From an uncultured virus (IMG/VR IMGVR_UViG_2571042902_000002) (Duplodnaviria > Heunggongvirae > Uroviricota > Caudoviricetes): a stretch of 64,000 bases of DNA. Numbering within the stretch: position 1 is the stretch's first letter; each line of letters begins with the position of its first letter. Location: the IMG/VR virus record IMGVR_UViG_2571042902_000002, positions 1 to 64,000 of that record. One strand, written 5' to 3'. Shown here piece by piece: positions 1 through 64,000 of the stretch. A program made the position numbers and the translations under genes. The notes beneath the pieces were generated by a model that was given only the letters and a program-made list of their open reading frames with translations, was not told the DNA's origin and searched no databases.

Positions 1-1155
1 ATGGCCACTATTCGCGCTCGGCGCAACGCCGATGGAACGGTGATGTACACCGCGCAGATTCGTATCAAGCGCGGAGGCGCGCAAGTCTATCAGGAGAGCG
101 CAAGTTTCAGCCGGAAAAAGGCCGCTGAAGCATGGGCGCTCCGTCGGGAGGCTGAATTGGCCGAGCCTGGTGGCTTGGAGCGGGCCACGAAAAAGGGGGT
201 ACTGCTTCGGAACATCATCGCGCAGTACCTGGCCGACCGGGATAAGACTCGCCCGCTGGGTAAGACCAAGATCGCCACGCTGACCGCCATCGCCGCTTCC
301 CACCTGGGCGATACCATCGACCGGGATATCACCAGTCAGGTGCTCGTTGACTATGCACTGTGGCGTATGGGGCCGGACGGGGGAGGGGTGAAGGCGCAGA
401 CAGTTGCCAATGACCTGGCACATCTTGGGTCGGTGTTAGGAGTGGCGGAGGCAGCCTGGGGGTATCAAGTCGACCCGGACGTTATGGCGAAAGCCCGCAG
501 AGTTCTCAAGAACCTGGGTTACAAGTTGCGCAGCAGGGAGCGTGATCGGCGCCCGACACTTGAAGAGTTGGATCGGTTGTTCCAGGCGTTCGAGCGCTCA
601 TGGCGATCGCGGCCGACCTCGATGTGCATGGCGAAGGTCGCTGCCTTCGCATTGTTCTCCAGCCGAAGGCAGGAGGAGATCATCCGTATCCGGTGGGCGG
701 ATCTGGACGAGGCCCGGGGCGCCGTCCTGGTCCGGGACATGAAGAACCCAGGCGACAAGTGGGGTAACGACGTGTGGTGTCAGCTACCCGAGGAGGCAAT
801 GGCGGTCATCAAGAGTATGCCGCGGGCCTTCGAGGAGATCTTTCCATACACCACCGATGCGATTCAGGGGGCATGGAGTCGCGCGATCACTGCCGCAGGT
901 ATAGAGGATCTGACGTTTCACGATCTGCGCCACGAAGCGATCAGTCGGCTGTTTGAGCTGGAGTGGGACATTCCCAAGGTGGCTTCGGTCAGCGGGCACC
1001 GAGATTGGAACTCTCTTCGGCGATATACCCATCTGCGTGGGTCTGGCGATAAATATGCTGGCTGGGAATGGCTCCCGAAGGTCCTGGCGATGCCGGTGTC
1101 CTTCGGGGAATGGGTTTCCAAGAAGAAGTCAGGCCGCCGGTCGGGCTCGGTTTAG
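1..1155 (+). CDS. int: Tyrosine integrase, dusA-associated type
   Basis: Catalytic motifs SRRQEE, FHDLRHE, SGHRDW..L.RY; strongly similar to the integrase at 39761. Confidence 0.93.
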   Translation: MATIRARRNADGTVMYTAQIRIKRGGAQVYQESASFSRKKAAEAWALRREAELAEPGGLERATKKGVLLRNIIAQYLADRDKTRPLGKTKIATLTAIAASHLGDTIDRDITSQVLVDYALWRMGPDGGGVKAQTVANDLAHLGSVLGVAEAAWGYQVDPDVMAKARRVLKNLGYKLRSRERDRRPTLEELDRLFQAFERSWRSRPTSMCMAKVAAFALFSSRRQEEIIRIRWADLDEARGAVLVRDMKNPGDKWGNDVWCQLPEEAMAVIKSMPRAFEEIFPYTTDAIQGAWSRAITAAGIEDLTFHDLRHEAISRLFELEWDIPKVASVSGHRDWNSLRRYTHLRGSGDKYAGWEWLPKVLAMPVSFGEWVSKKKSGRRSGSV

Positions 1156-1404
1156 CCGTTCATGGTCTTTCAGGGCGACCTCGCGCTGTTTGTCCAGATA
1201 CGCCGCCAGGTCCGCCAAGTGAATGCCTCTGGCAGCCTTCTGGCTGGACTCGATCCGCGTGATAGGGATCTGGATCTGTCCGGCCAGGACCTTCCGCTGG
1301 AACTGCTCGACAGTCAGGTGACTGAAGTAGTCGGCGCATACTCTATTCAGCGGGATGATGGCGAGGCCGTTGTACTGGGCCATGAGAAGGAACAGGGTAT
1401 TCAT
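1129..1404 (-). CDS. PrtN-family DNA-binding protein, probable excisionase
   Basis: MNTLFLLMAQY...IPL.RVCADYFSHLT motif; convergent with and overlapping int; paralogue at 40877. Confidence 0.8.
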   Translation of the reverse strand: MNTLFLLMAQYNGLAIIPLNRVCADYFSHLTVEQFQRKVLAGQIQIPITRIESSQKAARGIHLADLAAYLDKQREVALKDHERLNRARPAA

Positions 1405-1526
1405 CAGTAGCACCCCGCTTGCCAGGCGGCCAGCGTGCGGAGGCTCGGGAATACCTCCGCCGCGAACACTGCGACTAGGCCGAGGGTGGCGACGATGATG
1501 CAGAGGGCGGTCAGCGCTTTACGCAT
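1404..1526 (-). CDS. 40-aa single-TM peptide
   Basis: MRKALTALCIIVATLGLVAVFAAEVFPSLRTLAAWQAGCY; stop/start overlaps with both neighbours; homologue at 41342-41464. Confidence 0.6.
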   Translation of the reverse strand: MRKALTALCIIVATLGLVAVFAAEVFPSLRTLAAWQAGCY

Positions 1527-1770
1527 TGTCGCTCCCCTCCGTCTTGTTGCTGTTGGAAAGGGCGTGGGCGATGTGCCGGGCGTACGTGGAAACCGCTCGC
1601 CAGTATACGGCCATCGGCCCCTTCCGGCGGCGCCAAGCGTTCTCCGCCTCGGTGTTCGCCTGGACACGTAGCTCTCGCATTACCGCCTCAATCCTGGCCT
1701 TATCTTCCGCAGGAAGCTGAAGCAGAGCCTGCCCGGCAGGAAGTTGCAGTAGTGGATTTATGTAGCCCAT
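1519..1770 (-). CDS. Phage hypothetical protein
   Basis: 83-aa ORF ending ...AWRRRKGPMAVYWRAVSTYARHIAHAL; coupled in the leftward operon. Confidence 0.7.
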   Translation of the reverse strand: MGYINPLLQLPAGQALLQLPAEDKARIEAVMRELRVQANTEAENAWRRRKGPMAVYWRAVSTYARHIAHALSNSNKTEGSDNA

Positions 1771-2066
1771 CACTCGTCTCCCCCCAGGGATATGCACCAC
1801 ATGATTTCTGGTGCCGGCTCGCTTTTTCGATGCTTGGTTAATAGACGCATGTGCTGCGTAGGGTCAGTGCAGCGAACTGTTGTCGGTCGGGCAGGTGCAG
1901 ATGGACTTGAGGAAGATGGGCTGGGGGTTACCAATTCTTTCTGAATACCCGCAGCACCCATTTGACGGCTCTTAAATGTTTTGCTGTTTCTTTCCTCTAG
2001 TGAGAGGTAGACCTGAGGGGGGCGATAGGGCAATCTCTCGCCGCATCTGATGGCAAGGAGCGGGTC

Positions 2067-2660
2067 ATGCAGTTTTACAGGTTTTCTTGGGTAATTTTTG
2101 GCTACACTGTAGGAAGCATTTTTCTCTTGTCGCCGCTTATTGGCTGGGTAGCTTCGAGCGCTGATCTTGCCTGGCAGTGGATTAGGTCGGAGGGCGCTCC
2201 TGCGTGGATTCAAGCAGTAGGCTCCATTGCTGCGATCATGGCGGCTTGGTTTATTCCGTATCGACAAGAGTTGATAAGGAAAAAGAATCAGCGTATTGCT
2301 GATTTGGATACTTTGAACTGGATATCTCTGCGCATGAGGAATCAACTTCAACACATGCGTGAGGTGCTTGATGATCCTGGGTTGCATTTCGAATTCTGGC
2401 AGGAGTGCGGGGCGTTTGAGTCCTGGGGTGTCCATAAAAGTACGGTTGATACTTTTCAAACCGGAAATCTGTGCGGTGATGATGTGGTTCTTTTGCTGAA
2501 TCTCCGTGAGATTGCTGTAGGTGGTTTGAAATTGGCAGAGAGAATCCAGTTTGAGTATTTTGAGAATAACGAAAGATTTATTGATGCCTCTCGTCATCTT
2601 CAGCAGATAGATCATCTTTGGCATCAGGCAGATTTTGTCTTCGATGAAACCACTGTTTAG
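2067..2660 (+). CDS. Moron membrane protein
   Basis: AT-rich, opposite strand to the operon, AGGAG RBS, two N-terminal hydrophobic segments. Confidence 0.75.
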   Translation: MQFYRFSWVIFGYTVGSIFLLSPLIGWVASSADLAWQWIRSEGAPAWIQAVGSIAAIMAAWFIPYRQELIRKKNQRIADLDTLNWISLRMRNQLQHMREVLDDPGLHFEFWQECGAFESWGVHKSTVDTFQTGNLCGDDVVLLLNLREIAVGGLKLAERIQFEYFENNERFIDASRHLQQIDHLWHQADFVFDETTV

Positions 2661-2740
2661 TCGTTTTTGTAGTGAGCTAAGTTGGATGTACACAACTTTT
2701 TCGGAGAAAGTATGTGAATCTAAAAGTAGTTTGGGAGAAT

Positions 2741-3235
2741 TCATTTGGAGTTTGCCCTTGCTAACACTTCTTCGGTTTTCTCCAGGCGCTGAAGGAGGTC
2801 GGTGTTCGCGATGCGCAGCGCGGCAATCTCTTGGTTCTGCTCGCGGATCTGCGCGCACAGAGTTCGGATCAGTGCGTTATCGGTGGGCTTCGGTGGGCGC
2901 TTTCCCCCCTCGACAAGCTGCGCGGGCGAGCGAGTCATTAAGCGAAGCGTGGCTATGTGCTTCGCGCCCCGGCGCAGCCTTTCGTGGGGTATGCGTGCCT
3001 TTGGCGTGTGCTGAGGATTGGGTTGGAATATGCCTGCTGCTGCGCAGCAGTGGCTTTCTATAGCGCCACCCTCAGGCATCGGTTGGCGGCCCTGGGCGAC
3101 GGTGATCAGTTGGATGCGACGCGCTGGGCCGCCGCCGCGCTTCTGCGCGGCCGGGGCTTGGGTGCTGTGGGTGGCGTGTGCCAGGGCGGCGCCCTGGTCT
3201 TGTGCCGCTACGCGGCTAGCCGGGATAGTGGTCAT
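2741..3235 (-). CDS. Phage hypothetical protein
   Basis: 164-aa ORF in the leftward early operon, C-terminal coiled coil. Confidence 0.6.
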   Translation of the reverse strand: MTTIPASRVAAQDQGAALAHATHSTQAPAAQKRGGGPARRIQLITVAQGRQPMPEGGAIESHCCAAAGIFQPNPQHTPKARIPHERLRRGAKHIATLRLMTRSPAQLVEGGKRPPKPTDNALIRTLCAQIREQNQEIAALRIANTDLLQRLEKTEEVLARANSK

Positions 3236-3244
3236 CGCGCTGCC

Positions 3245-3484
3245 TCACATGCACATCGGTGCGGTGTCGCCGGAGTAGTCGAGGTCGACTGACTCCCAGC
3301 CGCTCGGACGAAGGCGGTCATCGATCTCGCGGATCTGGTCGCTGATATCGGCCATCGTGATTTCCCCACGTCGAGCATCGTCCTCGTCCCACTGCGGCTG
3401 CGCGCGGCGCAGGCGGGTCAGGCTGTCGACGTGGTGGCTGCGGTGCTTCAGCAGGTCGTAGGTGGAGAGGCTGGAATAGTTCAT
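3245..3484 (-). CDS. Phage hypothetical protein
   Basis: 79 aa; ATGA overlap with the upstream gene; GGAGG RBS. Confidence 0.7.
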   Translation of the reverse strand: MNYSSLSTYDLLKHRSHHVDSLTRLRRAQPQWDEDDARRGEITMADISDQIREIDDRLRPSGWESVDLDYSGDTAPMCM

Positions 3485-4105
3485 GCGGCCTCCTGCGCTT
3501 CGGCGTCTGCACTCTGGCTGGCCAAATTCGTGATGGCGAGCCGCTGGAGGATCGCGGCGAGCTGCTGTTGGGCTTCGGCGTCTGTGTTGCGCTTGGTGGT
3601 GCCGGTCTTTTGGAACTGTCGAGCGTGGCCGCTGAGGAGGCGACTGGCGGTGCGGATGGCGTCCAGTTCTTTGGTGGCCAAGTTCTGCTCGCGGAGGAAC
3701 TTTGTGGCCTCAGCCTGCCGATGATTGGTCGCGATGCGTGTCTCCAGCTCCATCTCCAGGCGCTTCAGTTCCGCTTGTTGCTCTTCGTGGCGCTGCTGCC
3801 AATCCGCAAGTTTCTCGGTGGCCTCGGCTTCGACGTTATGACGAAGTTCCTTCTGATCGCTGATCTCTTCCTGCTGCTTATCGATCACCTGTTGCAGGCG
3901 CTGGGCATTGGTGCGCAGCTTGGCCAGGTCGGCATGCAGCGCTGTCAGTTCCTGGCTGCGAGGCGCGGCAGAGGTAAAGCGCCTCGCCGACCGCCTGCTG
4001 TAGTGCGTTCTTCCTGTCCTTGCGCCCAGCAAGATAGGCGGTGGCGATCAGGATCAGCAGCGCGGCGAGAGTGGTAGCCGCGAGAATGATGTGTTGGGTA
4101 TGCAT
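3481..4105 (-). pseudogene. Frameshifted TM-anchored coiled-coil protein
   Basis: N-terminus MHTQHIILAA...LYLCRAS and C-terminus SQELTALHADL... lie in different frames, with the break near 3957-3960. Confidence 0.65.
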
Positions 4106-4155
4106 GGTGGTTTTCTCCATTGGTGGTGGGTGGCCGGTGGTGGCGGCCGGTGTGG

Positions 4156-4473
4156 TTACTCGTTACTGCCGAGTCGGGCGTATGCCTCGTCGGCCTGCCA
4201 GGCTCGGGAGTCGATCCAGGCCGCCAGGTGGCGCACATCGACAAATGGCTGGGCGCGCTGACTCGGGTCGACGGTGGTGATGGGGAGGCGGATTCGGCGT
4301 TCCTTGATCGAGCGGCTGAACGTGTCTTCGTTGAGGTTGTGGAAGTACCGAATGCGCAGGTGCTCCAGCGGGATCAGCACGTCGCCGAAGGTGCGGTAGA
4401 GCAGCTCCACCGTCTCCGGGCGCGGGGCCGGTGTCAGGCGAAGTTCCGGTTGGTTGTCGTGCGGAGTGCTCAT
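4156..4473 (-). CDS. prtN: Pyocin activator PrtN-like transcription regulator
   Basis: PRPETVELLYRTFGDVLIPLE..R.RYF.NLN...F...I...RI.LP.TT matches PrtN (PA0610) as recalled. Confidence 0.75.
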   Translation of the reverse strand: MSTPHDNQPELRLTPAPRPETVELLYRTFGDVLIPLEHLRIRYFHNLNEDTFSRSIKERRIRLPITTVDPSQRAQPFVDVRHLAAWIDSRAWQADEAYARLGSNE

Positions 4474-4700
4474 GCGGCGGCCTCGTTGAGCACGGCTACC
4501 GTGTCCTCGATGCCGCTGGCTGCTTCGTTGAGTTGGTCGACGATCTCTTCCATGCGCGCTCCCCGGTTGCTGTCTTGCAGGCTTTCGGGCATAGCGTCCA
4601 GGGCTTCCTCCTCCTCGCTAACCAAGGTTTCGATCTGCTCGCGGATCTCTTCGAGTTGAGCGGTGATCTGTTGCAGTTGGCGTCGGCGTGCGTTGTTCAT
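4470..4700 (-). CDS. Acidic coiled-coil phage protein
   Basis: 76 aa; ATGA overlaps. Confidence 0.7.
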   Translation of the reverse strand: MNNARRRQLQQITAQLEEIREQIETLVSEEEEALDAMPESLQDSNRGARMEEIVDQLNEAASGIEDTVAVLNEAAA

Positions 4701-4858
4701 TTGTTTCCCTTGGGATGGTTCCAGGCGATCTCTACGTGGGTTCGTACAAGTTCCCGTAAGTGTTCCGGCACCCGCTCCAGCGCCGCCCTGCGTTCCTCGA
4801 TGGTTCGAAGGGCGACGATCTGGCGGGCGTATTCGCGGGGCCGGGGCTCGTTAGCCAA
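4697..4858 (-). CDS. Small phage protein (53 aa, TTG start)
   Basis: MANEPRPREYARQIVALRTIEERRAALERVPEHLRELVRTHVEIAW...; fills the gap with overlaps on both sides; absent from the ORF track. Confidence 0.6.
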   Translation of the reverse strand: MANEPRPREYARQIVALRTIEERRAALERVPEHLRELVRTHVEIAWNHPKGNK

Positions 4859-5138
4859 CCTCGCGGCGGTCCGCTGGGGCGCAGACGCGGGGGATGCCGA
4901 GCTTGTCGGCCAGCCATGCCACTCCGGCCGGGCGCACTTTCGTCGAGTGGCTGTACTGCATGCCGAGTTCGGGGTGGTGCCAGGACGTTTCCTTTGCGCG
5001 CAGGTAGAGGCGGTCGCGGACCGGTACGGCTGGAAGGTTGCTGCTGTCGAGCAGGCCGGCCGCCTTCATGCGCTTGATCAGCTCGGGACGGCTCAGGCCG
5101 AGGCGCTGCGCGGCCTGGTGCAGGGACAAGTCTTTCAT
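4851..5138 (-). CDS. Antirepressor KilAC-like DNA-binding protein
   Basis: AAQRLGLSR..L...M...GLL...NLP and TKVRPAGVAWLADKL pattern. Confidence 0.65.
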   Translation of the reverse strand: MKDLSLHQAAQRLGLSRPELIKRMKAAGLLDSSNLPAVPVRDRLYLRAKETSWHHPELGMQYSHSTKVRPAGVAWLADKLGIPRVCAPADRREVG

Positions 5139-5147
5139 CGCGGCCCC

Positions 5148-5459
5148 CTACGCAGCCTGGTCGAAACGGTGGCGAGCCGGGGTCTCGTCCGCCGTGTCCA
5201 GGCGGCCATTCGCGATGGACTCGATGTAGTCGGCCACGGTGTTGGCGTTGGACTGGGAGTCGAGCGGGAGGCCCAGGCTGTTCAGCGTGGAGCCCATTCG
5301 AACGATGACGTGGACCTGTCCAGCGCCGCGCTCAATGTCGAGAGTGACGTGGACTGCCTGACGGGTTTCGGCGTCGTAGAGGGCGTGGTTGAAGCGGCCG
5401 TTGAGGCTGAGCTGAGCCTTGAGCCGCACAAAGGACGGTTGACGGAGTGCGTAGGTCAT
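5148..5459 (-). CDS. Phage hypothetical protein
   Basis: 103 aa; coupled in the operon. Confidence 0.7.
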   Translation of the reverse strand: MTYALRQPSFVRLKAQLSLNGRFNHALYDAETRQAVHVTLDIERGAGQVHVIVRMGSTLNSLGLPLDSQSNANTVADYIESIANGRLDTADETPARHRFDQAA

Positions 5460-5647
5460 GCCGCGTCACCTCCAAGCGGGGAGGTGGCGGTTACCACATG
5501 ACGGCGGCCCGAGGTACGGCTGGCTACAAGCTGGGCTTTGCCGTTGAAGATGACGACAAGGCAGCCGGTGTCGGCCTGGAGGCGTTGGATCTGTTGGGGG
5601 GAGGAGGTACAGGCCGGGTGGACGTGTACCGTGGCAGAGCGTTGCAT
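5456..5647 (-). CDS. First gene of the leftward early operon, hypothetical
   Basis: 63 aa; GAGG RBS embedded in a hairpin. Confidence 0.65.
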   Translation of the reverse strand: MQRSATVHVHPACTSSPQQIQRLQADTGCLVVIFNGKAQLVASRTSGRRHVVTATSPLGGDAA

Positions 5648-5686
5648 GGTGTTACCTCGTCTCTGTGGTGGAGAGTCGAGGTAAAA

Positions 5687-5728
5687 CTACAGTCTTGTTT
5701 GTTGATTGGTCAACAGTTTTGTTTGTAG
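5687..5728. promoter_or_regulatory. OL operators (two 18-bp sites)
   Basis: CTACA-N8-TGTTG at 5687-5704 and CAACA-N8-TGTAG at 5711-5728. Confidence 0.75.
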
Positions 5729-5741
5729 GCTCTTTTTGTTG

Positions 5742-6455
5742 CTACAACTTCTGTACGCGCCATACTGCCTTGCCACATATCTGCCATTCTTCGTTGACGC
5801 GAATGTATCGGGGTTCCCAAGCGGGATTCAGTGCTTCCAAATACCACTCGCCATCTTCCATCTGAAGGCGTTTGAACGTGACGCGATTAGAGTTGGTCAG
5901 CTTCGCTGCGACAAGATCCCCCGGCTTTGCTTCGATTGATGGATCAATGACCACGCGGTCTCCGCTTTCGAAACTCAAGGGGCCGGCGGGATTCTTCATG
6001 CTTATCCCATCAATAATCAAAACAAAGGCGTCCGGGCCTACAGGCCCTGGAGCATCTACCCATTCCTCAGCATCACCCGGCTGGAATAGATCGATTGCCT
6101 CTACCCAGGCGCCTGCTGCAATGGAGCCCACCACTGGCAATTTTTTCCCTGCAGGGCCGGCTACTGTAGCCCGCTCTGCCGCGGTGATCGTAGGGGGCAT
6201 GATGCTTGCGGCGGCGGGAAACGTGGGGTCCACCGACTGAGGCGGAATGCCTAGAACTCGGGCAATGACTGCCAGGTATTTCGAGTGCTTGGTTTTCCCT
6301 TGCTCAATCGCCGCGTAGGACTGTTGGGTAAAGGCTTGGCCGCCTAGCAGCTCGCGTACCCCTTTCGCTACCTCGCTTTGGGAAAGCTTCAGCTCTTCGC
6401 GACGCTTGCGAATCATGGCGGCAATTGCAGCTTGGCGTTCAGTTGGTGTGTTCAT
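5742..6455 (-). CDS. cI: CI-like repressor (HTH + S24 peptidase)
   Basis: N-terminal HTH; IAAG cleavage site, GISM serine and TFKRL lysine motifs; divergent from cro. Confidence 0.92.
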   Translation of the reverse strand: MNTPTERQAAIAAMIRKRREELKLSQSEVAKGVRELLGGQAFTQQSYAAIEQGKTKHSKYLAVIARVLGIPPQSVDPTFPAAASIMPPTITAAERATVAGPAGKKLPVVGSIAAGAWVEAIDLFQPGDAEEWVDAPGPVGPDAFVLIIDGISMKNPAGPLSFESGDRVVIDPSIEAKPGDLVAAKLTNSNRVTFKRLQMEDGEWYLEALNPAWEPRYIRVNEEWQICGKAVWRVQKL

Positions 6456-6465
6456 TGGGTGAACG

Positions 6466-6530
6466 CTACAAAAGGATTTGTTGGCCTTCAAACAGAAATG
6501 ACTGTTGAAAATCAACAATTTTGTTTGTAG
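6466..6530. promoter_or_regulatory. OR operators (three 18-bp sites)
   Basis: Sites at 6466-6483, 6490-6507 and 6513-6530 share the OL consensus and lie between cI and cro. Confidence 0.75.
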
Positions 6531-6561
6531 GCTGGGCGCCAGTTCCATCCGAGGAAGCCTT

Positions 6562-6816
6562 ATGTCAGATCAAGAACCAATGAAAGTCGCGTTTCAGCTT
6601 GCGATTTCCCGGGCAGGGGGCCAATCCGAGCTTTCACGCAAGCTCGCCGCATTCGGGGTCAATCTGTCTCAGCAAATGATTTCTCACTATCTGCGAGGTA
6701 GTGGGCATTGCCCGGCGGAAATGGTGCTGAAGGTCGAGGCACTGACCGGCGTCAGTCGCCACCGGTTGCGGCCGGACGTGTTTGGCGAGAGCGACGATGG
6801 ATTGGCAGTTGCCTAG
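6562..6816 (+). CDS. cro: Cro/YdaS-like regulator
   Basis: AGGQSELSR...SQQMIS...LRPDVFG; divergent from cI. Confidence 0.85.
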   Translation: MSDQEPMKVAFQLAISRAGGQSELSRKLAAFGVNLSQQMISHYLRGSGHCPAEMVLKVEALTGVSRHRLRPDVFGESDDGLAVA

Positions 6817-6828
6817 TCACCGTAACTA

Positions 6829-7105
6829 CCCTCGCCACCACCGAGGGAGGGGAGCCAGGCCGGCTGGAGCAGCACGCTAAGTACCACCACAGCCGACCGA
6901 GCTTCCCAGACCCAAGGCGCGGATGCCTTGGGGTTGCCAGCCTCTCCACCACAGAGTTGCTGGCTGCAATGGCCAGGTGATCAGGGATGCCGATCACCTG
7001 GCCAAGGCGGCAGATGGCGTTTCCACCACAGAGCGGCCATCTGCCTTGTGACCACCATGCAATGTGACCACGGCGCCTACTCTAACAAGGTTGGTGGCGT
7101 CGTGG
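6829..7105 (+). ncRNA. Candidate structured RNA (hairpin array with CCACCAC loops)
   Basis: About seven adjacent inverted repeats; CCACCAC at 6835, 6884, 6946 and 7023 at or near hairpin apices. Confidence 0.5.
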
Positions 7106-7132
7106 CACTGGCAGTAAACAGGAATAATTGCC

Positions 7133-7687
7133 ATGTCCCGACCCTCGTTCGCGGATCAGTTCGATCGCATGGGCCGCGAGGTGCTTCCCTTGGGCGAAGC
7201 GCTCAACCTCGTCGCTCGCAATCAACGCATGTGCCACGGTGGCATCACCGGCTTCGCTCACTCCACCGGCCGCAGCGTCTCCACCACCTCCCACAAGTTC
7301 GACCCCAGCCACACCAGCCATATCCTCAACATCTACGACGTGCTCGACTTCCTGCGGTACGTGTCGGCCGAGGGGCGGGCGGTCGTGCTCGACGCGCTGC
7401 ATGCTGAGCTGGGCGACAGCCTGTGGTTCTTCGTTTCGCCGCTTCAGTTCGAGGATGTGCCGGCCAGCCTGATTGCCGGCGCCGGCGAGATCCTGCACAC
7501 GTCGGCCAACGCGGCGACCACCATCGCGCGCCATATCGAGGACGGCCGCATCGACGCGGCCGAGCTGGCGGAAACCCAAAAGCTGGCGATGAGCATCATC
7601 CGCGCGGCGGTTGGCCTCTACGAGCGGGCTCGCTACGTCCACCAGACCACCAAGGGCGCCGAGCGCGGGGAGGTGAGCAATGGCTGA
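7133..7687 (+). CDS. Phage regulatory CII-family protein
   Basis: Position after cro; DGRIDAAELAE motif typical of the CP76/CII family. Confidence 0.7.
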   Translation: MSRPSFADQFDRMGREVLPLGEALNLVARNQRMCHGGITGFAHSTGRSVSTTSHKFDPSHTSHILNIYDVLDFLRYVSAEGRAVVLDALHAELGDSLWFFVSPLQFEDVPASLIAGAGEILHTSANAATTIARHIEDGRIDAAELAETQKLAMSIIRAAVGLYERARYVHQTTKGAERGEVSNG

Positions 7688-7889
7688 TATCGCGGATCAT
7701 GCCAATGACCTGGTGCTGGAGCGCATGGAGGCGGCATTGGCTGCCCGTGTGCTGGTAGCGGTTGGCGAATCGGCTCATGAGTGCGAGTGCTGCGGCGAAC
7801 CGATCCCGCCGCGTCGTCGCGAAGCTGTACCGGGGTGCCAAACCTGCATCGAATGCCAGTCCTTCAACGAGCGGAGGGGGTGCCGGTGA
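7680..7889 (+). CDS. TraR/DksA C4 zinc-finger protein (PtrB-like)
   Basis: MADIADHAN...CECCGEPIP..RR.A.PGC.TCIECQ. Confidence 0.88.
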   Translation: MADIADHANDLVLERMEAALAARVLVAVGESAHECECCGEPIPPRRREAVPGCQTCIECQSFNERRGCR

Positions 7890-10099
7890 GTAACGAAGCC
7901 TTGGACGAAGTGCTGAATCAGCTTCGGGATCATGGTATCGAGCCCTTCACCAAGCGGAGCCCGGGCTGGGTGTTCGGGAAGTTGGTGCGCTGCAAGGTCG
8001 AGGGCGACCGGAACGGGGAGGCAACTGGCTGGTACGTCCTGCACGAATACACCACTGCCAGCGGCAAGACCCTCTATTTCGGGCGCTTCGGCAACTGGCG
8101 GCAGGACCTCAACGAGAAATTCAAGCTCAAGGGTGTTCGCCTGACTGCCGAGGAGCGCGAGCTGATGCACGCGCGGCAGGAAGAGGCCAAGCGCAAGGCG
8201 GCAGCGAAGGCCGCCTATGCAGCGCAGCGTGCCGCCCAGGGCGCAGCGCGGTTGTGGGAACGGCTATCGGAGAAGGGCAAGGCGCCGTATCTCGACCGCA
8301 AGCAGATCGTAGGGATCGGCGGTCGCTACGGCTACGGCGGGCGTTTCATGGTGCCCATGCGGACCCTCAAGGGGCTGGTGGGACTGCAAATCATCTACCC
8401 CGAGAAGCAGCCCGATACCGGCCGGGACAAGGCGTATTGGCCCTATGGCATGCAGAAGGAAGGAGCGTTCTGCCTGATCGGTCCGCGCCCCGAACCCGGC
8501 GAGCCGGTGCTGATTGCCGAGGGGTACGCGACCGGCGTCAGCCTGCATATGGCGACGGGCTGTGCGGTGGCTATTGCCTTCGATGCCGGCAACCTGCTGC
8601 CGGTCGGCAAGGCGATGCAGACCGAGTATCCGTCTCGGCCGTTGATCTTCTGCGGCGATGACGACTGGAAGACCACCCGCCAGGACGGGTCGCCTTGGAA
8701 TCCGGGCGCTCAGGCTGCGGAGAACGCCGCCACGATCCTTGGCGGCCAGTTCGTGCTCCCTCGCTTCGGCAGCGAGCGCGAGGAGGGCTGGACTGACTTC
8801 AACGACCTGCACTGTGCCGAGGGGCTGGAGGCGGTTCGCGCCCAAGTCATGGCGGTAGTCCGGCCACCCGCTGAGGGTGGCTGGCGTGACTGCCTTCTGC
8901 GGATCAAGGGCGGCGGCCTGGCGGCGCACATGGTGAACATCAGTCTGATCCTACAGAACGATGAGCGCTGGCACGGAGTGCTCGGCTACGACGAGTTCAG
9001 CGCCAAGACCATGAAGCTGCGGACGCCGCCCTATGGTGGTGGTACGGGGGAGTGGACAGATCTGGACGACATGCTGGCGTGCGAGTGGCTGGCCCAGCAG
9101 TACGGTTTGCTGACGAAGGTGCCGCCGGTGCTGGAAGCGGTGTCGGTGGTGGCCAGCAAGAACAGCTTTCACCCGGTGCGGGCGTACCTTGAGGGCCTGG
9201 AGTGGGACGGTACGCCGCGGATCGAGCATTGGCTGAACAGGGCCCTGGGCGTGGAGGAGACCCCGTACTCGATGAAGGCCGGCAAGCGCTGGCTGATGGG
9301 CGCTGTTGCGCGTGTTATGCGCCCGGGCTGCAAGATGGATACGGTGCTGATCCTCGAAGGGTTGCAGGGCGAAGGCAAGTCGACCGCCATGTCGGTGCTG
9401 GGCGGCGAGTGGTTCATGGATACCCCGTTCGTGCTCGGTGACAAAGAGACGTTCCAGATGTTGCGCGGCAAGTGGATCAGCGAGCTGGGCGAGTTGGATG
9501 CGTTCAATAAAGCCGACAGCACGAAGGCAAAGCAGTTCTTTTCGGCCTCGGTCGATACCTTCCGCGAGAGCTACGGCCGCAGAACCCGCGATGTGCCACG
9601 ACAGTGTGTTTTCGTGGGTACGACCAACCAGGACGAGTACCTGAAAGACACCACCGGCAACCGTCGATACTGGCCGGTCCTCTGCACGAAGGTGGATCTT
9701 GACCTGTTGCGCGAGATCCGGGACCAGCTATGGGCCGAAGCACTGTTCTGCTACCGGGCCGGCGATCCGTGGTGGGTTTCGCGGGAGGAGCGAGCGCTGT
9801 TCGAGGAGGAGCAGGACAAGCGCTACACGGTTGACGCCTGGGAGCACAAGCTGATCGGCTGGCTTGAGGGATACGTCGGCGAGACCGTGACCAGTGCGGC
9901 TATCTTGGGCGAAGCGCTCAATCTGGATTACGGGCACTGGGGCAAGCCGGAGCAGATGCGAGTTGGCCACATCATGCACCGGCTGGGCTGGCGGCGCAGA
10001 CGTCTACCCGCATCCGGTAAGTCGCCGGTGCGACCGTGGGGCTACGAGCGGCCGCCGTCGTGGAAGGGACAGCCGACGCAGAGGGAGGCCGCATTTTGA
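7886..10099 (+). CDS. Primase (TOPRIM)-VapE/VirE helicase replicase
   Basis: IAEGYATG and CGDDD TOPRIM motifs; Walker A GLQGEGKST; GTTN and TGNRRYWPV; GTG start overlapping the previous stop. Confidence 0.9.
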   Translation: MSNEALDEVLNQLRDHGIEPFTKRSPGWVFGKLVRCKVEGDRNGEATGWYVLHEYTTASGKTLYFGRFGNWRQDLNEKFKLKGVRLTAEERELMHARQEEAKRKAAAKAAYAAQRAAQGAARLWERLSEKGKAPYLDRKQIVGIGGRYGYGGRFMVPMRTLKGLVGLQIIYPEKQPDTGRDKAYWPYGMQKEGAFCLIGPRPEPGEPVLIAEGYATGVSLHMATGCAVAIAFDAGNLLPVGKAMQTEYPSRPLIFCGDDDWKTTRQDGSPWNPGAQAAENAATILGGQFVLPRFGSEREEGWTDFNDLHCAEGLEAVRAQVMAVVRPPAEGGWRDCLLRIKGGGLAAHMVNISLILQNDERWHGVLGYDEFSAKTMKLRTPPYGGGTGEWTDLDDMLACEWLAQQYGLLTKVPPVLEAVSVVASKNSFHPVRAYLEGLEWDGTPRIEHWLNRALGVEETPYSMKAGKRWLMGAVARVMRPGCKMDTVLILEGLQGEGKSTAMSVLGGEWFMDTPFVLGDKETFQMLRGKWISELGELDAFNKADSTKAKQFFSASVDTFRESYGRRTRDVPRQCVFVGTTNQDEYLKDTTGNRRYWPVLCTKVDLDLLREIRDQLWAEALFCYRAGDPWWVSREERALFEEEQDKRYTVDAWEHKLIGWLEGYVGETVTSAAILGEALNLDYGHWGKPEQMRVGHIMHRLGWRRRRLPASGKSPVRPWGYERPPSWKGQPTQREAAF

Positions 10100-10467
10100 T
10101 CAAGCCAATTGACGAGATGCTACGGACCTGGGCCGCCGAGTTGCACCCGCCGAATGGCGTAGGCTCTGCCGGGAACGCTAGCGGCGGGAGCAATGTGATT
10201 GCTATGCTGATGGCGACAAGGGGAAACCTGACTCGCTCCACAGCGGGGGCTCGCTGTCCCCTGGATCGCACGGCGGACATTGAGCTGATCGTGAACAAGC
10301 ACCTTCCGCCGCCCATCGAGCGGGTGGTGCGGTTGCATTACACGGACTACGACATGTCGGACCCGATGAAATGGGCAGCATGCGGATGTGGCAAACGCCA
10401 GTATTACCGCAGGCTCGACCTGGCCCACGCGGCCATCGCAGAAATCCTGCTGCGGCGGGCGGCCTGA
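10096..10467 (+). CDS. PA0613-like late regulator (Q-like antiterminator)
   Basis: IDEMLRTWA.E.H...CGCGKRQYYRRL..AH C-terminal HTH; lies before the terminator-studded late operon. Confidence 0.7.
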   Translation: MIKPIDEMLRTWAAELHPPNGVGSAGNASGGSNVIAMLMATRGNLTRSTAGARCPLDRTADIELIVNKHLPPPIERVVRLHYTDYDMSDPMKWAACGCGKRQYYRRLDLAHAAIAEILLRRAA

Positions 10468-10480
10468 CTTGGTTAGGCGC

Positions 10481-10748
10481 TGTCCCACCGTCCTACTCTG
10501 TCCCGCTTCGTTTTTCGAGGCGGGACAGCGCAAAGCCCCGTCACTGCTGAGGCTGTCCCACTGTCCCACCTTTCACACACCCGCCCGCACATAGGCGCGC
10601 ATCGCGCGCACGCGCGCAGCGTGCGCTCTTATTATTCTTCTCTTATATGCGTAGAAAGTAGTAGGACAAGTGGGACAGTAGGACAGCGCCATATAAATCA
10701 AAGGGTTATCTGTCCCACCTGTTGACCCACCTACTGACCAGTAGGACA
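10481..10748. repeat. Iteron array, probable replication origin
   Basis: About 12 direct and inverted TGTCC(C/T)(A/G)C-type copies flanking an AT-rich core near 10627-10660. Confidence 0.65.
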
Positions 10749-10931
10749 GCGCCGGAGGCGCTTGATAACCGTAGATGGATATACGCCGGACGAGTCCGGG
10801 ACAAGTTTGGGGCGAGTCCGGGGTGAGTCCGGAGTGGCAATAAAATTGGCTTGTTGCCATGACACTTTGGGGGTAAAAAGTAGGCACTCTCGTAGAGGTG
10901 CGCCACTGAGGCACACGCTCCACATCATCGG

Positions 10932-10958
10932 AACCCGGCCATCGTGCCGGGTTTTTTA
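10932..10958 (+). terminator. Intrinsic terminator in the late leader
   Basis: AACCCGGC-catcgt-GCCGGGTT followed by a T run. Confidence 0.75.
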
Positions 10959-11039
10959 TTGGCTCGACTTCGGCGCCTTTGGCCTCCTTGGCGGGGCGTC
11001 GGGTCCAGGGACGGGCCGCCTACTCAGACCGAGGTGAAC

Positions 11040-11378
11040 ATGGCGACAGAGAACGACGTTCAGCAGACGCTGAGCGATATTCCGACCTGGCTGTTCGTGC
11101 TGGTGTCGATGGCCGGCCTGTCCGGGGAGCTGTGGCGCGCCGAGGCGGCAGGGCTGACGGTCAGCGATCTGCTGAAACGTGTCCTGCTGCGCTCGGGGGC
11201 GTCGGTGGTGTTCGGCCTGGCCTCGGTGTTGCTCGCGACGGCGAGCGGTGCGGGGCTGCCGGTTGCCGCCGCGCTCGGTAGCGTGGTCGCGTGCCTCGGC
11301 GCCGACGTGGCATCAGGGTTCTATACCCGGTGGTTGGCGCGTAAGGCTGGGGGGCATGATGGAACAGGCTCTTCGTAA
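11040..11378 (+). CDS. Holin (pyocin PA0614-like)
   Basis: Three hydrophobic segments; GLSGELWRA...LRSGAS motif; GAGGTG RBS. Confidence 0.82.
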   Translation: MATENDVQQTLSDIPTWLFVLVSMAGLSGELWRAEAAGLTVSDLLKRVLLRSGASVVFGLASVLLATASGAGLPVAAALGSVVACLGADVASGFYTRWLARKAGGHDGTGSS

Positions 11379-11410
11379 AAGCGCGTTCACCGTTCCCTGC
11401 CAGACGTAGC

Positions 11411-11836
11411 TTACGATCTGTTTTCGCTGTTGCCTGAGGCAGGCGGCTCGCCAGTAAGTGCTGTTTCTGGTACTGCTTTTTGCTTAGCTTTGTTCTGAAC
11501 ATACGCGATTAAAATAATTGATCCTGCTATAAAATAGATCGCATACATTACGAAATTAAAGGCGTTAACTAGAAGTTTGATTATTTCTGGGCGTGTTATG
11601 GGTGTTTCTGCGTCAAGAAACTCCATTATGTTAAAGAAAGACTCAGTTGCTATTCCGGCGGTGCCGGTTAGGGCCAAACCTACTGCTAATATGTAGCCCA
11701 GAATTCTAGAGCTGCGCTTTATGTGACTAAGCATGCTTCGTACAGCAGATTTTAGATCTTCTCTGTTCTCTCTGTTGAGTGCGAAGTATCCAATAACTAA
11801 AGCCATGATTGAGCAAAGCCCGCCTACGTAGTCCAT
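11411..11836 (-). CDS. Moron membrane protein (3 TM)
   Basis: AT-rich, antisense to the late operon, GAGGA RBS before MDYVGG. Confidence 0.7.
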   Translation of the reverse strand: MDYVGGLCSIMALVIGYFALNRENREDLKSAVRSMLSHIKRSSRILGYILAVGLALTGTAGIATESFFNIMEFLDAETPITRPEIIKLLVNAFNFVMYAIYFIAGSIILIAYVQNKAKQKAVPETALTGEPPASGNSENRS

Positions 11837-11938
11837 TACAGTTTCCTCGGTAATATAAATCGCTAATAGTACATGAATGTCTCTGCCCCCTTGTAGATGC
11901 AACGGCATTAGATGTCATGTCTGCTTAGGAGGACGCAA

Positions 11939-12682
11939 ATGAGAGGGATGAGAGGGCTTTCGATTGATGGTTTGGATGACGCGATGATCTCGTTCCGTAT
12001 GCTTGAGGGTGAATTACCAAGCCGGGCTTTGGCCGACGCCTTGAACCACACGGCGAACCAGGCGAATCAGGCGCTGGTCGGGGAGATCGACCAGGTCTTC
12101 GACCGGCCGACACCGTTCACCCGCAACGCCATCCGCATCCTGCATGCCACCTCGCGCCGCCTTGAGGCGGCCTTGTGGGTGAAGGACGAAAAGGACCATG
12201 CCTCGAAGGGGCAGGCGCCGGAGGACTGGGTGGCTCCCCAAGTCTTCGGGGGGCCGAGGGTGGACAAGGCGTCGGAGCGGAACCTCCGAGCCCGGGGCAT
12301 TCTGCCTGCGGGCATGTTCGTCGTTCCAGCGGAGGGCGCCCGGCTGGACCAGTACGGCAACATGAGCCGCGGCCAGATGATCCAGATCCTCTCCGGCCTG
12401 GGCGCCCTGGAATACCGAGCGGGGTTCAAAGGAAACGCCACTCAGTTGGCGCGCTCCCTGGCGAAGGGACACCAACTGGCGTACTTCGTGATGCGCCGTG
12501 GCCGCCGGCCGATTGGCATCGCCGAGCGCCGTGGACGGACGTTGACCATGGTCCTCGCCTTCGTCCGCCAGCCTCAGTACCGCGTGCGCTTCCAGTTTCA
12601 CGAAGTCGTTCGGCGTGTTGCCGAGGACGACGCGCGCATCGAGGCGAACATCGAGCGGGCCCTGGCGAAAGCGTTGCGCTGA
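11939..12682 (+). CDS. Minor tail/neck protein (gpZ-like)
   Basis: ALNHTA...VFDRPTPFT.NA motif; AGGAGG RBS. Confidence 0.65.
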   Translation: MRGMRGLSIDGLDDAMISFRMLEGELPSRALADALNHTANQANQALVGEIDQVFDRPTPFTRNAIRILHATSRRLEAALWVKDEKDHASKGQAPEDWVAPQVFGGPRVDKASERNLRARGILPAGMFVVPAEGARLDQYGNMSRGQMIQILSGLGALEYRAGFKGNATQLARSLAKGHQLAYFVMRRGRRPIGIAERRGRTLTMVLAFVRQPQYRVRFQFHEVVRRVAEDDARIEANIERALAKALR

Positions 12683-12800
12683 ACCGTTGGCGGGTGGCCT
12701 GGCCGGGCGGAGCGGGGTTAGTTCAACCCGAGCCGGCAGTGGCCACCTGCGGGCAGGGTGTCGCGAAAAACGGGGTAGTGACGTGCTACTCAAAAAGCAC

Positions 12801-12925
12801 CGGGGGCCCCTGAAGCGCCGCCCCCGACAAGGGTGATTCGAACCCCGTTCTCGCGCTAGTGGCTGGGCCGGGAAGTTAGTTAACAGGGTTAACCGGGTTA
12901 ACCCCCTCGGTTCATCGTGGTTAAC
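12801..12925. other. Probable cos/packaging region
   Basis: Non-coding stretch just before terS with four GTTAAC palindromes (12879, 12888, 12897, 12920). Confidence 0.45.
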
Positions 12926-12936
12926 AGGTACCGCAC

Positions 12937-13527
12937 ATGGAGTTCATGACCAAGGCAGCGTTCGCGGACCGCCAAGGCTGGTCGCGCGCCTACGTGTCGA
13001 AGCTGGTCCGGCAAGGACGCCTCGTCCTCACCGCCGACGGAAAGGTCGACGTCCAGGCGAGCGACGAATTGCTGGCCGCCAGCGCAGACCCGAGCAAGGC
13101 TGCCGTGGCCGAGCGGCATCGGCAGGAGCGGGTGGAGAAGGGCGTGTACGCCCACATAGGCGCAGGTGCAGCCCCGAGCCCGGCCTTACCGGCACCAGGG
13201 CAGACCGCACCGCTGCCCGACTACCAGAAGGCCCGCGCGCGGCGGGAGTACGCCCTGGCTCTGCTGGCAGAAGACGAACACCGCAAGAGCCGTGGCGAGA
13301 CGGTCGAGCGCGCGCGTGTCGACTCCGCGGCCTTCACCGCTGCGCGCGCTCTGCGCGATCTGTTGATGGGCGTGCCGCCGAAGATCGCCGGCGACCTGGT
13401 GACACTGACCGACCCCTGGGAGATCGAACGCCGCCTGACCCAGGCGCTGCGCCGTGCCTTGGAAGATGCCGACCGCCTCCTGCAGCTCGATGCCGAGATC
13501 GAACAAGGGGGCAAGGAGTCGAACTGA
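12937..13527 (+). CDS. terS: Terminase small subunit (Nu1-like)
   Basis: N-terminal wHTH (AFADRQGWSRAYVSKL), YQKARARRE; precedes terL. Confidence 0.85.
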   Translation: MEFMTKAAFADRQGWSRAYVSKLVRQGRLVLTADGKVDVQASDELLAASADPSKAAVAERHRQERVEKGVYAHIGAGAAPSPALPAPGQTAPLPDYQKARARREYALALLAEDEHRKSRGETVERARVDSAAFTAARALRDLLMGVPPKIAGDLVTLTDPWEIERRLTQALRRALEDADRLLQLDAEIEQGGKESN

Positions 13528-13530
13528 ACC

Positions 13531-15546
13531 ATGGAACAACCGTATGCCGACGGTGCCGCCGTGTACCTGGCGGCATACCGTCGAGGACTGAAGCCCGACC
13601 CCGAACTGTGGATCGATGAGTGGGCGGACGAGTTCCAGATGATCCCGGCGGATACGGGGGCGGCCGAGCCGGGCAAGTACCACACCGACCGGACCCCCTA
13701 TGCGCGCGAGCCGATGCGTTGCCTGTCGCCGCTGTTCCCAGCCAAGCGCGTGGTGACCATGATCGCCTCGCAGTTGATGAAGACCCAGGTCGCCTTGAAC
13801 TGGATCGGCGGCTGTATCCACATGGCACCGGCCAACATCCTGGTGCTGCTGCCCACCGAGAAGCTGAGCAAGCGGGTATCAGGACGGATCGACAAGACGA
13901 TCAAGGCCGTGCCGGTGCTGACCGCGCGCGTTGCCAAGGCCCGCTCGCGCGACTCGCGAAACACGCTCGACACCAAGGAGTTCGAGGGTGGCGCGCTGTA
14001 CTGCGCGTCAGCCGGCTCGGCCTCTAACCTGGCCGAGTTGTCCGCTCGGTACGTGTACGGCGATGAAATCGACCGCTGGGAAATGGACGTCGACGACGAC
14101 GGCGACCCGGTCAAGCAGGCCGAGGCGCGCGGTTCGACGTTCGGCCGCCGCGCGAAGTTCTACTACTCCAGCTCGCCCACGCTGAAAGGCGTTTCGCGGA
14201 TCGCCGACCTCTTCACCCAGGGCGACCAGCGGCACTACTACGTCCCGTGTCCGCATTGCGGAACGATGCAGGTGCTGGAATGGGAGGGCCTGAAGTACGA
14301 CCCCGAGTACCGCCTTGTGCAGTACATGTGCTGCAACGAGGAGTGCGGCGCCCTGATCGAGGAGCACCACAAGGCGGCCATGCTGTCCGCTGGCGAGTGG
14401 CGAGCCCATGCCGTCGGTGACGGCGAGACCGTCAGTTTCACGCTGAGCGCGCTGTATGCGCCTCCCGGCTGGTTGACCTGGACGGACCTGGCGAAGGAGT
14501 ACGACGAGGCCAAGCGTCTACAGGAGAAGGGCGATCCCGGGTCCATGCAGGTGTTCTACAACACCCGCTTGGCCCGGCTGTGGGACAGCGCCGAGGAAAT
14601 GACCAAGGCGGACGAGCTGCGCAAGCGAGCCGAGGCCGAGGGGCATCGGCTGGGTCTGGTACCCGCCGGAGCGCTGCTGCTGACCGCGGCGGTCGATACC
14701 CAGCACAACCGCTTGGAAATGCTGGTGATGGGCTGGGGCGAGGGCCTGGAGCGCTGGACGGTCGATTTCCAGGTGATCCCCGGCGACCCGACCGACGAGC
14801 GTACCTGGGCGCTGCTCGACGAGCGCCTGAAGGCTCGATATCGGCACGTCAGCGGTGTGGACCTGGCCATCTGCGCGGTCTGCATCGACTCGGGCGGTCA
14901 CCATACCCATGAGGTCTACCAGTTCACCCGCCTGCGCCGCTGGCGAAACGTGCTGGCGGTGAAGGGTGCGAGCAAGCGCGGCCGCCCAGTGCTGGCCCAG
15001 CGGCCGTCCAAGGTCGACGTCACCTGGCAGGGCAACACCGAGAAGAGTGGCGCCGAACTATGGATGGTCGGTACCGACACGGCGAAGGACTGGGTCTACA
15101 ACCGCTACCACCTCAAGGATGGCCCCGGGGCGTTGCACTTCTCCGCAGACCTGCCGCCTGACTTCTTCGCCCAGTGCGTGGCCGAGCGCAAGGTGGTCCG
15201 CTACGTGAAGGGGTTCAAGCGCACCGACTGGGTCAAGGCCAAGTCGGAGCGAAACGAGGCCCTCGACCTCATCGTGTACAACCTGGCCGCGGCCCACTTC
15301 CTCGGCCTGCATCGCTATCACGCTCCGCAGTGGAGCAGCCTGCGCGCAGCGGTAGGTCAAGGAAGCCTGTTCGCCGACCCAGTCGCCACGGTGCCCAGCG
15401 CAGCCGACGAGGCGGACGAGCATGAGCCGCAGAACGAGGCGCCAAGTGCCCCAGTGCGGCCGGCACCTCCCACGCGGAGCGCGAACCCACCATCCCAACC
15501 AACTGGCCGGCGTACCTCGCGCAGCGGGTATCTGAGCCGCCGATAG
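13531..15546 (+). CDS. terL: Terminase large subunit (GpA family)
   Basis: RTPYARE, SQLMKT, DEIDR, SSPT, CPHCG and RNEALD motifs. Confidence 0.95.
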   Translation: MEQPYADGAAVYLAAYRRGLKPDPELWIDEWADEFQMIPADTGAAEPGKYHTDRTPYAREPMRCLSPLFPAKRVVTMIASQLMKTQVALNWIGGCIHMAPANILVLLPTEKLSKRVSGRIDKTIKAVPVLTARVAKARSRDSRNTLDTKEFEGGALYCASAGSASNLAELSARYVYGDEIDRWEMDVDDDGDPVKQAEARGSTFGRRAKFYYSSSPTLKGVSRIADLFTQGDQRHYYVPCPHCGTMQVLEWEGLKYDPEYRLVQYMCCNEECGALIEEHHKAAMLSAGEWRAHAVGDGETVSFTLSALYAPPGWLTWTDLAKEYDEAKRLQEKGDPGSMQVFYNTRLARLWDSAEEMTKADELRKRAEAEGHRLGLVPAGALLLTAAVDTQHNRLEMLVMGWGEGLERWTVDFQVIPGDPTDERTWALLDERLKARYRHVSGVDLAICAVCIDSGGHHTHEVYQFTRLRRWRNVLAVKGASKRGRPVLAQRPSKVDVTWQGNTEKSGAELWMVGTDTAKDWVYNRYHLKDGPGALHFSADLPPDFFAQCVAERKVVRYVKGFKRTDWVKAKSERNEALDLIVYNLAAAHFLGLHRYHAPQWSSLRAAVGQGSLFADPVATVPSAADEADEHEPQNEAPSAPVRPAPPTRSANPPSQPTGRRTSRSGYLSRR

Positions 15547-15557
15547 ACGAGGTCAGC

Positions 15558-15782
15558 ATGAGCACAGCGCAGCAGCGCCTGGACGAGGTCCGGGTGGCGA
15601 TTCAGGACATCCTGAAAAAAGGGCAGTCGGTGCGCAAGGGAGACCGCCAGGTCGACCGCGCGCAACTGGCGAGTCTGCGCGTTCTGGAGCAGCAGTACGC
15701 CGAAGCCGCAGCCCTGGAGGCGGCTACGAACAACCGACGGCCGCGCCAGGTTCGCCTCTACAGCGGAGGCAAGGGGATCTGA
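15558..15782 (+). CDS. Head-tail joining protein (gpW-like)
   Basis: 74 aa between terL and portal. Confidence 0.75.
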   Translation: MSTAQQRLDEVRVAIQDILKKGQSVRKGDRQVDRAQLASLRVLEQQYAEAAALEAATNNRRPRQVRLYSGGKGI

Positions 15783-17248
15783 TGGCTACCCGATACCGAA
15801 TCACGTCGAAGCGCATTCGCAACAGCTACGAGGGCGCTGGCACCGGACGCCGCGCCGCTGGCTGGGACGCGCCCGAGGCGGCGCTGAATGCGGTAGCCAT
15901 TCCGGCATTGCCGACCCTGCGCAAGCGCTCGCGAGCGGCGGTGAGGAATGACCCCTACGCCGCGAGCGCGATCAGCAAGCGCGTCAGCAACCTGATCGGC
16001 ACCGGCATTACGCCGCGCGCACGTCTGGACGACGCGGCGTTGCGCGAGGCGTTGAACCTGCTGTGGGAGGACTGGGTAGACGAGTCGGACGCGGATGACC
16101 GTACCGATTTCTACGGCCTGCAGATGATCATCGCGCGGATGGTCGAGGAAGCGGGCGAGTGCTTCGTGAGGCGCCGCAACCGACGGCCGGAGGACGGCCT
16201 GGCGGTACCTCTGCAACTGCAGGTGCTCCCGCCTGACTTCGTCCCGGTGGATCGCAATTTCAAGACCCGCAGTGGCAACGTGGTGCGCGCGGGAATCGAG
16301 TTCGACGCCATCGGCCGCCGGGTTGCCTACTGGATGTGGCAGAGCCATCCCGGCGATCCGGCGGCGCCCCGGCGCGGCTACAACCAGCTCAACCGCATCC
16401 CGGCGGACCAGGTGCTGCACATCTTCGAACCGCTGGAGGGTGGCCAGCTGCGCGGTGTGCCGCGCTTGTCGCCGGTTCTCCTGCGGCTGAAGTCGCTGGA
16501 CAACTACGACGACGCGGTGCTGTTCAGGCAGGAAGTTTCCAACCTGTTCGCCGGGTTCATCACCAGGCCTCGACAGGACGGGGCGCCGATCTTCGATCCG
16601 TCGACCGGGCTGGCACCTGCGCAGGATCGCGACGGGACACCGATGGTCGGCCTGGAGCCGGGGACCATGCAGGAGCTGCTGGAAGGGGAGGAGGTGGTTT
16701 TCTCCGACCCGCCGGACGCCGGTAACACCTACGTCGACTTCATGCGACAGCAACTGATGGCAGCGGCGGTCGGTGTCGACCTGCCGTATGAGCTGCTCAC
16801 CGGCGACATGGGCGATATCAGCGACCGCACCTTGCGGGTGCTGCTCAACGAGTTTCGGCGCCGGATCGAACAGGTTCAGTTCAGCGTGTACGTCTACCAG
16901 CTCTGCCGCCCGGTGCGCGCGTGGTGGCTGGATACCGCGTACCTCAGCGGAGCAGTCGACCTGCCGGACTATCCGGCGCGGCGACGTGAGTTCCTGCGCA
17001 CGCGTTGGATCCCGCAGGGCTGGGCCTACATCCATCCGGTGCAGGACGTCCAGGGCAAGCTGCTGGAGATCGGCGGAGGCCTCGCCAGCCGGAGCGAGCA
17101 TGCGCTACGCACCGGATACGACGCCGAGGTGATCGACCGGGAGAACGCCCAGGACAACGCCCGGGCTGAAAGCCTGAACTTGCACTACACCACCGACACC
17201 GGGCAACCGGTGAGAGACCAAGGGGACACCCATGAAGAAACGCAATGA
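15782..17248 (+). CDS. Portal protein, lambda family
   Basis: LRKRSR..VRND.YA, GIEFD..GR, GQLRGVP, IHPVQD motifs. Confidence 0.93.
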   Translation: MATRYRITSKRIRNSYEGAGTGRRAAGWDAPEAALNAVAIPALPTLRKRSRAAVRNDPYAASAISKRVSNLIGTGITPRARLDDAALREALNLLWEDWVDESDADDRTDFYGLQMIIARMVEEAGECFVRRRNRRPEDGLAVPLQLQVLPPDFVPVDRNFKTRSGNVVRAGIEFDAIGRRVAYWMWQSHPGDPAAPRRGYNQLNRIPADQVLHIFEPLEGGQLRGVPRLSPVLLRLKSLDNYDDAVLFRQEVSNLFAGFITRPRQDGAPIFDPSTGLAPAQDRDGTPMVGLEPGTMQELLEGEEVVFSDPPDAGNTYVDFMRQQLMAAAVGVDLPYELLTGDMGDISDRTLRVLLNEFRRRIEQVQFSVYVYQLCRPVRAWWLDTAYLSGAVDLPDYPARRREFLRTRWIPQGWAYIHPVQDVQGKLLEIGGGLASRSEHALRTGYDAEVIDRENAQDNARAESLNLHYTTDTGQPVRDQGDTHEETQ

Positions 17249-18404
17249 ACAGCCCCTGGCGCTGGCCGCCCTGTGGGCGTTGCTGGGCGTTGGCACGCTC
17301 GCCGATCCGCGCATCCAGAACAAGGCGCAGGGCGCGCCGGATCTGCAGGCCGAGCACTGGTACAGCGTCAAGGCGCTGAGCGCTGAGGGTACCGGCTCGG
17401 TCGCCTCCATCGAGATCTATATCTACGGCGAAATCGGCTTTTGGGGCATCACCTCCGCGGATTTCATCCGCGACCTGAAAGCAGTCGACGACGGCACCTC
17501 TCCGGTACTGGTTCACTTCGACACCATCGGCGGCGACCTCTTCGACGGCATCGCCATCCACAACGCGCTCCGGGCTCTGGGCGAACGCTGCACCGCCCGG
17601 ATCGACGGGGCCTGCTTCAGCGCGGGCAGTGTCGCGGCCTGCGGCGCGCACCGGGTCGAAATGGCCGACAACGCGCTGTTCATGATCCACAACCCCTGGA
17701 CCTTCGCGGCAGGCGACAGCGAAGACCTGCGCAAGGTCGCCGACATGATGGACCAGGCGTTCGAGGGCATCGTGGCGAGCTACCAGCATCGGCCGCTGAA
17801 TGTCGACGACGCCGAACTGCGCCGGATGATCGACGACGAAACCTGGCTCACCGCGCCTGAGGCGAAGGACAAGGGGTTCGTGGACGAGGTGCTCGGCGCG
17901 GCCGAGCCGATCGGCGTGAACGCACGCCTGGGCAAGGTGCTGAATCGCTATCGCAACACGCCTGACGCGGCGCGCCGGCTGCTGGCCAGCCAGGAGCCGG
18001 CGGGTGACCCCGCCCCGACGTCGGCCGAACTGGCTGCGGAGCTGACGGCGGACTGCGCCCAGGCCGGTCTGGCCGACTGCGCGGCGTATCTGATCAAGGC
18101 CTCGGGCCTGAAAGATCGCGAGACTGCGCGCGCGGCCTTGGACCGGGCGAAGGCCGTCCGGTCGGTATGCCTCGTCGCGAAAATGCCCGATGAGGCCAAG
18201 GCGCTCATCGAGGAGGGCCTGGATGCCGACGGCGCCCGCCTGCGGCTGTACGACAAGATCGTAGCGCGCAGCACCCAGGTGGAGATCGACAACCGCGTAC
18301 CGACGGACGATCAGCCGCAGAACAAGGCTTACCAACCCCCGGCGCCGAGCGACGTGTACGCGAAGCGCCGGCTCAATGCCTCGAAAGGAGGAAAGCAAGC
18401 ATGA
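17232..18404 (+). CDS. ClpP-type head maturation protease/scaffold
   Basis: IYGEIG, GGDLFDG.AIHN, SAGS, FMIHNPW, ETWLTA.EA. Confidence 0.9.
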   Translation: MKKRNEQPLALAALWALLGVGTLADPRIQNKAQGAPDLQAEHWYSVKALSAEGTGSVASIEIYIYGEIGFWGITSADFIRDLKAVDDGTSPVLVHFDTIGGDLFDGIAIHNALRALGERCTARIDGACFSAGSVAACGAHRVEMADNALFMIHNPWTFAAGDSEDLRKVADMMDQAFEGIVASYQHRPLNVDDAELRRMIDDETWLTAPEAKDKGFVDEVLGAAEPIGVNARLGKVLNRYRNTPDAARRLLASQEPAGDPAPTSAELAAELTADCAQAGLADCAAYLIKASGLKDRETARAALDRAKAVRSVCLVAKMPDEAKALIEEGLDADGARLRLYDKIVARSTQVEIDNRVPTDDQPQNKAYQPPAPSDVYAKRRLNASKGGKQA

Positions 18405-19036
18405 CCATCAAGACCGAAGGCGTTCACGCCGGAGAGTTCCTCCTGTCGGAGGCCAACGGCTCGCGCAGCCGCGAAAACATCGTCATCACCGCCGGCTCCG
18501 GCCGGCTGGTGGCGGGTACCTTGATCGCCCCCATCACCGCCGCCAATGCGCTGAGCGCGACCGCGGCGGCAGGGAACACCGGTGACGGCACTGTCGGTGC
18601 CACCGTGGTGACCAGCGCCGCCATCAGCGGCACCTACGTGCTGGAAATCACCGAGGCCGGAGCCAATGGCGGCAAGTTCGAGGTGGTCGACCCGCAGGGA
18701 CGCCAGGTGGGCACTGGTCAAGTCGGCCAGGCGTTCACCGGCGGCGGAATCGGCTTCACCCTTTCCGACGGGGCCACCGACTTCGTGGTGGGTGATCGCT
18801 TCAACCTGCAGGTGCTGGCAGGGCTCGGCGAGTGGACGCCCTACGACGACGACGGTGCCGATGACGGCCGTCGTGCGGCTGGCGGAATTCTGTTCGGACC
18901 AGTGGATGCCACGGATACCGACGTCAAGGCGGTGGCCGTGGTCCGTGATGCCGAAGTGATCGCCAGCCTGCTGACCGGCCTGGATGCTGCCGGTGAGGCC
19001 GACCTCAAGGCGCTGGGCCTCATCCTTCGCACCTGA
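18401..19036 (+). CDS. Head decoration protein with internal insertion
   Basis: GEFLLSEANG.RSRE N-terminus and VRDAEV...L.ALG.I.R C-terminus. Confidence 0.8.
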   Translation: MTIKTEGVHAGEFLLSEANGSRSRENIVITAGSGRLVAGTLIAPITAANALSATAAAGNTGDGTVGATVVTSAAISGTYVLEITEAGANGGKFEVVDPQGRQVGTGQVGQAFTGGGIGFTLSDGATDFVVGDRFNLQVLAGLGEWTPYDDDGADDGRRAAGGILFGPVDATDTDVKAVAVVRDAEVIASLLTGLDAAGEADLKALGLILRT

Positions 19037-19061
19037 TCCTCCTCCGTCCCTCAACCACCTC

Positions 19062-19085
19062 AAGCCCCGCCTGCGCGGGGTTTTT
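19062..19085 (+). terminator. Intrinsic terminator
   Basis: GCCCCGC-ctgc-GCGGGGT followed by a T run. Confidence 0.6.
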
Positions 19086-19103
19086 CATTTCTGGAGTATT
19101 CAC

Positions 19104-20102
19104 ATGGCTGAAATCAGCATTTTCGAAGATGAGGCGTTCTCGGTGGAGGCGCTGCTGGCGGTGATCAACACCGATCACCCGGTGCCGGGGCAACTCGCCG
19201 CGCTGGGCCTGTTCGAGGAACAGGGTGTGTCCTCGCTGGTGGTGCAGATCGAAAAGGACGGCACCACGCTGCAACTGGTGGAGGCGAAAGCCCGCGGCGG
19301 CGTAGGCCAGGTCGTGACCGGTGACAAGCGTCAACTGGTCCCCTTCAACACCGTTCACCTGCCGCAGACGTTCCAGATCCTGGCCGATGAAATCCAGGGC
19401 ATCCGTGCGGTGGGTAGCCGGACCGAGCTGCAGTCCGCCGAGGCGGTCGTGGCCAAGCGCCTGGAAAAAGCGCGCCGCCAGTTGGACCTGACCCACGAGT
19501 ATCAGCGCATCGGCGCCATCAAGGGCAAGATTCTCGATGCCGACGGTTCGACGGTGCTGCTGGATATCTACCAGGCCTTCGGACTGAGGAAGCCCAAGCC
19601 GCGATCGCTCGAACTGGGTAACCCCGAGGGTGACCTGAGCGGCATTCTGGCCGACCTGCTCGACGAGCAGGACGACGCGCTGGGCAACGTCACCAGCACC
19701 GGATCGCGAGCGTTCTGTGGCAAGAACTTCTGGGCCAAGCTCATCGATCACCCCAAAGTGCGCGGCACTTACCTGAACACCCTGCAGGCGGCGCAACTGC
19801 GGGGTGACCGTCGCCAGTCGTTCGAGTTCGGCGGCGTGGTCTGGGAGCGCTATCGCGGCAAGCATGACGGGGAGTCGTTCGTGGACGATGGCAGTGCCCA
19901 ACTGGTCCCGGAGGGGGTTCCGGACCTGTTCATCAGCGCCTTTGCGCCGGCGGACTACATGGAGGTCGTCAACACCGAAGGCCTGCCGTACTACGCCAAG
20001 CTTGAGCGTCTGCCCTTCGACAAAGGCGTGGCTGGGGAAGCGCAATCGAACCCGCTGCACCTGTGCACCCGCCCGTTGGCGGTGCGCGAACTGACCCTCT
20101 GA
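19104..20102 (+). CDS. Major capsid protein (gpE family)
   Basis: LGLFEEQGV, THEYQRIGA.KG.ILDADG, EAQSNPLHLCTRP. Confidence 0.92.
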   Translation: MAEISIFEDEAFSVEALLAVINTDHPVPGQLAALGLFEEQGVSSLVVQIEKDGTTLQLVEAKARGGVGQVVTGDKRQLVPFNTVHLPQTFQILADEIQGIRAVGSRTELQSAEAVVAKRLEKARRQLDLTHEYQRIGAIKGKILDADGSTVLLDIYQAFGLRKPKPRSLELGNPEGDLSGILADLLDEQDDALGNVTSTGSRAFCGKNFWAKLIDHPKVRGTYLNTLQAAQLRGDRRQSFEFGGVVWERYRGKHDGESFVDDGSAQLVPEGVPDLFISAFAPADYMEVVNTEGLPYYAKLERLPFDKGVAGEAQSNPLHLCTRPLAVRELTL

Positions 20103-20104
20103 CC

Positions 20105-20416
20105 GTGGCGGGTTTCTCTGAACTGGTCGCCGACATGGACGAGATCATCGCCGACGTCCTCGGCGATGGTGAGTTTGGCTACCTGGACCGCTCTGGCCGG
20201 CAGGTCGGCAATGCTGCGGTGATCGTTGAGGAAGGTGTTGAGCGCATGGAGGCCGGCGCCCTGGATCGGTACCGCACCATTGCGTGCCGCAAGGCGTTCT
20301 TGCAGCCCCTTGATCGCAAGGGGGCGTTCCTCGATTCCGATGGCCAGGTCTGGCGCATCGACGGCATCCATGCCGACGACGGCGACTGGATCACTTTCTA
20401 CGTGGTGCCCGAATGA
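20105..20416 (+). CDS. Head-tail joining protein (FII-like)
   Basis: Position after the capsid gene; GTG start; 103 aa. Confidence 0.65.
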   Translation: MAGFSELVADMDEIIADVLGDGEFGYLDRSGRQVGNAAVIVEEGVERMEAGALDRYRTIACRKAFLQPLDRKGAFLDSDGQVWRIDGIHADDGDWITFYVVPE

Positions 20417-20850
20417 GCGATGTGATCGATGTACAGACCGCGGTCATCGGCCAGTTGCTGGACCTGCTCGCCGCGGTTCCGGTGTTCGGCGATACCGTCC
20501 GTCAGGACTGGGTGGCCGGGGTGCTCGACGCCGAGGACAGCGACGAGCCCGAACGGCTGATCATCCTGCAGGAAGGGGACACCGTGGAACGAGACCGGTC
20601 GCCGGGCAGTGTCGTGGAGGAGTGGACCGTGAACATCGTCCCGATGGCGCGCGGCAGGGACGCCGCCCAGGCGTTGCGCGAGGCGCGCCTGGCGATCAAG
20701 CGGGTGCTCAAGGGCCACAAGGCCGGGCTGACGGTGCCCGGCCTGGTGCGTGTCGATTTTCCGGCATCCGCTGTGCGCCTGCCCGAGCCCGGCCGGCGCT
20801 GGGCCTATCGAGCCATCCCTCTGCAGGTCAGCTACTCGCAGCAGTTGTAA
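20413..20850 (+). CDS. Tail terminator-like protein
   Basis: 145 aa; ATGA overlap; precedes the tail tube gene. Confidence 0.6.
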   Translation: MSDVIDVQTAVIGQLLDLLAAVPVFGDTVRQDWVAGVLDAEDSDEPERLIILQEGDTVERDRSPGSVVEEWTVNIVPMARGRDAAQALREARLAIKRVLKGHKAGLTVPGLVRVDFPASAVRLPEPGRRWAYRAIPLQVSYSQQL

Positions 20851-20900
20851 CCCATCCACCAGGCCGCCTCCGGGCGGCCTCTACATTTCCGGAGGGCTCC

Positions 20901-21101
20901 ATGCCCGAGATCATCGTTACCAGGCCGTTCAACTACCGCGAGGGGCTCGACGCGACCCACTACCCGGCGTCGAAGGGCGCCATCAGCGTTACCGCCGCCG
21001 TAGCTGCCCATGCCCTGGGCAAGGGCTACGCCACCGAGGCCAAGGCCAAGGCGCCGATTCCGGCAGCTACCGCCGAGCCGACCGGCGGCGACCAGAAGTA
21101 A
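20901..21101 (+). CDS. Small virion-region protein (66 aa)
   Basis: GGAGG RBS; MPEIIVTRPFNYREG... Confidence 0.65.
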   Translation: MPEIIVTRPFNYREGLDATHYPASKGAISVTAAVAAHALGKGYATEAKAKAPIPAATAEPTGGDQK

Positions 21102-21128
21102 CCCACCCGAACCCATCAGGAGAGCCCC

Positions 21129-21875
21129 ATGCTCCAGACCATCGACCGCTCGTTCATCGGCGAGGGCATCATCCATGCCCGCCTGTACGGATCGCAGGAA
21201 CCGTTCCTGCCGCTCGGCAACTGCGACACCTTCAACATCAGCTTCGCCACCGACCGCAAGACGCTGCCCAACTACATGGGAGGTGGCGGCAACAGCAACG
21301 TCCGCGAGCGCGTCACCGACGTGACGTCCTCCATCGGAATGTTCGACCTGACCGCCGAGAATGTCGCCCTGGTGACGCGCTCCACCATCCAGGTGGCGCC
21401 TACCGCCGCGATCACCGACGAGGCGCATACCTCTCAGGGGGTTGCGCTGGAGTTGATCCCGTTCAAGTACCTGCCGGACCTGACCAAGCCCGTGACGGTG
21501 AAGACCGCGGGGGACGTCGAGGTGGCCCCGGGCACGGACTACCTGCTGGTACCCCACGGCATCCAGGTGCTGAGCGGCGGCAAGATCGATGCAACCGGCA
21601 TCAAGGTCAGCTACACGCCGCGCCCGAGCCGGGCGGTGCATATGCTCAACGGCTCGCAGAAGGAGCTGGAGCTGTTCATCGCTGGCCTGAACGACGCGCA
21701 GTCGGGCGAGCCGTTCGCGCTGCGCCCTCGCCGCGTCAAGTTCGGCCTCCTGCAGGAGCTGGCGGTGCTGGGCCAGGAATACGCCAAGCTCACCGGCCCG
21801 GCGGAACTGCTCGCAGATTCGCGCGTGACCGCGACCGACATTTCCAAGTTCTGCCAGATGGATCTGGCAGGATAA
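21129..21875 (+). CDS. Major tail tube protein
   Basis: 248 aa; SFIGEG...LGNC..F motif; AGGAG RBS; position. Confidence 0.75.
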   Translation: MLQTIDRSFIGEGIIHARLYGSQEPFLPLGNCDTFNISFATDRKTLPNYMGGGGNSNVRERVTDVTSSIGMFDLTAENVALVTRSTIQVAPTAAITDEAHTSQGVALELIPFKYLPDLTKPVTVKTAGDVEVAPGTDYLLVPHGIQVLSGGKIDATGIKVSYTPRPSRAVHMLNGSQKELELFIAGLNDAQSGEPFALRPRRVKFGLLQELAVLGQEYAKLTGPAELLADSRVTATDISKFCQMDLAG

Positions 21876-22107
21876 GAATGGAAATAAAAAGTTACTTTTA
21901 GAGAGGTAATATAAAGTCTCTCCAATATTGCGAATATAAATAGGGCGCCCAGGTATTGCTGTTATTTGGTGTTAACCCCCATATTTCTGGTAGGGGTGTC
22001 TTATTTATATTTGGCTAGGTTTAGTTCTGCGAGCCTGGAAACGGCTCGGTGGTCCTGCCTGTCGAGTGTAGGGCTAATAACTATTCGCTATGCAAGGAGC
22101 ATCGCAA

Positions 22108-22548
22108 ATGGGTACTTATCTGTTCCAATATGCACAAGATAAGGATTATGTGCTGGGTGTTTCCGATGAGCAGTCCGGCGCCAAAGTCGTACTGCGGAAA
22201 GCGCAAGGCACGCCATATCGCTTCATCCTTTGGGATGTCGATCAGGACACAGGGGTGATCACCCTGAACTCAAGCGGCGGCCAGTTGGCGATTGACCCGC
22301 AGGGTGGGAAGGTTTCGCCACAGAATATCCTGACGCTGGCTGTCGTGAATTCGAGTTCGAAGAGCCAACGCTTCGATATGGTGACGAAACCGCTCTACAT
22401 CTTGAGCGTCCCCGAACCGGGGCTCTGTATCGACAACCAGAATCGTGTAACTAAAGACGGCAACCCGATCTGGCTCTACGAGTTCAACGGTTCGCAGGCT
22501 CAGCAATGGATCCCGCAGCGACTCTCGTTCGCGAAGGCTGATTTCTAA
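22108..22548 (+). CDS. Ricin-B (beta-trefoil) lectin-domain moron protein
   Basis: Three sub-repeats ending ILW, QRF and QQW; LCIDN...DGNPIWLYEFNGSQAQQW; AGGAG RBS; AT-rich flanks. Confidence 0.75.
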   Translation: MGTYLFQYAQDKDYVLGVSDEQSGAKVVLRKAQGTPYRFILWDVDQDTGVITLNSSGGQLAIDPQGGKVSPQNILTLAVVNSSSKSQRFDMVTKPLYILSVPEPGLCIDNQNRVTKDGNPIWLYEFNGSQAQQWIPQRLSFAKADF

Positions 22549-22563
22549 AAAATTAGCCTTTAT

Positions 22564-22598
22564 AGAGCCTCCAGTATTTCCATGCTGGAGGCTCTTTT
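22564..22598 (+). terminator. Moron terminator
   Basis: AGAGCCTCCAG/CTGGAGGCTCT 11-bp stem followed by Ts. Confidence 0.7.
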
Positions 22599-22723
22599 AA
22601 ATGGTTTTTAAGTAAGTTCTTGGTTTCTCTGTTGGGACGAAGTTGTGTCATTCAGAGACTTTTAGTGGGGCGTAATTTTTTGTGGCTCAAGAGAGTTAGC
22701 TAGTAATAGCCAGTTCTGATCTT

Positions 22724-22748
22724 AACCCGCCATATGGCGGGTTTTTTA
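22724..22748 (+). terminator. Intrinsic terminator
   Basis: AACCCGCC-atat-GGCGGGTT followed by a T run. Confidence 0.7.
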
Positions 22749-22764
22749 TTGTCCGGAGATTCTT

Positions 22765-25700
22765 ATGGCGAGCCCAATGCAGCGCCTGATCCAGTTCGTT
22801 CTTCGCGGCCGGGACGAACTGTCGCCCGCCGCCCAGCAGTCGACCGAGGCGCTGGAAGGGCTGCGCGCCACGGCGGCGAACCTGAACCGGCAGTTGGACG
22901 ATGCGAAGGGCGCCCGGGGCCTGGTGACTGCGCTCGGAACTACTGAGCGCGCCATTGCGCAGACGCAGACGTCGGTGCAGCGGGTGGACCGTACCATTGC
23001 GGACCTGCGCGAGGCGTTGGACCGCAACCCCGGGAGCCGGGGCCTGGCCGTGTCCCTGCAGATCGCGGAGCGGGACGCAGCGGGTCTGCGTCGGACCCTT
23101 GACCAACTGACCGCTCGGCACGCCGAGCAGCAACGTGCGGCGCGGGCGGCGGGCGTGGATACCGGGCAGCTTGCCAACGAGGAGCGGCGGCTGGCGTCGG
23201 TGGTCGACAACACCCGCGAGAGCATCGCGCAGAACAGCCGCGAGATCCGCGAGCTGGAACGTGCGCAGATGCGAGCGGCGCGGGAGGCGGCTGGCCACAC
23301 CTCGCGCGTGACGGCGCTGCGCGAGGCCATGTCGTCCGGCGTTCGCCAGGCAGCCGCTTACGCCGCGGCCTTCGTCGGCATCCAGGCGGCGCTGAACCTG
23401 GTGCGCAGTGGAGTCGGCCTGGTGCGTGATGGCATCGTCTCGATGCTGACCACCGGCGACCAGTTCGAGAACCTGCAGAACCGGCTCACGTCGCTGATGG
23501 GCTCGGTTGCCGAAGGTGAGCGGGCAACCGCCTGGATCAAGACCTTTGCCAAGGACACGCCGCTTCAGTTGAGCGACGTCACCGACGCCTTCGCGCTGCT
23601 GAAGGCCTACGGCCTGGACCCGATGGATGGGTCGCTGAAAGCGATCGAGGACCAGTCGGAGAAGCTGGGCGGCGGCATGGAGCGCCTGGAGGGCATCACG
23701 ACGGCAGTCGGCCAGGCCTGGGCGAAGCAGAAGCTGCAGACCGAGGAGATCCTGCAACTGGTCGAGCGTGGCGTGCCGGTGTGGGACATGCTGGCCAAGG
23801 TCACCGGCAAGAATGCCGCGCAGCTGCAGGATCTGGCGAGCAAGGGCAAGCTTGGCCGGGACGTTATCAAGGCGCTGGTCGACGAAATGGGGCGCAGCTC
23901 CGAAGGGGCCGCGGCCAAGGCCATGAGCACCCTGACCGGTCTGGTCAGCAACCTCGGCGACACTGCGGCCGACTTTCTCAACCGCATTGCCAACGCCGGC
24001 GCGCTGGACCACGTCAAGAACAAGCTGAAGGAACTGGGCGATACCATCGCGCAGATGGACCAGGACGGGCGCCTCGACACGCTGGCCAAGGGGCTGTCGG
24101 ATGCCTTCGTCCAGGGCTCGGAATGGGTCGAGCGCTTCATCAAGCGCCTGGCCGACGTCGATTTCGGCACCCTGATCGACAAGACCTCGGCCTGGCTTAG
24201 CAGCTTCAGCACCCAGCTGGACGACATGGCCTCGCGGGTGCAACTGTTCATCGCGCCGTTCCGGACGTTGTTCAACGGTGTCACCTCGGGCATCAGCGCT
24301 ATCGCCCTGGCCTGGACCGGCACCATGTCGCTGATGGTCGCCGGCATCGAGAAGGTGGCGGAGAAGATCCCGGCGGCGCTGGGTGGGGAGCGCATCCGCA
24401 GTTCCGTCGCCGGCGTCCACGACCTGCTCAGCAGCATGAGCGAGGGTTTTCGCCAGCAGATCCAGCAGGACGCGCAGGATATCGCGGATGCCTGGGACAC
24501 CAGCACCACGGCCACCGCCTCCGCCGCACAGCAGCAGAGCCAGGCGATCACCGACACCTTCACCGACCTGAAGGCGGGTGCGAAGAGCGCGGCCGCCGAG
24601 TCGGTGCAGGCGGTGACCAGCCTGCAGAATGCCCTGGACCAGATCAGCGCGGCCAAGACCACCGAGCAACTGACCGCCCTGCAGGGGGAAATGCTCAAGG
24701 CCTACCAGGCCGGCACGCTGAGCCAGCAGGAGTATGCGAACGGCGCCGGTGTCCTCAACGCGAAGCTGACCGAACTGAAGTCGACCGCCAGCGGCGCCGC
24801 CCTGGGGGTGTCTGACCTCAGTACCGGCCTGGAGAACCTGAAGCAGGTCCAGGACGCGATCAGCAGCGCGAAGACCACGGTCGATATCCAGAACATCCGG
24901 ACGGCGCTGGGCCGGTTGTACAACGACGGCACGATCAGTGCGCGGGAGTTCAACCAGGAACAGACCAAGCTGTCCGCCAAGGTCAAGGAACTGAAGGCGG
25001 CCGGCGAGGAGGGCGCCAAGGGTATGCAGGCGGTCGCGGAGTCCTCGGACAAGGCGGCCAAATCGCTCTCGGACCAGCGCAAGGCCATCGGCGAATCGAT
25101 GGAGGCAACCCGCAAGGGAGTAGCGTCGACGAAGGACGACATGGGCGCCTTCGAAGGGTTCTTCGGTGGGGTGTTGAGCACCGCGCGGCAGGGCGTCGCG
25201 CAGTTGAGCCAGGAAGCGCTGAACGCCTTCGATGCGATGCGTGGGATCTCCACCGTCGATCTCAGCATCGACACCAGCAGCCTGGACGCCACTTCGCGCT
25301 CCCTGGCCAAGGTCAGTGAGCAACTGGCCCGGATCAAGGCCGAGTCGGGCGTGGGCATGAGCGGTTTCGGGCGCTGGGCGATGGATACCCAGCGGGCCAG
25401 CCTGGAGATCCAGGCTGCGTACCTGGAGCAGAAGCGCAGCCTGCAGAGCCTGATGGACGACTACGAGCGCGGGACCATGAAGCTGGGCGACTTCGTGTCG
25501 GCGGCCAAGGGCGCTCGAAATGGCCTCAGCCTGCTGAACGATTCGGACATGCGGCAACTGGAGAGCGCAATCGAGGCGGCCAATCAGAAGATCCAGCAGC
25601 TCAAGGAAGGCTCGAAGTCGACGCTGGTCAGCCTGCGCGAGGAACTGGCGGGGCTGCGTGGCGAGCAGGAGGCCGTGGATCGCAGCCGGTTCAACAGCCG

Positions 25701-26037
25701 TAAGGCTGAGTTGCAGCAGCAACTGGCCGAGGCCCAGGGCAGCGGCGACATGAACGCGGTACAGAACCTGATGACGGCGCTGGCCACCCTGCAGCAGATC
25801 CAGGCCGAGACGGACGCCAAGCGGCAGCGGGAGGAGCAGCAGAAGCGGGTGGACGAGCAGAACGCCGCCAAGGCCGCGGCGGCGCCGCCTGCCTCGCCGC
25901 CGGCTTCGAGTCCTCCGCCCCGGGTCGTTCGTTTCGAGACGGCGCGGGGAGCCGTTGACGTGGCGGTGGCCAGCGAACAGGACGAAACCAACCTGCTCGG
26001 CGTGCTCGAGCAGGCCAGCATGAGGACCGGCCGATGA
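22765..26037 (+). CDS. Tail tape measure protein
   Basis: 1090-aa Ala/Gln-rich helical protein with the FAKDTPL...[19 protein letters not shown] tape domain. Confidence 0.92.
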
Positions 26038-26444
26038 GGCTCGATGCGGTGGAACTGGGCGACCAGTTCGAATGGGTGGACGAGTTCACCTGGGATGCGG
26101 TGGCACAAGAGCAGGAACGCTCCCTGACCGGCGCGCTGCTGGTGCAGGAAGGCACCAAGCTGCATGGCCGCCCGATCACACTGCGCTCCGGGGGAGGGGT
26201 ATGGACACCGCTGTGGGTCGTGCGCCAACTGGAGGTGCTGCGCGACCAGCGCCTGCGGGTCATGCCGCTGGTGCTACCAGACGGCCGCGAATTCTCGGTG
26301 ATCTTCAACCGCGCCGAAGGGACGCCGCTGGAAGCCGAACCGCTGTTCCGCGAGGTCAACCCCGGTCCGGACGCCGACTACCTGGTGACGTTGCGACTGC
26401 TCACCGTAGCGCCGCCCTCGGCACCGCCCACCCCCGACCCTTGA
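26034..26444 (+). CDS. Distal tail-like protein
   Basis: WVDEF.W.AV.Q...RSLTGAL.VQ...GRPITL; follows the tape measure gene. Confidence 0.65.
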
Positions 26445-26450
26445 TCCCAC

Positions 26451-26476
26451 ACCCCGCCTCGGCGGGGTTTTCTTTT
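26451..26476 (+). terminator. Intrinsic terminator
   Basis: ACCCCGCC-tc-GGCGGGGT followed by a T-rich tail. Confidence 0.6.
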
Positions 26477-26492
26477 CTGGCTGGAGTGTTCC

Positions 26493-29400
26493 ATGACGAT
26501 CACCGTCGATGATGTAAAGCTGCTGAAATCCCAGCGCCTCACCGATGAGGACGACGGCGGCGGCCGTGCCACCGGGCAGGCCGTGGTGGATCGCGAGATC
26601 AACAACCTGTTTCCCGATATCTCGCGCCTGGACCGGACCATCGGCCGGATCAACCTGCGCAAGGCCTTCGCCGGCATCAGCTCGAACAGCGCCGAGCCGT
26701 ACCTGGGCGCTCATGCCATCGTCACGCGGGCGCCGGCCGATCCGCGTGTCTCGGTGCTGCTGTTCAACACCGGTAGCCAGACCGACGAGCGCCGCGACGC
26801 GCGCAACGCCATCGAGTCCTTCGTGGTGCCGGCCGTGTCCGCCTCGTTCGAACTGCTGGGCAACCAGTTGCAGGGCCAGCGCGCCATCGCTTGCGTGCAG
26901 CGCGAAGAACAGCGGCTACCCGAGATTGGCGAGGTCTATCAGTTGGTGTTCGAGTCGCGCTCGCAGTATGTCCGCATCACCGACGTCGAGGCGCGGCTCG
27001 AACAGTTCGCCCACGACTACGGCAACGGCAACTTCGTGAACTTCACCCGGCGCCGGCTGGACCTGTCGATCAGCGCGCCACTGGGCGCGACCTTCCCCGG
27101 CGGCCAGGTGACTCCAGGCGGTACCACCAGCCCGAAAAGCCAGGTGCTCAGCACCCAGGTCGCCGATGCCGCGCGGTACTACGGCATCAGCCCCCTGGCC
27201 GAGGCTGTCAGCCGCGGCGCCCTGAGCCTGCGGGTCAAGTCGGTCTATTCCCAGCTGGTGCCCAGCACCACCCGGGAGAACGCGCTGGTCGACCAACTGG
27301 CCGGCTACCAGCGGCGCCTGTTCGCTGCGGCCGGGCCGGCGCGGACGGTCAACCTGAATGTCGCGAACATAGGCAGCGGCAGGTCGCGGACGTTCCTCGG
27401 CACCGGCTGCGCGCCGGGTTCGCTGTCGCTGAGCGCCGGCGGCGGTGTGTTCGCCGACGACCGCAAGGGAGGCCTGCGCTACATCAGCGGTTCGAACTGG
27501 ATTGCCAGCGGTACCGTCGACTACGAGAGCGGCGCAATCGAGATGGCGGCCTCCGGCAGCGGCTGGAGCGGGACAGCGAGCGCCACCTACCAGCCTGCCG
27601 CGGCGGCGACGGGCGAAGCGGTGACCGGGGAGATCCCTATCGAACTGGGCAACCGCGGCTTCGTCTACACCCTGTCGCTGTCCGAAGCGCCGCCCCAGCC
27701 GGGCACCCTGGTGGTCTCGTTCCTCGCCCTGGGCAAATGGCAGGAGATCCGCGACCAGGGCAACGGCGAATTGGCCGGGGAAGGCACCGGCACGGTGGAC
27801 TTCGCGACCGGCTCGGTATCCATCACCCTGAGCGCGCTGCCGGACGTGGGGAGTTCGCTGATCTACGCCTACGTCGGGCAGAACGATGCGGCGCTGACCC
27901 AGCGCACCGGCACCAGCGTGCAGGCGCGCGCGCGGATCAACCGGACGTTGCCGCACCAGGGGCTGTTGCCCGGCTCCTACAAGGCGACGTTCAAGGTCGG
28001 CGGGGTAGAGCGCACCGTGCTCGATAGCGGCAACGGCTCGCTCAGCGGTACCGGTGGCAGCGGCCAGATCAACTATGCCGACGGCAAGGTCAGCATGGAA
28101 TTGAGCGCCACCCCGGATGCCGGGAGTGGGATCGTGCATACCTACCAGCAGGGCAGCGTGACGGACAGCCCGCTGGCGGTGACCTCCGACAGCACCGGCA
28201 TGTGCATCGGCACTCTCCCCGGGGCACCGCTCAAGGCGGGCAGCGTGCGCCTATCGTGGATCACCAAGCGTCGCCAGGCGGCACCGACCCTCGGTGCTGA
28301 CATGGGCACCGGGGCGCTGCCGATCTTCGAATCGGAGATCACCGTGGACAACTCGGTGACCGACGACGCCGCCGGTGGCTGGGCCGGGCGCGCCGGGACG
28401 ATCAACTACGAGACCGGCGAATTCAGCCTGAAGGTGGCCGGCAACTACGTGTTCAAGGAGTACACCTACTACACCGACACGGTCGACAACTTCGGCATGA
28501 AGAAGCTGCGCCTGGTGGCCACCGATACCACGTTGCTGGAGGGGTTCGGCGGCACGCTGAGCGTGCGCGCGCAGAGCCGCGGCGTCGAGTACGGCGAGCA
28601 GACCGATTCGCAGACCGTCGCTCCGGTGACCCTGGACCTGTTGCCTGGTGTGGCCGAGCCGATCCTGCCGGGCTCGCTGGTGTTCACCTGGGCCGGCGAG
28701 GTCTACGTCGACCGCTCCGGTGTGCTCTACAAGAACATCAACAGCAGCACCAACGCCGGCATCGCCGTCGGCTCGGTGGACTACGCCGGCCGTACCGCGA
28801 CGCTGAATACCTATGGCTCGGGGGCAGCGCCGACGGTCACGCTGCTGGCCTGCCTGACCACCAACGCCGGCTTCAGCGTCACCAGCATGACCTTCCGCAC
28901 GCCGGGGGCGCCGCTGCGTTCTGCGAGCCTGCAGGTGACGGCGGTTCGCCTGGATACCGCGCAGATCGTGACCACCACGGCGGACGCGAACGGTAAGCTC
29001 AATGGCGCGGTGATCAAGGGTAGCGTCGATATCGTGACCGGCATCGTCCGGCTGCGCTTCACCAGCAATCTGGAGGACACCACTGGGGCCAGCGATATCC
29101 CGGTGATTCCGCTGCTGCTGCGCTACAACGCGGTCGTCTTCACCTCGCTGCCGCTGGACGCCACCCTGCTGGGCCTGGACCCGGTGCGACTGCCGGCGGA
29201 CGGGCGGGTGCCAGTGTTCCGCGAGGGTGACGTTATGGTGGTTGCCCATACCGCCGAGACCACGGTGCCGAGTCCTCAAGCTGGCGGCGTGCTGCAGCTC
29301 GGCCGCGACCAGCAGGCCGAGATCAAGGTGGTGGACGCCAACGCGGTGGAACTGGCTTCGGCAGGCTACAGCGTCGATCTGGAGCGCGGCCGGGTGACCT

Positions 29401-30044
29401 GGGCCAACCCGCTGGTCCTGCAGGATGCCGAGGGCAACCCGCTGACCCTACCGCTGGTGGTGCGCGACCGGGTCGAGCACATGACCCTCTGCACCGAGGT
29501 TCAGGTGAACGGCGAGTTGGGAATCTCCTCGCCGCTGCCCTGGGATCTGCCGGCGGGCGAAACGCTGGCGTCCAGTGCGCTGAGCTGGGGCGACCTGCAG
29601 GCGCGGCTGCACCACTGGTTCACCCAGCGGACCTGGGATATCGGCTCGCCGAACTGGACCGACGAGCCCAAGGGCGACGGGACCACCGCCAACTACAACA
29701 GCCTCGCCTATCCGCCGCTGATCGCCAACCGCGGTGCGATCGATGCGAAGTGGGCGCTGGTGTTCAACTCCTCGACCAGTTTCAGCGTGGTGGAGGAGAA
29801 GCTGGGGGTCATCGCCAACGGCACTACCACCACCGACACGGCGCCGATCAACCCGGAGACGAACACGCCGTACTTCACCATCCGCAAGGAAGGCTGGGGC
29901 AGTGGCTGGGCGGCCGGCAACGCGGTGCGCTTCAACACCGACTCGTGCCTGGGGCCGATGTGGATCGTGCGGACGGTGCTGAGTGGCAAGGGCACCGTCG
30001 AGGACGATGAGTTCCACCTGCAGATCAGAGGAGACGCGGACTGA
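26493..30044 (+). CDS. Large tail tip/baseplate protein
   Basis: 1183 aa with repeated G.V/IDY..G beta motifs; tail module position. Confidence 0.75.
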   Translation: MTITVDDVKLLKSQRLTDEDDGGGRATGQAVVDREINNLFPDISRLDRTIGRINLRKAFAGISSNSAEPYLGAHAIVTRAPADPRVSVLLFNTGSQTDERRDARNAIESFVVPAVSASFELLGNQLQGQRAIACVQREEQRLPEIGEVYQLVFESRSQYVRITDVEARLEQFAHDYGNGNFVNFTRRRLDLSISAPLGATFPGGQVTPGGTTSPKSQVLSTQVADAARYYGISPLAEAVSRGALSLRVKSVYSQLVPSTTRENALVDQLAGYQRRLFAAAGPARTVNLNVANIGSGRSRTFLGTGCAPGSLSLSAGGGVFADDRKGGLRYISGSNWIASGTVDYESGAIEMAASGSGWSGTASATYQPAAAATGEAVTGEIPIELGNRGFVYTLSLSEAPPQPGTLVVSFLALGKWQEIRDQGNGELAGEGTGTVDFATGSVSITLSALPDVGSSLIYAYVGQNDAALTQRTGTSVQARARINRTLPHQGLLPGSYKATFKVGGVERTVLDSGNGSLSGTGGSGQINYADGKVSMELSATPDAGSGIVHTYQQGSVTDSPLAVTSDSTGMCIGTLPGAPLKAGSVRLSWITKRRQAAPTLGADMGTGALPIFESEITVDNSVTDDAAGGWAGRAGTINYETGEFSLKVAGNYVFKEYTYYTDTVDNFGMKKLRLVATDTTLLEGFGGTLSVRAQSRGVEYGEQTDSQTVAPVTLDLLPGVAEPILPGSLVFTWAGEVYVDRSGVLYKNINSSTNAGIAVGSVDYAGRTATLNTYGSGAAPTVTLLACLTTNAGFSVTSMTFRTPGAPLRSASLQVTAVRLDTAQIVTTTADANGKLNGAVIKGSVDIVTGIVRLRFTSNLEDTTGASDIPVIPLLLRYNAVVFTSLPLDATLLGLDPVRLPADGRVPVFREGDVMVVAHTAETTVPSPQAGGVLQLGRDQQAEIKVVDANAVELASAGYSVDLERGRVTWANPLVLQDAEGNPLTLPLVVRDRVEHMTLCTEVQVNGELGISSPLPWDLPAGETLASSALSWGDLQARLHHWFTQRTWDIGSPNWTDEPKGDGTTANYNSLAYPPLIANRGAIDAKWALVFNSSTSFSVVEEKLGVIANGTTTTDTAPINPETNTPYFTIRKEGWGSGWAAGNAVRFNTDSCLGPMWIVRTVLSGKGTVEDDEFHLQIRGDAD

Positions 30045-31045
30045 TGACCGCTCGACAGTACAGCTATCGGGACGCCGGCGCACCGCCGGCGCTCTTCCCG
30101 TCGGCGGTGACGCCGTTCCAGAAGTTCAAGAGCTACCTGCGCGCGGCTCTGGTCGATGGCTACGGCAACAAGCCACCGGCAGGGTGGACCGTCGTAAGCG
30201 AGTTCGACACCGCCATCACCCTGGCCCCGGCGTCCAATTGCGTGCAGGTGACGTTCTACAGGCACTTAACCGGTAGCGGCAGCGTCAACGACTACATCGC
30301 AGTCTATGTGCATGAGGGCATGCTGGATATCAGCACTCCGCTCCCAAAAGGCGTCAATACGCGGTCACGTACCTGGTCGGCGGACACCAATCCCACCAGC
30401 AATGACGCTCATGTCATCTACCTGGGGTACATGTACTGGAACCATGCGACGTACTGGCAGATCTGTGCGGACGCCGAGACGTTCATCTTCTGCGTCCTCC
30501 AATCCACCGGTTACGAAAACACGAGCGAGGCGTACCAGCTCGGCCTCTACGTCGGGCAGTACGAGAGCTTCAGCGGCGCCTCCGGCGTTCAGGGGTTTAT
30601 TGCCGTCGGCGGTGCCCAGGGTTACCAGAACACAACGGGGTACAGCCGAAACTGGTCCTTCGGGAGTGGCTTCAGTTCGCTGCGTGACCAGCGCTCGGGA
30701 GAGATCATCCAGGGTGGCGGTCCCAGCGTGGGAGCGCTGATGGACCAGATGCAGTATCAGAGCACCTACTACGACCGGACGGAGGGAGAGAATCCACCCT
30801 ATTGGCGGATGCAGCAGCCCTATGTGACGAATGGCGCGAACTACGTCGGCCGCCTGAAGGGTGTGTGTTTCGACCCGATCCTGGGCCATTACCGCCACGG
30901 ACATCTGCTGGAGCGGCTGGGGTTGTCCCTGGGCGCAACGGCGGTGGCGGAGGCAGTCCAGATGGATGGCAAGACCTACCATGTGCATATGGACCGCTGG
31001 GGGCTCTGGTTCCTGTCTGTGGATCCGGCGTGGTGGCCAGCATGA
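30044..31045 (+). CDS. Tail fibre/receptor-binding-like protein
   Basis: L.AALV.GYG.KPPAGW N-terminus; aromatic-rich; tail module. Confidence 0.6.
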   Translation: MTARQYSYRDAGAPPALFPSAVTPFQKFKSYLRAALVDGYGNKPPAGWTVVSEFDTAITLAPASNCVQVTFYRHLTGSGSVNDYIAVYVHEGMLDISTPLPKGVNTRSRTWSADTNPTSNDAHVIYLGYMYWNHATYWQICADAETFIFCVLQSTGYENTSEAYQLGLYVGQYESFSGASGVQGFIAVGGAQGYQNTTGYSRNWSFGSGFSSLRDQRSGEIIQGGGPSVGALMDQMQYQSTYYDRTEGENPPYWRMQQPYVTNGANYVGRLKGVCFDPILGHYRHGHLLERLGLSLGATAVAEAVQMDGKTYHVHMDRWGLWFLSVDPAWWPA

Positions 31046-31902
31046 GCGCGCTGATGCTGCAGGTGGTGCCGCCGGTACAGGTCAGGCCGGATACCTGGCT
31101 GCAGCGGTTCGGCATTGGGCCGAAGACCCTTCGCCCGCCGGTGGCAGTCGCCTGGTCGGGGGCCGGACAGGCGATCTACCAGAACCTCGCCGTGAAGGTC
31201 ACCCGCGAAGGGGAGGAGACTCCGGCGCGCAAGATCGCCACGCTGTATCGCGGGGCGGTGGTCACCGCGACCGCGATGACGGCGACCTTTCAGGTCTACG
31301 AGGGCGAGACGGTGCAGCGCTTCGAGGCATCGGGCCTGCGCGGACAGTTCGTGATCCAGGTCACCGACGAAGGTGACCCGCGCCTGGGGATCATTCGCTG
31401 GCCGGTCCTCGATGCCGATACGCGCCTGCTGTCCTATGACCTGACCGAAGGCTCGGGCGGTCGAGATCCGACCGGCCCGGCGAAGGTGCGAGCGGTCGTC
31501 ACGGTCGACAGCGTCGAGGCCTCGCGCCAGGTGGTGGTCATCGAGCGCAAGCTCGATGGCGAATGGCGGGTAGCCGGCGTAGGGCAGACGGCCGAGTCCG
31601 GGCGCGCCGAGATCGCCCTGGAGGTGACGGCCGGCGGGACCACTTACGCGATGGGGCTGGATGACTGGGGCGCGGTGTTCGAGCCGCGTCTCGCCGTCAG
31701 TCTGGGCCAGCGCGTGCGTCCGACGATCTTCTCTGGCTGGCTCTACGAGGTGACCGAGGCCGGGGTGCTGCCGGTGGCTGAGCCGGAGTGGTGGCCGATC
31801 GAGGGCGATAACCCCAGCCGCCAGGTCGGCACGGCCCGTCTGCAGGCGACGCGTTACTACCGCCCGCTCAGCCACGGGCCCTTTCCTGTCGAGGCTCTAT
31901 GA
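31042..31902 (+). CDS. Tail protein
   Basis: ATGA-coupled, 286 aa. Confidence 0.65.
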   Translation: MSALMLQVVPPVQVRPDTWLQRFGIGPKTLRPPVAVAWSGAGQAIYQNLAVKVTREGEETPARKIATLYRGAVVTATAMTATFQVYEGETVQRFEASGLRGQFVIQVTDEGDPRLGIIRWPVLDADTRLLSYDLTEGSGGRDPTGPAKVRAVVTVDSVEASRQVVVIERKLDGEWRVAGVGQTAESGRAEIALEVTAGGTTYAMGLDDWGAVFEPRLAVSLGQRVRPTIFSGWLYEVTEAGVLPVAEPEWWPIEGDNPSRQVGTARLQATRYYRPLSHGPFPVEAL

Positions 31903-33659
31903 TCAATGCGAGTTTCGGCGCCCCCTGGCAGAGGGCGGCGCCGCTTTCCGTGCGCGCCGTCCCGCTGCGCTGGCAGCGCCTGGTGCTTGCCGATGCGCGT
32001 AGCGGCGGGCTGTGGGGCTCTGGCCGACCACTGGCACGGCGTTGCGCCAGTGGCTGGTCCGGTGTACCGGTGCGTGATGCGGGCTGGGGGAGTGGCTGGG
32101 AGCACGCCGAGCAGCGCAACGCGGCAGCCCGCAGCGCTTGGGACAGCACCCGGGTGCTGGACGTGGAGAGAGAGCTAGGCTGGGATCGGACGCTGCGCCC
32201 GCGTGATCGGCGCCTGTCGCTGATCTACAACCCGCGCCCGTCGCCCAAGGACGCCGGCCGTCCGCCCGGCTGGCGGCGCTCGGCCGAGTTCGACCGCTTC
32301 CGTGATGCACTCTCGGAGAGGCGTGCCAGTCTCTACATCCCGACCGGCCTGCTCGACTTCAATTTCGGCCCGACCCGCTACACCCCGGCGAACACGCCCG
32401 ACGTGTTCTTCGATTTCCGCTACGTGGCGCCGGTCCGTGGTATCCGGCCGGTGGACGCCGGGGCGCGCAGCAGCTACGGCAGTCCGGCCCGCTTCGATGC
32501 GTTGCGGCGGATTCCCTGGGCATGGGGGCGGCCGACCGATCCGGTGCCGACGGGCATTGTCTATCCCGACTATCCGGGGCCGGTGGTACCGATAGATCCA
32601 CCCGCCGAGCCCGAGATACTGGAGACCTACATGATAGGAAACACGGTCACCCTGGTGGTGCTGCCGAGTCGCACGCCGCTGGATGCGACCAGCATTCGCA
32701 TCGGCCTGGATATCGACTCGTTCGCCTGGTCGTTCTCGGCTGACCTGTTCGGTCGCACCTCGCTGGACCTGGCGGCGCCCGATGCCAACGGGCCGAAGAC
32801 GGTAGAACTGGAGATCAACGGCTGGACCTGGCGGTTTCTGGTCGAGCGTTACAGCGGCAGCGGCAAGCATCCGAGCGAGCGCTACACCATCAGTGGCGCG
32901 AGCCGCACCCAACTGCTGGACGCGCCCTATGCGCCGAAGCGCAGCGCGGTGAACACGGCGCCGCTGAACGCACGTCAGGTTGTCGACGACCAGTTGCAGT
33001 ACACCGGCTTTTCAGTGTCCTGGGACGTCGAGAACATGGGGCCGCCGGACTGGACGCTGCCGGCCGGCGCCTTCAGCTACCAGGACCAGACGCCAATGCA
33101 GGTCATCGTCAAGCTGGCCGAGGTCGCCGGCGGCATCGTGCGGCCGGGCCTGATGGACGACTCGGTGACGATCCTGCCGCGGTATCGTGAGGCGACCTGG
33201 TACTGGGGCACCGCGATTCCCGACCGGATCATCCCGGCCGCCATCGTCGCCGAGTGGGGCAGCGAGTGGAGTCCCCAGCCGGCATGGAATTTCGTCTACG
33301 TCAGCGGTACCAGTTACGGCGTCAGCGTGCAGGTGCGGCGCGCCGGTACCGCCGGCGAGGAGTCGGCGCCCGACGTCATGGAGGACTGGATGACCGGCAC
33401 CGAGGTGGCGCGCTCGCGCGGAATCTGCGAGCTGTCGAAGGGCGGTAACCAGGCGATCGAGACGCGGCGCATCCCGCTGTTCCAGAAGGATGATGGGGTA
33501 CCGGGCCTGGTGCAGCCTGGAATGCTGGTCGAGGTGAGGGACGAACAGGCGACCTGGCGCGGGCTCTGCCTGGCCACCGATATCTCGGCCGAGGGGGTAG
33601 GGGCTAGCCGCGTGTGGCAGACCTTGCGCATCGAGCGCCACTACCCGGGAGGCTCCTGA
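31899..33659 (+). CDS. Tail protein (hub-like C-terminus)
   Basis: 586 aa; ATGA-coupled; PGLVQPG.LVEV motif. Confidence 0.7.
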   Translation: MINASFGAPWQRAAPLSVRAVPLRWQRLVLADARSGGLWGSGRPLARRCASGWSGVPVRDAGWGSGWEHAEQRNAAARSAWDSTRVLDVERELGWDRTLRPRDRRLSLIYNPRPSPKDAGRPPGWRRSAEFDRFRDALSERRASLYIPTGLLDFNFGPTRYTPANTPDVFFDFRYVAPVRGIRPVDAGARSSYGSPARFDALRRIPWAWGRPTDPVPTGIVYPDYPGPVVPIDPPAEPEILETYMIGNTVTLVVLPSRTPLDATSIRIGLDIDSFAWSFSADLFGRTSLDLAAPDANGPKTVELEINGWTWRFLVERYSGSGKHPSERYTISGASRTQLLDAPYAPKRSAVNTAPLNARQVVDDQLQYTGFSVSWDVENMGPPDWTLPAGAFSYQDQTPMQVIVKLAEVAGGIVRPGLMDDSVTILPRYREATWYWGTAIPDRIIPAAIVAEWGSEWSPQPAWNFVYVSGTSYGVSVQVRRAGTAGEESAPDVMEDWMTGTEVARSRGICELSKGGNQAIETRRIPLFQKDDGVPGLVQPGMLVEVRDEQATWRGLCLATDISAEGVGASRVWQTLRIERHYPGGS

Positions 33660-33895
33660 TGGCGACGGTCAACCCCTGGCGTCGGTTCATCGGGCTCTTA
33701 CCGGGCGGCGCGCGCACGGTAGGGGAGGTGATCGACGTCGACGAGGGCGCCGGCACCTGCCGCGTCCGCCTGCGAAACAACGTCGTGATCGCGGCCCGGG
33801 GCACGGCGGTGCCGGCCGGGCAGATGGCGTTCATCAGCGATGGCCTGGTGACCGGGCCGGCGCCGCAGCTCCCCCAGTTCGATATCGAGGTTTGA
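33659..33895 (+). CDS. Small tail protein
   Basis: MATVNPWRRFIGLLP; TGATG coupling. Confidence 0.7.
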   Translation: MATVNPWRRFIGLLPGGARTVGEVIDVDEGAGTCRVRLRNNVVIAARGTAVPAGQMAFISDGLVTGPAPQLPQFDIEV

Positions 33896-34140
33896 CTGAG
33901 CCGAGCCGACCAGCATGCCGTCCAGGCACTGCAGGCGGTCGGACCCGCGTTTCAAGGTGAGCGGATCGCGTGCGGAGATCCACCAGCCATCGCGCAAGAG
34001 CTGATCAACATGGGCGCGCAGCCCGGGCAACATCCGTTTATTCATCGTGGTTCGCCTCCTACCTGGCAGGCGAACGATAGCAAACCGGACCCCCTTCACG
34101 CCTACCGATAGCAGAGCATTAACGTTACTGGAGAGAACCG

Positions 34141-34770
34141 ATGCTGATTACCGAGCAGCAGCTGCTGCAGATATTTCCGAACGCCGGCCCGCAAGCCGGC
34201 GTTTTTGTTGGTGCGTTGAACCGCGGGATGACTCGCTTCGGTATCACTTCGCCCGTGCGAGTCGCCGCGTTTCTCGCCCAGGTCGGCCACGAGAGCAGCC
34301 AGTTGACTCGGCTGGTGGAGAACCTCAACTACAGCGCCCGTGGCCTGGCTGCGACTTGGCCGAGCCGGTACCGCGGTGCCGACGGCAACCCGAACGCTCT
34401 GGCTCTGAACCTTGCGCGGCATCCGCAGGCTATCGCGAACAACACCTATGCCTCGCGCAACGGCAACGGAGCCGAGGCGTCCGGCGACGGCTGGCGGTAC
34501 CGCGGGCGCGGGCTGCTGCAGATCACCGGCCGGGCGAACTACCGCGCTGCCGGCGCCGGGCTGGGCCAGCCGCTGGAAGCGGAGCCGGAACTGCTTGAGC
34601 AACCGGAGTGGGCGGCGCTGTCCGCAGCCTGGTGGTGGTCGACGCACGGCCTGAACGAACTGGCCGACCGCGGTGAGTTCGCCGCCATCACCCGCCGGAT
34701 TAACGGCGGCACGAACGGTCAGGCGGAGCGGCTGGAGCTGTGGGAGCGGGCGAAGAGGGTGCTGTCGTGA
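34141..34770 (+). CDS. lys: Endolysin, glycoside hydrolase family 19
   Basis: AAFLAQVGHES, ENLNYSA, YRGRGLLQITGR.NY, ITRRINGG. Confidence 0.95.
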   Translation: MLITEQQLLQIFPNAGPQAGVFVGALNRGMTRFGITSPVRVAAFLAQVGHESSQLTRLVENLNYSARGLAATWPSRYRGADGNPNALALNLARHPQAIANNTYASRNGNGAEASGDGWRYRGRGLLQITGRANYRAAGAGLGQPLEAEPELLEQPEWAALSAAWWWSTHGLNELADRGEFAAITRRINGGTNGQAERLELWERAKRVLS

Positions 34771-35135
34771 TTTCTGCGCGGGTGATCTCGATCACGCTGG
34801 CCTGCCTGCTGCTGGTCGGCCTCGGCGCCGCCGGCGGTGTCTGGCTCGGCGCACGGCACTACCGGCCGAAGGTCGATGCCGCGTTGGCAGACCTGGTCGC
34901 CTGCCGTGCCGCCCGGGGAGAGTTGGAATCCGCAGTGGTGGAGCAGGGCAGGCAGGTCGCCGCGCTGCGCCTGTCCGGCGAGCAGCGCGCCAGAGAGGCA
35001 GCCCAGGCGCTGGAGCAGGGACGACAGCAGGCTGCCGAGCACTATGCAGCAGCCCATCGCCTGCTGAGTCAGCGAAGCGCCGGCGAGGAGTGTGCGGCCG
35101 CCGAGGCGGTGATCGATCAGGAGTTGGGTCTATGA
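34767..35135 (+). CDS. i-spanin (Rz-like)
   Basis: N-terminal TM plus coiled coil; GTGA overlap with the lysin gene. Confidence 0.8.
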   Translation: MISARVISITLACLLLVGLGAAGGVWLGARHYRPKVDAALADLVACRAARGELESAVVEQGRQVAALRLSGEQRAREAAQALEQGRQQAAEHYAAAHRLLSQRSAGEECAAAEAVIDQELGL

Positions 35136-35392
35136 GGGTGGTGCTGATGCTGGTGGTGGTTGCGCTGGCGGGATGCGCCGGCCAGGTCGAGCCTGAGCCG
35201 CGCACGGCGCGCATAGAAGTGCCCGTTGCGGTGCCGTGCCGAGTGCCGACGGTGGAAGTGCCGGCGTGGGCCACGGCGGGGCTGCGGAAAGGCGACGACC
35301 TCCAGGCCAAGGTGCGCGCGCTGCTGGCCGAGCGGCGGCAGCGGATCGGTTATGAGGCCCAACTGCTGGCTGCCAACAGGGCATGCCAGTAG
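35132..35392 (+). CDS. o-spanin lipoprotein (Rz1-like)
   Basis: Lipobox LAGC after a hydrophobic signal; Pro-rich segment. Confidence 0.8.
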   Translation: MRVVLMLVVVALAGCAGQVEPEPRTARIEVPVAVPCRVPTVEVPAWATAGLRKGDDLQAKVRALLAERRQRIGYEAQLLAANRACQ

Positions 35393-35562
35393 GAGTAGAT
35401 TACAGACACATGAACTATCTTCAATGTCGGCAAGCAGCGGCTTGACGTTCCAGAGCGTTGACTCGATCAAATTGGATTCCCTAGCTTGGCTTGTGCTTTC
35501 TGGTCTGAGTATTTTCAAAGACCGCTCTGCCGGGATTCGCGCTCGCTGTAATAAAAAGAGGA

Positions 35563-35591
35563 TTGACCTGTGGGTGGCTAAAGGCCATCCT
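35563..35591 (+). promoter_or_regulatory. Putative sigma70 promoter for the 538-aa cargo gene
   Basis: TTGACC-17 bp-CATCCT upstream of ATG 35618. Confidence 0.4.
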
Positions 35592-35617
35592 CGGCCATCA
35601 TCCAGAGGACGGAAAAA

Positions 35618-37234
35618 ATGCTTGTCTATGCAAATCGATTTTCAGCAACCGGCTTGGACGCACAGATTGTTGCTCTCCGTGCTATCCACGGATGGCTTAA
35701 GAAGAAGCTCAATGGAAGTTTTATGCTTCCCGACATCTGCAAGGATGGGGAATTCAAGGGCGCCGGACCTGAGCATAGCTGGCTCAGGTGTGAAGTGTTC
35801 GGTCAAGTAGATGAGTATAAGTATGCTTGGCGGTTGAAACATAGCGATGAAAGCGTACGTGGGCGGCAGTGGGTTATAGATATAGGGCTCGCCACTGAAT
35901 ATAATAGATTCGAACTCACGTGCTCGGTGCAGACCGATGATATAAGCACATTGGTGCAATCCAGAGTTTTGGCAACACGTCCAGCTTTAATCAAGTTTGT
36001 TCTCGATAATTTAAAGGGCTCTTCTTCTGTTCTCGACTATCGTGTGCCAGGGGTCTCGGTAAAGGAAGTAGGCGAGTCAGTTGATAGCTATCGGGCTTTG
36101 CTAAATATAATTGAGAGTGAGGAAAGGGCTTACCCCATTATTCTGGTTAGTCCAGATAGATCTGGGGCTTATCACTTTAATGTTGAAAGACTTCAGGAAC
36201 AGCTTTTCGGACTGGCTCAAGTAGTAAAGGTTTCGCCTAGTTTTGATAGTTATGATATGGAAGAGCAGCTAGGGAGGAAATGGTCGGCTTGGGATGGGGC
36301 GTTAAACATCATACCTACTAGGAAGTCCAACGGATTTATTGGTTCTAAATTGATTAGGTCTGATGAGCTTTTTGAGGCCGCCCAGGATCGAGGGCTTACT
36401 TCATATCTTCTATCGCTCGTTACCCATCAGACAAATATCCCCCTGTCGCGCGGTCGACTTACACTAGAATCTGTAAATAATCTCAAGCTCCGTCACCGTC
36501 TTGCTGAAAGGCGCGCGCAACTCATTAGTGCGAGTAATAATTCGGAGCTTGAAGATGAACTGGCTCTTGTGTGGGAGGAGATTGAGTCGCAAAGCCAACG
36601 AATAAAGTCTCTAGAGAATGATAAGTATACAGCTGAGATCCAGATTGAAGAGCTTCAATCTATAAAGGATGATCTCGAAAGTCAAGTGCGATCTCTTAAG
36701 TATAAGGCAAAACAGATTGCTCATGGTCAGATGGCAGGGGCTCGAGATGTTGCGTCTAATGTTCTTGATGTTCTAGAGTTTGCCAGTCGCTCCGATAAAC
36801 CCACCCCGCGAGAGTGTTTAGAACTGATAGAATCTATCTTTCCAGATCGGTGCGAGATTCTCGAGACGGCGTTAGAAAGTGCAGATGAAGTAAGTGACTT
36901 TACGCACTCTCGTCGATTGCTGGATATGCTGCGAAGGCTCATGACTACGTATATTGATGCTATGCTTGAGGGTGGCGATAGTAAAGCAATGGAGGTGTTT
37001 ACAAACTCCGAGTATGCTGCCAATGAATCTGAAACGGTAATGAATAACTCGGCACTGAAGCAACGGCGGCTATTCGTCGTTAATGGTGAAGAGGTTTACA
37101 TGCCTCGTCATTTGAAGATCGGGAAGGCTGATGATACAAGGAAAACAATTCGCGTCCATTTTGCTTGGTTCCCCGAGAAGCGAAAAATCGTCATTGGCTA
37201 TTGTGGTGAACATCTTCCTATCAAAAGCCACTAA
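35618..37234 (+). CDS. Uncharacterised cargo protein with central coiled coil and putative C-terminal RelE-like nuclease domain
   Basis: AT-rich 538-aa ORF; heptad region around aa 290-370; ends HLKIG...IRVHFAW...IVIGYCGEHL. Confidence 0.7.
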   Translation: MLVYANRFSATGLDAQIVALRAIHGWLKKKLNGSFMLPDICKDGEFKGAGPEHSWLRCEVFGQVDEYKYAWRLKHSDESVRGRQWVIDIGLATEYNRFELTCSVQTDDISTLVQSRVLATRPALIKFVLDNLKGSSSVLDYRVPGVSVKEVGESVDSYRALLNIIESEERAYPIILVSPDRSGAYHFNVERLQEQLFGLAQVVKVSPSFDSYDMEEQLGRKWSAWDGALNIIPTRKSNGFIGSKLIRSDELFEAAQDRGLTSYLLSLVTHQTNIPLSRGRLTLESVNNLKLRHRLAERRAQLISASNNSELEDELALVWEEIESQSQRIKSLENDKYTAEIQIEELQSIKDDLESQVRSLKYKAKQIAHGQMAGARDVASNVLDVLEFASRSDKPTPRECLELIESIFPDRCEILETALESADEVSDFTHSRRLLDMLRRLMTTYIDAMLEGGDSKAMEVFTNSEYAANESETVMNNSALKQRRLFVVNGEEVYMPRHLKIGKADDTRKTIRVHFAWFPEKRKIVIGYCGEHLPIKSH

Positions 37235-37615
37235 AGGTCATGTCTTGGTAGCTCCAGTAGTTTGGCTTTGAGGCTGTTTTGGTTGAGTTTCGGATTTTAT
37301 ATAAAAATAATATCGGCATGAAGGTTTATAGATAGGGTTGGTATAGAAAACTAGTGGTCCGCTCTTTCGTCGGCGCGACTGATAGGCGGCGAGAGAGGCC
37401 GGCGGGGCAAAAATGGGGCAACTCGTTCGCCTGCCTATTCTATTCAATGCCATTTGAGCCATTGCGACGCAGGGTAGAAAAAGAAACCAAGCCCTTATCT
37501 AGCTTGGCTTCCAGGCATTTTCTGATTAGTAATGCAGCACAATCGGCCTATGGTTAATTCGCAACGCTTCACTAACGGCAAAGGTGCGACAGTTCCGGTA
37601 AGCTACAGGCAGACA

Positions 37616-39304
37616 TCAGATTCTCTTTGTCAGTGACCACTTAGCACTTGGCCCATTTCCAGTCCGAGTTGCGTAGGAAGCTTTTCTCAAGAATGCGCTC
37701 GTATGTGGAGTATTTTTGTGCTCCAGTAAGTGGGTGATATTCTCGTTTGAGGCCTCGCCAAACTCTTGTAGATAGTCGAATAATTTCACATGCTTAGCTG
37801 AGGTTTGACTTATTTTTAGAGGATTTTGTGCTTTGAAATAGCTGGCCCATGCTGGTTTGAATCTGACGAAAATTCCCTTGTTTGTGCCGCATAGTTCTAA
37901 TTCACTATGATTTTTCACCGATTCTTTTATTGTGTTCCATGCATTTCCATCGTATGTAGGAATACGTTTGGCAAGTTCTATCACGTCCATATAGCCGATC
38001 CTATATAAGCTGTTAAAAATAACTAAGTCGGCTACGCTGAATTTTTCGAGTGCGGCTTGCACTTTTACAAATATCTCAGGAATAATAGCTTTTGCAGATA
38101 AGGAAACCTCTACAGTATCGAATATCTCCCTGAACTTGGGGAACTCTCTCCCGTACGCCAGGGAGCCAAAATGCATTCTCTTTACACCCATGCCAGCTCG
38201 GTCTACTAGTTGAAAGTTCATTAGAAGTTTGGCTAGGGCTTTATTTCTATGGCGAGGTTGATGAGAAGTGATGTTTTCTGCTGTCACGCCTCCATAGAAT
38301 ACGCCTGGATTAGTAACCATCATTCTTTCAAAGTTATAGTCAACAACCACCATTCCCTCAATTGAGTAGTCGCGATGAACCAAGGCATTCATAAAGCATT
38401 CATGAAATGCTATATTGTCTAAAAGTTTGCACGGATGGGTTTTTCCTGCGTACTCCAGTGAGATTTCCGTGTTGCAGCTGTCAAATAAGCTTTTTGTGCG
38501 CTGTATGGTCTTCCAAAGATTATCGTCCCAAACCACGTTGTGGCGTATCTCTCCATTGGTTTCTCGCCAAGTGAAGCGGTATTCATAGGTGCCAAGCCAC
38601 TTAGAAATTTCATTAGATTTACCGAGGAATAGGAGTCCGGATTTGGTTACGACTCCATTTGTTGTGGCACCGATTGCTTCTAGGAAACTGGTAGTAGTGG
38701 GGCGTTGGTCTATAGGATATTTTTTCCTTAAGCAGTAGTCGTCATAGGCATCTTCAACTGCGGTTAAGTCGAGTGAGGTGGCCTGTAAGTGATCTATTGT
38801 TTCGGCAGTCCAGTCATAATTAAGCAAGCCTGATACCGCCAAGCGAATTTCTTCGGGTTCCATCGGCCTGCTAGAGCGGCCATCACGAATACATGTCTTG
38901 CCACTTGTGGTGGAAACTAATGTGTCTCTGCGTCGGGGGACATGTACTGTGAGATAGTTTTTTCCGTCAAATTCTATGTACTGAGCCCTGATGTCCAGGT
39001 TTGGGCGAATCTTGCCTTTTATTCGTTGTTCAATCTCTATGTTGTCTGAGAGTTCAAATCCGACGAGTTGTGTAGCCCACTGCTGATGCTGGACGTTTCC
39101 GCCGTCTCTAATGCCAATTATTATAACGCCGCCTTTCTTGTTTGCGAGGGCTGAAACTTCTTCTGCCAGTTCTTTGGAACCATGTAATGATGCTGTGCTT
39201 GAGAATTCTTTGAATTCCACTTCTTCGCTTTCTAAAAGCTCACTATTGATGTGCTGGCATGCTTGAATAATTCCTAATATCTCTTCAGTGCTCTTCATGT
39301 ACAT
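37616..39304 (-). CDS. Schlafen/AlbA_2 domain + HATPase_c_4 (RecG-C-like) + HTH protein
   Basis: ESEEVEFKE...VSALANKKGGVIIIGIRD; FHECFMNALVHRDYS...NPG...RN.ALA...VDRAGMG; start uncertain (39298/39304/39367). Confidence 0.85.
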   Translation of the reverse strand: MYMKSTEEILGIIQACQHINSELLESEEVEFKEFSSTASLHGSKELAEEVSALANKKGGVIIIGIRDGGNVQHQQWATQLVGFELSDNIEIEQRIKGKIRPNLDIRAQYIEFDGKNYLTVHVPRRRDTLVSTTSGKTCIRDGRSSRPMEPEEIRLAVSGLLNYDWTAETIDHLQATSLDLTAVEDAYDDYCLRKKYPIDQRPTTTSFLEAIGATTNGVVTKSGLLFLGKSNEISKWLGTYEYRFTWRETNGEIRHNVVWDDNLWKTIQRTKSLFDSCNTEISLEYAGKTHPCKLLDNIAFHECFMNALVHRDYSIEGMVVVDYNFERMMVTNPGVFYGGVTAENITSHQPRHRNKALAKLLMNFQLVDRAGMGVKRMHFGSLAYGREFPKFREIFDTVEVSLSAKAIIPEIFVKVQAALEKFSVADLVIFNSLYRIGYMDVIELAKRIPTYDGNAWNTIKESVKNHSELELCGTNKGIFVRFKPAWASYFKAQNPLKISQTSAKHVKLFDYLQEFGEASNENITHLLEHKNTPHTSAFLRKASYATRTGNGPSAKWSLTKRI

Positions 39305-39552
39305 GAGTGTCGATATCCTATCTACCTGCGAAGAATGCTCACATGCTACCTCATGGCCAGTCGCCATGCCTATCGAGAGATGATCGTGTGTAATTTTATG
39401 GGAATGATAATTATTACTATGCCTATCCCCGTATTTTGTGGCTGCGGAAAATGAGGAAATAAACCAGTGCTTGCTTGGCCTGTATGTAGAAAAGGGATAT
39501 GGGGGTAAAAAGGTGGTAAATCAGGAAGACCCGGATCGTTATACTCCTTGTT

Positions 39553-39657
39553 TTATGGGGCTTTATGAGTATTGCAGGTCCAGTCCATCATCGGTGCGAC
39601 AGAAAACCTCCTAGATACCGTAGTTGCTGGGCTTGCGAGTATTTCTGCGGGTTTCAT
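39553..39657 (-). pseudogene. dusA: Displaced dusA 5' fragment containing the att core
   Basis: Translates MKPAEILASPATTVSRRFSVAPMMDWT-CNTHKAP*; SVAPMMDWT is the conserved DusA N-terminal motif. Confidence 0.88.
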
Positions 39658-39689
39658 GGGGTTTCCGGTTGCTGCTGATTCACTCCGAT

Positions 39690-39760
39690 TTGCTACCGTT
39701 TAGCACTATTGCTTAATCTCCTTTGCTTAAATGTAGCAACGCGAGACGGGCGTGTAGCAA
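39690..39760. promoter_or_regulatory. Putative integrase arm-type sites
   Basis: TGTAGCAA direct repeats at 39732 and 39753; inverted TTGCTAC at 39690. Confidence 0.45.
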
Positions 39761-40867
39761 ATGGGGACGATTACTCAAAGGAAGCGCAAGGATGGGTCCG
39801 CAGCTTTTACGGCTCAGATCCGCATCATGCGGCAGGGGAAGGCAGTTTATCAGGAAAGCCAGACATTCGACCGGAAGGCGGCGGCCCAGAACTGGCTGAA
39901 GCGCCGAGAGGCAGAGTTGGCAGCGCCAGGCGCGATCGAGCGAGCCAATCGCAAGGGCGTCACTGTACGGGAAATGATCAAGCAGTATCTTGAGGAGTAC
40001 GGGAAACTGCGACCGTTGGGCAGGACCAAGGAGGCGACGCTCCAGGCGATAGCTGCGACATGGCTGGGGGATGTGGTCGACCGGGACCTGACTTCCCAGG
40101 TGTTGGTCGAGTACGCAATGGATCGCATCGAGAAGGGCGGCGTGCAGCCGCAGACTGTAGGCAACGATCTTTCTCACCTCGGTGCCGTCTTGACGGTTGC
40201 GCGCCCAGCATGGGGCTACGAGGTGGATCCGGTGGCCATGGCCGACGCCAGGCGCGTTCTGCGCAAGATGGGAGGCGTTTCCAGGAGCAACGAGCGGGAC
40301 AGGCGCCCAACTTTGGAGGAGCTTGACACCATCCTTGCCTACTTCGTTGAAATGCGGGAGCGTCGCAAGCAGCAGATCGACATGGTTCGGATGATCGGCT
40401 TTGCGATTTTCTCAACGCGCCGCCAGGAAGAGATCACCCGGATCCGCTGGGACGCCATCGACGAAGCACGCCAGGCAGTGCTGATCACCGACATGAAGAA
40501 TCCGGGCCAGAAATACGGGAATGATGTCTGGTGCCACCTGCCAGATCAGGCATGGCGAATTTTGCATTCGATGCCCCGGCGCGAGGAGTTCGTGTTCCCC
40601 TATAACGCGAAGTCGGTCAGCGCTTCGTTTACCAGGGCTTGCAGCTTCTTGGAGATCGATGATCTCCACTTTCACGACCTGCGCCATGACGGCATCAGTC
40701 GGCTTTTCGAGATCGGATGGGATATTCCGCGCGTGGCCAGCGTCTCGGGCCACCGGGACTGGAATTCGATGCGGCGATACACGCATCTGAGAGGGAACGG
40801 CGACAAGTACGAAGACTGGCCGTGGTTGGAGCAGATAATAGAGGGCCCCACGATCGAGGCCCGGTAG
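39761..40867 (+). CDS. int: Tyrosine integrase, dusA-associated type
   Basis: STRRQEE, FHDLRHD, SGHRDWNSMRRY; divergent from the dusA fragment. Confidence 0.94.
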   Translation: MGTITQRKRKDGSAAFTAQIRIMRQGKAVYQESQTFDRKAAAQNWLKRREAELAAPGAIERANRKGVTVREMIKQYLEEYGKLRPLGRTKEATLQAIAATWLGDVVDRDLTSQVLVEYAMDRIEKGGVQPQTVGNDLSHLGAVLTVARPAWGYEVDPVAMADARRVLRKMGGVSRSNERDRRPTLEELDTILAYFVEMRERRKQQIDMVRMIGFAIFSTRRQEEITRIRWDAIDEARQAVLITDMKNPGQKYGNDVWCHLPDQAWRILHSMPRREEFVFPYNAKSVSASFTRACSFLEIDDLHFHDLRHDGISRLFEIGWDIPRVASVSGHRDWNSMRRYTHLRGNGDKYEDWPWLEQIIEGPTIEAR

Positions 40868-40876
40868 GCGGGAGGG

Positions 40877-41161
40877 TTAGGATGCACGGCGCAGGGTTCT
40901 GCGCCCCATGAGCTTTTCGTGCTCCTCCTTCGCCGTTCTGTGCCGTTCGTCAAGGTAGTTCGCCAGGTCCGTCAGGTGTACGCCACGCGCAGACTTCTGG
41001 CTGTTCTCCATGCGTACCAGCGGCAAGTCGATTTCGCCGGCCGCTACCTTCATCTTCATTTTCTCGGGGGTCAGGTGGCTGAAGTAGTCGGCGCAGACGC
41101 GTTCGAGGGGAATGATGGCGGCGCCATCGTACTGAGCCATCAACAGAAACAGGGTGTTCAT
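40877..41161 (-). CDS. PrtN-family probable excisionase
   Basis: MNTLFLLMAQY...RVCADYFSHLT; paralogue of 1129-1404. Confidence 0.8.
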   Translation of the reverse strand: MNTLFLLMAQYDGAAIIPLERVCADYFSHLTPEKMKMKVAAGEIDLPLVRMENSQKSARGVHLTDLANYLDERHRTAKEEHEKLMGRRTLRRAS

Positions 41162-41341
41162 TGGGCGTTACCTATCCCAGCTCTCCGGCCGGGCTGTTCC
41201 GCGACCCTTTCCGTTGGGCCGCGGGCATGGATGATTTCAGGTAGGATGCACCGGCTCACCGGTGACGGGACCAGCCTTGGCGGGCATGTGCCCCTGATCC
41301 GGTGGGCCTCCGCTGGGGAAGTGCGATGCCTGGTTTCTGCT

Positions 41342-41464
41342 TCATCCGAAGCACCCCGTCTGCCAGGCCGCCAGCGTGCGGAGGATCGGGAATATCTCCA
41401 CCAGCCCCACCACGGCCAGGCCGAGGGCGGCGATGATGCCGAGGGCGGTCAGCGCTCTACGCAT
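41342..41464 (-). CDS. 40-aa single-TM peptide
   Basis: MRRALTALGIIAALGLAVVGLVEIFPILRTLAAWQTGCFG; homologue of 1404-1526; GGAGG RBS. Confidence 0.6.
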   Translation of the reverse strand: MRRALTALGIIAALGLAVVGLVEIFPILRTLAAWQTGCFG

Positions 41465-41692
41465 GGTCGGAGCCTCCTGCGCTGATCGGCAGCGATTCCG
41501 TGGGTAGCCCCGGCCGCATGTTGGTGTCGGCGCCGAGAAGGCTGGCGTGCCAGTTACCTAGGGCGGCCGCGCTGCTGACGCAGTGGTGGGCATGGCAAAG
41601 CCTAAGCATTGATGCCATATTGATGCTGAAGGCTTGAGATGCGTGTAGAATCGCGCGAGTTTTTCAAGTCAAAATGGCATCAGGGAAGGCGC

Positions 41693-42481
41693 ATGTTTAG
41701 GACGGCCTACGCGGTACGCTTCGATCGGCCAGCTAGGAACGGCAGGAACAAGGCGTGTTTACTGGAGTGCGCGGATCTCGCAGGGGTGCGCATTGATGTG
41801 ATCGCTAAGTTCACTGCTTGTGAGAGTGGCCCTACGGGTCTGATTCGCGAAGCGCTAGCAGCTTTTTTTGCGGCTGATCTTGGCCTGCATGTGCCTGAAC
41901 CGATTTTGGTCGAAGTCCCCCCTAGGTTCAGCGCAGGGGCTTCCTTTCCTGAGGTTGACCATATGATGGCCACGAGCAGTCGTTACGCGTTCGGCTCGGC
42001 GGCCTTGCCGGCTGGCTATATGATCGTTGCTCCAGCATTGCCTGTGAAGGGACCGATGCTGCAGAGAGCTGCGGACATTTTCGCCTTCGACACCTTCGTA
42101 GCAAATGGTGACAGGCACCCCCGAAACCCTAATTGCCTTGTCCGCGGAGAGGATCTTGCCGTGATCGATCATGACTTGGCTTTTCTTATGGACGCTATCT
42201 TGTTTTGGAAGAGTCCCTGGGTGTTGGGGGGCGGCGAAAGCTTGGCTGACCCAGAAAAGCACATTTTTTGGCACCAGATTCGAGCACAAAAATTGGATTT
42301 CACACGACTCGGGGAATGCCTAAAGGCCATAACGGATGCTCGTCTGGATGAGTATGTGGCTGCATTACCTGATGACTGGAAACTTGGGAACCAAGCAGCG
42401 CAGAACACGGTCCAATATATTAAGGACTTACGGCAAAACGCGGATGATGCGTTCTCTGAGCTTCAGAGGGTTTTAGCATGA
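41693..42481 (+). CDS. HipA-like kinase
   Basis: AKF...REALA..FA..LGL.VP; FDTFVANGDRH..NPN and IDHDLAF catalytic/Mg motifs. Confidence 0.85.
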   Translation: MFRTAYAVRFDRPARNGRNKACLLECADLAGVRIDVIAKFTACESGPTGLIREALAAFFAADLGLHVPEPILVEVPPRFSAGASFPEVDHMMATSSRYAFGSAALPAGYMIVAPALPVKGPMLQRAADIFAFDTFVANGDRHPRNPNCLVRGEDLAVIDHDLAFLMDAILFWKSPWVLGGGESLADPEKHIFWHQIRAQKLDFTRLGECLKAITDARLDEYVAALPDDWKLGNQAAQNTVQYIKDLRQNADDAFSELQRVLA

Positions 42482-43332
42482 AACTGACAAACTACGATTA
42501 CTCTGTTCTTAGGTATGTTCACGATAGAACAACTGGGGAGTTTGTAAACGTAGGAGTAGCTATGTACTCTGCTGAAGAGGAGTTTATTTCAGCAAAGTGC
42601 AGGAGTACAATTTCTAGAATATCTTCTGTTTTTCCTGACTTTCATAGGGAAGGATTTAGGAAGATGATGCGGCATATAGTTGATCGATTTGATGAGTTAA
42701 ATAGTAAGCTACAGTGCGAACTAAAATTTTCTGGTGATGAGTCTCTTAGGACTTTATTGAAGAAAGTTTTGCCAGATGATGACAGCTCCCTGCAGTGGAG
42801 CGAGCTAGGTCATGGCTTGGCGATTGGCAGCTTGCCAGATGAACTAGAGCACTTATATAGTCGTTTAATCTCAAAGTATGATGCACCTGCGAGTAAGGAA
42901 CGTCGTACAGAGCTAGATATATGGCGAGATTTTGAACGCCATCTTGCTCCATTTATTCCGTCTGAAGAGTTTGTCTCAAAAAAGATTTCCGTCCTAGATG
43001 ATGAATTAGAGTTTAAGCATGCGTGGAAGAATGGGATATGGCATTGTATTGAACCAGTGTCATTTGATCTTTCTGATGGGGACTACTTGAAGGACAAGGC
43101 TCACAAGTGGCTCGGTCAAATGACTAGTATTAAAAGCACGAAGGAATCTTTTAAGGTTTATTTGATAATTAGTAAGCCGCAAGAAAATTCTTTAAGCTTT
43201 GCCTTCGAGAAAGCAGTTAGTATCCTTAATAAGATTCCGGTAGAGAAAGAAATTTTCCTCGAAGAGGATGCTTCAGAATTAGCAAATAAGATAATTCATA
43301 GGTTTGAACAGCATAATAGAGAGGCTCATTAG
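42478..43332 (+). CDS. DUF3037-domain protein
   Basis: YSVLRYVHD..TGEFVNVGV motif; ATGA overlap with the kinase; AT-rich. Confidence 0.8.
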   Translation: MKLTNYDYSVLRYVHDRTTGEFVNVGVAMYSAEEEFISAKCRSTISRISSVFPDFHREGFRKMMRHIVDRFDELNSKLQCELKFSGDESLRTLLKKVLPDDDSSLQWSELGHGLAIGSLPDELEHLYSRLISKYDAPASKERRTELDIWRDFERHLAPFIPSEEFVSKKISVLDDELEFKHAWKNGIWHCIEPVSFDLSDGDYLKDKAHKWLGQMTSIKSTKESFKVYLIISKPQENSLSFAFEKAVSILNKIPVEKEIFLEEDASELANKIIHRFEQHNREAH

Positions 43333-43403
43333 ATAAAACCCCGCCATCTCGGAGGGTTTTTTTCGGCCTCGCTCTGCACCAGCGGCGCATTGGATCTGGT
43401 CAT
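43329..43403 (-). pseudogene. Truncated phage gene stub at the cassette junction
   Basis: ATGA-coupled start MTRSNAPLVQSEAE runs straight into the cassette terminator and stops after 24 codons. Confidence 0.5.
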
Positions 43404-44041
43404 GGCGCATTCCTTGCCCCGCAGTTGGGGCAGTCGTCGAAGCGCTGATGCTCTGTGATGAAGCGTCCGCAGCCGCTGCAATTCAGCCTGGTGCTGTAGC
43501 TCAGGCGGCGCTGGCCCTGGTGCTCCGGCTTGGGTAGCTTCAGGCCGAAGAGCCGGAGGGCCTGCTTGTGGTTGAGGGAGGCCGCCACCGCAACAGGCCT
43601 GGCATGCTGGTCGATGTAGGACTTCGGCCAGGGCGCTAGCCCGCGCGCGGTGAGTATGCCGGCGTGGTCGAGCGGCCAGGTCCGTGCGGCGGCCAGGTTG
43701 GATGTCCGGCCGGCGGCATCGGGTACCCAGACCAGGCAGTTGCCGTCCCAGTCCCTGTCGTAGGCGACGTAGATGCGGTCGTCCGCTGGGGCGGTGGCGA
43801 GTGCCTGCGTCCGGGACAGTTCCAGGTCCTGGTGATCGACGCCGTACTCGACCCGGGCGCGCACGTAGTCGACCGGCCAGGGCAGATCGGTTTCCCGGCA
43901 CTTGTACTGCCGAACGGCATGGGCGCTGGTGAACGTCTCGGCTTCGTCGAGGTTGGTGGTGTAGCCGCCGCCGGCGCGCCAGAACGTTGCTCGGCTCCCG
44001 ACGTTGCTGCGGCTGTCCTGGAGATAGAAGAGGTCGCTCAT
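43400..44041 (-). CDS. Phage protein with C-terminal zinc ribbon
   Basis: FYLQDSRS.VG...GYTTNL..A; CSGC...CPNC. Confidence 0.75.
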   Translation of the reverse strand: MSDLFYLQDSRSNVGSRATFWRAGGGYTTNLDEAETFTSAHAVRQYKCRETDLPWPVDYVRARVEYGVDHQDLELSRTQALATAPADDRIYVAYDRDWDGNCLVWVPDAAGRTSNLAAARTWPLDHAGILTARGLAPWPKSYIDQHARPVAVAASLNHKQALRLFGLKLPKPEHQGQRRLSYSTRLNCSGCGRFITEHQRFDDCPNCGARNAP

Positions 44042-44709
44042 GGTGTCACCCGCTTGAATTCGATGACCCAGACCCAGGGATTGGCGGTGAAAGCCTCTGG
44101 GCCGTTGATCTCTCCCCAAAGGGAGCGGAACCAGAGCCAAGCATCCAAGCCACTACCGCCCGTTTCGCATTCGCGCTCGGCGGGATATCCCTCGGCCCGT
44201 GCCTGCTCCTCGCTGATGTCCTGCAGTCGTTCTACGCGAACGGCGGTGAGCTCCAGCAGGATGCGGGAGGCCCAACGCGGCATATGGATGCTCGGCCGCC
44301 AGCGCGCCTGATCAAGTTCGGCGTACCAGCAGGCGAATGGATATGGCTTGACGCGCGGGTCGTCGTAGTTGAAGGCTCCGCGATCATCCAGAAAGCCCGG
44401 CTCTTCCATAAGATCGCGAATATCCTCGTCCGCCCGATATGCCAGCGCCGGCGCGCCGCACATGTTCACGTCAGTCCACGTCTCGCGCACCCATAACCGG
44501 TCGCCGGGCTGGCCGTAGGGGCAGGTGATGCGTGCGTGCAGGCCGGCATCAAGCGTCTTGAATGGCGTATTGGGATCGACCATTGAGCCGAGGAAGTCGG
44601 GCTGCGGCGTCACCACTCGGCGGGTGACCGTCTTCCTACCTTCCAGGATGGCGCGGACCATCTGGTCGTTGAACAGGATTGGCCGCTCCCGCGGCTTTTC
44701 TGCGGACAT
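44038..44709 (-). CDS. ASCH-like phage protein
   Basis: ERPILF...MVRAIL.GRKT.TRR, GDRLWVRET, WRPSIHMPRWASR, NPWVWVIEF. Confidence 0.82.
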   Translation of the reverse strand: MSAEKPRERPILFNDQMVRAILEGRKTVTRRVVTPQPDFLGSMVDPNTPFKTLDAGLHARITCPYGQPGDRLWVRETWTDVNMCGAPALAYRADEDIRDLMEEPGFLDDRGAFNYDDPRVKPYPFACWYAELDQARWRPSIHMPRWASRILLELTAVRVERLQDISEEQARAEGYPAERECETGGSGLDAWLWFRSLWGEINGPEAFTANPWVWVIEFKRVTP

Positions 44710-44790
44710 AGGGAATACCTCTCGCCTGATGGCGAAATGCAATAAATTGAGATAACGTCCGGCAGCCATACGTTTAGCCAGACAAGGAGA

Positions 44791-45111
44791 GTGGGAGTGA
44801 CCTATGTTGCTTGGGGTGTAGTGCTGTTTTTCGCTATCAGTTGGACGATTGGACTGCTGTTTAGGCCTGAAACTCGCTTTCTTTCAACAGTTGCTGCAGT
44901 GATTCACTGGTGGATCATGATCGGAGTTACCGCGTTTAGCGCAACTAAGGTCTGGCATTTGTTTTGGCTGATGCCGCTTGCTCTTATCGTATGCATGGTT
45001 GCCATGGGGGCACTCGTTAGCGTTGGCAACAGGAAGCCTTCTGCTGTGTTTGCCGCCGCAATTTGGATTCTCTGGCCGGCAACCTGGTTGGCTTATCAAT
45101 TCTCAAAGTAA
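44791..45111 (+). CDS. Moron membrane protein (4 TM)
   Basis: Hydrophobic 106-aa ORF, antisense to the operon, lower GC, AGGAG RBS. Confidence 0.65.
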   Translation: MGVTYVAWGVVLFFAISWTIGLLFRPETRFLSTVAAVIHWWIMIGVTAFSATKVWHLFWLMPLALIVCMVAMGALVSVGNRKPSAVFAAAIWILWPATWLAYQFSK

Positions 45112-45590
45112 CGATTCATGCCGGAGCCTTCTGGCGCTGAACAGTCGGAGAATGTGTGCTCCTTCTGTGAGCGGATCCAGGGATGCCGGCGCCCGGGCTT
45201 GGGCTGCTGGCGCGGGGTCGTGAGTGCGTCTCGCAAGGTCATGCCGGCGGCGACGCGGCGGCGGACGGTCGTTGCGTGGACCGGGCTCTGGAAGTTCTCC
45301 ACCAGCTCGGCGATGGTCCCGGTCACGCCGTCGACGGTGAAGCGTCGGCTCTCGCTCCAGCGTTCGTGCGCGCGCTCCAGCGCTGCGGCCTGCGCTGGCG
45401 TGAACCTGCCGCGCGACGCTTCGTAGGCCAGGCGGTTGCCGAGCGTCGTGCCGTTCTTGGCCCACTCGATGGGCTCCATGGCTCCGATGATCAGGTCGAA
45501 CTTCCAGCGGCCCAGGCCAAGGGCCTGCATCGTTGCGCGCCGGGAAAGCCCGCGCGCGGCGGACTCCCGAATGAACTGTTCGGTGTTCAC
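45096..45590 (-). CDS. Phage hypothetical protein
   Basis: GTG start (VNTEQFIRE) overlapping the MTase stop. Confidence 0.65.
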   Translation of the reverse strand: MNTEQFIRESAARGLSRRATMQALGLGRWKFDLIIGAMEPIEWAKNGTTLGNRLAYEASRGRFTPAQAAALERAHERWSESRRFTVDGVTGTIAELVENFQSPVHATTVRRRVAAGMTLRDALTTPRQQPKPGRRHPWIRSQKEHTFSDCSAPEGSGMNRYFEN

Positions 45591-47497
45591 GGTTGCGCCT
45601 CCTGTTGCGCGACGCTCAGCGCCACCGCAACCGGGCGCACCCAGATCGGCGTATTGCTGAGCATGAAGGTTTCGCCCTGCTCGGCCAGCAGCAGGGTGGT
45701 GCCCATCACGCCGGCGATGGCTTCGGCCGCGGCCGGCGGTACGGCGTTGCCGATGCGCTCGCGCCAGTCGCTGTCGCTCAGGCCGTCGAGGATCAACTGT
45801 TCTTCCGGGTCCACCAGGCTCTGCAGCGCGGCCAGCTCCAGGGTGGTGAAGGGCCGGTGCCAGGTGCCGTCCAGCGACTGGATGATGCAGGTGAGCCGGT
45901 CGTTCGCCGCCGGCATGCGCGGGTCGGCGACGCTCCACCTGCCATTGTCGTGCCGGGCACTGGCCGACACCGCGCCGGCGGATTGGTCGAACCCAACTAC
46001 GCCGTAGTGCCCGCCGGTCAGGTAGGCGTCGCCCTTGGTGCGATCGAGCACGCGCGGATCAGCGATCGACAGCGCGCCGCTGGCCACCTGCTGGGAGCCG
46101 GTGACCGTGCCGGTAGCGCTTCCCCACTCGCCGACGTGCAATTTGCGGCTGCTCGCCCCTGGGTGCCAGTTGTGGTACCTGGGATCGGCAACAGCCTGGC
46201 CGCCGGAGCTGGGTGAGTGCCCGCCGGTGACGGTTCCGGCGTGGCTCCCCATGCTGACGACGCGAAACACGTTGTTGTGCCGGACGCCGCCTGGGCGCGG
46301 GTCGGCCACGGCGAATGCGCCCTGACCGGTGGTGCTGGCCGCGATCACGGTGCCGGACGGACCGTCCCAGTCGGTGACCGGGTACTTGCCGAAACTCTGG
46401 CCGCGGGGATCGGCGACGGAGTACGTGCCCTGGCCGGGCGACTTGACGCCGATGATGGCGCCGGATGTGTCGGTCCAGCGGCGCACGCCGTACTGCTGGT
46501 ATTGCAGGGCGTTTGCCGGCGCGCGAGGATCCGCGACTGAGAACCGCCCGTTCATCGGGCGGCTCGCGCCGGCGACAACGCCACACGAATCGCCCCAGTG
46601 ATTCACGCCCAGGACGCCCCGGTGGTACTCCGGCACGATGATCAGATCGCGCAGGTAGCCGTCCTCGACGGCCAGGTCATTCAGGCTGCGCCAGTCACTG
46701 CCGGCGCGCACCAGAGCGAGGCGCACCCAGGTCTTCCACTGCAGTGACGGCACGCGGTGCATCGGGCCTGCAGCATCGATGTCGCCCGGCAGCGGCATGC
46801 GGCCGAGGATGTCGCCGACGGCGCGGAGCGACTTCTTCTCCGGCTCGTACAGGAAGGGCGGCACTTTCTCGACGTGCCGCGCGACAAGCAGGAAGCGCTT
46901 GCGGCTCTGCGCCAGGCCGCCGAGTTCGCCGCAGTCGTGAGTGGTTTCCGCCACGGCGTAGCCGAAGCCGCCGAGCAGGCTGTTGATCTGGTCCAGCAGG
47001 TGCCGGCCGCGGCTGGCCAGGCGCGGGACGTTCTCGAAAACGATCAGCGGCACAGGGTCATCGGCCCAGGCTTCGCCCATGAGCCAGATGCAGCGCAGCG
47101 TCAACTCGTTCAGCGCCTGGTACTTCGGGGTCAGGCTCATCTTCTCGGAGAGGAGGCCAGAGGCGCCCTTGCAGGGGCTGGAGATGAACACCGCGTCCGG
47201 GCGCTTGCCCTGGGCGGCGCGGCGCACATCCTCGGGGGTGGCCTCACGCCAGCCTGCCGGCGGCTCCTTGCCGTGGAACCGCACGTACTGGTCGCGTGTG
47301 AAGAGGTCCAGCAGGGTGCCCGGGACACCGGCCAGGCGCTCGAAGTCGCGCAATCCGGCCGGGTCCACGTCGATCCCGCCGAGGCAGACCCATTCGGCCT
47401 CGACGTTGCCGACCCGCGGGCGCGCCCGGTTGAAACCGGCGGCACCGCCGCCCAGGCCGCAGCAGAAGTGGAAGTGGTAGAGAGTGCGCTTGATCAT
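45587..47497 (-). CDS. Orphan C5-cytosine DNA methyltransferase
   Basis: FCCGLGG (I), SPCKG (IV), FENV (VI), QSRKR (VIII), IGNAVPP (X). Confidence 0.9.
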   Translation of the reverse strand: MIKRTLYHFHFCCGLGGGAAGFNRARPRVGNVEAEWVCLGGIDVDPAGLRDFERLAGVPGTLLDLFTRDQYVRFHGKEPPAGWREATPEDVRRAAQGKRPDAVFISSPCKGASGLLSEKMSLTPKYQALNELTLRCIWLMGEAWADDPVPLIVFENVPRLASRGRHLLDQINSLLGGFGYAVAETTHDCGELGGLAQSRKRFLLVARHVEKVPPFLYEPEKKSLRAVGDILGRMPLPGDIDAAGPMHRVPSLQWKTWVRLALVRAGSDWRSLNDLAVEDGYLRDLIIVPEYHRGVLGVNHWGDSCGVVAGASRPMNGRFSVADPRAPANALQYQQYGVRRWTDTSGAIIGVKSPGQGTYSVADPRGQSFGKYPVTDWDGPSGTVIAASTTGQGAFAVADPRPGGVRHNNVFRVVSMGSHAGTVTGGHSPSSGGQAVADPRYHNWHPGASSRKLHVGEWGSATGTVTGSQQVASGALSIADPRVLDRTKGDAYLTGGHYGVVGFDQSAGAVSASARHDNGRWSVADPRMPAANDRLTCIIQSLDGTWHRPFTTLELAALQSLVDPEEQLILDGLSDSDWRERIGNAVPPAAAEAIAGVMGTTLLLAEQGETFMLSNTPIWVRPVAVALSVAQQEAQP

Positions 47498-47613
47498 GCG
47501 GCGGGTTCCTTTTCGCGAACGTGAGGACGCACTGCGCTATGCGTGATGGCGCAGTGATGTCGTTGGAGTTAGATTTGGAAGGCCCGGCATTGGGGCCGGA
47601 TCAAGGAGGAGAG

Positions 47614-47940
47614 ATGCCTGACTTCAGAATCGTCGAGATCGTGTTCGATGACACCAAGGTCTATTACCGGTATGAGACGGTGGGTGCATCAACAATCGGT
47701 GGAGAGCAAACACCTGCTTATCAGCAAGACATCATCCTCAATCATTTTCGGTCTGCCGCAGGCTATCGGGGTTCTCCGACAAAGGTTGAAAGCGCTGCAC
47801 TTGTTGCATCGAAGGCCGTGGGACGAGTGGTCCAAACTTTGAGCGGATCCAAGGCTCAAGCCAGGTCGACAAAGAACACTTGGGTAACCAAGGCGCATGC
47901 AGATCGTAACTATGAGGTTCTCAACACCCAGAGTCGTTAG
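47614..47940 (+). CDS. Moron hypothetical protein
   Basis: AGGAGG RBS; antisense orientation; lower GC. Confidence 0.65.
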   Translation: MPDFRIVEIVFDDTKVYYRYETVGASTIGGEQTPAYQQDIILNHFRSAAGYRGSPTKVESAALVASKAVGRVVQTLSGSKAQARSTKNTWVTKAHADRNYEVLNTQSR

Positions 47941-48103
47941 GCTGTACGCGACCCGCTAGAAGTACGTCAGTACTCGGTGAACAGGCACTGGACGCCGCCC
48001 TGCCTGACAGGGCGGCCCACGAGGCATGGTTGAATCGCCCACAGGGCGGCGTCCGGTGCGTGCTGGAAGAGAAAGCGCCCCGGGTGGGGCGCTGTATCGA
48101 GGG

Positions 48104-49846
48104 TCAGGCCGCAGCCTGTTGCTGCTGGTCGACGAGTTGCCCGGCGTCGATCCAGACCGCTTGTAGCCAGGCCGGCGTCTTCGCCATCGGTTCCTTGAGC
48201 GTGCCGGCGACGATCACCGAGTCGATTTCCTTGTCCATGGTCACGGCGCGCAGCAGTGTCAGGGCCTGGCTACGACTCGGCAGGTCCAACACGTCGAGGC
48301 GATCCAGCAACGCCAGGCGCAGGCCGGAGATCGTCGCGATGGTCAGGGCCAGCGTCGCGTCGCACCGCCAGCGTTCGGACTCGGACAGCAGGCCGTACAG
48401 TCGACCGCCGAACGTGACATCGATGTCGGCGCTGATCTGTACCGGCGACCAGCCGGCGGTGCCGGATAGGCGCTGCAGCAGCTCGTTCACCGGTCCGATC
48501 GCATCGGCCAGGATCTCCGCCGGGATGCCCGTGGGGGAAAGGGCATCGGCCAGGGCGCTCCATGCGCAGACCTCGGCGTGGAAGCCGGCGGCCTGCTTGA
48601 TGACGTCCTGGCGCTGCGCGGCGGCGTTGAACGCTTCCTGCAGCGACTGCACCTTGGCCTGCTGCCGGTCACGCGCTTGGCGCAGTTCGTTGATCGCCTG
48701 TTCGCCGTTGGCGATCGCCTCGGCACTGGGCGCCTGGGCGGTTTCGGCTTCCAGGGCGGCGGCCTGCGCGGCGGCGTCTTCGCTCTCCTTCAGGTCCCGC
48801 TGGCTGTTGGCGACGGCCCGTTGAGCGCTGGCAAGATACCCGCGGTACTCCTCCAGGCGTTTCGCCGCCTCGGGATCGGCAACCTTCGCCGGTGGCTGGT
48901 GCGCGACCAACTGGCCGGCCTGCAGGTTCACGGCGCCCTGGCAATGAGGGCAGGTCAGCGGCTGGTGGGCGGGCTCGCCGCTGGCGGCGGCCTCGGCTGC
49001 CATCACCTTCTCTGACCATTCGTCCTGATTGGCCTCGTCGGTGGCCAGCTTGTTGCGCCGGCGGTCGGCCAGCGCTGCGGTCTCGCGGAGAGCGGTGATG
49101 CGGCTGGCGCGAGACTGGGCGTCGGCGTGGGCGCGCTTGCTGGAGCCGAGGGCCTGCTGGGCTTCATCCAGATCCTGCGCTGTGGCTTGCAGTTCCGCGC
49201 GCGCCGATTCCAGTTCCTCCTCGCTGACGATGGCCGGCGGCGCCTCCGGCTCCCACCCGTTCGCCTTGTCGCTGCCGTAGTTCTCGCCGGTGATTGCCTT
49301 CCAGGCGCCGCGCGCCTCGCTGGCGTAGGACTTGGCCTGCTCGACGGCGGCCGGAAACCCGGAACGGAGCAGGGGCTTCACCTTCTCGAACAGCGCCGGA
49401 TCCAGGCCTTTGGCTTCCAGCCTCTTGCCGACCTCGGCCGGGCTGGCGCTGGCGCCGGTTAGGTCGAACAGCACCCGGCGGCGATCTTTGGCCTCCAGAG
49501 CGGCGAAGCGGCTGGCGTCGAGCACGAACGGCAGGAACGGCGAGTCGGCGAGCGGGGAGCCTTTGCCGCTGGGCAGCGCGACCCCGCAGGCCTGAGCCTC
49601 GCCGGCCTCGACCAGCCACTCGACGCGGGCCTCGCCCTTCTTGGCGCCCTCGGTGATCAGCTTATCCATCTCCTTCTTCAGCGAGACGCGGCGCGGCTGG
49701 CCACTGAAGGCCATAGCCACGCCATCAAGCAGGCTGCTTTTACCGGCGCCGTTGTGGCCGGCCACCAGGAGCACCGGCGCAGAAACATCAAGGGCCGCAT
49801 GACGCAGCCCTTGGAAGTTGGTGATTTCGAGTTTCGTGATGCGCAT
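48104..49846 (-). CDS. SbcC/Rad50-like ATPase
   Basis: Walker A GHNGAGKSS, coiled coil with CPHC hook, LSESE signature, LLDRLD Walker B. Confidence 0.85.
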   Translation of the reverse strand: MRITKLEITNFQGLRHAALDVSAPVLLVAGHNGAGKSSLLDGVAMAFSGQPRRVSLKKEMDKLITEGAKKGEARVEWLVEAGEAQACGVALPSGKGSPLADSPFLPFVLDASRFAALEAKDRRRVLFDLTGASASPAEVGKRLEAKGLDPALFEKVKPLLRSGFPAAVEQAKSYASEARGAWKAITGENYGSDKANGWEPEAPPAIVSEEELESARAELQATAQDLDEAQQALGSSKRAHADAQSRASRITALRETAALADRRRNKLATDEANQDEWSEKVMAAEAAASGEPAHQPLTCPHCQGAVNLQAGQLVAHQPPAKVADPEAAKRLEEYRGYLASAQRAVANSQRDLKESEDAAAQAAALEAETAQAPSAEAIANGEQAINELRQARDRQQAKVQSLQEAFNAAAQRQDVIKQAAGFHAEVCAWSALADALSPTGIPAEILADAIGPVNELLQRLSGTAGWSPVQISADIDVTFGGRLYGLLSESERWRCDATLALTIATISGLRLALLDRLDVLDLPSRSQALTLLRAVTMDKEIDSVIVAGTLKEPMAKTPAWLQAVWIDAGQLVDQQQQAAA

Positions 49847-49852
49847 GGCCGA

Positions 49853-50743
49853 TTACTCCAGATTGAGCTCGTCGGTGCCGGTGTCCGGCTGCTGGCCCGG
49901 GGCGGGTTCGGTGATTTCGCCCGTCTCGGTGTTCACGCCGTCCGGGACCTGGTCCTGAGAATGGTCGTCAACAACGCTGTATTCGCCGGTGAGGATGGAC
50001 GCGTTGTCCTGGTCCAATCCGGCGTCGGCGCGTTCGTCCAGGGTGACTGCGGTCTGCAGCTCGATGCTGACCGGCAGGTACTTGAACAGCCGGCGGATGA
50101 CGGTCTTCTTGGCCATCTCTTCGTAGTGGGTGACCCAAGGCCCGTTTCCGGATGCCTTGCTGGTGGCGCGTACTTTGTCGACGTCGGCCTTGCTCATGAC
50201 CTCGAATTGCACGCCGCCGTCCTTCAGCTTGGCGACCGCGTAGACGTGGGTCATGACGCCGCGTTCACCTTCTCCCGGAACGTGCTGGACGTCTTCGTCG
50301 AGGCCGTAGCGATAGCTGAACTGGTCGTTCTGGTGCGCGGTGCGCGCGGTGAGCGAAACGATCTGGCCGGAGCGCCGGGCAAGGTCAATCATCCCGCGGT
50401 AGCCGATGATCAACTGGACGTTCGACAGGCCATCTTTCGCCTTGCCGTTGCCGAACGGCAGCAGGTAGGCATGGCCGAGAGCGTTACCCGGTTCCAGGCC
50501 GAGCTGCGCGCATTGCATCACGGCGCCGAGGAAACTCTCCTGATTGCATTTCGCCAGGGCCGGTACTTTGCGGATCTCGGTCAGCGCGATGCGCGCGAGT
50601 CGGTCGGCGGTCATGTGCTTCGGAAGCGCCAGGGCCATCTGGGCTTTGATCTTCGGGTCAGTCATCAGGTGGGCCAGCGTTTTCGGCTGACCGTTGTTGG
50701 CGACATTGCCGGTCGCGGCGGCTTTCAGGGCGGTTGCGGACAT
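49853..50743 (-). CDS. recT: RecT single-strand annealing recombinase
   Basis: QLGLEPG..LGHAYL.PF, IGYRGMIDLARRSG, EMAKKTV.RRL.K.LP.S. Confidence 0.93.
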   Translation of the reverse strand: MSATALKAAATGNVANNGQPKTLAHLMTDPKIKAQMALALPKHMTADRLARIALTEIRKVPALAKCNQESFLGAVMQCAQLGLEPGNALGHAYLLPFGNGKAKDGLSNVQLIIGYRGMIDLARRSGQIVSLTARTAHQNDQFSYRYGLDEDVQHVPGEGERGVMTHVYAVAKLKDGGVQFEVMSKADVDKVRATSKASGNGPWVTHYEEMAKKTVIRRLFKYLPVSIELQTAVTLDERADAGLDQDNASILTGEYSVVDDHSQDQVPDGVNTETGEITEPAPGQQPDTGTDELNLE

Positions 50744-50755
50744 GCTGGGCTCCGG

Positions 50756-51664
50756 TTACTTGAGGCGGAAAACGCGGGATTCGCTGGTCTTCTTGAACTG
50801 CTCGAACAGCGCGGGGTGGGCTTCCTTGAAGGCGGATTGGTCGAAGCGGTTGGTGGTCTGGGACTTCCACGTCAGTACCGACTTGCCGTTGACCGTGAGT
50901 TGGGCGTGGTCCTGCATGAAGAGCTTGATGCGCTCCTCTGCGGACTCGATCTCGTACTCCAGGCCCTTGGCCTTGGCTTTCAGTTCGCGCAGGCGGTTGA
51001 ACACCTCCACGACCTTGCCATCGGCCTCGATGCTGGTTCCGGCGTCACGTTCGAACAGCCGGAGGATGTCGCTGACAGCGGTTGCTTCAGGCGGATCCAG
51101 GCGCTGGATGCGTCCCCAGAACTCGACCTCCTTCTCGCGAATCGCCGCGATGGTTTCGTCGTCCCGCTCGACGCGGTACACGCGGAAGTCGTCGCCGCCG
51201 ATCAGCACGCCGAAGATGCAGACCTGGCGGCCGGTGACCATCAGGCCGTGCATGGCCTGGGCGGTGTAGTGGACTGGAATGGCATCGGTCTGAACCTCAC
51301 CCCAGTCCTTTGCCTTGAACGGGCTGACCGTCTTGATCTCGATGTTTTCGCCGCTGGCGGCCTCGGCGTCGATCTCGGCGGCCATGAAGTCGTGCTGCTG
51401 GTCGCGGTAGCGGTTACCGCGGCCGACGATCTTCAGGCCGGTCTCTTCGGCCAGCAGGTCGATGACGTAGGGCTCCATCCGCTGGCCACGGGTGAAAATC
51501 TTCTGCTTCGCCGGGTCGACGGGACCGGTGCGCGGCTGGACCTTATCCAGGTACACGTCCAACGGAGTGCGCCAGGGGCTGATGCCGAGGATGCCGGCGA
51601 CATCGCTGCCGCCGAGGTACTTGGTGCGGTCGAGCGCGCCGACCGATGCGAGAGCTGCAGTCAT
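50756..51664 (-). CDS. YqaJ-like viral exonuclease
   Basis: LGGSDVAGILG.SPW.TP; EIKT; Y.AQ..H. Confidence 0.9.
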   Translation of the reverse strand: MTAALASVGALDRTKYLGGSDVAGILGISPWRTPLDVYLDKVQPRTGPVDPAKQKIFTRGQRMEPYVIDLLAEETGLKIVGRGNRYRDQQHDFMAAEIDAEAASGENIEIKTVSPFKAKDWGEVQTDAIPVHYTAQAMHGLMVTGRQVCIFGVLIGGDDFRVYRVERDDETIAAIREKEVEFWGRIQRLDPPEATAVSDILRLFERDAGTSIEADGKVVEVFNRLRELKAKAKGLEYEIESAEERIKLFMQDHAQLTVNGKSVLTWKSQTTNRFDQSAFKEAHPALFEQFKKTSESRVFRLK

Positions 51665-51674
51665 GGGGCTGGTC

Positions 51675-51884
51675 TCATTTCAGGGTGAGGGTGGTTGTCG
51701 CGTGAAGGCGGGAGCTGCGCCGGAAGCGCAGAACGCAGAGGTCGCCGCATATGTCGGCGAAGAACGGGTTGTTGTAGCCGTGACGGTTGGCCAACTCGAC
51801 GGCCTGGCGGATGCTCTTTCCGGCAAACTCTTCGATATCGTCGAGTTGGTCGTCGATGATCGAGCGAACGGGGCGGGTGGTCAT
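51675..51884 (-). CDS. Phage hypothetical protein
   Basis: 69 aa; ATGA-coupled. Confidence 0.65.
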   Translation of the reverse strand: MTTRPVRSIIDDQLDDIEEFAGKSIRQAVELANRHGYNNPFFADICGDLCVLRFRRSSRLHATTTLTLK

Positions 51885-52102
51885 GTGTTCGTGCTCCTGA
51901 GTTCTGCCCAGCGCGAATCCGCTGCGGCGTCGAGCCGGCGGCGCATGTCGTCGTAGAGGCGGGTGTCGATGAAGTCCACTGCGTAGGCCAGTTCGATCTG
52001 GCCGTGGAGGAAGCTCTGTTCGGGGCGCGGGAAGTGGGACCGGCGCATGGCCGTGATGCCTTCCTCAATCATCCGAACCGCGCGTTCATTGCTGAAGGCC
52101 AT
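51881..52102 (-). CDS. Phage hypothetical protein
   Basis: MAFSNERAVRMIEEG; GGAGG RBS. Confidence 0.65.
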   Translation of the reverse strand: MAFSNERAVRMIEEGITAMRRSHFPRPEQSFLHGQIELAYAVDFIDTRLYDDMRRRLDAAADSRWAELRSTNT

Positions 52103-52238
52103 CGTCGTCCTCCTGCTCTTCGTCCTCGTGCTCTGGATCTGGCTCCGGCTGGTCCCAGAGCGGGTCTCTGGCGAAGTCCCAGGCGTGCTGGGCGTTGCTA
52201 AAAGCCGCGCGGTTGCGGCGCTCGCGGTATGTCCACAT
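52086..52238 (-). CDS. Small acidic-tailed phage protein (50 aa)
   Basis: MWTYRERRNRAAFSNAQ.AWD...; GGAG RBS; absent from the ORF track. Confidence 0.55.
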   Translation of the reverse strand: MWTYRERRNRAAFSNAQHAWDFARDPLWDQPEPDPEHEDEEQEDDDGLQQ

Positions 52239-52337
52239 CGGGATGCTCTCCGTGGTTCACCTGCATTCGGCAGCACCCAGGCACACGGCAGTCGTGCCCG
52301 GTGGGGCGCCGTGGTGGGTGCTCTCGAATGGAGGTTG

Positions 52338-52361
52338 AAAAAAGCCCGGCCGGAGCCGGGC
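52338..52361 (-). terminator. Intrinsic terminator
   Basis: GCCCGGC-4 nt-GCCGGGC with a T run on the minus strand. Confidence 0.65.
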
Positions 52362-52381
52362 AAGGGGGGGATGAAACGGGC

Positions 52382-52753
52382 TCAGGAAACAGCAGTGCAG
52401 TTGCGCAGCAGCACCGGCGTGGCCTGGCCTTCTAGCCAGATCACCGCCATGCCGGAGGCGGAAACCTTGGCTTGAGTGAGCGTTCTGGTGCGGATGGGAA
52501 TGGAGTCGCGGAGCGGACGGTACTCAACGGCCACCTGGGCCGGGTGCGTGCGATTCCAGGACTCGACCAGTTCCGCCGGCGGCACGGGACGGACGTTGCC
52601 GATCTGCTGGTAGATCTCGGAGCGGTGAATGGCGACGTCGTCCGGGGCGGTGATGCCGAGGCGCACCTGGTCGCCTTGGCTGCCGAGGACCGTGACGGTG
52701 ATGTTGTCGCCGATATGCAGGGTTTCGCCGGGTCTTCTGGTCAGGATCAGCAT
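52382..52753 (-). CDS. csrA: CsrA/RsmA homologue with C-terminal extension
   Basis: [40 protein letters not shown]. Confidence 0.9.
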
Positions 52754-52801
52754 GGTGTGACTCCGTTCGGGTGGTAGTTGGCGTTTCTGCCGCCTGGACC
52801 G

Positions 52802-53065
52802 CTAGCCCAGGCGATCCGGGACGACTTCCATTGCCTCGGCGACGATCTTGTGAGCCCCTTCGGAGTCCACCGTGGCGAACCCCTTTTCGGCGTAGTCCCA
52901 CTGCTCGTCTTCATCGCCGGGGAAGTTGCTGCACGCCACTGAACAGACGCCAAGCCCGTCGGGCTTGAAGTAGAGGCGCACCTCCGGGCCGTCATCCCCG
53001 CGATCAAGCATCACGAGCACTTGGCCCAGGTCTTCGAACTCGAACAGCTTCGCGAACTGCTTCAT
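52802..53065 (-). CDS. Phage hypothetical protein
   Basis: MKQFAKLFEFEDLGQVLV; GAGGA RBS. Confidence 0.7.
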   Translation of the reverse strand: MKQFAKLFEFEDLGQVLVMLDRGDDGPEVRLYFKPDGLGVCSVACSNFPGDEDEQWDYAEKGFATVDSEGAHKIVAEAMEVVPDRLG

Positions 53066-53400
53066 TGGCATTCCTCAGGTTGGTTTCCCTGATGCCCCTC
53101 GCGAGAAGGGCATCGAGGAAATCGGTGTTGCTGTTGCCCGGTTAGCGCTGGGCGGCGCTGCGCATCGCGTGCGGGTCGTTCACACGGTTCGGGCATTTCG
53201 CCCTCGATCAGCCGTCTCTGGTCGCCCTGAGCAAAGGTCGCCATCGCGTTGGTAGGTGTTGCCTCAGCACCTATCTGATCGCCGGTCGCCGCAGAGGCGA
53301 TGCGTTCTGCTGTTGATGTTGCTCACCCGACTTTCTGTCGCCCCACGGGTGATGGCCGGGGCTGCCTCGCCGCGTTGCGGCTAGCTGTTCATGGCGCGGG

Positions 53401-53413
53401 TTGTTAAAGAGCG
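53401..53413 (-). promoter_or_regulatory. boxA antitermination element
   Basis: CGCTCTTTAACAA on the minus strand just downstream of OL/PL. Confidence 0.7.
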
Positions 53414-53461
53414 GTCGGCTCGGTGGCCTGGCCAGCGGTGTGTTGCTGGCGTGTGTAGAAA

Positions 53462-53501
53462 AATACACAACGTATTTATCATGGTCAATACAAAATGTAC
53501 T
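53462..53501. promoter_or_regulatory. OL operators of prophage 2
   Basis: AATAC-N5-GTATT (53462-53476) and AATAC-N5-GTACT (53487-53501). Confidence 0.65.
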
Positions 53502-53551
53502 TATTTCTTCGAAAGAAAAGCCCGCTTGAGGGCGGGCTTGATGGTCAAAGA

Positions 53552-53791
53552 TCAGCGAGGGAGCTCGACGTACCAGTAAACGAACAAGCTTCCGTCATCC
53601 CGAGCCTCGACATTTACGCCGTCGATACTGCGGAGGTCTCGTTCCAGTCGAAGCCAAGCCCATTCCGGTTCGTTGCTCGCGCGCTTGATCCGCACGGACT
53701 GTTGGACTTGTGCCTGGGGGCTTTCAATCAGCGCCCGGACTCGGTCGACGACAGCGATATAGGTGGTTTCGGACCATGGAGAGAACAGCAT
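53552..53791 (-). CDS. DUF1654-like protein
   Basis: RV..LIESP.AQ....V.I.R...E....W..L...L....GV.....DDGS...YW. Confidence 0.65.
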   Translation of the reverse strand: MLFSPWSETTYIAVVDRVRALIESPQAQVQQSVRIKRASNEPEWAWLRLERDLRSIDGVNVEARDDGSLFVYWYVELPR

Positions 53792-53851
53792 TCCGAGTAC
53801 TCCTTGTGCTTCGATGCTGGCAGTTGCTGACAGAGTTCTGCTATAAAAATA

Positions 53852-53867
53852 CTGTACGAATATACAG
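53852..53867. promoter_or_regulatory. LexA (SOS) box
   Basis: CTGTACGAATATACAG fits CTGT-N8-ACAG, between divergent genes. Confidence 0.75.
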
Positions 53868-53884
53868 CGTGGAGGGTTCTTTCG

Positions 53885-54144
53885 ATGGCCAAACAACAGA
53901 AGAAGCAGGACGCGAAACCGATGGCTCCGGTTGAGAAATTGGGGGGCCGCATATCGGAGATGATCAATTCGCCGCCGGTGTAGCGCGCGCGGGGACGATC
54001 CGAAGACGGGAGGATGAGGCGGAGGAAGATTGGGAGCGACTGCTGGAAGAGCTGCGCTCAAACGATGGGCTGGAGATGTCGCCGAGGGAGGATGGAGTGG
54101 TTGCGCTCACCTGGGGCGGCCATGAGGGCGCCGTAGCGCGTTAA
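53885..54144 (+). pseudogene. DUF1654-like pseudogene
   Basis: MAKQQKK...RISEMINSPPV then TAG at 53981; continues in another frame as EDEAEEDWERLLEEL...EDGVVALTW. Confidence 0.65.
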
Positions 54145-54422
54145 GCGCAGGGGGCCGCGCGGTCATCTGCTCAGTACTGAGCCGGGAGGAAAGGGCAGAG
54201 GGGAACAAAAAGGCCGCGCCGGGGAAGGCTCCGGCGCGGCCTGGTCCTTTCGGTGTTGTGCCTTCAAGGACGCCTCAATGTATCAAATGCGCGGCTGATG
54301 TGAAAAGGCCGCACTGGAGTCGAGGGGCGGGCTGTGCTGGACTGCTGCCTTCCCAGGGCCGCGGAGGGCATCTGTCAAAGTCGGGCAGGAACGAAAAGCC
54401 CCGCATCTGCGGGGCTTATGAT

Positions 54423-55433
54423 TCAGAGGCTGGTGACTAGATCAGAAATCGCTCGCTGGTAACGCTCGATTGGCTCGTTATTGACCTGAGGCTTCGTGTC
54501 GTAGACCTCGTAGCTGCCTGGCTTCACATCGTACAGAGGCAGACCTAGGTGCGAGGAAACAATCGCAACAGAATGGTTGTCAGGCACTTCAAATCGCTGC
54601 AATTCACCACTCTGGAAAGCGCTTGGCTTCTTGTCTTTCAGGTTTCTCGCTCGCGCTTCGATATTGTCGAACATGGCTGAAAATGCCTTGCTCGCCTTTT
54701 TGTCGTATTGCGTAGAGCGATTGAAGACGAAGGAGTGAATAACAGGGACCGGAGCGCCAAATTGATTACTTCGGTCAAAGAAGCTAACGGCCTTGTAGGC
54801 GTCCTGAACATCAATCCCGTAGACCAGTTGTCCAAGGTTGTCGATCGCTCGCGCGGAAGAGCCATCGCTCGAACATGGGACGATAATCTGGTTGGCAGCC
54901 AGAAGCGCGAGCTCAGTGTAGGCCGCGAAGCTGGGATTGCAGTCGATGAAGCAGGTGGTTTCTTGCTCACCAAGGTAATTGCCACAGGCCGTTACCAGAT
55001 CCTTGAGCCAGAGGTGGACATTCTTCCAAGAGTCTGCCGGCAGGCTGACGGCGCTCAATTGGTTGATTACAGGAGCCTGGACCTCAAGACTTGGGTCACC
55101 CGCCAGGCAGTAAAGATTGTCTGGCATGTTGGCGTTGTGATCCTTCCCTTTCACCAAAAAAGACGTCTCACTACCCGTAATCGCATGTGCGCTACGTGTG
55201 CGGGCATCAAAATACCCGCCGATGGTTTTGCGCTGAGCAATGAGCTTTCCAAGCGCAGCGGCACCTTTGCCGTTACCGCCAAGAATGATCTCCGAAAGGT
55301 TGGCCTGCGGGCACATGTCAGCGACGATGACGCGCTTTTCAGGGTGAATTCGTGCATATTCTGACGCGATAGCAAACGTCAGGTAAGTCTTTCCGACCCC
55401 ACCTTTGTTGTTCCATATCGCATACGATTTCAT
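54423..55433 (-). CDS. Orphan ParA/Soj-family ATPase
   Basis: Deviant Walker A NNKGGVGKT, DMCPQANLS, FIDCNPS; hairpin terminator near 54394-54418. Confidence 0.85.
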   Translation of the reverse strand: MKSYAIWNNKGGVGKTYLTFAIASEYARIHPEKRVIVADMCPQANLSEIILGGNGKGAAALGKLIAQRKTIGGYFDARTRSAHAITGSETSFLVKGKDHNANMPDNLYCLAGDPSLEVQAPVINQLSAVSLPADSWKNVHLWLKDLVTACGNYLGEQETTCFIDCNPSFAAYTELALLAANQIIVPCSSDGSSARAIDNLGQLVYGIDVQDAYKAVSFFDRSNQFGAPVPVIHSFVFNRSTQYDKKASKAFSAMFDNIEARARNLKDKKPSAFQSGELQRFEVPDNHSVAIVSSHLGLPLYDVKPGSYEVYDTKPQVNNEPIERYQRAISDLVTSL

Positions 55434-55615
55434 GTTTGCACCTGTCGCGGCCGTTACCTTTTTCGTGCCTTTCATTCTATCAGAACTCCCCATTATTTCG
55501 GCTGATCGCCGCAATTCCTTTCGCTCGTTGTGATTGGCGACCGACTGACTCCGCTCACCCCCACGATCCTACACGCGCCTACCTGCAAATCCCCACTCCG
55601 CCAGATCACTTTTCC

Positions 55616-55792
55616 CTAAGGTTTTTTGTTTGGCCATATCAAGAAGATCAGTCCCGCAAGACCTGGCGCTAGGAACCAGAAATCGGTGATAGGTCGCCCC
55701 AGATCAGGATCTGCTTTCGGTAAGGGGAATGTGATCGCCAGCAGGATGGAGATCAGGATCAGGCCAATGCCGATTAGCCGCCGAGTATTCAT
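55616..55792 (-). CDS. 58-aa two-TM peptide
   Basis: MNTRRLIGIGLILISILLAITF...FWFLAPGLAGLIFLIW; TGATG coupling to the lipoprotein gene. Confidence 0.6.
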   Translation of the reverse strand: MNTRRLIGIGLILISILLAITFPLPKADPDLGRPITDFWFLAPGLAGLIFLIWPNKKP

Positions 55793-56103
55793 CAGTTTTT
55801 CCCCGGCTGACCATTGGTCATCACGTACCGCTTGACCTTGTTGTCCTTGTCGAAGAGTACCGTCAGGTTCTGCTGCTCCATGCCGGTCCCGAAGGGGCCG
55901 ACGTAGACGTAGAACCAGATAGCCTGAAGATTTCCATCGGAGTCGAAGGATTGGGAAAGCGGATTGCCGAATCTCTCCAGCATCTGGTCGTAGGTGGTCT
56001 GCCCCTGAACGATCTGTCGCACGTCCGCCTGATCGATTGGTGTCCCGTTGCTGGCACAGCCGGACAGAGTAATCATCAGTACCGCAATAGCGATTGCTCG
56101 CAT
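55792..56103 (-). CDS. BamE/SmpA-like lipoprotein
   Basis: Lipobox LSGC; G.TT...ML..FGNP...W.Y...L.VLFD...V; GGAGG RBS. Confidence 0.78.
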   Translation of the reverse strand: MRAIAIAVLMITLSGCASNGTPIDQADVRQIVQGQTTYDQMLERFGNPLSQSFDSDGNLQAIWFYVYVGPFGTGMEQQNLTVLFDKDNKVKRYVMTNGQPGKN

Positions 56104-56180
56104 GGAACCTCCCTGTTTGATCAAAAAATGTTCTGCGCCAAGCGGCCTGGCTCAGAACTTCTGCCCATTCCAGCCGTAGA

Positions 56181-56813
56181 TCACCTGAACTTGCGGATAG
56201 CTCGGGTGACAACGCCGACCATCTCGCAGTTGTCGTCGATGGATAGCATGCGATATGCGGGGTTCAGGGGTTTCAAGTACTTCTGGCCTGCGTCGGACAC
56301 GAACTGTTTGAAGGTTGCCTCGTTGCTGTCGGCCAGCTTCGCAACCACCAGATCGCCAGGCCTCGGCTCGAGCCCGGTGTCGACGAGAATCAGCATGCCT
56401 TCCGGAATGCTCTCGCCGGCCGGGGCCGTCATCGAATCCCCCTTCACCTCCAGCCAGAATGAGCTTCCCTTACCCTTGTAGTCACTGAGTTCGAATGTAT
56501 CGAAGCCGGCCGGCTCTATCGCTTCGCGCCAAGCGCCTGCGGCGACCCAACTAACTATCGGGTATCGATACATGCGGGTCGGCTGATCTGCTGGTGCCAC
56601 GTTCTGCACTCGATCATCAGGCAACTGGATTGTGAGAGGGGGCAGATTGAGCAAGGTCAACATTTGATTGATGTCGGCAATGCTGGGCTCTCTCCGCCCG
56701 TTTAGCCAGTGCGCTACGGCCCCCTGAGTTTTCCCCATCTGCTCTGCGAGCTGCGCTTGTGTGATGTCCTGCCGCGCCATGGCATTGCGGACTATCTGTA
56801 TCCAGTTATTCAT
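56181..56813 (-). CDS. cI: CI-like repressor (HTH + S24 peptidase)
   Basis: ITQAQLAEQMGKTQGAVAHWLNG HTH; VAAG, GDSM and TFKQ motifs. Confidence 0.92.
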   Translation of the reverse strand: MNNWIQIVRNAMARQDITQAQLAEQMGKTQGAVAHWLNGRREPSIADINQMLTLLNLPPLTIQLPDDRVQNVAPADQPTRMYRYPIVSWVAAGAWREAIEPAGFDTFELSDYKGKGSSFWLEVKGDSMTAPAGESIPEGMLILVDTGLEPRPGDLVVAKLADSNEATFKQFVSDAGQKYLKPLNPAYRMLSIDDNCEMVGVVTRAIRKFR

Positions 56814-56822
56814 GGGCGGAAT

Positions 56823-56895
56823 GCTACAGACCGTATTAGCAAGTGCAACGCACGTCATGTACTAATCCTTGCAAGAAATAAGTACGAAATGTATT
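56823..56895. promoter_or_regulatory. OR operators of prophage 2
   Basis: 15-bp TAC-N5-GTA-type sites at 56823, 56849 (degenerate) and 56881, matching the OL sites. Confidence 0.6.
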
Positions 56896-56928
56896 TTCAA
56901 AAAAGGACACTTCACCTTGGAGGAAGCC

Positions 56929-57171
56929 ATGAGTGCCTTGAAAGCCATCCGCAAGCAGGCGGGTGTGACCCAGACCCAGCTTGCCGAGCGAGTTGGGCTG
57001 ACCCAGGCCGCGATCGGCCACTACGAAACAGGGCGCCGTAAGCCTGGGCTCAGTGAATGCCGACGCATCGTGGCGGCACTGAACGACCTTGGTGCTGAGT
57101 GCACGCTGGCTGAAGCTTTTCCTGAGCCAGAGCATGACTCGCTTGCTGTATCCGTCCAAATGGCGTCCTGA
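56929..57171 (+). CDS. cro: Cro-like HTH regulator
   Basis: LKAIRKQAGVTQTQLAERVGLTQAAIGHYETGRRKP; GGAGG RBS. Confidence 0.88.
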   Translation: MSALKAIRKQAGVTQTQLAERVGLTQAAIGHYETGRRKPGLSECRRIVAALNDLGAECTLAEAFPEPEHDSLAVSVQMAS

Positions 57172-57429
57172 CCATGTCGACGAGCAAGTTAACTCCCGAG
57201 CAATCGAGCTCTAGCTTCGGCGGGGTGGTAGGCGGCCTTACCTTCACGCAGTCCCAGCTTGGCCTGGTGCTGCTCGCCAATCGCTGCGAGCCGGACAGCA
57301 CTGAGCTGTTCCTCCGCGTCACCGCCCACGATCTACCCGTCCAGTTCTACACGCCGCTGCACACCAGCCATGGACCTCGGATCGGGTTCCTCCATTTCAC
57401 GCTGGGCTCAACGGAGGAGGTGGGGGGCG

Positions 57430-57942
57430 TCACGACAGGAACGTACGAACTATCTCGACTGCTCGAGGCAGATTGTCCATGCCCAGGTCCAGTAGTCGCG
57501 TTGTCAGGTGTTTTATGGAATCGGCGGGCAGTCCTCGAAGCGCTTGAACAAGCTGGGTTTTCTCCTCCGGCGTCACCTGCTGATCACTCGCATTGGCGAG
57601 ACGTAGCTCGATCATCTGGCGGAGAGAGTCCTCATGAAACTTGATCGTCACCGGCCCCAGGATTGCGCTCAGGCCGCCGTCATCTGCCAGAAAGTCGATT
57701 CCCTTGGCGCTGATCTCTGCGTACAGCAGCTCGCGCCCCTCGCTCATGAAGTCAGTGATCTTCGCCCGGATCAGGCCGTGCTCGTGCAGGTAGGCGCAGC
57801 AGGCGGTGAGCATCTCGGTGTCGTCGAAGAGATCGGAGAGCCCATCGGTATGTACTGGATTGGGATACGCGTCCGCCAAGCGGTCCAGAACGGCTTTCTG
57901 AGTCGTGCGATCGATTTTCAAGTTTTCAGCCTCCTCGGCCAT
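57430..57942 (-). CDS. Winged-helix-like phage protein
   Basis: YLHEHGLI...ISAKGIDFLADDGGLSAILG.VTIK.H motif; antisense to the PR operon. Confidence 0.7.
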   Translation of the reverse strand: MAEEAENLKIDRTTQKAVLDRLADAYPNPVHTDGLSDLFDDTEMLTACCAYLHEHGLIRAKITDFMSEGRELLYAEISAKGIDFLADDGGLSAILGPVTIKFHEDSLRQMIELRLANASDQQVTPEEKTQLVQALRGLPADSIKHLTTRLLDLGMDNLPRAVEIVRTFLS

Positions 57943-58024
57943 CGCGCTGTAAAGAGAGCCAGGGATAGCGCGGTCATCCGTGCGTCATGGCGAAATGATC
58001 CTAACCGTGTGGGAGACGCAGTGC

Positions 58025-58597
58025 ATGCGGAATGAGTCGCACACCCTGATTTCCACGCTGCTCGGCGTGGTGAACCAATGGCGCCGCCGAGAGGGGTGGA
58101 GCCGCGAGACCGTCGTCCAGCACATCGTGGAGGCGCACGAGCGCATCCAGGGAGCGCTGGTCACCGGCATCGTCTTCGACCCGCCAACGCGCGATACAAC
58201 CGAGCGGATGAAGGTCAACGCCGACCGCGTGTTCCGCTGGCTGGACGACGGAACCAAGGACACCAACCTGGTGCCGGCGAACTTCGTACCCAGCATCCTC
58301 GCCGCGCTGCCGACTGACCTGAAGGTCCAGGCCCTGGGCGACATCCTGACGCCGCTGGGCGTATCGGTACGTCTGATTGGCGGCGATGCAGGCCAGCGGC
58401 CGGAGGTGCTCTGCATGCTCCGGACGCTCATCAAGGAGAACGGTGAGGCGCAGCAGGCTGTTGCCAACCTCGTCGACGGCGCCGATGACCAGGAACTGCA
58501 GGAGGCCCACCGAGAGCTCTCCGAATCCAGGGCGGCGACCGATGAGGCGCTGCGGATGATCGACCAGATGCGCCGGCCGCGCCTTGTTCAGGGGTAG
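58025..58597 (+). CDS. YdaT-like (CII-analogue) regulator
   Basis: N.DRVFRWLDD...PSILAALP motif; lies between cro and the replication genes. Confidence 0.65.
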   Translation: MRNESHTLISTLLGVVNQWRRREGWSRETVVQHIVEAHERIQGALVTGIVFDPPTRDTTERMKVNADRVFRWLDDGTKDTNLVPANFVPSILAALPTDLKVQALGDILTPLGVSVRLIGGDAGQRPEVLCMLRTLIKENGEAQQAVANLVDGADDQELQEAHRELSESRAATDEALRMIDQMRRPRLVQG

Positions 58598-58599
58598 CC

Positions 58600-59484
58600 G
58601 TGCCGTCCTTCCAGATCAACGACGAGGAGCGGGAGGCGCTCCGCGGCCTACCCATGCTTGCCCGCGAGATCTACGTGTTCGCGCTGCGCCCGTTCATGGA
58701 CTTCGCAACAGGCGTTGTCGGAGAGCGGCGCGGGATCTCTTGGAAGTCGATTGCCGAGGAGCTCTACGTCGAGCCGCACCAGGGCATCAAGGGCGGGGAG
58801 CCCTCCGAAAAGGAACTGCGGCGGGCGCTGGTCTGGCTGCAGAAGGTGGGTCTGGTAGGCCCCAATCTGGCCGAAAGGCGCCTGATTTTTGAGTTACCGA
58901 AGGCTTCACGGGATCAATCCGTCCGAAAAAAAGTGGGCACTAAGTGGGCAGATGAAGCGGGCAGTTATGTGGAAGGGTCGGAGCCCAGTAACTACGCGGC
59001 TTTCCCGGAAAAAGAGGGCAGATATGTGGGAGGGGGTGAAAGTGAAAAAGTGGGCACACCTCCGGTATCCGGTAATAACCGTACCGTACCTAACGCGTGC
59101 GTGCGCGAATGCCCAGCCGATCCGGCCACTGCGGGACAGTGGTGCCAGTTCTTCATCCGCGAGCGCGGATTCCAGATCCACGCGGTGCAGACCGCCAGGA
59201 CCATGCCGCTGTTCGCCTCTTGGGTCGAGCGCGGTGTCACCGCGGAGCAGATGCTCGCGGCAATGGAGATCGCCGAAGCCAAGCTCGGCGCCCCGCCTGA
59301 CTCCCCCCTGTACTACCGAAATTTTCTCGATGAACTCTTGCTGGAACGCCACCGGATGGCAACAGCACCGCATGCGGAGCACCGCCATGAGCAAACCGAT
59401 GGACGAAACGCCCAAGCACGTCAGCGACCCGCTGCACGACGTTCGCGCAACGCTGTTGACATCCTCCACGACGACGACTGGTGA
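58600..59484 (+). CDS. Replication initiator (O-like)
   Basis: N-terminal wHTH; position; GTG start. Confidence 0.65.
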   Translation: MPSFQINDEEREALRGLPMLAREIYVFALRPFMDFATGVVGERRGISWKSIAEELYVEPHQGIKGGEPSEKELRRALVWLQKVGLVGPNLAERRLIFELPKASRDQSVRKKVGTKWADEAGSYVEGSEPSNYAAFPEKEGRYVGGGESEKVGTPPVSGNNRTVPNACVRECPADPATAGQWCQFFIRERGFQIHAVQTARTMPLFASWVERGVTAEQMLAAMEIAEAKLGAPPDSPLYYRNFLDELLLERHRMATAPHAEHRHEQTDGRNAQARQRPAARRSRNAVDILHDDDW

Positions 59485-60142
59485 GCCGCAGATCGAGAAT
59501 CTGGTCGAACTTGACGCCCAGGCGCGCAGGGCGGTGAAACGCGTGTTCGCTACCCTCAAAACCAGCTATCCGGCTTGGTACGAGAAGCACTACGGGGAAC
59601 GTCGTGCGGAGACGCTCGCCAAGCGAGTCTGGCTGACCGGTATCAAGCACCTGAGCGACATGCAGGTCGACCGAGGCCTCCAGCGGATGGTGCTGGATCA
59701 GGACTTTCCTCCGAGCCTCAAGGAGTTCCTGCGGCTGTGCCGCAAGATCGACGGTTTGCCGAGCGCCGAGGGCGCCTGGTACGAAGCCTTGGAGCAGCGC
59801 TACAGCCACAAGGTCGTGAAGGTGGCTGCCGAACTCACAGGCCTGTTCGAGCTTCGTCGGGCCCAGTACGGCGACAAGCGACTTCGCGCTGAGTTCGAGC
59901 ATAACTATGCCGTAGTGGTCCGACGCCTCGAGGCTGGTGAGCCGCTGGACGGAAAGGTCGCCAAGGCGATTGGCCTCGACAGCCAGAAGTCGGAGCTGCA
60001 GCGCGCCGATGAGCTTGCCGAGCAGCAACTGCTCCACCGGATGCAAGCCCAGGGACTGGATGGGCTCAGTGGCGCCCAGGCGCGGGAACTGCTGCTGGCC
60101 AAGATGCGCCGGAAAGCGCCGGAGGTGCGCCGTGATGCATGA
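59387..60142 (+). CDS. Replication protein P-like
   Basis: AKRVWL..I...QV.RGL...DFPPS..EF..LC motif; start uncertain. Confidence 0.7.
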   Translation: MSKPMDETPKHVSDPLHDVRATLLTSSTTTTGEPQIENLVELDAQARRAVKRVFATLKTSYPAWYEKHYGERRAETLAKRVWLTGIKHLSDMQVDRGLQRMVLDQDFPPSLKEFLRLCRKIDGLPSAEGAWYEALEQRYSHKVVKVAAELTGLFELRRAQYGDKRLRAEFEHNYAVVVRRLEAGEPLDGKVAKAIGLDSQKSELQRADELAEQQLLHRMQAQGLDGLSGAQARELLLAKMRRKAPEVRRDA

Positions 60143-60578
60143 CCTCCGCCCGGTGATGTTCATGGTACCCGGCGAGCCGGTGGGGAAGGGGAGACCGCGT
60201 ATCGGTCGCGTCGGCGCCCACGCCAGGATGTTCACGCCGGCGAAGACGGCGAACTACGAGGGGCTGATCGCGCACAGCGGACAGCAGGCCATGGCAGGTC
60301 GCGCGCTGTTCGAGGGCCCAGTGCTGGTCGAGCTCGACATCGCGCTGAGCATCCCTCAATCGATGTCGAAAAAGCGGAAGTCGCTGGCGCTGGCCGGCGG
60401 CCTGTACCCCACCAAGAAGCCCGATATGGACAACGTGATCAAAGCGATCTACGACGGCCTGAACGGCGTTGTCTGGAAGGACGACGTCCAGGTCGTGAAG
60501 GCGGTGGTGGGGAAGCGCTACGGCGAAACGCCAGGCGTGCGAGTGAAGATCGTCCCTCTCCTCGAGGGCGAGCAGTGA
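60135..60578 (+). CDS. rusA: RusA Holliday junction resolvase
   Basis: GEPVGKGRPR; KPDMDNVIKAIYDGLNGVVWKDD.QV. Confidence 0.92.
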   Translation: MHDLRPVMFMVPGEPVGKGRPRIGRVGAHARMFTPAKTANYEGLIAHSGQQAMAGRALFEGPVLVELDIALSIPQSMSKKRKSLALAGGLYPTKKPDMDNVIKAIYDGLNGVVWKDDVQVVKAVVGKRYGETPGVRVKIVPLLEGEQ

Positions 60579-60606
60579 CTACAGGAAACTACAGGGGAGA
60601 GTCGAA

Positions 60607-61476
60607 ATGAGACTGATCAGCGCGCGCCAGGCTTGGCATGACGCCTTCTACGAGAGTCGGAGCTCAGTGCTGGCGGTGGCGGCCGACAAGGCCGCGCTGG
60701 GCAAGAAGGGGCGGGTGGCCAACGAGACGCACCCCGACCGCAAGGACACCAACGGGCGTAGCGCCCACATGCTGGCCGCCGGCCTGGTGCAGGCTGCCAT
60801 CCGCTCGCTGCCGAAGCCGCTGCAGCACTTCGGCCACACGCTGTACTCGCCGCTGGCCACCGGTGACGACGTGGCGATCGCTCACGGCCTGGTCTGGATC
60901 GGCGCCGGCCTCGGCCAACTGACCCAGCGCCAGGGCGAGCGGGCTTACTGGATGGCGCTGGCGGCGATCAACTCGCATAAGCGCGCCGTCAATGGCCGCG
61001 ACACACTGCGCCCGGGCGAGGTCTGCCTCTTCATCGAGGAGCGTCTCGGCTGCCGGATCGACCCCGGCAACTGGGCGCGGGATTACGCCAGTACCTGGGA
61101 GCGGCTGGCGCGCCACGTCGACAAGCTGGATGCCCAGGCGCTGAGGCCGGTCGCCGAGGTGGTGGCGAAGCAGTGCGGCCTGCGGAAGGGGCCGGGCTGG
61201 CGCTGGCACCAAGTCGACCGCGATGTGGTGGCGTTGCACCGGGCGGAGGCCTACGCCGAGCGCCGGGAGCATCACCAGCAGCGCCTGGCTGAACGTCTGC
61301 GCGGGATGTCGGACCAGGAGCTGGCGCGGTGGGCGGCGAGGATGCGGCGGTACGGGGAGGCATACCGGGAGGAGTGGGGCGAGGACATCCTGGAATGCCC
61401 CAGTGTCCATCAGCGCTACCACGACCGCGTGGCGGCCTACTGGACCCAGCGGGAACGCCTGAAACGGGTCGCTTGA
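60607..61476 (+). CDS. Probable late gene regulator (Q position)
   Basis: 289 aa after rusA, followed by a promoter-terminator unit and holins. Confidence 0.55.
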   Translation: MRLISARQAWHDAFYESRSSVLAVAADKAALGKKGRVANETHPDRKDTNGRSAHMLAAGLVQAAIRSLPKPLQHFGHTLYSPLATGDDVAIAHGLVWIGAGLGQLTQRQGERAYWMALAAINSHKRAVNGRDTLRPGEVCLFIEERLGCRIDPGNWARDYASTWERLARHVDKLDAQALRPVAEVVAKQCGLRKGPGWRWHQVDRDVVALHRAEAYAERREHHQQRLAERLRGMSDQELARWAARMRRYGEAYREEWGEDILECPSVHQRYHDRVAAYWTQRERLKRVA

Positions 61477-61573
61477 CGATTTGAAGAGCATTTGGGTATC
61501 GTTTTGCCATTGTGCACAGTTGCACCCAATCAACAGATTCCCCCAAAAACCCGGCTCTGAAGCCGGGTTTTTT
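61473..61573 (+). promoter_or_regulatory. pR'/tR'-like late promoter and terminator
   Basis: TTGACG-18 bp-TATCGT, then an AACCCGGC/GCCGGGTT hairpin with a T run near 61545-61573. Confidence 0.55.
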
Positions 61574-61691
61574 ATTGCCGTAGTCAGCAGTCTCACCTGC
61601 CACATCCGGCTGCTAGCAAAGTGACGGGTTACCGACCCACAAGGCCTTCACCCTTGCGATAATGACCATCTCGAAGCCGAGAGGTGGTCCT

Positions 61692-61913
61692 ATGAGAAGT
61701 CCAGATATCAAGGTCGTGAAGCTCGAGGGGGACGCAGTCCCCTGGTCTATACGCGATGCCGGCCATGAGGCCTGTTTTGTGGTTATGCATGGCCTGACGC
61801 TGAGGAGCGATTTCTTGTATTCCGAGGAAGAGGCTGAGGCAGTGGCAGACGCGGTGCACCTAGAGATCATCGAAGAGATGAGATCGATGCTGGAGTCCGT
61901 CCGAGGACGATAG
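61692..61913 (+). CDS. Small hypothetical protein
   Basis: GAGGTGG RBS; 73 aa. Confidence 0.55.
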   Translation: MRSPDIKVVKLEGDAVPWSIRDAGHEACFVVMHGLTLRSDFLYSEEEAEAVADAVHLEIIEEMRSMLESVRGR

Positions 61914-62094
61914 TTGATCAATGCAGGTGGAGCGCAGGATGCGTACAGGGGTAGTGGCCCCAGCCACCTGCTCCTATCGCAGAATTTGACCTCCAATCAG
62001 GGCTGTGACCTGGTTAGTTAGATAGGTGACACAGTTCCGTTTTTATGAACTGGCCGGAATTGACGGGTTGTCGGTGGTGCGACAAATTGCCATC

Positions 62095-62200
62095 ATCGGG
62101 CTGCCAACATTTCAAGTCGCCGGTCTGCGGTCCCCATCTCCTTCTAGCGGCTTGAACTGAAAGCACTCCTACTGAACCCCGGCCTCGGCCGGGGTTTTTT
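62095..62200 (+). ncRNA. Candidate sRNA
   Basis: TTGACG-17-CAAATT promoter (62060-62088), 10-bp stem with a C/U-rich loop, strong terminator at 62175-62200. Confidence 0.4.
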
Positions 62201-62258
62201 ATTCCCACATCGTTTGGCTCAGCCTCCGCGCTGGGCTTTTCTGCATCTGGAGTACCCC

Positions 62259-62648
62259 ATGGCTGAACCGACGAGCAGCGGAGCAGTAGCAGCAGCCGGC
62301 GCCGTCGGGCTCACTGCCACCGCGATCATCCCCGGAGTCGACGTCAATGCGGTGATCGGCGGCTTCGCCGGCGCGCTGCTGTTCGTGCTCTGGGCTCACG
62401 ACCTGACCATGGCCAGGCGCCTCGGCTACCTGCTGGCGTCCTGGGTCGGCGGCTACTACGCCGCCACAGAGGCTGTCGGGCGGGGCGCGACCCAGTTCTC
62501 CGGGCTGCCCGCACTGGTCACCGCCGCGCTGATCGTCACGATCCTGATCGGCGTGCTCGACTGGATGATTGGTGGCCGCGCGCCGGCATGGCTCCAGATC
62601 GTTCTGCAGCGCATCGTCGGCATGATCGGAGGCCGGAAAGATGGTTGA
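62259..62648 (+). CDS. Putative holin (AlpB-like)
   Basis: MAEP...PGVD.NAVIG.FAGAL.FVL; multiple TM segments. Confidence 0.75.
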   Translation: MAEPTSSGAVAAAGAVGLTATAIIPGVDVNAVIGGFAGALLFVLWAHDLTMARRLGYLLASWVGGYYAATEAVGRGATQFSGLPALVTAALIVTILIGVLDWMIGGRAPAWLQIVLQRIVGMIGGRKDG

Positions 62649-62925
62649 TCTGGTGACCCTGACGGCTGCAGCCGTCTGCGGCGCTATCAGTTGCCGCATC
62701 TTCACGTACCAGCGCCACGGCGCCACGTACCGGTTCGGCGTCTCGCTCTGCGCGTACATCCTCGCCGCTGGGACCGGCATGCAGGCGCTGTCGATCAGCC
62801 TGGCCGTGCTGATGGCGCGCCACGCAACGCCGATATCGCCCTACCTGCTGGCGGTCCTGCTGGTGCTGCTGGTGCTGGTCTACCGCAACAAGGGCAACAT
62901 CGCGCCCATCCTGAGGCTCAGTTGA
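62641..62925 (+). CDS. Holin-family membrane protein (AlpC-like)
   Basis: RIFTYQR.GA.YR.GVS..A...GN.A..L; three TM segments. Confidence 0.75.
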   Translation: MVDLVTLTAAAVCGAISCRIFTYQRHGATYRFGVSLCAYILAAGTGMQALSISLAVLMARHATPISPYLLAVLLVLLVLVYRNKGNIAPILRLS

Positions 62926-62933
62926 GGTGATCC

Positions 62934-63494
62934 ATGGCGCTAACAGCAAAACAGCGCCGCTTCGTCGCCGAGTATCTGCTCGACCTCAATGCGACCCAGG
63001 CGGCAATCAGGGCCGGGTACAGCAAGAATCGCGCGTCCGAGATCGGTTACCAACTGCTGCAGAAGCCGGACATCACATCCGCCATCCAGGCGGCTATGAA
63101 GGAGCGCGCCGAGCGCACTCAAATTGACGCCGACTACGTGCTGCGCCGGATGATCGAGATTGACCAGATGGATCTGTTGGACATCATGACCGACGCGATG
63201 GAGCTCAAGCCGGTCAGCCAGTGGCCGCGGGTGTGGCGCCAGTACCTCAGCGGCTTCGACTTGGCCGAGATGTTCGAGGGTCGCGGCGACGAGCGCGAGA
63301 TGATCGGGTTCCTGAAAAAGATCAAGTGGCCCGACAAGGTGAAGAACCTGGAACTGCTCGGACGCCACTTCGGGATGTTCAAGGAACGGGTTGAGCATTC
63401 TGGGCCTGCTGGCGGGCCAATAGCGGTGGCCGCCATGACCAAGGAGGACTACAAGCAGGCTCGCAAAGAGATGCTGGCAGAAGATGATTGCTGA
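62934..63494 (+). CDS. terS: Terminase small subunit
   Basis: LTAKQRRFV.EYL.DLNATQAAIRAGYS; KIKWPDKVKNLELLGRH. Confidence 0.93.
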   Translation: MALTAKQRRFVAEYLLDLNATQAAIRAGYSKNRASEIGYQLLQKPDITSAIQAAMKERAERTQIDADYVLRRMIEIDQMDLLDIMTDAMELKPVSQWPRVWRQYLSGFDLAEMFEGRGDEREMIGFLKKIKWPDKVKNLELLGRHFGMFKERVEHSGPAGGPIAVAAMTKEDYKQARKEMLAEDDC

Positions 63495-64000
63495 TCCCGT
63501 GACGCTAGCCCGGAAGGAGGAGTGCGAAGAGGATGGGATGTACTTCGCCCGCTACTTCTTCAAGCAGCGCATGGGCAGCAAGATGGTTGTTGCGCCGCAC
63601 CACCGTGTCATTCAGGACACGCTGGATCGGGTGGTGAGCGGCGAGATAACGCGACTGATCATCAACGTGCCTCCTGGATACACAAAGACCGAGTTGGCGA
63701 CGATCAACATGATCGGGCGTGGCCTGGCGCTGAACAACCGCGCCAGGTTCATGCACCTTTCCTACTCGCACAATCTGGCCCTGCTGAACTCCAGCACGGC
63801 GCGAGGCATGGTGAAGTCTTCGGCGTATCAGGCCATGTGGCCCATGTCGCTGCGAGATGACGCCGACAGCAAGGCCATGTGGTGGACTGAGCATGGCGGC
63901 GGGGTTTATGCATCGTCCGCCGCCGGCCAGGTTACAGGGTTTCGCGCGGGCCATATGGAGCCTGGATGGCAGGGCGCGCTGATCATCGACGATCCGGTAA
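63484..64000 (+). CDS. terL: Terminase large subunit (5' part, truncated by the window end)
   Basis: Open frame from ATG 63484: RLIINVPPGYTKT, HLSYS, GQVTGFRAG, ALIIDDP. Confidence 0.88.
   Translation, partial: MIADPVTLARKEECEEDGMYFARYFFKQRMGSKMVVAPHHRVIQDTLDRVVSGEITRLIINVPPGYTKTELATINMIGRGLALNNRARFMHLSYSHNLALLNSSTARGMVKSSAYQAMWPMSLRDDADSKAMWWTEHGGGVYASSAAGQVTGFRAGHMEPGWQGALIIDDPV

Follow-up and report, generated by a model that had tools for sequence, protein, structure and literature searches.

In phage lambda, N is the first gene of the pL operon, and the nutL and nutR sites are short constant-loop hairpins on the early RNAs (the boxB loop being a purine-rich pentaloop), one right after pL and the other between cro and cII, outside the exchangeable immunity module. 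In work on HK022 (PMC9378689), putL is placed shortly downstream of PL and putR some 270 nt beyond PR, and put is described as a two-stem fold of 70 nt that contains a triplex and binds polymerase with no protein involved. The operators of the MS2 and PP7 coat proteins and the T4 RegA sites set a hairpin right beside a Shine-Dalgarno sequence (SD) or AUG, with the same motif at several early genes, and in IS10-type fold-back inhibition the SD is paired with sequence upstream of the transcription start. RsmY, RsmZ, RsmV, RsmW and the targets of RsmA and RsmF carry GGA in hairpin loops, within the binding consensus CANGGAYG (10.1101/315341). Very little is known about the early regulatory switch of Pseudomonas temperate phages, and our literature search found no description of a nut-like system in them.

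Here we define, in the window (the 64,000-nt stretch analysed, positions 1 to 64,000 of IMG/VR record IMGVR_UViG_2571042902_000002), a covarying cII leader RNA of about 300 nt together with matching single hairpins at other early genes, which match no Rfam family and share a new hairpin-loop code, CACCAC, with a putative reader. As judged by comparison with related records, a group of Pseudomonas temperate phages carries this conserved hairpin family at early-gene starts and in the cII leader, and the family has the look of an RNA system, so far undescribed, that controls the switch between lysis and lysogeny. The elements are listed below, with loops in parentheses.

4123-4129, minus strand: unpaired CCACCAC, 4 nt upstream of the GGAG SD (4115-4118) of a gene starting at 4105
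4132-4148, minus strand: L2, hairpin GGCCG(CCACCAC)CGGCC, between a PrtN/excisionase-like gene (4156-4473) and the next gene
5456-5647, minus strand: p63, a small protein of 63 aa, first gene of the leftward operon, always linked to L1
5652-5684, minus strand: L1, leader hairpin, inner stem CUCU(CCACCAC)AGAG (5661-5675), outer stem UUACCUCG/CGAGGUAA
6829-6847, plus strand: HP1, CCCUCG(CCACCAC)CGAGGG, first leader element, with an immunity-module mosaic border directly upstream
6861-6895, plus strand: HP2, stem CGGCUG/CAGCCG, 23-nt loop with CCACCAC on its 3' side
6911-6932, plus strand: HP-A, arms CCCAAGGC and GCCUUGGG, loop GCGGAU, 2 compensatory pairs
6936-6964, plus strand: HP3, GCCAGC-CUCU(CCACCAC)AGAG-UU-GCUGGC, 3 compensatory pairs
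6971-7003, plus strand: HP-B, arms GGCCAGGUGAUC and GAUCACCUGGCC, loop AGGGAUGCC, 8 of 11 pairs compensatory
7009-7045, plus strand: HP4, 14-pair stem around UUUC(CACCACA)GAG
7048-7071, plus strand: direct repeat GUGACCAC-N8-GUGACCAC
7064-7108, plus strand: hairpin with a boxA-like loop
7109-7135, plus strand: hairpin with the cII SD AGGA (7120-7123) in its loop, 2 compensatory pairs
7133-7687, plus strand: cII-like regulator of the CP76 family, with the hairpin array as its 5' leader

All six CCACCAC sites reported in the earlier note are present, at 6835, 6884, 6946 and 7023 on the plus strand and at 5665-5671 and 4137-4143 on the minus strand, and they do lie on the sense strand of the rightward and leftward early operons; the unpaired copy at 4123-4129 is a seventh that had been missed. 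Their assignment to hairpin apices was correct for HP1, HP3, HP4, L1 and L2 and wrong for the 6884 copy, which is displaced to one side of the HP2 loop. The 15-mer CTCTCCACCACAGAG is the same at 5661-5675 (minus) and 6942-6956 (plus), as had been noticed, and has no other copy in the 87,398-nt record. By itself, the heptamer CCACCAC is nothing special in this GC-rich window; it occurs 34 times where 8.7 would be expected (none of 100 shuffles attains 34), the majority of its copies lie inside coding sequence and the reversed control word is equally common in related records. The 9-mer CCACCACAG has four copies in the window against 0.54 expected, a count reached by 0 of 100 shuffles, and all four fall at the claimed sites. 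Throughout the record, 5 of the 42 CCACCAC copies are closed by at least four contiguous pairs around a 7-nt loop; four of these are claimed sites and the fifth, at 38913, depends on two G-U pairs. The extended word, its hairpin context and its conservation in relatives are not products of chance.

The loop core CACCAC is kept in eight phage lineages on stems that differ by compensatory substitutions. Hairpins with a 7-nt loop and at least four contiguous pairs account for 158 of the 586 CACCAC occurrences (49 loci), and distinct hairpins whose 7-nt loop holds CACCAC within at least four contiguous closing pairs number 30, with the loops CCACCAC (19), CACCACA (5), CACCACC (3), UCACCAC (2) and CACCACG (1). 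Covariation and Rfam membership had been proposed as checks and both were run. An alignment of 28 sequences displayed changes on both sides in 17 of 51 pairs, compared with 5.0 in shuffles (0 of 500 reach 17), and slid controls gave 0-3 compensatory pairs. Since G-U pairs far outnumber A-C mismatches in the array stems (99 against 8 alignment cells), the sense RNA is the folded strand. By cmscan, positions 3000-9000 gave no family match, with two sub-threshold and unrelated hits only (a lncRNA model and a miRNA model). The earlier proposal of a protein-binding RNA element is thereby upheld as to a constant loop on covarying stems, the absence of an Rfam match and the folding of the sense strand, while its trans-acting reader stays putative.

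The 316 nt between cro and cII form a conserved 5' leader, that of a cII gene of the CP76 type, and 331 nt of spacer fold at -164.9 kcal/mol with a z-score of -6.66 (matched by 0 of 100 shuffles). An array precedes a CP76-type cII gene in the window and in four of four divergent cases, although the cII proteins behind the arrays fall to 61% identity or lower. The window's leader contains three to four CACCAC hairpins and those of relatives from two (L199) to eight (L139), a variable number more in keeping with avidity than with a single fixed fold. The loop columns of HP3 are invariant in 28 of 28 sequences, and in some relatives HP2 is replaced by an unrelated hairpin. Between the CACCAC hairpins and the cII start lie further parts that the earlier note had passed over along with the two GGA hairpins, namely the boxA-like loop and the hairpin presenting the cII SD, which also pairs the A of the cII AUG (7133-7135). 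The first copy of the direct repeat is unpaired and contains ACCACCAUG; the second is the 5' arm of the following hairpin, whose loop CUCUAACAAGG (7080-7090) resembles boxA, contrary to the statement that no boxA was recognised. In other lineages this hairpin, which lies in a poorly aligned region, has a similar loop on a different stem.

The single sites abut a ribosome-binding site. The GAGG SD of the p63 gene (5655-5658) is located within the outer stem of L1, as claimed. An L1-homologous hairpin stands directly before the p63 homologue in seven of seven lineages, with 6-13 nt from the inner stem to the AUG and 1-3 nt from L1 to the SD. L1 extends to a predicted -10 element, TAGTTT (5684-5689), which would put the start of the pL transcript at about 5677/5676, within the outer 5' arm; in that case the stem that sequesters the SD might be restricted to read-through RNA. 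L2 is kept on other stems (GCUG, GCGCCG, CCGCUG) in four of four lineages examined, and in all four it precedes the SD of a mid-operon gene. Between the L2-type hairpin and the SD, the unpaired copy is found as CACCAC in G006 and G007 and as a shorter ACCAC in L164. In a third immunity type the hairpin GUUCU(CCACCAC)AGAGC is situated 8 nt before the cro AUG. Placement against an SD or AUG, as in a translational operator, is therefore seen for L1, L2 and this cro leader and not for HP1, HP3 and HP4, which lie 85-300 nt from the cII start and cannot directly block its ribosome-binding site.

The explanation that we favour, tentatively and at less than even confidence, is that the CACCAC hairpins are operators through which an RNA-binding factor affects translation or stability, the cII leader being a platform with several sites. 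They would be cis-acting elements on sense early transcripts, and the sequence-specific trans-acting factor that reads them would most probably be an RNA-binding protein whose gene lies outside the immunity module. The structures, loop conservation, strand, placement and linkage are observed here; that a protein binds, its putative identity, the sign of its effect and binding by RsmA are inferred. The prime candidate is p63; it has no Pfam match, no functional PHROG match and no match in a protein atlas search, and its AF2 model is poor (pLDDT 55.5). Its eight homologues are all from close relatives; a source name is given for two of them, in both cases P. aeruginosa. The factor, when bound at L1, at L2 or in the cro leader found in one immunity type, would regulate either the access of ribosomes or the stability of the mRNA, the L2 site combining the hairpin with the unpaired CACCAC right before the SD. 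In the cII leader, the CACCAC hairpins, the two GGA hairpins of RsmA/RsmF type and the SD-in-loop hairpin would set cII translation from both inputs, and, being multivalent, the leader would also draw the factor off the single sites by titration. The single sites resemble the MS2, PP7 and RegA operators in position and in the recurrence of one motif at several early genes, whereas the majority of the array copies have no start codon near them and the cognate protein is a candidate only. The L1 outer stem resembles IS10-type inhibition in pairing the SD with sequence upstream of the predicted transcription start, by which silencing would be confined to read-through RNA, such as that from cI; this accounts for neither the conserved loop nor the other sites.

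The placement of the hairpins suits antitermination sites equally well, which is a point against operators. In a process of the nut or put type, the main rival and a possible though somewhat unlikely alternative, the hairpins on nascent pL and pR RNAs would load RNA polymerase, either directly or with an N-like protein (possibly p63) and Nus factors, for read-through of downstream terminators; should they prove nut-like, they would constitute the first system of this kind to be defined in these phages. The placement is that of nutL/nutR and putL/putR: the pL RNA has one site at its predicted 5' end, and the array begins just after cro, some 285 nt from the predicted pR (at about 270-290 nt of the transcript), both promoters having been read by eye where a consensus scan found none. 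In the third immunity type it is the pR RNA whose predicted 5' end carries a site. As in HK022, the left copy has sequence in common with the right ones, and the hairpins remain with their flanks upon exchange of the immunity module, whose borders are at L1 and HP1 (joint 5684/6829). Like lambda N, p63 is small, poorly conserved and encoded first in the pL operon; it has neither an arginine-rich motif nor an arginine-rich N-terminus, and no arginine-rich N-like protein was found. The loop is a C/A-rich heptamer, unlike boxB. A conserved boxA-like loop does lie at the 3' end of the array, but it is the sole one, 35 nt 3' of HP4 and varying between lineages, with no boxA beside L1, L2, HP1, HP3 or HP4, and the CGCUCU behind L1 shows no conservation of its nucleotides. 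Terminator-like sites occur on the plus strand only at 10606-10626 and 19062-19083, and none is close downstream of any hairpin; the total count of terminator-like sites does not exceed that of shuffles (18 against 13.5 +/- 3.9), and Rho-dependent sites are not predictable. Unlike the put fold, L1 is one short hairpin (17-33 nt) with the loop as its conserved part, and two to eight hairpins per array plus a mid-operon site directly before an SD are unexpected for antitermination.

Kissing antisense systems typically use seven-nucleotide loops, the size found here, and the CACCAC loops could pair with GUGGUGG-loop RNA, such as a leftward cII-activated antisense transcript, or could mark nuclease processing that releases a stable RNA. 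By sequence logic, a leftward transcript of the array would bear GUGGUGG loops complementary to L1 and L2 on RNA of the same direction, and the 151-nt RNA contig described below ends exactly at the bases of HP2 and HP4. We consider such control distinctly unlikely, as selection has acted on the sense strand of the array, no leftward promoter was found in it or to its right, and a GUGGUGG-loop hairpin was seen on no sense early transcript. Still less probable is a DNA-level element, with CCACCAC serving as iterons or single-strand hairpin signals on lagging-strand templates for the P4-alpha-like primase-helicase (7781-10099), or as recombination linkers at module borders. The orientation of CCACCAC flips between the left and right arms, as it would on lagging-strand templates if a bidirectional origin lay in the immunity region, a gene with Toprim and VapE domains begins 650 nt downstream of the array, and L1 and HP1 coincide with module borders. 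Against this, iterons read as double strands would not explain why the flanking stems covary, the array continues unbroken as far as the hairpin with the cII SD and the AUG, L1 and L2 keep to ribosome-binding sites, and the interleaved GGA hairpins fit an RNA-binding consensus.

The earlier note had also proposed an RsmZ-like sponge. The CCACCAC loops themselves contain no GGA, and the truly RsmZ-like parts of the leader are HP-A and HP-B, which look like RsmA/RsmF binding sites alternating with the CACCAC hairpins. Of the two, HP-B alone matches CANGGAYG in full in the window (CAGGGAUG), while HP-A reads CGCGGAUG, with G where the consensus has A; in most relatives its loop is ACGGAU or ACGGAG, giving CACGGAUG, consistent with CANGGAYG. 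The GGA of both is near-invariant across the 28 sequences on covarying stems, and that of HP-B stays in the loop in nearly all of them while the stem changes completely. As in Rsm targets and sponges, the cII SD with its GGA is also in a hairpin loop, and the multi-hairpin leader may accumulate as a short RNA. It differs from the Rsm small RNAs in having just two to three GGA sites, in their alternation with a second, unrelated loop motif, CACCAC, and in lying within a phage mRNA leader rather than in a free-standing gene; cmscan of 3000-9000 at E up to 1 gave no Rsm family, RsmY and RsmZ included, and RF00166 is absent from the record. We know of no Rsm RNA with a CACCAC loop motif. The Gac/Rsm network governs the acute and chronic lifestyles of P. 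aeruginosa, and by way of the RsmA/RsmF consensus sites in its cII leader the phage would link the choice of lysis or lysogeny to this network. A RIP-seq run (X24, raw reads) contained no reads on this stretch. In RNA run X1, 6896-7046 forms a separate contig of 151 nt with a word depth of about 9,900, its neighbours having 32 to 365, which is a hint, no more, in favour of the operator reading, contigs being unable to prove RNA level or ends. It is conceivable, if unlikely, that this leader core, with its two GGA and two CACCAC hairpins, is excised and builds up as a small, stable RNA of the phage, titrating RsmA/RsmF and a second factor; the phage would thus read and rewire the Gac/Rsm state at the choice between lysis and lysogeny, the CACCAC code tying the left and right early operons to it. 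The 151-nt piece is also found beside other flanks in run X1, from which it follows that a second genomic copy exists.

The window comes from an IMG/VR provirus record. The region concerned forms the early switch of a temperate phage of P. aeruginosa, with the following features.

starts at 4105, minus strand: coiled-coil membrane protein gene, 3' of hairpin L2
4156-4473, minus strand: PrtN/excisionase-like gene, followed by hairpin L2
after p63, minus strand: leftward operon genes of 103, 95 (KilAC-like), 53 and 76 aa
5456-5647, minus strand: p63, a 63-aa gene, start of the leftward operon
5742-6548, minus strand: S24/HTH repressor cI
6562-6816, plus strand: YdaS/HTH cro
6817-7132, plus strand: non-coding spacer
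7133-7687, plus strand: CP76-type cII
7680-7889, plus strand: DksA/TraR zinc finger
7781-10099, plus strand: Toprim and VapE primase-helicase

The gene at 4156-4473 matched the Pfam family PyocinActivator PrtN (E 1.5e-25) as well as an excisionase PHROG, and relatives annotate it as excisionase. Near 3956 on the minus strand, within the gene starting at 4105, 2 nt are missing from the window as compared to phage Haddon and to contigs of three RNA runs. This absence, a frameshift or else an error of assembly, interrupts the coiled-coil membrane protein gene after about 50 codons.

This switch carries a family of sense-strand RNA hairpins with a loop under selection, which stand at ribosome-binding sites of early genes and recur several times in the cII leader. 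Its members present CACCAC in the loop region, either singly at leftward genes (L1 and L2) or as hairpins HP1 to HP4 of the cro-cII spacer. Of 50,697 deposited phage records, no more than three (Haddon, LPPA36 and vB_Pae_U5) contain this spacer. The coordinates of the CCACCAC sites reported in the earlier note were all confirmed (6835, 6884, 6946 and 7023 on the plus strand, 5665-5671 and 4137-4143 on the minus strand), and an additional copy was found at 4123-4129 on the minus strand. The 6884 copy, however, is not apical: it occupies the 3' part of a 23-nt loop. The heptamer alone proves little: the window contains 34 copies against 8.7 expected, a number reached in none of 100 shuffles, the majority lying inside coding sequence, and the reversed control word matched the motif in frequency in three related records. 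The extended word CCACCACAG, in contrast, occurs four times against 0.54 expected (0/100 shuffles), every time at a claimed site. Among the 42 CCACCAC copies of the whole record, five show at least 4 contiguous pairs closing a 7-nt loop and four of these five are claimed sites. The spacer folds with a z of -6.66, and the 15-mer CTCTCCACCACAGAG, said to be identical at 5661-5675 (minus strand) and 6942-6956 (plus strand), is indeed so and has no other copy in the 87,398-nt record. Chance explains neither the extended word nor the hairpin context. The window also has three copies of CACCATGCA, all of them 5-20 nt 3' of a CACCAC hairpin.

Protein- and pattern-guided scans yielded 36 close loci, among whose upstream sequences 27 are distinct, and seven further, more distant lineages (G001, G004 to G008 and the metagenome contig L294), with a cII identity of 73% for G001 and 61% for G004. 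The gapped pattern CCACCACAG-N(40-70)-CCACCACAG was found in at least 119 stretches of viral contigs, nearly all coding or tandem repeats. When 80 such loci were tested for hairpins, all that passed were relatives already known (L008, L040, L070) or repeat arrays, L016 among them. The 16-mer TGTGACCACCATGCAA gave 47 stretches, 12 of them new, of which 11 were due to chance and one was a true relative (L230). A cII protein search of genome contigs, host chromosomes aside, returned a single irrelevant locus.

The proposal of a constant loop on variable stems was borne out by these relatives, which retain the loop and exchange the stems: GGCGCGUA[CCACCAC]UGCGCGCC, GCGCCGCUACCG[CCACCAC]CGGUAGCGGCGC, CAC[CACCACA]GUG, CCCU[CACCACA]AGGG and GCCCUCG[UCACCAC]CGGGGGU (loops in brackets). 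Over 49 loci, 158 of the 586 CACCAC occurrences lie in such hairpins, 30 of them distinct, with CACCAC as the invariant loop core; the few that sit in coding sequence may have arisen by chance. RNAalifold predicted 51 pairs in an alignment of 28 leader sequences, in which 97.7% of cells were paired and HP3 and HP4 had invariant loop columns. The covariation suggested as a check was found: 17 of the 51 pairs display changes on both sides, as compared to 5.0 +/- 1.8 in shuffles (0/500 reach 17) and 0-3 in controls with slid 3' partners. Because the 28 sequences are related, the significance against shuffles is overstated, whereas the slid controls are free of that flaw. Folding energies of single hairpins gave no decision between sense and antisense, and a count of G-U against A-C cells was used instead: it gave 99 G-U and 8 A-C, so the folded molecule is the sense strand.

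The cII leader is composite, and its element order is common to the lineages: HP1 [CCACCAC], a variable HP2, HP-A [ACGGAU or ACGGAG], HP3 [CCACCAC], HP-B with GGA within its loop, and HP4 [CACCACA]. These are followed by two copies of GUGACCAC, by a hairpin with a boxA-like loop and finally by a hairpin whose loop holds the cII Shine-Dalgarno (SD) sequence (AGGA, 7120-7123) and which has the AUG at its base. The boxA-like sequence CUCUAACAAGG (7080-7090) occupies the loop of hairpin 7064-7108; other lineages have a similar loop (CUCUAUCAAAGG, CUCUAGCAAAG or CUGUAGCAAUC) on a different stem. The direct repeat GUGACCAC-N8-GUGACCAC (7048-7055 and 7064-7071) is retained by most lineages. Its first copy could offer an alternative pairing by competing with the second copy for a shared 3' arm; another possibility is that the CP76-type cII recognizes the repeat as DNA. 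The gene 3' of the array is CP76-type in all four divergent cases examined, one of which scores below the Pfam cut-off (22 vs 26 bits). Hairpin number varies between lineages: G004 has only two CACCAC hairpins, and in L139 (1619-1777) a unit of alternating GGA, CCACCAC, GGA and CCACCAC hairpins occurs twice in tandem, the copies having covarying stems. Two small ORFs in the array, 6923-7051 (a 46-aa hypothetical protein in phage Haddon, L001 4029-4169) and one starting from the AUG at 7057, were rejected as genes because of stem-compensatory substitutions, a frame-shifting indel and their absence from other lineages.

The GGA hairpins, HP-A (6911-6932) and HP-B (6971-7003), alternate with the CCACCAC hairpins and had been overlooked. 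Their sequences, CACGGAUG for HP-A in most relatives and CAGGGAUG for HP-B, both match CANGGAYG, which in a hairpin loop has been described as an RsmA/RsmF site (10.1101/315341). Their stems show the strongest covariation (8/11 pairs for HP-B), and GGA remains in the loop even where this is reduced to a triloop. GGA loops are not universal, being absent from G004. HP-A and HP-B are the truly RsmZ-like part of the leader, and the GGA loops together with the SD-in-loop arrangement suggest that cII is under host Gac/Rsm control. An RsmZ search of control genomes gave one sub-threshold match only.

The single sites lie at ribosome-binding sites. L1 directly precedes a p63 homologue in all seven lineages, with the SD 1-3 nt past the inner stem; an outer stem whose sequence varies by lineage (CCUCG/CGAGG, CUCG/CGAG, ACUCCU/AGGAGU, UUGUCUC/GAGGCAA) holds this SD in its 3' arm. 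A p63 homologue was found in four of five records, and the fifth carries an ORF starting MSISATV after the hairpin. L2 is kept in 4/4 lineages on stems GGCCG, GCUG, GCGCCG and CCGCUG, and is followed by an unpaired CACCAC (just ACCAC in locus L164) immediately 5' of the SD. In a third immunity type (L170 1340-1385, L176 1740-1785), the hairpin GUUCU[CCACCAC]AGAGC lies between the predicted pR and the cro AUG, 8 nt 5' of a cro start devoid of a clear SD. A predicted pL, TTGACC-N18-TAGTTT, parallels pR, TTGAAA-N17-TAGGCT, when read by eye; neither was detected by a consensus promoter scan. If that reading is right, transcription would start around 5677/5676, inside the outer 5' arm of L1, and the full SD-sequestering stem could thus form only on RNA started upstream, such as read-through from cI, a logic for which we propose a likeness to IS10 fold-back. 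The inverted repeat around L1 (5652-5684, minus strand) reaches into the predicted pL -10 (5684-5689), and covers the entire -10 in G001. Near-identical 20-nt copies of CCTACAAACAAAA(C/T)TGTTG at 5700-5722 (minus strand) and 6514-6535 (plus strand) overlap both predicted early promoters and probably represent OL and OR, the operators of the repressor.

Heteroimmune relatives differ in exactly the stretch between L1 and HP1, and in a contig from an RNA run 5684 and 6829 are connected by 1,107 other letters. The hairpins are therefore part of the flanks, as would be expected of cis sites if their reader were encoded outside the immunity module. This location, like the placement of the sites, agrees with nut/put-like antitermination, a somewhat less likely possibility for which neither a boxA beside the single sites nor an N-like protein nor terminators close by were found. 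AlpA, of P. aeruginosa prophage antitermination, is described as a DNA-binding antiterminator. Readings at the DNA level are very unlikely, being at odds with both the strand test and the covariation, and kissing or antisense control, or processing, appears improbable. We tentatively favour post-transcriptional control, in which a sequence-specific reader would recognize the CACCAC loops and the cII leader would serve as a multi-site platform, because the single sites go with SDs, L2 is mid-operon, hairpin copy number varies and RsmA-type translational sites alternate with the CACCAC hairpins of the array.

By linkage only, p63 is the best candidate for such a reader. Its homologue search returned 8 close relatives only, both of the two with source names being P. 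aeruginosa; a protein atlas gave no named cluster (clusters below 0.9) and the quality of its AF2 model was too low for a fold search. The proposed check against Rfam (3000-9000, E up to 1) detected nothing relevant and no family matches. Literature searches returned no paper on a CCACCAC stem-loop in phage and, among the matches listed, nothing relevant on small RNAs or immunity of P. aeruginosa temperate phages and none on Pseudomonas phages for boxB/nutL. The matches listed for CCACCACAGAG were mostly primers, one being the sRNA Pfs1. This 207-nt chromosomal sRNA of P. fluorescens is reported to hold the 11-mer CCACCACAGAG, with CUCUAACAA near its 3' end, and to be flanked by a transporter gene on one side and a type VI secretion gene on the other rather than belonging to a phage (PMC12017322); the match is probably a coincidence.

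In the RNA run X1, 6896-7046 forms a separate 151-nt contig, spanning the HP2 base to the HP4 base, with a word depth of about 9,900 as compared to 64, 365, 174 and 32 for the adjoining contigs, although neither level nor ends nor strand can be read from contigs. Foreign flanks, absent from the record and from all collected loci, are joined to it at both ends. Together, these observations suggest that the genome holds a second copy and that a short RNA is abundant.
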